Shown one piece after another: positions 1 through 24,000 of a stretch of DNA of 24,000 bases. The notes under the pieces were generated by a model that worked only from the letters and a program-made list of their open reading frames with translations, searched no databases and was not told the origin of the DNA. The DNA comes from an uncultured Desulfurococcaceae archaeon (GTDB taxonomy: Archaea; Thermoproteota; Thermoprotei_A; Sulfolobales; NBVN01): NCBI GenBank assembly GCA_964404265.1, contig CAYOJG010000010.1, positions 15,411 to 39,410 on the forward strand. The letters are read 5' to 3'. The position numbers and the translations under genes are program-made. How positions within the stretch are numbered: the first letter of the stretch is position 1; each line of letters starts with the position of its first letter.

Positions 1-37
1 TTACTGCGTTGAGAAATAATAAGGATACAGTAAGGTG

Positions 38-43
38 TTATAT
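38..43 (+). promoter_or_regulatory. candidate TATA box for the DNA ligase gene
   Basis: TTATAT hexamer about 33-38 nt upstream of the ATG at 76. Archaeal TATA boxes are centred about 26 nt upstream of the TSS, so this implies a short leader. Confidence 0.3.
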
Positions 44-75
44 CCCTTGAAACAGAATATTTTCGGGTTCAGTTG

Positions 76-1869
76 ATGGAGCTGGGAATACTTGTAGAGG
101 CTTTCACTAAGCTGGAAACAATTACTAGCAGGATACAGATAACGGCGATCCTTGTCGACCTGTTTAAGAAGACGCCGCCCGAACTCATCGATAAGGTGGT
201 TTACCTCATTCAGGGGAAGCTTTGGCCTGACTGGAAAGGGCTGCCTGAGCTGGGTGTGGGTGAGAAGTTCCTGATTAAGGCAATAGCTAAATCAACCCAT
301 TCTAAGGAGGCTGAGGTCGAGGAACTCTATAAGAAGATGGGTGACTTGGGTAAGGTTGCTGAAGCTCTTAAGGGTAAGGTGGCCTCAGCAGGAGGTGTGG
401 GTCTCGCGAAATTCTTGGGCGGAACCACCTCCCAGAAGAAGCTGACGGTTGATGAGGTCTACCGCACACTCACTAGAGTCGCTACCGCCACAGGTGAGGG
501 CAGCAGGGACGTGAAGATAAACCTTATCGCAGGCATTCTCTCAGAGGCATCACCTGTTGAGGCAAGGTATCTCGTGAGATTCATTGAGGGCCGTCTCAGG
601 CTGGGTGTAGGGGACGCCACCATAATGGATGCTTTAGCTATTGCTTACGCAGGTTCGCAGAGCTACAGACCTCTAGTGGAGAGGGCCTACAACATAAGGG
701 CTGATTTAGGGAATGTCGCCAAGGTCCTTGCAACTGAGGGACCTAAATCGCTTGAAAACATAGAGCCGGAGGTCGGCGTGCCGATAAGGCCGATGCTGGC
801 CGAGAGACTTAGCGATCCCCACGAAATCCTCGCTAAGGTCGGGGGTAAGGCCCTCGTCGAGTATAAGTATGATGGTGAGCGAGGACAGATCCATAAGAAG
901 GGAGACACAGTAATCATATTCTCTAGGCGTCTCGAGAACATAACGCATCAGTACCCCGACGTTGTGGAGATGGTGAAGGAACATATCAAGGCGAAGGAAG
1001 CCATAGTTGAGGGCGAGATAGTTCCCATAGATCCAGAGACTGGCGAGATGAGGCCTTTCCAGGAATTAATGCATAGGAAAAGGAAGCACGACATTCATGA
1101 AGCCGTTAAGGAATATCCTGTCGCGGTATATCTCTTCGACGTCCTCTACAGTGAGGGAGAGGATCTGACGCTTAAACCCATTACGAGAAGGAGGGATGTC
1201 CTTAAGGAAATAATTAAAGAGGGCGAGAGGTTCCAGATAGCTCAACACATATTCACCGACAGCGTTGAGGAGCTGGAGAAGTTCTTCCTCCAGGCCATAG
1301 AGAACGGTGCTGAGGGAGTCATGGTTAAGGCTGTTCACCAGGACGCGATATATCAGGCAGGGTCAAGGGGCTGGCTGTGGATTAAGTATAAGAGGGATTA
1401 TAAGAGCGAAATGACTGACACTGTCGATCTCGTAGTTGTCGGGGCTTTCGCAGGCAGAGGGAAGAGGGCAGGCCGCTACGGAACTCTCCTCCTTGCGGCC
1501 TACGATAAGGAAGCTGATCTCTTCAGAACTGTGTGTAAAGTCGGTACAGGATTCACGGACGAGGACCTTGAGAACATAACGAAGATGATTCAGCCACTCA
1601 TAATAGACCATAAGCACCCGAGGGTGGATTCACTCGTTACTCCACATGTGTGGCTCGTTCCCCAGCTAGTTGCGGAGATTATAGGGGCTGAACTCACTCT
1701 CTCCCCTCAACACACCTGCTGTAAGGACGCGGTCAGGAAAGGGGTCGGTATATCGATAAGATTCCCTAGATTCATTAGGTGGAGGGATGATAAGGGACCT
1801 GAGGACGCGACAACTACAGAGGAGCTTCTTGAGATGTATAGGAAACAGCTGAAGAAAGTTTCTGAGTAA
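76..1869 (+). CDS. lig: ATP-dependent DNA ligase (archaeal/eukaryotic Lig1 family)
   Basis: Adenylation motif [13 protein letters not shown] (KxDG). Also [16 protein letters not shown] and the C-terminal OB-fold segment [12 protein letters not shown]. Length of about 597 aa is typical. The ORF track starts at TTG 73, but the adjacent ATG at 76 is more likely. Confidence 0.95.
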
Positions 1870-1896
1870 TTAATTGTTTCGATTGCTCCCTATTCC

Positions 1897-2244
1897 TTAT
1901 TTCTTATAATAGATAATGGCTTCTGCACCTATTGTCTGTCCAGGAAGATTCCTCGTGAACACAGCTATAACGACATTATTCTTCCCTCTGGCATGCGGGC
2001 GAATAACTCTCCCGTGGTACTCATTTCCGTACTTATCCTTGACAAGTACCTTAGCACCCACTAAATTATCGACCCTCTTCTTGAAGGTCTCAATAACCTT
2101 GATAAGGACCTGGCCTGTGTACTGAGTGTTCGTACCTCTCCGGTATCCTAGGACTACACCTACTCCTGTCTCAATGGTTTTCACGGTGTCTTCCTTCTTC
2201 CTCTTTGTTTTCCTAGACTTCTTCCTTCCTCCTTTCTGCGCCAT
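1897..2244 (-). CDS. rpl35ae: 50S ribosomal protein L35Ae
   Basis: The core GVVLGYRRGTNTQ...LIKV...GAKVLVKDKYGNEYHGRVIRPHARGKNNVVIAVFTRNLPGQTIG matches the L35Ae family pattern. The ATG start gives a 25-aa Lys/Arg-rich N-terminal extension. An in-frame GTG at 2184 would give a more typical length. Confidence 0.85.
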   Translation of the reverse strand: MAQKGGRKKSRKTKRKKEDTVKTIETGVGVVLGYRRGTNTQYTGQVLIKVIETFKKRVDNLVGAKVLVKDKYGNEYHGRVIRPHARGKNNVVIAVFTRNLPGQTIGAEAIIYYKK

Positions 2245-2274
2245 AGTTCATCCCTATCAACACTTATTCATTCC

Positions 2275-2283
2275 CTTTATAAG
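2275..2283. promoter_or_regulatory. near-palindromic TATA-like element (CTTTATAAG) in the divergent rpl35ae / Mut7-C intergenic region
   Basis: It is the only strongly AT-rich TATA-like element in the 95-nt divergent spacer. It lies about 35 nt upstream of the rpl35ae ATG (2244, minus strand). A second AT-rich box, ACATTAATTAC (2296-2306), and a GGAGG at 2333-2337 precede the plus-strand gene. Confidence 0.3.
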
Positions 2284-2339
2284 CTTCCCAGCCACACATT
2301 AATTACTTGGGCGCAATGTATCCATAGGCGTGTGGAGGA

Positions 2340-2855
2340 ATGAGGTTCATAGTTGACTCAATGCTTGGGGATATAGCCCGCTGGCTCAGGATGCTGGGTT
2401 ATGACACGCTTTACTCAAGGAATTATGAGGACTGGAAGATCCTGCAGCTCGCTGAGAAGGATGACCGTATAATAGTGACTAGGGATCACGGCCTATTCGT
2501 GAGGGCTAGGAAGAGGGGTCTGAGGGCTGTCCTGCTGGATCCGGGTGACGTGAAGGAGGCCTTGACCGAGATTGCCTACAGAACAGGTATTGAGCTGAGG
2601 TTCGACCCCAATAAGACTCTATGTCCGCACTGCAACGTGAGGCTTGTGAGAATAACTAGGGCTGAGGCATTAAGCTTCCTTCCCGCCGAGGTTGTTTCGG
2701 CTTATGACAGGTTCTGGAAGTGCCCTAAATGTGGACGTATCTATTGGCAGGGGAGCCACTGGAGAACGATAAACGAAATATTGGCCCAAGCCAATGAACT
2801 ACTTGAACGCAGGAGGAGAGTGAGGAGGGGTGTTAGGAAAGCAGGTGGATCCTGA
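2340..2855 (+). CDS. Mut7-C/DUF82 family protein (PIN-like nuclease fold plus C-terminal zinc ribbon)
   Basis: The N-terminus MRFIVDSMLGDIARWLRMLGYDT...IIVTRD is characteristic of the Mut7-C RNase domain. The C-terminal CPHC...(x29)...CPKC forms a zinc ribbon. Confidence 0.75.
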   Translation: MRFIVDSMLGDIARWLRMLGYDTLYSRNYEDWKILQLAEKDDRIIVTRDHGLFVRARKRGLRAVLLDPGDVKEALTEIAYRTGIELRFDPNKTLCPHCNVRLVRITRAEALSFLPAEVVSAYDRFWKCPKCGRIYWQGSHWRTINEILAQANELLERRRRVRRGVRKAGGS

Positions 2856-3495
2856 CGAAATCACTCTTGAGGAGGGTGCTGAGCTCGTCCGCCTGGCAAG
2901 ATCTGCTGTAGAGAAATACCTCAGTGAAGGGAAGGAGGTTTCCCCTCCGGCTGATAGGGACAAGTTTCGTAGACCTGGAGCCTCATTCGTAACCATTATG
3001 AGTGTCTCGAACGGCCGTGAAGAGCTGAGGGGGTGTATAGGGTATACTAGGGCGTTCGAGCCTCTACATGTGAATGTCGTTCACGCAGCCATAGCTGCAG
3101 CGACACAAGACCCTAGGTTCCCTCCCTTAAGCCTCTCTGAGCTTGAGAGGGTTGTTTTCGAGGTTTCAATACTTTCTAAGCCCGAGCTTCTGGAAGGTGT
3201 CGGGAGAGATCTCTTCGGGCAAATAGTTATTGGGAGGGACGGCCTAATAGTTGAGTCAGGTTACTACACAGGGCTACTGCTTCCTGAGGTCCCTGTCGAG
3301 TACTGCTGGGATAAGGAGACTTTCCTCTCCGAGACATGCCTCAAGGCCTACCTCCCTCCGGACTGCTGGATGGAGAGGGATGTGCATGTCTACCGCTTCA
3401 GGACGAAGGCGTTTAAGGAGGAGAAACCGAAGGGTAAAGTGTTCGAGAGGGATCTACACAAGGAATATGTTGAGAGATGCTCCAAGAAAGCTTAA
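2830..3495 (+). CDS. AMMECR1 domain protein
   Basis: RGCIGY motif, DPRFPPL, and GLLLPEVP...W...FL segments typical of the AMMECR1 family. GTG start at 2830 (or GTG at 2845) overlaps the upstream gene end at 2855. Confidence 0.85.
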   Translation: MLGKQVDPDEITLEEGAELVRLARSAVEKYLSEGKEVSPPADRDKFRRPGASFVTIMSVSNGREELRGCIGYTRAFEPLHVNVVHAAIAAATQDPRFPPLSLSELERVVFEVSILSKPELLEGVGRDLFGQIVIGRDGLIVESGYYTGLLLPEVPVEYCWDKETFLSETCLKAYLPPDCWMERDVHVYRFRTKAFKEEKPKGKVFERDLHKEYVERCSKKA

Positions 3496-3524
3496 AGCCC
3501 TCACCCAGGTTACCTATATCTTAG

Positions 3525-4166
3525 GTGGAAGCTGTTAAGGTCAGATTAATAGCTTGGACTTCTGGAGGGGTGGATGACCCTAGGAAGGTCATTATCCTCG
3601 CGATAAAGACTTCCGCGGGTAAGGTGAAGGAGAAGGGTGTTGATTACTATCTGAGGGACTACCCTGAGGAGAAGATACCTGGGTGGTTAATTGAGGCATT
3701 AAAGTTTCCATCAGTCCTTGAACACGTCTCATTCACTTTCATGATTGAAGGTATTTCACGGGTGGCTTCCCATCAGCTCGTCAGGCACAGGATGGCTTCA
3801 TACACGCAGGAGTCTCAGAGGTACTCCGCTGCTGAGAGGAGTTACGTAGTCCCTGAGACGGTTAAGGGGTCTGAGCATGGGGAAAGGTTTGAGAAACTCG
3901 TTAAGTCAAGCTACGACCTATACGACGAGATGGTGGCTTCAGGAATCCCTTACGAGGACGCGAGATTCATTCTCCCTCAAGCGGTCCAGACAAGGATACT
4001 TATGACGCTTAACCTCAGGGAGCTAATCCATATCGTGTGTCTCCGGAAATCACCTCATGCACAGTGGGAGATTAGGGAAATGGTTTCCCGCATGGTTAAT
4101 GAGGCAACTAAGGTGATTCCGGAGCTACCTAAAATGATTGAGGAGGGTTGTAGGAGGGGGATTTAA
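3525..4166 (+). CDS. thyX: flavin-dependent thymidylate synthase ThyX
   Basis: ThyX signature RHRMASYTQESQRY (RHRxxSxxxxSxRY). About 213 aa with a GTG start. Confidence 0.9.
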   Translation: MEAVKVRLIAWTSGGVDDPRKVIILAIKTSAGKVKEKGVDYYLRDYPEEKIPGWLIEALKFPSVLEHVSFTFMIEGISRVASHQLVRHRMASYTQESQRYSAAERSYVVPETVKGSEHGERFEKLVKSSYDLYDEMVASGIPYEDARFILPQAVQTRILMTLNLRELIHIVCLRKSPHAQWEIREMVSRMVNEATKVIPELPKMIEEGCRRGI

Positions 4167-4700
4167 ATGATTCTGTCCGATTTCGACCTAACTTCATACA
4201 TAAGGTCAGGTAGACTAGTTATTGAGCCGCTCTCGGAAGAGATAATTAGGGAGAACGGGATTGATCTGAGGCTAGGTAATCAGATAGCTAGGCTTAGAGA
4301 CACTGATGAAGTCCTGGACACGCGGAACCCGGAAGCGGATCTAAGTAGCTTTTATGTTATTGAGGAGGGTGAGACCTTCATTATTAACCCGCGGGAAAAA
4401 GTGCTTCTTACATCACTAGAGTACATTAAGCTCCCGAATGACTTGATGGCTTTCGTTGAGTTAAGGAGTTCCTTCGCCCGGCTAGGTCTCCTAATGCCTC
4501 CCACCATAATTGATGCTGGCTTCGAAGGCACGGTCACTTTAGAGATTCAGGGCTCCTCATTCCCTATTAAGCTGTACAGAGGGCAAAGATTCGCGCACGT
4601 AATATTTTCCAAAACCCTTAACCCAGTGTCCAAGCCCTATAAAGGGAAGTATCAGGGGCAGCAGGGCGTCACACTGCCCAAGCTTTCAGGAATGAAGTAG
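4167..4700 (+). CDS. dcd: dCTP deaminase (possibly bifunctional dCTP deaminase/dUTPase)
   Basis: N-terminus MILSD..L...I..G.L.I.P and GIDLRLGN, with a dUTPase-fold C-terminal half ([13 protein letters not shown]). The ATG follows the thyX stop directly, and a GGAGGGGG Shine-Dalgarno-like run lies at 4153-4160. Confidence 0.9.
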
Positions 4701-4761
4701 GTGCGTCAGGGGGCTCCTAAGTCTTCACTGCTCCGTGACCGCCACAGACATCATCCGCACC
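4700..4761 (-). ncRNA. C/D box sRNA (2'-O-methylation guide), double-guide architecture
   Basis: Minus strand reads GGUGCG-G-AUGAUGU(C box)-CUGUGGCGGUCA(12 nt)-CGGA(D')-GCA-GUGAAGA(C')-CUUAGGAGCCCC(12 nt)-CUGA(D box)-CGCACC. Both spacers are exactly 12 nt. The C and D boxes are 6/7 and 4/4 to consensus. A perfect 6-bp terminal stem is extendable by G-U and U-A pairs. Total length is 62 nt. It lies in the only sizeable GC-normal gap between convergent genes. Confidence 0.8.
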
Positions 4762-4770
4762 CAAATAATC

Positions 4771-5016
4771 CTACTCAAGAATTCTCTTTCTTGTTTTCTC
4801 TTCCTTTAACCTAAGCTCTTCCCGGAACTCCCCCTCAACCTTCTCAAAGGCCTTAGAGACCTCCTCAGGCTTAAGCTCCTCAAGCACCCTACGCAGGAAC
4901 TTTAGGGCGCATGCCTTACTGTGGAACGGGTATTCCTTCCCGCCGACGTTAAGCACTATTCCCTGACCCCTCGGAAACTTCTTCCCGCACACTATACATG
5001 TCAGCTTCTCCTTCAT
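4771..5016 (-). CDS. small TRASH/L24e-like zinc-ribbon protein with a charged C-terminal helix
   Basis: CIVCGKKFPRGQGIVLNVGGKEYPFHSKAC follows the TRASH/L24e pattern C-x2-C-x(20)-[C/H]-x3-C (compare the L24e pattern CxFCG..I.PG.G......FCS.KC). The C-terminal half is Glu/Lys-rich rather than the basic tail of true L24e. Confidence 0.6.
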   Translation of the reverse strand: MKEKLTCIVCGKKFPRGQGIVLNVGGKEYPFHSKACALKFLRRVLEELKPEEVSKAFEKVEGEFREELRLKEEKTRKRILE

Positions 5017-5083
5017 TTACTGAACCTCACACTTATTTGCCCCCAGAGTAATTTATCTGTTCAGAGCGGAGGTTCCGTATTCA

Positions 5084-7771
5084 ATGACCAGAGTGTTCGG
5101 TGACGACGGTAGTGGGGTATGGGAGCGGTTAGGGATTAAGCCATTCCTACACCAGATCATATCTCAGGAAGCTATCAGGGAAGGGAACCATGTAGTAGTT
5201 TCTGCGCCAACTGGGGCAGGGAAAACTGAAGCCGCAGTAGTTCCCATACTTGCCGAAATGGTGGAGATGGGTGGTGAGGCGGAACCTATTGTGGTTCTCT
5301 ACATCACGCCTCTACGCGCCTTAATCAATGACTTAACTAGGAGGCTTAGAGGCATTTTCGAGCCTTTCGGTTTCAGGGTGGCTAGGAAGCACGGAGATGT
5401 TTCCCTTAAGGAGCGGAGGGAAAGACTTCAGAACATTCCCCACATACTCATAACGACTCCGGAAAGCCTCGAAATAGATTTGGATATGTCGGTGAAGTTC
5501 AGGAAATACCTGAAGAATGTTAGGTGGGTGATTATTGACGAGCTCCATGAGATAGCGTCAACCAAGAGAGGTCTGCAGCTTGCCTTCCTTCTGGAGAGAC
5601 TGAGGAGGCAGGCCGGGGACTTCCAGGTACTGGCGCTCTCGGCCACGATGGATAACCCGCTTAAGGCTCTTCAACCGTTCCTCGGGTCATCCAAGAGGGA
5701 TGTTCGAGTTGTTTTCGGAGGGAGAAAGAAGTACTCGATAAGGGTGGTTAAGGCTGACGACCTTAAGGAAGGGCTGAGGAGTGTTCTGAGAGACGGGAAG
5801 AAAACCATAGTTTTCGTTAATTCCAGGAGGCTTGCGGAGAAGATTCACGAGTTCCTCGACGACGAGATTGATGCGGAGGTCCACCACTCTTCCGTCTCTG
5901 GAGAGATTAAGGAGCAGGTAGAGTCACGCCTAAAAAGTGGTGAGGTAAGCGTAGTCATCGCCACTAAGACACTTGAGTTAGGGATTGATGTCGGTGCTGT
6001 GGATCAGGTTATACATCTCGGCGCACCCATATCGGTAACATCACTTCTACAGAGGGCTGGTAGGGCTGGGCACTCCGTGGATAGGGTGAGTGAAGCCGTA
6101 ATAATCTCTGACAATGACGAGGACTACTACCTCTCGCTCGCAGCTAAGAATCTTGCGGAGAGAGGCGTCCTTGAGGAATTGAGCGGCATGCCCTGCTTCC
6201 TAGATGTTGTTGCTAGGGAGATTCTCGGTATGTCCCTTAAGACCAGCGGGGTGAGTGTTGAAGAGGCTGTGGATATACTAACGTCCGTCGATGCGTGTAG
6301 GGGGAGGGCTTCAGAAATCAGGGAGGTGATAAACCTGCTCTCCTCCCAGGGCCTTCTAAGGATAGGTGATGAGGGCCTTAAGATAGGTCCATACTTCTAC
6401 AGATTCTGGAGCAGGAAAGGTCCCGGGGGTGATGTTAGGAGATTCTTCACCCTAATCCCTAACACGGACGATAAATTCACGGTGAAGGTTGGCGACAAGA
6501 ATGTCGGTACGTTGGATGTGGCCTACGTGCTTAAGTATCTGCGTCCATGGGACAGTGTGAGGATAGGCGGGAGAATATGGAACATTGTGAACATTGATTT
6601 GGTGCATAAAACCATCATCGTTAAGCCTGCTGAGGGTGGGGGTGAGATACCTTCATGGGGAGGCAGCATGATCACCCACAGCTCCCTCCTCTCTAGAGAG
6701 CTTTTCGAGTGTCTTAGGAGGTGCTCCGAGTGCGAGATATGTAGCGACGGCCTCCACGAATGGTTCAAGGACTCTAGAATAGAGATCTCTCCCAATGTCC
6801 TATACCTGGAGAGGGGGGATGGCTCTACATTCATCTGGGGGGCTCAGGGACATAAATTCTTCGAGGTCCTTGGATACCTACTAGCGTATTCAGCACTCGT
6901 GATAGGGCACGGAATAGTTGGTGTTAGGGTGTCGCCGCTCGGTATTGAGGTCAGGGATTTCGAGAAGTTGTGGAGTGCTTTAAGGTCTTTAGGTGACGGG
7001 AGTGAGGTTATTGAGGAAGCAATCAAGCTCTCCCCGCAATACCATATGAAGCTGAGAGAATTACTCGTATCTTTCGGCACTATGAAGAACCCTATAGTTA
7101 TTAGGGAGGCTGTCCGTCAGGTCCTTATTGACTTGGGTCAGGAAACAGGTACTCTCGAAACGCTTCACAGATTCCTTAAAGGGGATATACCCATTATTGC
7201 TGTGAGGTCCCCAGTCCTATCCCCGATAGCCAGAATCATTTCATCCGCACCTCCGCTGAGGCCGTGGTATGGGGCAACACTCCACGTAATTGCGGAGGCC
7301 CTCCGTGGAATGGCTTTGACGGCTGAGGAGGTTTCTGAAGTTACTAACCTCCCTCCTGACTACGTTGAGAGGAAGCTTAAGCAGATGAGGAAGCTTAAGG
7401 GAAGCCTTAAGACTGTAGCCTTCTACGACACGTTCGACGGACAGGTTCGTTGGGTGCTGGCGGAGGAGCTTGAGGAGCTTGCTGATGACCTGCTTAAGGA
7501 CAGCTTCACCCCGGACTCCTGCCTGGATTTAATGGTTTCCGTCATGGTGGATAAGATCGATCCAGGGAAGTCGATTGTTGTAAGGCTTTTCACGGATGAC
7601 CTCAACGGACTTTTCCAGTCGATGGAGACCGACGAGTTCTATAAGGTTAAGGTGAAGCCCCTGTACGGAAGCTATAAAGGCCTGACCTATTACTACATAC
7701 CTAAGAAGATTCTTCCACTCATCATTAAGAACGCAGCCACTCAGATGGGTGCTATGGGACTATGCGAGTAG
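5084..7771 (+). CDS. lhr: Lhr-type superfamily 2 (DEAD/DEAH-like) ATP-dependent helicase
   Basis: Helicase motifs: Q FLHQ, I APTGAGKTEAA, Ia ITPLRALIND, Ib TTPESL, II DELH, III SAT, IV IVFVNSR, V ATKTLELGIDVG, VI QRAGRAGH. A roughly 560-aa C-terminal extension (winged-helix/domain-4-like) follows, as in archaeal Lhr of about 870-900 aa. Confidence 0.85.
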   Translation: MTRVFGDDGSGVWERLGIKPFLHQIISQEAIREGNHVVVSAPTGAGKTEAAVVPILAEMVEMGGEAEPIVVLYITPLRALINDLTRRLRGIFEPFGFRVARKHGDVSLKERRERLQNIPHILITTPESLEIDLDMSVKFRKYLKNVRWVIIDELHEIASTKRGLQLAFLLERLRRQAGDFQVLALSATMDNPLKALQPFLGSSKRDVRVVFGGRKKYSIRVVKADDLKEGLRSVLRDGKKTIVFVNSRRLAEKIHEFLDDEIDAEVHHSSVSGEIKEQVESRLKSGEVSVVIATKTLELGIDVGAVDQVIHLGAPISVTSLLQRAGRAGHSVDRVSEAVIISDNDEDYYLSLAAKNLAERGVLEELSGMPCFLDVVAREILGMSLKTSGVSVEEAVDILTSVDACRGRASEIREVINLLSSQGLLRIGDEGLKIGPYFYRFWSRKGPGGDVRRFFTLIPNTDDKFTVKVGDKNVGTLDVAYVLKYLRPWDSVRIGGRIWNIVNIDLVHKTIIVKPAEGGGEIPSWGGSMITHSSLLSRELFECLRRCSECEICSDGLHEWFKDSRIEISPNVLYLERGDGSTFIWGAQGHKFFEVLGYLLAYSALVIGHGIVGVRVSPLGIEVRDFEKLWSALRSLGDGSEVIEEAIKLSPQYHMKLRELLVSFGTMKNPIVIREAVRQVLIDLGQETGTLETLHRFLKGDIPIIAVRSPVLSPIARIISSAPPLRPWYGATLHVIAEALRGMALTAEEVSEVTNLPPDYVERKLKQMRKLKGSLKTVAFYDTFDGQVRWVLAEELEELADDLLKDSFTPDSCLDLMVSVMVDKIDPGKSIVVRLFTDDLNGLFQSMETDEFYKVKVKPLYGSYKGLTYYYIPKKILPLIIKNAATQMGAMGLCE

Positions 7772-8262
7772 TCTATAGGGTTGAGGTCAGGGGGTTTGTG
7801 AAGAACACTTACTTAAGTGTGCTTAAGGCTGTTGAAAACATTGAGCATAAAGTGTACTATAATCCTGAAAGCAGTGTGCTTAAAGTCATATTCTTGGCTG
7901 GGTCTTTAAGGGAGCTGGAAGGGATTCCTGACTCCCTCCTTGATGAGGTAGGTTTCTGCAGGGGAAGGGTATATGTAATTATTCATTCCCTTAGCAGGGA
8001 GGAAGCGGGCACGCTGAGGAAGACCTTAGCGCGAGCGGGCCGTTGCCTAGGAAGCTCTGTCACTAGATGCATCATTGAGTTGGGCGGCAAATGGTTCGGT
8101 GCAGTGTTCAGGGAAGGCAGGATTATTACCTACCTTCTCCCGGAAGGGGTGACGGGTTCTCTTCCCGAGTCCTTCGAGAGCCTTTCCTGGACGGAGTGCA
8201 GAGGTTTGAGAAATAGGCTGCGGTGGGTGAGTGAATTCGTTAACTTATTAGGCGTGCGGTAA
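7762..8262 (+). CDS. hypothetical protein, translationally coupled to the Lhr helicase
   Basis: 166-codon ORF. Its ATG lies inside the last codons of the helicase gene (10-nt overlap, ATGCGAGTAG). Composition resembles neighbouring genes. I recognise no family motif. Confidence 0.55.
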   Translation: MRVVYRVEVRGFVKNTYLSVLKAVENIEHKVYYNPESSVLKVIFLAGSLRELEGIPDSLLDEVGFCRGRVYVIIHSLSREEAGTLRKTLARAGRCLGSSVTRCIIELGGKWFGAVFREGRIITYLLPEGVTGSLPESFESLSWTECRGLRNRLRWVSEFVNLLGVR

Positions 8263-8285
8263 GTAGGTGTTGTTGAGGAATCAGT

Positions 8286-8564
8286 ATGGAGCTAGGGGTC
8301 AGCGGTCTTAAGGCCTTGGCCGGGGTGTTGTTCGGCATCCTAATGACTATCATAACACCCCTCATTAAGGGTGTTCTCACATACCCGGTAGGTGATGGTG
8401 TTCTTTTAGCGGTCTTCTTCCTTAACTATCTTGCGGCATCACTCATTCTTCAGTACGTATTCCGTAAAGGTGATTTGAAGAAAGGGGTAATGGTTTTCTA
8501 CGGAATTGAGTTTGCTTCATGGATAGTTACCTATGAGGCATACTACCGCCTATTCCTTTCTTAG
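8286..8564 (+). CDS. small integral membrane protein (about three hydrophobic segments)
   Basis: 92-aa ORF with hydrophobic stretches ALAGVLFGILMTIITPLI, GVLLAVFFLNYLAASLILQYV and VMVFYGIEFASWIVTY. Co-oriented with and close to its flanking genes. Confidence 0.5.
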   Translation: MELGVSGLKALAGVLFGILMTIITPLIKGVLTYPVGDGVLLAVFFLNYLAASLILQYVFRKGDLKKGVMVFYGIEFASWIVTYEAYYRLFLS

Positions 8565-8576
8565 GGTGAGGAGTTA

Positions 8577-9116
8577 TTGCGGGACTATGAGGACGTGTTG
8601 GAGTGGTATGAGTCCATAGCGCCTTCCTATGATGAGCTTTACTCAGCCGAGCAGAGGGGGAAGTATAGGGAAGCTTTTAGGTATCTGGAGGATGTTGATG
8701 GTAAGGTTGTTTATGATTTGGGTTGCGGTACATCGGAATTTCTTCTCTACCTCTCGAAGAAAGACAGGATTAAAGCGTATGTAGGTCTAGACATATCACT
8801 TAATCTGTTGGTGAGGGCTGCGAATAAGGCTAAGGATCTCCCTACCCCCTCCTTCTTTGTGGCGGGAGATATTTCCAGCCCTCCATTCCGCGAAGGATCT
8901 GGAGACATAGCTGCAGCCTTCACGGTTCTGAGGTGCAGGGATGACTTAGAATTAGTCACTTCACGGATGAGGACCCTCCTCAGAAGAGGGGGGAGGCTTG
9001 TGGTGACTGTGCTGTGTGAGGAGGGTGCCGATTCTATTCCTCCCGGTTGGTGTAGGGGGAGCTTCAAAACACTGAACCGGAGGGAGGGGATGTGTGTGGA
9101 GGTGGTTGATGAGTGA
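8577..9116 (+). CDS. class I SAM-dependent methyltransferase
   Basis: SAM-binding motif I VYDLGCGTSEF, post-I acidic GLDIS and motif II-like FVAGDISSPPF. TTG start. The stop overlaps the start of the next gene. Confidence 0.75.
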   Translation: MRDYEDVLEWYESIAPSYDELYSAEQRGKYREAFRYLEDVDGKVVYDLGCGTSEFLLYLSKKDRIKAYVGLDISLNLLVRAANKAKDLPTPSFFVAGDISSPPFREGSGDIAAAFTVLRCRDDLELVTSRMRTLLRRGGRLVVTVLCEEGADSIPPGWCRGSFKTLNRREGMCVEVVDE

Positions 9117-11062
9117 GTGGGTTGAGGAGGAAGAACTCCCTCACCTCTCTGGATGTGGCGGTACTGGTTGAGGAGCTTAACCAAGTGCTGGGCGGTGGAC
9201 GCATAGATAATATATATGCTTCCGCCACGGGAGCTCTCCTATTCAAGGTTAGGGATAGAGAGGGCTCCCTCATCTACCTGCTGGTGGAGGAGGGTAGGAG
9301 GATCCATCTAACTAAATACATTGCTAAGGGGGAGTTGAGGGGGAGGATCCCTCTCTTCCGGAGGTTTCTTAGGGATGGCCAGGTTCAGGGGGTTAGGCAG
9401 TTCCGTTTCGAGAGAATAGCAGAGTTCTCTATTAGGAAGGGCGGTTCTTCACTCACTCTCGTCACTGAACTCATGCCTAGAGGTGTTGCGGTTGTTGTGG
9501 ATTCATCAGGGAAGGTTCTTGTGTCTAGTAAAGACCTTCACCTTAAGGATAGGGTCGTGAGGCCCGGGATTACCTATGAGCACCCACCGACATTTCCCGA
9601 CCCTAGGGAATTAGGGGTTGAGGAATGGCTTTCCCGGCTGGGAAGCGGCGGCACCTTAGGGAGGGCGCTTGTCAAGTCCCTTGGAATCCCTCCGGAGGTG
9701 GTTAACGAGTCCCTCCCTGAGGATATGCGTGCGTTACCTGTTGAGGGCCTGGATACAGACACTGTGAGGCAGGTTCGGGAGAAGGTGTTAGGGTTCATCG
9801 CCAATGTACTAAGAAACCCGTCCCCCGTAGTGGTTCTATGCGGGGAAGACCCTATAGGTTTCTACCCCTTCAGACCCTCCATAATTCCTGAAGGTTGTGA
9901 GGTTAAGAACTTCCAATCAATGAATGAGGCCGTCGACGAATTCTTCTCCTCACTACTCAGGAGGTCAGGGGTCGGTAGTGGTGAGGTCGGGGAGGAGGGT
10001 AGGGCGAGGAGGACTTTGGAGAAGGCGTTAAGGAATCTTGCCAGCAGTAGGGAGGCGCTTAAGAGGCACGTTAAGGAGCTTGAGCTTTTTGAAAGGAACT
10101 ACGCCGTGCTTGAGGATGTGTGGAGATGTGTGAGAAGAGTTGTTAAGGATGAGGGCTGGGGGAAGGTTCCTGAGGCATGTGGTGTTGAGGCATACGACCC
10201 CAGTAAAGGAGTTTTCTCTGTCAAGGCCGGGGACTCCTTAATCACCCTCACAGTTAAGTCGAGTGTTAAGGAGCAGTACTTCGAGCTTAGGAGGAGGGTG
10301 GCTTCCCTAAGGAAGAAGATCGTTAGGGCAGAGGAGGCGGTTAAGGAGCTTGAAGCCAAGCTTAAGGAGGCTGAGGAGGCTAGGATGAGGGAGGAGGAGC
10401 GGAAGACCCTCGTAATGAGGCGCGAGTGGTATTCTCAGTACCACTGGATCAGGACTTCTTCGGGATTCATTGCGGTGGGCGGTAAGGACGCTCAGCAGAA
10501 TGAGAAGGTTGTGAGGAAGTACCTCACACCTAAAGACATCTTTATCCATGCGGATGTTAGGGGAGCTTCAGTATTCGTGGTTAAGTGTGGAGGCTCCCTC
10601 CCGCCTGAGGAGGATTTGAGGGAGGTGGGGACTCTTGCAGTGTCCTACAGCCGGGCATGGAGGGAAGGTGTGGGGGCTCTGGACGCATACTGGGTTTGGG
10701 GGGAGCAGGTGAGTAAGTCACCGCCTCCCGGACAGTTTCTGCCCACCGGCTCCTTCATGGTTTACGGTAGGAAGAACTTCCTGAGAGGCCTCAGGCTTGA
10801 GCTGAGTATAGCCTTAAGGATTACAGGAGACTCCACCTACGAAGTAGTTATAGGGCCTCCACACTATGTTAAAGGTCTTGAAGGGGTTAAGGCCTACGTA
10901 ACCATAGTTCCTGGAGACAGGAGCAGGGCGAGTGTGGCTAAGGAATTCATTAACTTAGTGTCTGGACTTCCCTACAGGTTCATAGGTCTAAGCCCGGACG
11001 AGTTAATGGCTAGGATTCCGGGCGAGAGCAGAATTATCGACAGGTTTGTTGCCGCGGATTAA
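9113..11062 (+). CDS. NFACT family protein (FbpA/Rqc2/NEMF-like; NFACT-N plus coiled coil plus NFACT-R/DUF814)
   Basis: N-terminus LTSLDVAVLVEELNQ.LGGGRIDNIY matches the NFACT-N pattern. There is a central Glu/Lys/Arg coiled coil (VRAEEAVKELEAKLKEAEEARMREEE). The DUF814-like segment is WIRTSSGFIAVGGKDAQQNEKVV...DIFIHADVRGASVFVV. About 649 aa, as in archaeal homologues. Confidence 0.85.
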   Translation: MSGLRRKNSLTSLDVAVLVEELNQVLGGGRIDNIYASATGALLFKVRDREGSLIYLLVEEGRRIHLTKYIAKGELRGRIPLFRRFLRDGQVQGVRQFRFERIAEFSIRKGGSSLTLVTELMPRGVAVVVDSSGKVLVSSKDLHLKDRVVRPGITYEHPPTFPDPRELGVEEWLSRLGSGGTLGRALVKSLGIPPEVVNESLPEDMRALPVEGLDTDTVRQVREKVLGFIANVLRNPSPVVVLCGEDPIGFYPFRPSIIPEGCEVKNFQSMNEAVDEFFSSLLRRSGVGSGEVGEEGRARRTLEKALRNLASSREALKRHVKELELFERNYAVLEDVWRCVRRVVKDEGWGKVPEACGVEAYDPSKGVFSVKAGDSLITLTVKSSVKEQYFELRRRVASLRKKIVRAEEAVKELEAKLKEAEEARMREEERKTLVMRREWYSQYHWIRTSSGFIAVGGKDAQQNEKVVRKYLTPKDIFIHADVRGASVFVVKCGGSLPPEEDLREVGTLAVSYSRAWREGVGALDAYWVWGEQVSKSPPPGQFLPTGSFMVYGRKNFLRGLRLELSIALRITGDSTYEVVIGPPHYVKGLEGVKAYVTIVPGDRSRASVAKEFINLVSGLPYRFIGLSPDELMARIPGESRIIDRFVAAD

Positions 11063-11103
11063 ACGAATAAAATGCTTGAATCTAACATTATATTGGTGTA
11101 ACA

Positions 11104-11904
11104 TTGCGTGTTAAGTCATTTCTAGATCCTCACTACCCTAAGGTATCTCCTGAGGATCTTCTCACTCACGCCCGCGCGGTTTTCCGGGATCTCGCCCTCA
11201 GAATGCTCCCTGTGGTTAACAGGGAAAGGAAGCTTGAGGGCGTGCTCACCAGGGAGTCAGTCCTTGCCCTATCATCCACACGCTCCAACGCGTTAGTTAG
11301 GGACGTTATGGATAATCCTCCCCTCAGCTTCAAGCCGGATGAGGATGCCTTCAAGGCTTTCGAGGTTATGATAGAGTTCGACGAGTGGTATGTTCCGGTC
11401 GTGGATGAGGCGAGGGGGAGGTTTCAGGGTATTCTCTCGCTGGATTCCTTCCTGCGGTATGTTATTAGGAGGGATCATCCGGCCCACTCAACACCTGTGG
11501 AGGAGGTTATGAGTAGGGAGGTCGAGTTCTTCACTCCGGAGGAGTTTATTGCTAAGGTGTGGAGGAAAATGACGCAGCTGAGGTTCAGCGGATTCCCTGT
11601 GGTTAAGGGGAAGAACAGGGTTGTTGTGGGTATTATAACGCAGCACGACCTGCTTAGGAAAGGGTATACTCGGATAGAGCTGGAGTCGGACTCCGGCCCC
11701 AGGCCTGGGCCTAAAGTGAAGGAAGCCATGAACTCTCCGGCAATCACTGTTAATTTGAAGGGAACGCTGAAGGACGCTACCTTCCTAATGGTTAAGCATG
11801 ATATTGGCAGGATCCCGGTGGTTAATGATAAGGGAGAGTTGCAGGGACTTATTGACAGGAGCGATGCCTGCTCTTTTTACCTTAAGTCCGGAGGTTCTCG
11901 TTAG
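11104..11904 (+). CDS. CBS domain protein (four CBS motifs, no other domain), paralogue A
   Basis: Four repeats of the CBS pattern, for example LPVVNRERKLEGVLT, VPVVDEARGRFQGILS, FPVVKGKNRVVVGIIT and IPVVNDKGELQGLID. TTG start, uncertain. Confidence 0.8.
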   Translation: MRVKSFLDPHYPKVSPEDLLTHARAVFRDLALRMLPVVNRERKLEGVLTRESVLALSSTRSNALVRDVMDNPPLSFKPDEDAFKAFEVMIEFDEWYVPVVDEARGRFQGILSLDSFLRYVIRRDHPAHSTPVEEVMSREVEFFTPEEFIAKVWRKMTQLRFSGFPVVKGKNRVVVGIITQHDLLRKGYTRIELESDSGPRPGPKVKEAMNSPAITVNLKGTLKDATFLMVKHDIGRIPVVNDKGELQGLIDRSDACSFYLKSGGSR

Positions 11905-11917
11905 GAGGTGGGATTAA

Positions 11918-12841
11918 TTGAAGGTTTATACTCCCCGCCGTGTGCGGGAAAGGAATAGGTGGTTGAGGAGCGATGGGAAGCCTAACTTCAGTTCACGGGT
12001 ACATGAGAAGCCGCCGGAGCTTGAACCCATATTGAGGAGGGACGCCCCTACAGCCACCTCATCCACAAACATTCTGAGGGTCTGTGAGCTAATGACTCAG
12101 GAAAGGGTTAGGCTAGTCCCGATAGTCACTCCCGATAATTCCGTGGAAGGAGTTGTCACAGGGATGGACATTATTGACTTCTTGGGCGGTGGACCGAAGC
12201 ATAGACTGGTTGAGAGCAGGGGCTACACACTCATCTATAAAGTTCTCGACATTCCTGTCGGGGAAATTATGGAGAAGAGGGCGATAGTGGCTGATGTGGA
12301 TATGAAGCTCACCGAGGTTCTGGAGCTCATGATTAGGGAGGGCGTGGGTGCACTGCCCGTCGTCAGTAAGAGAGGTTTTGAGGGGGTTATTACTGAGAGA
12401 GAGTTGATGAAGTACCTGGCCGGGAAGCCTGTGGGGGTTAAGGTGGGTGAGGTCATGACTAAGGAAGTCATTACTGTCCCCCAGAATCTAACAGTGCTTG
12501 ACGCGATGAAGCTAATGGTTGAGACGGGGGTGAGGAGGCTTCCAGTGACTGAGGACGGCGTGGTTAAGGGAATTCTGGTGTGGAGGGGTGTTGTGGACTA
12601 TGTGGGGACGCATAAGATATTCGAGGAGCTGAGCAGCCAGTCCATATTCGAGTTCTATTCCTTCCCAATAACTAAGGTTATGAGGAGGGAGGTGGTGACA
12701 GCTTCTGAGGATATGGATCTTGGGGACGCGGCGCAACTGATGTTTGACAGGAACGTGGGTTCCCTGCTGGTTACTGAGGACACTGTTCTGAAGGGGATCA
12801 TTACTGAGAGGGACATTATTTACGGGCTTGTGGCGAGGTGA
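11918..12841 (+). CDS. CBS domain protein (four CBS motifs), paralogue B, with a basic N-terminal extension
   Basis: CBS repeats LVPIVTPDNSVEGVVT, LPVVSKRGFEGVIT, LPVTEDGVVKGIL and LLVTEDTVLKGIIT. The first ~45 aa (from TTG 11918) are Arg/Lys-rich, so the true start may be further downstream. Confidence 0.75.
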   Translation: MKVYTPRRVRERNRWLRSDGKPNFSSRVHEKPPELEPILRRDAPTATSSTNILRVCELMTQERVRLVPIVTPDNSVEGVVTGMDIIDFLGGGPKHRLVESRGYTLIYKVLDIPVGEIMEKRAIVADVDMKLTEVLELMIREGVGALPVVSKRGFEGVITERELMKYLAGKPVGVKVGEVMTKEVITVPQNLTVLDAMKLMVETGVRRLPVTEDGVVKGILVWRGVVDYVGTHKIFEELSSQSIFEFYSFPITKVMRREVVTASEDMDLGDAAQLMFDRNVGSLLVTEDTVLKGIITERDIIYGLVAR

Positions 12842-13698
12842 ATGAGATGCCTCCAAGAGTATCGACATATATGAGCAGGCCTGTCATTACCGCAACGAAG
12901 AACGACAGTCTGGCCCACGTCAGGAACCTCATGATTAGGCACAAGATAGGGAAGGTCGTCATAACTGATGATAAAGGTAGGGAAATTCTCGGTATAATAA
13001 GTAAGAGTGACTTCGTCAGAATTGTGTATAATAGGAAGCGATACGTTAAGCCTCTATCAGCGATAATGGCCTACGAAATAATGACTACGCCTGTATACGC
13101 GATTCATGACAGTAAAACCATTAAGGCAGCTGCGCAGGCCATGCTTAAGAGGGGTATCGGTTCCCTAGTTATTCTGGATCCTGAAGGTGTTCCGGAAGGC
13201 ATAATCACTAAGGCGGACCTTGTTAGGGCATTTGCAGAGAGGTACTTCGGCCATTTCAAGGTGAGTGAATTCATGAGTGAGAAGGTTCCTGTGGTCCATC
13301 TTACTCACAGCCTTTACTACGTGATTGACCTCATGAACGATTCCGGGTTAGGGAAGGTCGTGGTTACGGAAGGGAATAAACCGATAGGCGTCATAACGAA
13401 GTCGGACATAATGTTCCTCAATATCGAGATGACTATAAGGAGGAGGGTTAAGTACTATAAGAAGGCCGGGATTGTTGGAAGAGGTTTTGAGGGTTCCGTC
13501 AGGTTCTACACCATTCCGCTGGCAGGGGACCTAATGACTCCTGACCCGATAACCGCCAGGCCGTCTGACGATCTTGCCCTAGCCGCCGACGTGATGGTGA
13601 AGAACCGTATAGGGACTCTACCAATCGTTGATGAGCACGGTTATTTAGTCGGCCTCCTCACAAAGAAGGACATAATTAAGGCTTTAAGGAGGGTGTGA
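12838..13698 (+). CDS. CBS domain protein (four CBS motifs), paralogue C
   Basis: CBS repeats KVVITDDKGREILGIIS, LVILDPEGVPEGIIT, KVVVTEGNKPIGVIT and LPIVDEHGYLVGLLT. The GTGA start/stop overlaps paralogue B. Confidence 0.85.
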   Translation: MNEMPPRVSTYMSRPVITATKNDSLAHVRNLMIRHKIGKVVITDDKGREILGIISKSDFVRIVYNRKRYVKPLSAIMAYEIMTTPVYAIHDSKTIKAAAQAMLKRGIGSLVILDPEGVPEGIITKADLVRAFAERYFGHFKVSEFMSEKVPVVHLTHSLYYVIDLMNDSGLGKVVVTEGNKPIGVITKSDIMFLNIEMTIRRRVKYYKKAGIVGRGFEGSVRFYTIPLAGDLMTPDPITARPSDDLALAADVMVKNRIGTLPIVDEHGYLVGLLTKKDIIKALRRV

Positions 13699-14504
13699 GG
13701 TTGAGCCTCGACTTTATGACCATTGGGGAGTTAGGGACGAAGGATTTCCTACGCGTCAATAAGAACGACTCCATCTCTGGTGTAATTAAGGAGATGAGTA
13801 AGGAAGGTGTTGATAGGGCGTTAGTGTATTCTGACGATGAGCCTGAGGGTATAGTGACTAAGAAAGATATTGTGTCTAGGGTGGGCAGCAGTAGGAGGAG
13901 ACGTATACCCCCCTCATCACTGCATGTGTCCTCCTTCATGTCTTTCCCGCTGCTCATTCTTCCTGAGGACACTCTCATCAGTAAAGCGGCGAGAGTGATG
14001 CTGGATGCGGGCATTAGCAGTATTCCTGCTCACAGGAACCGTGAAGTAATCTCCCTGTTCAGCAAGTGGGATATTGCGAAGGTCCTCATTAAGGAGGCGT
14101 CTCCTATCGAGGACATTATGTCTAGGAAGGTTGTGTGGATCATGGAGGATGACTCCTTGATTAAGGCTAGGAAGCTTATGGTTGAGGGAGGACTGTCAAC
14201 ACTCCCAGTCATGAATGCAGACGGAAAGGTGATAGGGATACTTACTGTGACTGAGCTTATGGATGCGTTAATAGAGATTCTTGATGTTTTAGCGGAGTCG
14301 GGTGCTAGGGACGCCCTCAAAAGGATCAGGGTAGGGGAGATTATGAGGCCATTAATTCCTTCACTAAGGCCCGACGATGCTATAGGTATGGCTGCGGCGT
14401 TAATGATTGAGAAATCGATTAGGGGTGTGCTAGTAATGAATGAGGAGGGGGTTTTAGAGGGCTTAGTTACGCTCACTGACCTGACAAGGTTTGTGGTTAA
14501 GTAG
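13695..14504 (+). CDS. CBS domain protein (four CBS motifs), paralogue D
   Basis: CBS repeats ALVYSDDEPEGIVT, IPAHRNREVISLFS, LPVMNADGKVIGILT and VLVMNEEGVLEGLVT. The GTGA start/stop overlaps paralogue C. Confidence 0.85.
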   Translation: MRLSLDFMTIGELGTKDFLRVNKNDSISGVIKEMSKEGVDRALVYSDDEPEGIVTKKDIVSRVGSSRRRRIPPSSLHVSSFMSFPLLILPEDTLISKAARVMLDAGISSIPAHRNREVISLFSKWDIAKVLIKEASPIEDIMSRKVVWIMEDDSLIKARKLMVEGGLSTLPVMNADGKVIGILTVTELMDALIEILDVLAESGARDALKRIRVGEIMRPLIPSLRPDDAIGMAAALMIEKSIRGVLVMNEEGVLEGLVTLTDLTRFVVK

Positions 14505-14506
14505 TT

Positions 14507-15211
14507 TTATTCCTCCAGAACTCTTTTAGCTTCCTCAACCAGCTCTATCCCCTTACTAGCCCCTATGACGTCGGCGCCTGAAGCAAGCAGGATGGCTGCG
14601 TCCAAGGCCGTTCTGATACCGCCGGATGCCTTAACCCTTAACTCCTCGCCGACGGCCGACCTGATTATGTGTATGTCCCTCAGGTTAACACCCCTCGGCC
14701 CGAAGCCTGTATTGGTCTTAATGAAGTCGGCGCCAGAGGAAAGGACGAGCCTGGCCGCCTTCCTCAACTCCTCCTCACTCAGGATGCTTGTCTCAACAAT
14801 TATTTTAGTGCCTAGACCAAGCTCCTTACTGAACCCGACGAGTTCCCTAGCCTCATTCTCAACCTCCTCAAACCTGCCTGACTTAAGAAGCACTAAATTA
14901 ATCACTATATCCACTTCCTTACCTCCTCCCTCAGCAATAGCTTCAATATCCGCCTTCTTACTCTTCACCGGCTGGTAACCGTAAGGAAACCCAGCCACAC
15001 CTGCAACAGTCATGCTGGTTATTCCGGCCACGTACTTAACCATGAATGGAGGCACTACAAGAGCCCTGAATCCGTAGGGCTCAGACCTCTCAACAAACTT
15101 CTCATAGTCCTGAAGCCCCCTATCATACTTAAGCATGGTTTGGTCAATCCTTGACGCCAAACTAGTCAAGTAAGGGATAAGGTACTCACCCAACCTAAGC
15201 AATCCAATCAC
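14507..15211 (-). CDS. deoC: deoxyribose-phosphate aldolase (DERA)
   Basis: IDQTMLK near the N-terminus. Schiff-base lysine context ADFIKTNTGF and VKASGGIRT are typical of class I DERA. About 234 aa. The GTG start at 15211 overlaps the top6A stop by 17 nt. Confidence 0.85.
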   Translation of the reverse strand: MIGLLRLGEYLIPYLTSLASRIDQTMLKYDRGLQDYEKFVERSEPYGFRALVVPPFMVKYVAGITSMTVAGVAGFPYGYQPVKSKKADIEAIAEGGGKEVDIVINLVLLKSGRFEEVENEARELVGFSKELGLGTKIIVETSILSEEELRKAARLVLSSGADFIKTNTGFGPRGVNLRDIHIIRSAVGEELRVKASGGIRTALDAAILLASGADVIGASKGIELVEEAKRVLEE

Positions 15212-17792
15212 CCGTCTGAATCTTCTCCGGAATATAAGTATCCATCAGAAACCTTAACCCTTTGCTAGTCAAGGCCTCGATCTCCAGCTTAGACTTATAC
15301 TTCTTGAATATATCTAGCTCCACTAACCATCTCTTCGTCTTGAACCACGGGTAAGCCCTAAGCTCCTTAGCCCTCTTAAGGTCGCGGTCATTAGCCTTAA
15401 TGATGTAGTTCCTTCTCTCCGCCTCCGAGAGATACGGGTTCTTCTTAAGCTTCCTACTCCCGTAAATATCAGAAGGTAAAACACCAATCAGCCTAGCCGA
15501 CGGGGTAGCAAGCCTCTCGCTCTCATAAGAAAGCGTAATAGAACCAACCTTGAATACACTGAAGATATACCACCCGTAAGGGTCACTATTATGGTAAACT
15601 ATTCCGTAGCCGCCGATGAAGGAGTTCGTTTCTGGTACTGCGAAGTCATATACGTATCCTTCATAATCTTCTTCCTCAACAGAAATGACTCTCGCGAGTG
15701 TAGCGTCACCTCCCACTAGCGTCCCGTAGCTTGCTGGAAGCTGGAGGAGCTTCTGAGATGTTAGGAGAGCCAGTTTTGCTTTAGATATTGTTCTGTTCTT
15801 AGTGGAGTATGAGGTCGCTCTCTTATTCATTAGTTTGATTAGGTCCTTCCTTAGTCCTTGGCTTATAGGTAGACCATATGTGGGTTCACTGGCTGGGAAG
15901 ATTCCGGGCTCTCTTCCGCTGAAGTAACTATAGGTCTCTGGAGGAGTTCTTGACCTGCTCTTCCCTATCCTTATAACTATGTCGTCCCCGTTCCTCACTA
16001 CGGAGGGGTTAACTCCCAGCGACAGGAGAAGGAGGAAGACCTGTTTTGAAAGGACCTCACTCCTCGTTGAATAAACTATGTTTTCATATCTATCTATACT
16101 TCCATCACCGTCGAATAAACCCTTAAGATAAGCTGCGATCACACTTCTGCCTGAATTAATTATTATGGGTGGCACTCTCTTAGTTCTGGCCGTTCCTAGA
16201 AGCCCTATAGCCTTGAAAAGGAGGTATAGGATTCGGGACGCTATAATGACACTTACTCCTTTCTTCCCGTGTTTTATCACTGGCCTTACTCCGAACCTGC
16301 TCTCGATTATGTCGGCGATGCGGGAGGCCTTCTCTCCCTCCCTCGGGCCTAGGCTAAACCTCAGATATCTTCCTCTATACCCGTTGCCTTCAGCTGTGAA
16401 GAGCCCAAAGACCCATGCAATATCTTCATCTACTATTACTTTATTCATTACTTTCTTCTTTGAACGCGAGATTGATACGTAGTCTGCTTCTCTCAGGTAA
16501 TTATCTGCAGCATCTTCCAGCCTTACTTCCTTACCTGAAGCATCAATTACCTTAATGGTTCTACATAGGTGCTGGTTTCCTTCATAGTTGCAGATGTACT
16601 CCTTCAGTGTTTCAGAAACTCTTATTGTGGGGTATTCAATGCTGTTGCCTAAATCCAGCCTTTCAGAGACGAGTATGTAGTCTCCAGGCCTTATTCTGTG
16701 GGCAGGCTCAACAACTATTTTTCCGTTACGGAATACGAAGAGGGAATGTCCCTTAGTAACCCGTACAGGTCCTCTTCCTTTGAGCCTGATCTTCAGTAAT
16801 TTATCCTTGATATAATGGCGGTACATATACCCTATGGGGTCCCACCTAATTTTTCCAGTTACAGGGTCCCACGACATTGTCGCGAGGGGGGCGATCGCTC
16901 TTTCCTTCAATTGATTCTTCTTGAAATATTTGCCTACAATCTCCTCAACAGGTCCTATCATTACCTGATCTGTGGTAAGGTCCTTCACCACAACTACTTC
17001 GTCCGCAGGCACACTATCCGTAAGTATATATATGGGGAGGCCTAGTTCCTCGTTTAGTCTCCTGACGAATCTCCTGGTTGCCCTGTCGGGCTGGCCCGCG
17101 CTGGTTATTAGGAGGGCTTTATATTTTTTCCAGAATCCTGCTCTGTGCAGTTGCTGGAACACTGCATCCTTCTCTATTACTAGGACGAATTCTGCGTTAA
17201 CCTCCTTGAATTCTATGAAGTCGGGGGTTGGTTCGATGGAGTAGGCTCCGTGGCCCATCTTGCTTAGGTCGATTATGTCGTCGCCGGACCTTATCTTCAT
17301 TTCCCCGACTACCTTCCCTTTCTCTTTGCTCAGGATCAGCATCTGCTCCCTCAGCATGTCAATAAGTACCTCAACGTCCCTGATGACGGAGTCGGACTCC
17401 TTCTGCTCTTCCCACGTGTTCTCCTGCTTAACCCTTCCAGATATTGGGTCTCTGAACCTTATGGTGTGCTTACCTCTGTAGTAAAGATCTCTTATTGTTG
17501 GGTATTCATTGTTTGCTAATGCCTCGTAGATTATGCTCGCCATAAGGATAGTCTGCATGAATTTCTTTGACTCTCCCGCGTTAAGGAATGATCTCTTAAG
17601 GGTTGCCTTACCTATCCGCAATATCCCTTTCTCAGCGTCGAAAACTGTGTTCGCTAAAGTGCGCTTCCTTATAACTAGTTTAGGTGTTTTTCCTTCCAGA
17701 ATGTCTTTAGCCAGCTTCCTGAATGACCTCTTAAGCTTTTTGAGGGCTTCCTTCCTTGCTTTCAGATCAACTGAGGATATATAGTAAGCCAT
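15195..17792 (-). CDS. top6A: DNA topoisomerase VI subunit A (Spo11 homologue) interrupted by an in-frame intein
   Basis: N-extein carries the 5Y-CAP segment PTIRDLYYRGK and the Toprim glutamate VLVIEKDAVF. The Toprim motif ILTD | SDPYGWYIF is split by 476 aa. Exteins sum to about 389 aa, the normal Top6A size. The ATG at 17792 is preferred over the ORF-track TTG at 17810, which overlaps top6B. Confidence 0.93.
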   Translation of the reverse strand: MAYYISSVDLKARKEALKKLKRSFRKLAKDILEGKTPKLVIRKRTLANTVFDAEKGILRIGKATLKRSFLNAGESKKFMQTILMASIIYEALANNEYPTIRDLYYRGKHTIRFRDPISGRVKQENTWEEQKESDSVIRDVEVLIDMLREQMLILSKEKGKVVGEMKIRSGDDIIDLSKMGHGAYSIEPTPDFIEFKEVNAEFVLVIEKDAVFQQLHRAGFWKKYKALLITSAGQPDRATRRFVRRLNEELGLPIYILTDSVPADEVVVVKDLTTDQVMIGPVEEIVGKYFKKNQLKERAIAPLATMSWDPVTGKIRWDPIGYMYRHYIKDKLLKIRLKGRGPVRVTKGHSLFVFRNGKIVVEPAHRIRPGDYILVSERLDLGNSIEYPTIRVSETLKEYICNYEGNQHLCRTIKVIDASGKEVRLEDAADNYLREADYVSISRSKKKVMNKVIVDEDIAWVFGLFTAEGNGYRGRYLRFSLGPREGEKASRIADIIESRFGVRPVIKHGKKGVSVIIASRILYLLFKAIGLLGTARTKRVPPIIINSGRSVIAAYLKGLFDGDGSIDRYENIVYSTRSEVLSKQVFLLLLSLGVNPSVVRNGDDIVIRIGKSRSRTPPETYSYFSGREPGIFPASEPTYGLPISQGLRKDLIKLMNKRATSYSTKNRTISKAKLALLTSQKLLQLPASYGTLVGGDATLARVISVEEEDYEGYVYDFAVPETNSFIGGYGIVYHNSDPYGWYIFSVFKVGSITLSYESERLATPSARLIGVLPSDIYGSRKLKKNPYLSEAERRNYIIKANDRDLKRAKELRAYPWFKTKRWLVELDIFKKYKSKLEIEALTSKGLRFLMDTYIPEKIQTGDWIA
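15588..17015 (-). mobile_element. intein with LAGLIDADG homing-endonuclease domain inside top6A
   Basis: Begins with Ser (SVPADEVVVV, block A). Block B is VTKGH (TxxH). LAGLIDADG motifs are IAWVFGLFTAEGNG (16380-16421) and AAYLKGLFDGDGSI (16095-16136). Blocks F/G are VYDFAVPETNSFIGGYGIVYHN, followed by the +1 Ser of SDPYG. Length is 1428 nt (476 aa), in frame. Confidence 0.9.
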
Positions 17793-17802
17793 GAATCCAC
17801 AC

Positions 17803-19368
17803 CTACTCAATGCTTAGAACTATGTCCTCAAGCGAAGAAATCTTGAATGCTTTAAGCCTCATATTAAGCATCTTGAGAAGCTCCTTCTTAATCATGTCCT
17901 CATTAACATTACCAACAATCTTGGCCAACCCCCTAGAAACGTCCGGGATGTACTTAGCTATAGCTATTGCTTTCTCAACCTCTTCCCTCTCCCTCCTCTT
18001 CCTTGAGAGGTATCTCTTCAGCCTCCTCGCAACCTCCCTGACTGCTAGCTCGACCTCTTTCTCAACCTCGGGAACGTCGGCAACTGACTCCTTACCAACA
18101 CCCTTATACGGGATTTTAGTACTGCAGATATGGACGAGCACCACTAGCGGCGCCGGAAACACTACGCCATACCTTCCCCAGTCAATCCTGTCAACAACCT
18201 TCCTCGAGACGTCTGAGCCTTCATCGTAGAGAAGCGGGATCTTGTTAGCGTACCTGAAGAGAACGGGCTTGTCTGAGGGAGATATTTCCCCGCCGTAAGC
18301 AATTCCTGCCTCAACAATGAAGGCATGCCCTCCATGGACTGAAGGCTTCCTTGTGACGGCCTCGGTGAATTCAGGCTTAAGGATGGCTTTAAGCCCTGTC
18401 TTAATTATCTCTGCCCCGACGAAGGATAAGTGATCCCCTCTAGGGGGAAGTATTTTCTCCTCCTTAATCGCCTTAACAAGTTTCTCAATCTCGGCGGCAG
18501 TTATTTTAGAAGGGGGCTTCGTAGGTGATATACCTGCCCTAGCAAGGATTTTATCAGCCGTTACTGAGCCTACGTTCTGGAACTCGCTCATGAGGAATTT
18601 CTTAACGTTCTTTGCCTTAGTCACCGCAAGCATCATCTTAAGCATCTCTATGTCCACACCTTTAGGATGAGGCTTCACCTCCCTAGGAGGTATGGGGAGC
18701 CTGTTAGTGCTTCTCTCGAAATAAATCACTGTACCTTCAGGATTCTCGAAAACTATTTCCGCGTATGGAGCAATGATAGCAGTCCTTAAGAGGTAATCAT
18801 AAATCCTGCTCTTGGAACGTACCCAGTCACCCTCAAGATAAAGCTTAACTGAGGTCCCGTGCCACCCATCCCTCTTCTCGTATGACCCTACACGGAAGAT
18901 GGAGGGGGTGTTTGTCTTAACATCTATAGCGACCTGAAAGAAGTATATTTTCTTCCCCAGTATTGTTGAGGTAATGACCTCAACAGGTTTCCCGGTAGTC
19001 ATCTGTCCGTAGAGGACAGCCATCTTCGCGCCTAGGCCGAACATCCCTCTCGTCTGCCTCAGAACATACTTAGAGCTGTAGAGGAGCTGTCCGAAAGCTT
19101 TAGGAACATTTTTGGGGGGTATCCCTATGCCGTTATCCTCGACGCTAACGCTGAAGATCTTGCCTTCCTCATCCTCCTTCCTCATAATTATCTTGATTGT
19201 GGGTTTAATCATGTGGGAATCGGTAGCGTCTAGGGCGTTCTCAACAAGCTCCCTGACGGCCTGATATAGGGCCCTAACAGGGTTGCTGAAGCCTGCAAGC
19301 TCCCTGTTCCTGTAGAAAAACTCTGAGGGAGTAAGCGCCCTGAATCTTTCCGCTGTACTCTCAGTCAT
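17803..19368 (-). CDS. top6B: DNA topoisomerase VI subunit B (GHKL ATPase)
   Basis: Bergerat-fold motifs ELVENALDA (N box), DNGIGI (G1) and GMFGLGAKMA (G2). About 521 aa. Lies immediately upstream of top6A on the same strand. Confidence 0.93.
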   Translation of the reverse strand: MTESTAERFRALTPSEFFYRNRELAGFSNPVRALYQAVRELVENALDATDSHMIKPTIKIIMRKEDEEGKIFSVSVEDNGIGIPPKNVPKAFGQLLYSSKYVLRQTRGMFGLGAKMAVLYGQMTTGKPVEVITSTILGKKIYFFQVAIDVKTNTPSIFRVGSYEKRDGWHGTSVKLYLEGDWVRSKSRIYDYLLRTAIIAPYAEIVFENPEGTVIYFERSTNRLPIPPREVKPHPKGVDIEMLKMMLAVTKAKNVKKFLMSEFQNVGSVTADKILARAGISPTKPPSKITAAEIEKLVKAIKEEKILPPRGDHLSFVGAEIIKTGLKAILKPEFTEAVTRKPSVHGGHAFIVEAGIAYGGEISPSDKPVLFRYANKIPLLYDEGSDVSRKVVDRIDWGRYGVVFPAPLVVLVHICSTKIPYKGVGKESVADVPEVEKEVELAVREVARRLKRYLSRKRREREEVEKAIAIAKYIPDVSRGLAKIVGNVNEDMIKKELLKMLNMRLKAFKISSLEDIVLSIE

Positions 19369-19439
19369 CCATCCACCACCTAAGAACTAATGGGTAAGTA
19401 TCTTTTTAAGGGATATACAAAAACAGATAACTATATTGC

Positions 19440-20369
19440 TTATTCCGTGATCAGTCCCGCCGCAATGATGGGTAGCAGAACTGTCGCATCTCCGTAGACA
19501 GTGACGTGCTTGCCTTTAGGCTTCAGCTTCCCCCAGCTTATTGCTTCACGTGTCTTGGCCCCGCTCAGGCTACCGTCCCACTCAACTGCAGTCGTTATGT
19601 ATACAGAGTAGTCAAGCCCTTCCTTAAACTGGTTCCACCAGATCGTGTGGTGCTTACTTATACCTCCCCCAATAACTAGGGCAGCACTCACCTTCGACTG
19701 GAAGACCGCGTCGGAAAGCTCCTTCATGTCTCTGAAGATATCGACTGTCAGTCCTGTGAATTGTGAATGTATGAAGAGGTCTGTGCCGAACGCCCCGTCC
19801 ACGTATCCAGGGACATAGACCTTAACGCCCTTCCTGTAGGCAGCACCAAGTATCGAGTTAGGGTCCTCCTTAAGCATGGAACCCGCCAGCTCAAGCAGCT
19901 CCCTAACCCCCCAAACCTTCTTCTTGGCTGATGCTTCCTTAACAAGCCTCTGCACAAACCTCTCCACAGTAAGTCCGTAAGACTCGAACGGGATAAAGAT
20001 GTTTCCAAGCCTATGCATACCCTCCTCCTTAAGCTCTGCGTCGTCAGCCTCGAAGAAGCCTTTAAGGTACTTCCCTCCTGAAGCCCTAGCTATGTCGTGG
20101 TCCAGCGACCCGCACGTAGTTATCACGATGTCGAACAGTCCGGACTCGATAAGCTGGGCGAAAACACCTCTAAGACCTGTCGAGATGAGGTTCCCTGTGA
20201 ATGAGAGGAAGCGGAGGTCCGACACCTTCAGCCCTTCCTTAAGGATCTCCACGGCCCTCGCAACATCGGCTGCTGTGAACCCATGTATGTCTTCAAAGGC
20301 CTTAATCAGTTCGCTAACTGTCATGCTTCCCCTGACCCTTACGTCCCTCACTTCAGGAAGTTCCTTCAC
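19440..20369 (-). CDS. dys: deoxyhypusine synthase
   Basis: About 309 aa with GNLISTGLRG, TTCGSLDHD and IGGGISKHH segments typical of DHS. The GTGA start/stop overlaps hisS. Confidence 0.85.
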   Translation of the reverse strand: MKELPEVRDVRVRGSMTVSELIKAFEDIHGFTAADVARAVEILKEGLKVSDLRFLSFTGNLISTGLRGVFAQLIESGLFDIVITTCGSLDHDIARASGGKYLKGFFEADDAELKEEGMHRLGNIFIPFESYGLTVERFVQRLVKEASAKKKVWGVRELLELAGSMLKEDPNSILGAAYRKGVKVYVPGYVDGAFGTDLFIHSQFTGLTVDIFRDMKELSDAVFQSKVSAALVIGGGISKHHTIWWNQFKEGLDYSVYITTAVEWDGSLSGAKTREAISWGKLKPKGKHVTVYGDATVLLPIIAAGLITE

Positions 20370-21637
20370 GGCAACTCACCTACCTCAAGCCTCTCAATAT
20401 ACACTTTTCTCTGGGTTCTTGTGTGGAGATTCTTCAGGGTTACAGCACCCTCCTCAACCTCCTTACCCCCAACTATGGCAGCGTAGTCGTAGCCAGCCCT
20501 CGAGGCATAGCTGAGGAGGTCCCCAACCTTCTTCCCATATCTCGCGTCAGCGACTAGGCCGAGCTCTCTAAGCCTCCTAGCAACTCTGTCCACATAGGTG
20601 TAGTTATCTGTCAAAGCAGCTATTAGTACCCTTCTACGGGCATCGGGAAGCTTCCAGCCTGCCTTGCTTAAGGAAAGGCGGAGCCTGTCTATCCCGAGAG
20701 CGAAGCCTGTCGAAGGCGTTTCAGGTCCCCCGTAAAGGGAGATGAGGGTGTCATACCTCCCTCCCCCTGTTATGCTGAATGATAGGTGTGGTGTCAGAAC
20801 CTCAAATATGAATCCTGTGTAGTAAGCCAGCCCCCGAGCGAACCCTAAGTCCACGTAAGGCTCCTTAACCCCGGCCTTCAGGGAGACCTCCAGTATCGTG
20901 GAGAGCCTACCCAGCTCCTCACGAAGCTCGGGCTTCAGCCCTAACTCCTCACCGAATGAGGTAATCCTTTCAGGATCGTTAGTCACTAGCGTTGAAAGGG
21001 ATTCAATAATGGATGTGTCAGCCTTCTCGAACCTTGAAAGCTCCTTAAACGCCTCATCAACCATTTTCTTATCTAGGTAATGTATTATGAGGTCCTGCAG
21101 GTCCTCAGGAACGCCCCACTCACGGAAAAGCTCCCTGTAAATCCTCATTGAACTCATCTTCACCTTATACTCCTTAAGACCTACCGATGAGTAGTAATCC
21201 CTCAGAAGCAGGAGGAGTTCAATATCTGTGTGGGTTCCGGAATCCCCGATATACTCTATTCCTGCTTGGTAGAATTCGCGGAACCTTCCCTGCTGGGGCT
21301 CCTCATACCTGAATGCCTGCCCAATGTAGAAAAGCTTAATCGGTTTAGGCTGGGACATTAGTTTCCTCAAATAAATTCTCGCTACACTGGCCGTAAGTTC
21401 CGGCCGGAGGCAGACCTCCCTACCTGCCTTATCTCGGAACACATACATGCTTCTACTTATCTCCGGCCCTGACTTAACGGCGAAAAGCTGGAACAGCTCT
21501 ATCGTGGGCGTAATTACATATCTGTACCCGTAGGAGAGGGCTATGTCGGCAAACCTTTCCTGGAGCCAAAGCATCTCCTCCGACTCAGGGGGGAGGAGGT
21601 CACGCATACCTCTAACAGGCTCGGTTCTTATCTTCAT
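20366..21637 (-). CDS. hisS: histidine--tRNA ligase
   Basis: Class II aaRS HisRS signatures VRGMRDLLP, CLRPELTASVARIY, FRYEEPQQGRFREFYQ and GGGRYD. About 423 aa. Confidence 0.93.
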   Translation of the reverse strand: MKIRTEPVRGMRDLLPPESEEMLWLQERFADIALSYGYRYVITPTIELFQLFAVKSGPEISRSMYVFRDKAGREVCLRPELTASVARIYLRKLMSQPKPIKLFYIGQAFRYEEPQQGRFREFYQAGIEYIGDSGTHTDIELLLLLRDYYSSVGLKEYKVKMSSMRIYRELFREWGVPEDLQDLIIHYLDKKMVDEAFKELSRFEKADTSIIESLSTLVTNDPERITSFGEELGLKPELREELGRLSTILEVSLKAGVKEPYVDLGFARGLAYYTGFIFEVLTPHLSFSITGGGRYDTLISLYGGPETPSTGFALGIDRLRLSLSKAGWKLPDARRRVLIAALTDNYTYVDRVARRLRELGLVADARYGKKVGDLLSYASRAGYDYAAIVGGKEVEEGAVTLKNLHTRTQRKVYIERLEVGELP

Positions 21638-22158
21638 CTCCTGAACTCACCCACCAAATCATCTATTCTCATCTTCCTCATCGAGTAATAAGTCACATCA
21701 CCGTTAGCATCAACCAAAGCCATTAATGGGTCATATCCCTTCCTGACAGCATCCTCAGCCCACTCAACAACCTCACCTGCCCTCAGGGGAGAGTTCTCCT
21801 CAGCTACGAAAACCGCGACCTTTCTCCCACCTAGATCCATGACGAGTGTGTTGGGTGCGAAGCCAGCCCTAACCCTCCTGCCCCTCGACCTTAAGTCAAG
21901 CATTACGCTGAACTTAATCCAGTCATACCTCCCGCTGGAATACCTGCTGAAAAGCCCCTCCAGCGTTAATGCTTCACCGTCAGTATCGATCAGCTGAGCA
22001 GCCTCCGTATATATGAGGTAGGCCGCCTCAGACACGTCGAGGACTATTCCCTCCTTCCCAATACTTGGTGTGCCTAAACCCATCTTACGGAGAAGGCTGC
22101 TCTCACCGACCAGCAGCTTCCCCTCCCTAACCTCAACAATGCGTAAAACCTCAGACAT
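21634..22158 (-). CDS. endA: tRNA-splicing endonuclease family protein, probably the non-catalytic (structural) subunit
   Basis: 174 aa with the EndA-like fold pattern: LDVSEAAYL, SVMLDLRSRGRRVRAGF, and C-terminal LMALVDANGDVTYYSM. The positions that hold the catalytic Tyr and His in catalytic EndA (xFRVY...HSxYLV) read LVMD...RKVAVFV here. Confidence 0.65.
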   Translation of the reverse strand: MSEVLRIVEVREGKLLVGESSLLRKMGLGTPSIGKEGIVLDVSEAAYLIYTEAAQLIDTDGEALTLEGLFSRYSSGRYDWIKFSVMLDLRSRGRRVRAGFAPNTLVMDLGGRKVAVFVAEENSPLRAGEVVEWAEDAVRKGYDPLMALVDANGDVTYYSMRKMRIDDLVGEFRR

Positions 22159-22219
22159 GCGTCCGCCCTAACAACAAAATATTAGCATGCCCTAATCAAT
22201 GTTAAAGGAGGCTTAACAG

Positions 22220-23260
22220 ATGGAGGAGATTAGGCCTATTCAATGGCTCGACGGTAAGGTGAGGTGGTTAAACACACTGAAAATTCCGTGGGAGGAGGAG
22301 TACATCGAGACAGAAAGTTATGAAAGGCTTGCGAAAGCTATAGAGACCATGGAGATTAGGGGGGCTCCGGCAATAGGTGTCGCAGCTGCGCTTGGAGCGG
22401 CCCTCGCCGCATACCACGCGAAAACAGAAAGTATTGATGATTTAAGGAGCGAGCTGATGAACGCGATAAGCAGGCTGTCAAGGACACGGCCCACGGCAGT
22501 CAATCTCTTCTGGGCCCTTGAAAGAATGAGGAAAAAGGTTGAGGAAGAAGCGTCCTCCACAGATGAGTTAAGGAAGAGAATTATTGATGAGGCAGTCAAG
22601 ATACTGCAGGAAGACATAGCGATAAATAAGGCGATGGGTGAGGTCGGTAAGGCAGTGATAGAAGACGGAGACACCATACTAACACACTGCAACACAGGCG
22701 CATTAGCTACGGCAGGATGGGGCACAGCACTAGGCGTGATTAGGGCTGCATGGAGATCGGGCCTGAAAATAAAGGTTATAGCGACAGAGACGAGGCCGGT
22801 CCTTCAGGGAGCCCGCCTCACCATATGGGAGCTCGTGAAGGAAGGGATCCCGGCAACCCTAATAACGGACAACATGGTCGGCTACGTAATGAGTAAGGGA
22901 ATGGTGAACAAAGTTCTTGTAGGGGCTGACAGAATACTTCTAACAGGACATGTAATCAATAAGATAGGCACATACACAATCGCGGCACTAGCTAACAGAC
23001 ATAAAGTGCCCTTCTATGCAGTAGCACCAACATCAACAATAGACAGAGAAAAGAAACCTGAGGAAGTCGTAATTGAGGAGAGAAACCCTGATGAAGTCCG
23101 GAGGGTTCTGGGTAAAGTACTTATAACAGTTCCCGACATACCTGTACTAAACCCCGCATTCGACATGACGCCGCCAGAATTGGTCACAGGGATAATAACA
23201 GAGAAGGGGATAGCGAGGAAACCCTACGAAGAAACCCTGAGGAAAATATTGGAGAAATAG
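22220..23260 (+). CDS. mtnA: eIF-2B alpha/beta/delta family sugar-phosphate isomerase (methylthioribose-1-phosphate isomerase-like)
   Basis: The N-terminus IQWLDGKVRWLNTLKIPWEEEYIE follows the M1Pi pattern. Also MEIRGAPAIGVAAA, THCNTGALAT, VGADRI...NKIGTY and VPFYAVAPTSTID. AAAGGAGG lies upstream of the ATG. Confidence 0.85.
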   Translation: MEEIRPIQWLDGKVRWLNTLKIPWEEEYIETESYERLAKAIETMEIRGAPAIGVAAALGAALAAYHAKTESIDDLRSELMNAISRLSRTRPTAVNLFWALERMRKKVEEEASSTDELRKRIIDEAVKILQEDIAINKAMGEVGKAVIEDGDTILTHCNTGALATAGWGTALGVIRAAWRSGLKIKVIATETRPVLQGARLTIWELVKEGIPATLITDNMVGYVMSKGMVNKVLVGADRILLTGHVINKIGTYTIAALANRHKVPFYAVAPTSTIDREKKPEEVVIEERNPDEVRRVLGKVLITVPDIPVLNPAFDMTPPELVTGIITEKGIARKPYEETLRKILEK

Positions 23261-23307
23261 TGTTTTCTACCAGAAATACGGGCAGAATATCTACATTCTC
23301 CGAATAG

Positions 23308-23312
23308 TTTTT
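23308..23312 (+). terminator. T5 tract, candidate archaeal terminator for mtnA
   Basis: This is the first oligo-T run (TTTTT) after the stop codon, 48 nt downstream of it. Archaeal RNA polymerase terminates at oligo-T. Confidence 0.3.
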
Positions 23313-23620
23313 GATAAAGGTTTAGGTATTAAAAGTACAGTTGATAAAAGTCATTTGCACTCACAGATCAACATTTATTACAAGCCTATATCATTACTTG
23401 AGATCGTACTCAAGAATCCTAGCTATCTGCTTATGAAAATAAGTTTTGAGAAAACAAGCTACGAACCAATTCTATAAGTTAAGATATATCAGTAGGTCAG
23501 CACTTACTAGGGAGCCCATCCACGTGTAAAAACTTCCAGAAATGAAGGACAATCCATTTGGTTTGTGAGCTATCTAAAGACCATTTCAATCATTGCGTGA
23601 CATCAGCAATAGCTGGTAGG

Positions 23621-23638
23621 TTTTTGTTTTATTTTTTT
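23621..23638 (+). terminator. long oligo-T tract (TTTTTGTTTTATTTTTTT), candidate terminator of an unannotated plus-strand transcript
   Basis: This is the strongest T-tract in the window. It is on the wrong strand to terminate the minus-strand gene ending at 23707, and it lies 360 nt past mtnA. Confidence 0.3.
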
Positions 23639-23706
23639 AATTTATGTGTTCTTGTTGTTTGTTTCTTTCGAGCAGTAGCATGTTTTCTAGTGAGGGTGGA
23701 TGGAGG

Positions 23707-24000
23707 TTAAGGGTCTTCAGTGGTTTCTGTAGTGGAGGTTTTTACGGGTCTGCAGAGATTTTTTACAATTATAGGCACTGCCAACAGTGTTACGAGTAGT
23801 GCGGCTATTGGGGCCGCTAGTTCAGAACCTATGAAGGAGGCAAAGAACATTACGAGGCATGCGTAGGGGATTGCAGTTGTTATTCTGGGTGATGATGAGT
23901 TCCTCGCCATAACCTCGTGGATGAGAAATATCGCGAAGGACACTATGAACCATCCAATGAAGTTGCTTACTGGAATACCGAACCAGGTGGGTCCCCACCC
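23707..24000 (-). CDS. integral membrane protein, C-terminal part (ORF runs off the window edge)
   Basis: The reading frame is open from position 24000 down to the stop at 23707-23709. The ORF-track GTG at 23943 is internal, because upstream codons GWGPTWFGIPVSNFIGWFI contain no stop. Hydrophobic segments are present (FAIFLI, AIPYACLVMFFASFIG, IAALLVTLLAVPII). Confidence 0.55.
   Translation of the reverse strand, partial: GWGPTWFGIPVSNFIGWFIVSFAIFLIHEVMARNSSSPRITTAIPYACLVMFFASFIGSELAAPIAALLVTLLAVPIIVKNLCRPVKTSTTETTEDP

Follow-up and report, generated by a model that had tools for sequence, protein, structure and literature searches.

The inteins of nucleic-acid enzymes generally occupy the best-conserved catalytic motifs, and placement in the active site is the rule for enzymes of DNA metabolism. 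The best solved relative of the intein described here is PI-PkoII, intein 2 of the Thermococcus kodakarensis DNA polymerase (PDB 2cw7/2cw8). In topoisomerase VI, inteins have been catalogued in the B subunit (Top6B), a GHKL ATPase, in Halobacteria and other Euryarchaeota: Novikova et al. 2016 (PMC4760082) list 15 and Soucy et al. 2014 (PMC4071816) list 8; the main text of neither survey names the A subunit (Top6A) as an intein host. We found a single mention, of "several" Top6A/Top6B sequences from which inteins had been stripped by hand (PMC9348778), and the intein literature searched contains no named Top6A intein, with earlier cataloguing in survey tables a possibility. The TOPRIM (primase/topoisomerase) inteins of mycobacteriophages are likewise inserted at the active site of a protein with the Toprim fold (PMC5050341), but there the host is a phage protein in a bacterial host, and the likeness to our case is one of active-site position in the Toprim fold only.

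We analyzed a 24,000-nucleotide stretch of archaeal DNA (the window), which carries on its minus strand a top6A precursor gene (15195..17792; 865 codons plus stop) whose N-extein, intein, and C-extein share one unbroken frame in the ORF list. Within this single 865-aa translated frame, 476 aa interrupt the DxD motif of the Toprim domain. We are highly confident that the insert is a class-1 intein of canonical type, enclosing a LAGLIDADG homing endonuclease, in the chromosomal top6A of an uncultured hyperthermophilic Desulfurococcales-type archaeon. The element is a homing intein of the ordinary class-1 kind, and its host protein is unlisted in the searched intein literature. The intein hosts thereby gain Top6A, which in archaea is the homolog of Spo11, the maker of meiotic breaks, and the insertion point is pinned inside the catalytic metal-binding motif; no concept is altered by this addition.

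The host gene is readily recognized. Its product scores 629 bits against the NCBIfam Top6A model NF003336 (cutoff 531), with the match falling in two stretches, and it contains the 5Y-CAP and Toprim domains with the DSD residues aligned. Directly upstream in the same operon is top6B (17803..19368, minus strand), encoding the partner ATPase subunit (Pfam Topo-VIb_trans and HATPase_c), in which a Pfam domain search found no intein; the top6B–top6A order is identical in three related loci (L045, L046, and L050). The precursor protein is 100% identical to an entry in the protein collection (P0161) whose public annotation reads only "hypothetical protein." At about 865 codons, the frame had been flagged in a first-pass annotation as far longer than a normal Top6A, and the comparison bears this out: the insert-free ortholog in L045 is 389 aa and the 120 closest homologs are 387–400 aa. 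Intein-bearing top6A genes are recorded as hypothetical proteins of twice the expected length, and both annotation pipelines and Top6A/Spo11 phylogenies need the inteins spliced out.

The N-extein (17016..17792, minus strand; 259 codons) comprises the 5Y-CAP/winged-helix region, an all-beta domain, and the first part of Toprim, with Pfam matches to TP6A_N and Topo_VI_alpha plus one Toprim stretch. It ends in ...LPIYILTD, and its last codon (17016..17018), by translation, is the first Asp of DxD and hence the −1 residue. The intein follows (15588..17015, minus strand; 476 codons), at exactly the coordinates first proposed, and is organized as a split HINT splicing domain around the LAGLIDADG homing endonuclease. 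The C-extein (15198..15587, minus strand; 130 codons) begins SDPYGWYIF and supplies the remaining Toprim and the C-terminal helices, matching Pfam TOP6A-Spo11_Toprim at profile positions 58–170; by Pfam, the Toprim domain is cut into two stretches by the insert. The ATG start at 17792 is supported because the L045 ortholog is 389 aa long, and in this numbering the intein is residues 260–735 of the 865-aa precursor. The first-pass annotation had the boundaries right but mixed two numberings: the ATG at 17792 is the origin for its "865 codons" and "389 aa," and an upstream TTG at 17810 for its "residues 266–741."

Removing the insert in silico joins LPIYILTD to SDPYGWYIFSVFKVGS, which gives a 389-aa Top6A and recreates the D-x-D-P-x-G motif as had been predicted. 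The intein-flanking DNA of the intein-less top6A site is CTTACGGAT|AGTGACCCTTACGG, and the reconstituted insertion site is CTCCCCATATATATACTTACGGAT|AGTGACCCTTACGGGTGGTATATC. When this in silico spliced gene was aligned directly to the intein-free syntenic ortholog in L045, the two were collinear and equal in length (1170 nt), with zero indels, 75.6% nucleotide identity, and 85% amino acid identity, which confirms the boundaries against an intein-free Top6A. The spliced exteins match the Top6A structure 2zbk_A over its full length (E=4e-163), and 1d3y_A and 2q2e_A also aligned. Residues D259-S260-D261 align to M. mazei D254-G255-D256, of which D254 and D256 lie within the acidic tetrad (PMC13040014). 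The insertion point falls after the first Asp of DxD and before the x (M. mazei D254|G255), and the alignment agrees with the earlier assignment of the first Asp as the −1 extein residue and of the +1 Ser as the x. In the unspliced precursor, the Asp pair of the acidic cluster would be parted by a domain of ∼54 kDa beside the DNA groove, and the precursor is probably cleavage-inactive; that it would not bind metal may reasonably be supposed.

All of the class-1 hallmarks listed in the first-pass annotation (N-terminal Ser, TKGH, FTAEGNG, FDGDGSI, HN, and +1 Ser) are present in the translation, and the Pfam matches concur. Block A (SVPADEVVVV; 16986..17015, like all the blocks on the minus strand) starts with Ser1 (17013..17015), the predicted first nucleophile, and block B (TKGH; 16746..16757) provides Thr87 and His90, which would assist the N–O acyl shift. 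The first LAGLIDADG motif (block C, IAWVFGLFTAEGNG; 16380..16421) reads FTAEG, with the catalytic Glu209 intact, and aligns to LAKLLGYYVSEG of PI-PkoII; the second (block E, AAYLKGLFDGDGSI; 16095..16136) reads FDGDG, with the catalytic Asp304 intact, and aligns to LAFLEGYFIGDGDV. Both motifs also keep their glycines, and the Lys of block D is intact. Block F (GYVYDFAVPETNSFIG; 15612..15659) contains VYDF with Asp457, and block G with the +1 Ser (GIVYHN plus Ser; 15585..15605) provides His475 and Asn476 for succinimide formation, the +1 Ser codon (15585..15587) being both the predicted second nucleophile and the x of DxD.

The insert matches Pfam Intein_splicing (PF14890) at E=2e-17 (63.7–65.8 bits, cutoff 35.8) and LAGLIDADG_3 (PF14528) at E=3e-11 (43.9–46.1 bits, cutoff 22.5). 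With the NCBIfam models, intein_Cterm exceeds its cutoff (27.2 versus 15.6 bits) and intein_Nterm is slightly under (22.6–23.3 versus 24.5 bits). PI-PkoII (2cw7) matches residues 22–123 and 192–475 of the insert at E=4e-32. These intein-family matches, taken as sequence comparisons, are far beyond chance. Both PI-PkoII and our intein are hyperthermophile inteins in DNA-metabolism enzymes, both have a HINT domain split around a two-motif LAGLIDADG endonuclease, and blocks B, C, E, F, and G align; the domain architecture that we give for the window intein is the one read from this single alignment. The two differ in that PI-PkoII resides in a family B DNA polymerase, at another insertion site, with only ∼25–30% identity, and the window intein, unlike the PI-PkoII entry, has Ser at its start and Ser after it.

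The public label "hypothetical protein" would also suit a lineage-specific accessory domain of 476 aa retained in the mature Top6A, or a disrupted pseudogene. An accessory domain of this kind is hard to square with the presence of all the intein blocks and family matches, and none of the 120 closest Top6A homologs, the fully syntenic ortholog in L045 among them, has the insert, which is not the lineage-wide, block-free Top6A domain that the first-pass annotation had named as grounds for abandoning the intein. A pseudogene is contradicted by a frame that stays open over 865 codons and by exteins that are strongly conserved, with 0 nonsynonymous changes relative to L013, a Desulfurococcaceae MAG contig that is 97% identical and carries the same intein. 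We consider both readings vanishingly improbable and reject them on these comparative data.

Taking the insert as a class-1 intein, established intein chemistry and residue conservation together predict autocatalytic splicing of the top6A precursor. Ser1 would undergo an N–O acyl shift with the help of the block B Thr and His, the +1 Ser would attack the resulting ester in a transesterification, and Asn476, aided by His475 and the block F Asp457, would cyclize and free the intein. A final O–N shift would then produce a native peptide bond, leaving Top6A at 389 aa with its D-S-D-P-Y-G metal site whole. Conservation of the endonuclease residues suggests that the freed intein is a putative site-specific DNA endonuclease, which would cut intein-free top6A at the highly conserved DxDPYG-coding sequence, and recombinational repair could then copy the intein into the broken allele along with the Ser codon beside it. 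Homing of this kind is suggested by the sporadic distribution of the intein, the uncoupling of intein and extein distances, and the low GC3, all presented below.

The insertion site is occupied elsewhere, as the first-pass annotation had thought worth checking. Homologous inteins lie at the identical Top6A site in >40 other alleles, mostly from Desulfurococcales/Thermoprotei MAGs, representing ∼26 protein clusters and ∼37 GTDB species genomes. The splicing residues (Ser1, block B Thr and His, block F Asp, the His-Asn pair, and the +1 Ser) are each invariant in 33/33 alleles compared. The LAGLIDADG acidic residue, in contrast, is retained by only 17/33 alleles in motif 1 and 16/33 in motif 2, and some Top6A inteins are reduced to 255–340 aa. 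By these patterns, splicing is strictly selected across the family and the endonuclease decays, as in the familiar cycle in which an intein invades, becomes fixed, decays, and is lost. With its full, decayed, and mini forms at ≥4 insertion points, this family of >40 alleles is a compact natural data set for the homing cycle and for shifts of site.

The nearest extein relatives of the window gene are either intein-free or carry a distant intein, and the analysis recovered no allele lacking the intein from the window's own population. The source metagenomes are Guaymas-type hydrothermal samples, and many contigs end within the intein, for which a mixture of intein-plus and intein-minus alleles might account. 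Pairwise intein and extein distances are uncorrelated (Spearman −0.08, 190 pairs), an absence of correlation that saturation of the fast-evolving intein could partly explain. The closest intein-free relatives mostly encode DADPYG, with Ala (GCG) at the x; the L045 allele, for example, reads ...ACGGAC|GCGGACCCGTACGG... at the site. Every intein-bearing allele has Ser at +1, a difference that fits either co-conversion or the requirement for a nucleophile.

Base composition bears on horizontal origin in a narrower way than was first claimed. The four spot counts in the first-pass annotation (0.33, 0.37, 0.43, and 0.53) are accurate but do not represent the segments, whose overall GC is 0.456 for the whole intein versus 0.465 and 0.458 for the exteins, and foreign origin from overall GC was rejected because the intein value is near those of the exteins. 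GC3 replaces that argument, third codon positions being the only ones at which the intein truly differs: its value is 0.466, the two exteins have 0.575 and 0.585, and the 19 other genes of the window average 0.576 ± 0.028 (minimum 0.519), which puts the intein ∼4 SD under the host genes. Viral contigs scanned for the intein yielded only three weak, unrelated matches, and no viral vector was identified.

We weighed the possibility that the intein still splices but that its endonuclease is now inactive, making it a vertically inherited passenger in this lineage. The loss of one or both LAGLIDADG acidic residues in about half of the family, and the shortening of several members to 255–340 aa, would agree with this, as would the sharing of this intein with L013, a close relative, a pattern that vertical descent could produce. 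Relative to L013, 22 codons of the intein are changed, 14 synonymously and 8 nonsynonymously, against 13 and 0 in the C-extein, indicating that the intein is constrained, but less so than the extein; the nonsynonymous changes (8/22 changed codons, versus 0/13 in the extein) gather in its C-terminal half. On the other hand, the ratio of changes still signals purifying selection on the intein, and the window copy is full length at 476 aa and keeps Glu209, Asp304, the motif glycines, and the block D Lys. We regard an inactive endonuclease as a possible but rather doubtful account of this copy. The element would offer a thermostable Ser1/Ser+1 intein and a putative new LAGLIDADG specificity, both of which are potential tools.

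The division of the catalytic metal site by the insertion raises another explanation, that the intein is kept as a conditional switch, with splicing governed by temperature, DNA, or Top6B assembly and gating topoisomerase VI cleavage after translation. Other inteins of archaeal DNA metabolism, the RadA intein of P. horikoshii among them, have been reported to splice conditionally (cited in PMC8987985), and endonuclease-less mini versions of the Top6A intein with all splicing residues persist in several lineages. Conservation of the homing site explains the active-site insertion equally well, however, and sporadic occurrence, with nearest relatives lacking the intein, speaks against a regulatory role that the cell could not do without. 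With Cys at neither position 1 nor +1, the usual form of redox trap is also unavailable. We think a conditional switch very unlikely and favor the ordinary homing intein.

A broader form of the idea would make the intein not only a parasite but a gate, acting after translation, on the only type II topoisomerase that these hyperthermophiles have, with the related proposal that Toprim TDxD(P/S) is a multi-site hotspot in which one intein lineage shifted two codons to a position offering Ser. If such a gate existed, it would explain why mini-inteins without an endonuclease but with perfect splicing residues persist in several lineages; we think this combined proposal unlikely. The observations bearing on the hotspot concern the crowding of sites. 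Top6A has at least four intein insertion points around the Toprim acidic residues: the window-type intein follows D1 of DxD, a homologous intein follows D2 of DxD in Aenigmarchaeota and Thermofilum-like hosts, a distant intein precedes the Thr of TDxD, and a further intein lies two residues ahead of the Toprim Glu. Sites a and c of DnaB are also closely spaced, two residues apart (PMC4760082), and Top6A likewise packs several points into one motif. The inteins at the Top6A sites 2 codons apart are clearly homologous (E=9e-29), while the comparison with DnaB a and c is one of spacing alone.

The top6B–top6A operon lies on the minus strand of the window, with top6B (17803..19368) first and then the top6A ORF, which the ORF list gives as 15195..17810 from a TTG codon (871 aa) or from an ATG at 17792 (865 aa). 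With the TTG, its mechanical start, the ORF shares 8 nt with the end of top6B, while the ATG lies 10 nt past the top6B stop. The ATG is likely the true start because it agrees with the 389-aa orthologs, including that of the syntenic, intein-free locus L045, which starts MAYYISS 11 nt beyond its own top6B. The first-pass annotation had mixed the two numberings, counting 865 and 389 residues from the ATG but placing its insert at residues 266-741, which count from the TTG and correspond to 260-735 from the ATG. Its nucleotide boundaries were exact: the insert occupies 476 codons at 15588..17015 (minus strand), and without it the protein is 389 aa long, LPIYILTD being fused to SDPYGWYIF. A database protein (P0161) is 100% identical to the window protein, and the members of its cluster in NCBI carry as sole name 'MAG: hypothetical protein [Thermoprotei archaeon]'.

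We searched the insert and the interrupted ORF against profile collections. Pfam matched the insert to Intein_splicing (E=2e-17) and LAGLIDADG_3 (E=3e-11) and found the TOP6A-Spo11 Toprim domain broken by it into two stretches, as was the NCBIfam Top6A equivalog NF003336 (629 bits, cutoff 531). In the same ORF, the NCBIfam intein C-terminal model scored above its cutoff, the N-terminal model reached 22.6-23.3 bits, slightly under its cutoff of 24.5, and several models of intein-containing precursors also matched. The best solved relative was PI-PkoII (2cw7, E=4e-32), whose alignment spans the splicing and endonuclease halves alike. All the intein blocks were present: SVPADEVVVV (Ser1), TKGH, IAWVFGLFTAEGNG, AAYLKGLFDGDGSI, GYVYDFAVPETNSFIG and GIVYHN^S (carets mark splice junctions). 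Judged by its sequence, the element is an ordinary homing intein, and the first-pass annotation was right in both observation and interpretation, its GC argument and functional predictions apart.

The alignment to intein-free Top6A that the annotation had suggested confirmed the boundaries. Spliced in silico, top6A is 1170 nt long, the same length as the L045 gene, with which it is collinear without a single indel (75.6% nucleotide and 85% amino acid identity). The two loci share a neighborhood of IF-2B, tRNA endonuclease, HisRS, deoxyhypusine synthase, top6B, top6A, DeoC, four CBS genes and NFACT; the CBS-domain genes lie in a row at 11104-14504 on the plus strand, adjoining the NFACT-family gene (9113..11062), an arrangement also kept in L045. 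The spliced protein matched Sulfolobus shibatae Top6A (2zbk_A) over its full length (E=4e-163). In the alignment to Methanosarcina mazei Top6A (2q2e_A), window residues D259-S260-D261 fall on D254-G255-D256, which puts the intein directly after the first Asp of the DxD motif and before its x, as had been claimed. A 2026 cryo-EM study assigns E202, D254, D256 and E342 to the acidic tetrad of the Toprim domain at the site of cleavage (PMC13040014), and type IIB enzymes bind Mg through Glu and DxD (PMC7671362).

From the conserved residues and established class-1 intein chemistry, we infer that splicing would begin with an N-O acyl shift at Ser1, followed by transesterification by Ser+1, cyclization of Asn476, and an O-N shift yielding a native peptide bond. 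The resulting mature Top6A would be normal and carry the motif D-S-D-P-Y-G, which is common without an intein, since 56 of 120 listed intein-free homologs have Ser at the x of DxD. It is plausible that the unspliced precursor could neither bind metal nor cleave DNA, because 476 aa would separate two metal ligands beside the DNA channel. The window endonuclease looks intact and is predicted to be active.

A search with the spliced extein protein gave 1941 matches at E<=1e-30, and the intein was absent from the best 120 (70-85% identity, 358-400 aa long). Searching with the intein protein established that the site is occupied elsewhere: ∼26 Top6A clusters carry a homologous intein of 260 to 489 aa at exactly the same junction, TD^S(I/V)P...HN^SDPYG. 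Scanning one genome per GTDB species yielded ∼37 genomes with the same-site intein, all of them MAGs, from Desulfurococcales/Desulfurococcaceae, 'Sulfolobales', Acidilobaceae, Thermodiscus, Zestosphaera and similar groups. In the closely related contig L013, from an uncultured Desulfurococcaceae MAG, the intein is 96% identical to the window's across its last 184 residues, and the C-extein is identical in protein sequence, with downstream DNA 3.1% diverged. Nine contigs (L001, L003, L004, L007, L013, L017, L020, L022 and L036) end inside or very near the intein, which could reflect assembly breaks from intein-plus/intein-minus polymorphism in the sampled populations. C-exteins of 176-206 aa, rather than 130 aa, occur in P0003, P0021, P0022, L001-L007, L014, L034 and L035; the extra ∼45-75 aa lie in the C-terminal Toprim region (e.g., ...KSLPMKKPYLSEKERRNFIIKAKPKDVERAVELIGYEVADICLDNKEMRDRIRRRKEGLAGYPWF...) and are unrelated to the intein.

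The junctions found across Top6A proteins indicate that the Toprim DxD motif is an intein hotspot. At a second site, two codons downstream and after the second Asp, a homologous intein (E=9e-29 versus the window intein) is found in at least 11 protein clusters whose hosts are Aenigmarchaeota-like or Thermofilum-like; its junction is TDxD^SIPP.E...(V/F)HN^S(Y/F)G(W/F)YIY, where the +1 Ser stands in place of the usual Pro of DxDPxG. Examples are L037:2566-4419 (Thermofilum sp. MAG NJEH01000019.1), L050:1623-4124, P0017 and P0149-P0159; the extein of P0018 is close to these carriers, yet its intein sits at the window-type site. The metagenomic Top6A P0174 holds a distant intein (residues 267-752) before the Thr of TDxD (LVF^SVDGEE...CVHN^TDGDPYG). 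Another, P0173, is interrupted at residues 185-662, two residues before the catalytic Toprim Glu (FVL^CLPSFE...FSHN^CIEKNA); its DxD site is an uninterrupted TDADSYG, in which the Ser replacing Pro is either native to the lineage or the scar of a lost intein. In DnaB, too, insertion points have been described at a distance of two residues (PMC4760082). In a crude neighbor-joining tree without support values, window-type inteins formed mostly one clade with shifted-site inteins basal. Homologous inteins shifted by two codons within a hotspot of several sites lend the case some added evolutionary interest.

Surveys list Top6B, TopA, GyrA/B and reverse gyrase as topoisomerase intein hosts (PMC4760082, PMC4071816). 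A Top6A intein was not found by name in the literature searched, InBase and the survey supplementary tables aside; one methods section mentions inteins taken out by hand from 'several' Top6A/Top6B sequences (PMC9348778), and an intein has been reported at the active site of a mycobacteriophage Toprim protein (PMC5050341). Top6A as a host and its insertion site appear uncatalogued; the kind of element is known, and its interest modest.

Several features of the family point to a homing cycle. Among 33 alleles at the window-type site, Ser1, the block B Thr and His, the block F Asp, His-Asn and the +1 Ser were kept in all 33, while the acidic residues of LAGLIDADG motifs 1 and 2 were kept in 17 and 16, respectively. 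Both were present in ∼15, including the window copy, and several inteins had shrunk to 255-340 aa. Intein and extein distances were uncorrelated (Spearman -0.08; 190 pairs of 20 full-length alleles): the intein nearest to the window's, that of L001, has 60% identity and lies in an extein of only 69% identity, and the nearest intein-bearing extein, that of L008, has 80% identity and holds an intein of 48% identity. Relative to L013, synonymous and nonsynonymous codon changes number 14 and 8 in the intein and 13 and 0 in the C-extein, which points to constraint on the window intein, though weaker than on its host Top6A. The four spot counts behind the claim of a GC-poor insert were correct but unrepresentative, since overall GC does not differ (0.456 versus 0.465 and 0.458 for the exteins). 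GC3 was 0.466 in the intein, versus 0.575 and 0.585 in the exteins and 0.576 +/- 0.028 in 19 other window genes.

The closest intein-free homologs have DADPYG (22 of 24; Ala codon GCG in L045), and the +1 residue is Ser, encoded by AGY or TCT, in all intein-bearing alleles, which fits either co-conversion during homing or a requirement for the +1 nucleophile. At this codon (15585-15587 in the window; same position in L001-L040), AGY occurs in 27 alleles and TCT in 6; both families are also used for Ser1. The route between AGY and TCT by single substitutions leads through a codon for some other amino acid, a hint of independent origins or of alleles having exchanged flanking sequence. Micrarchaeota MAGs (L039:2752-5085 and L041:2614-5004) also encode a distantly related intein (25% identity), lodged in the small subunit of replication factor C, with the same GYVYDF...HN^S ending and the junction ...NAS^V...LLHN^SD(A/E)RGID.
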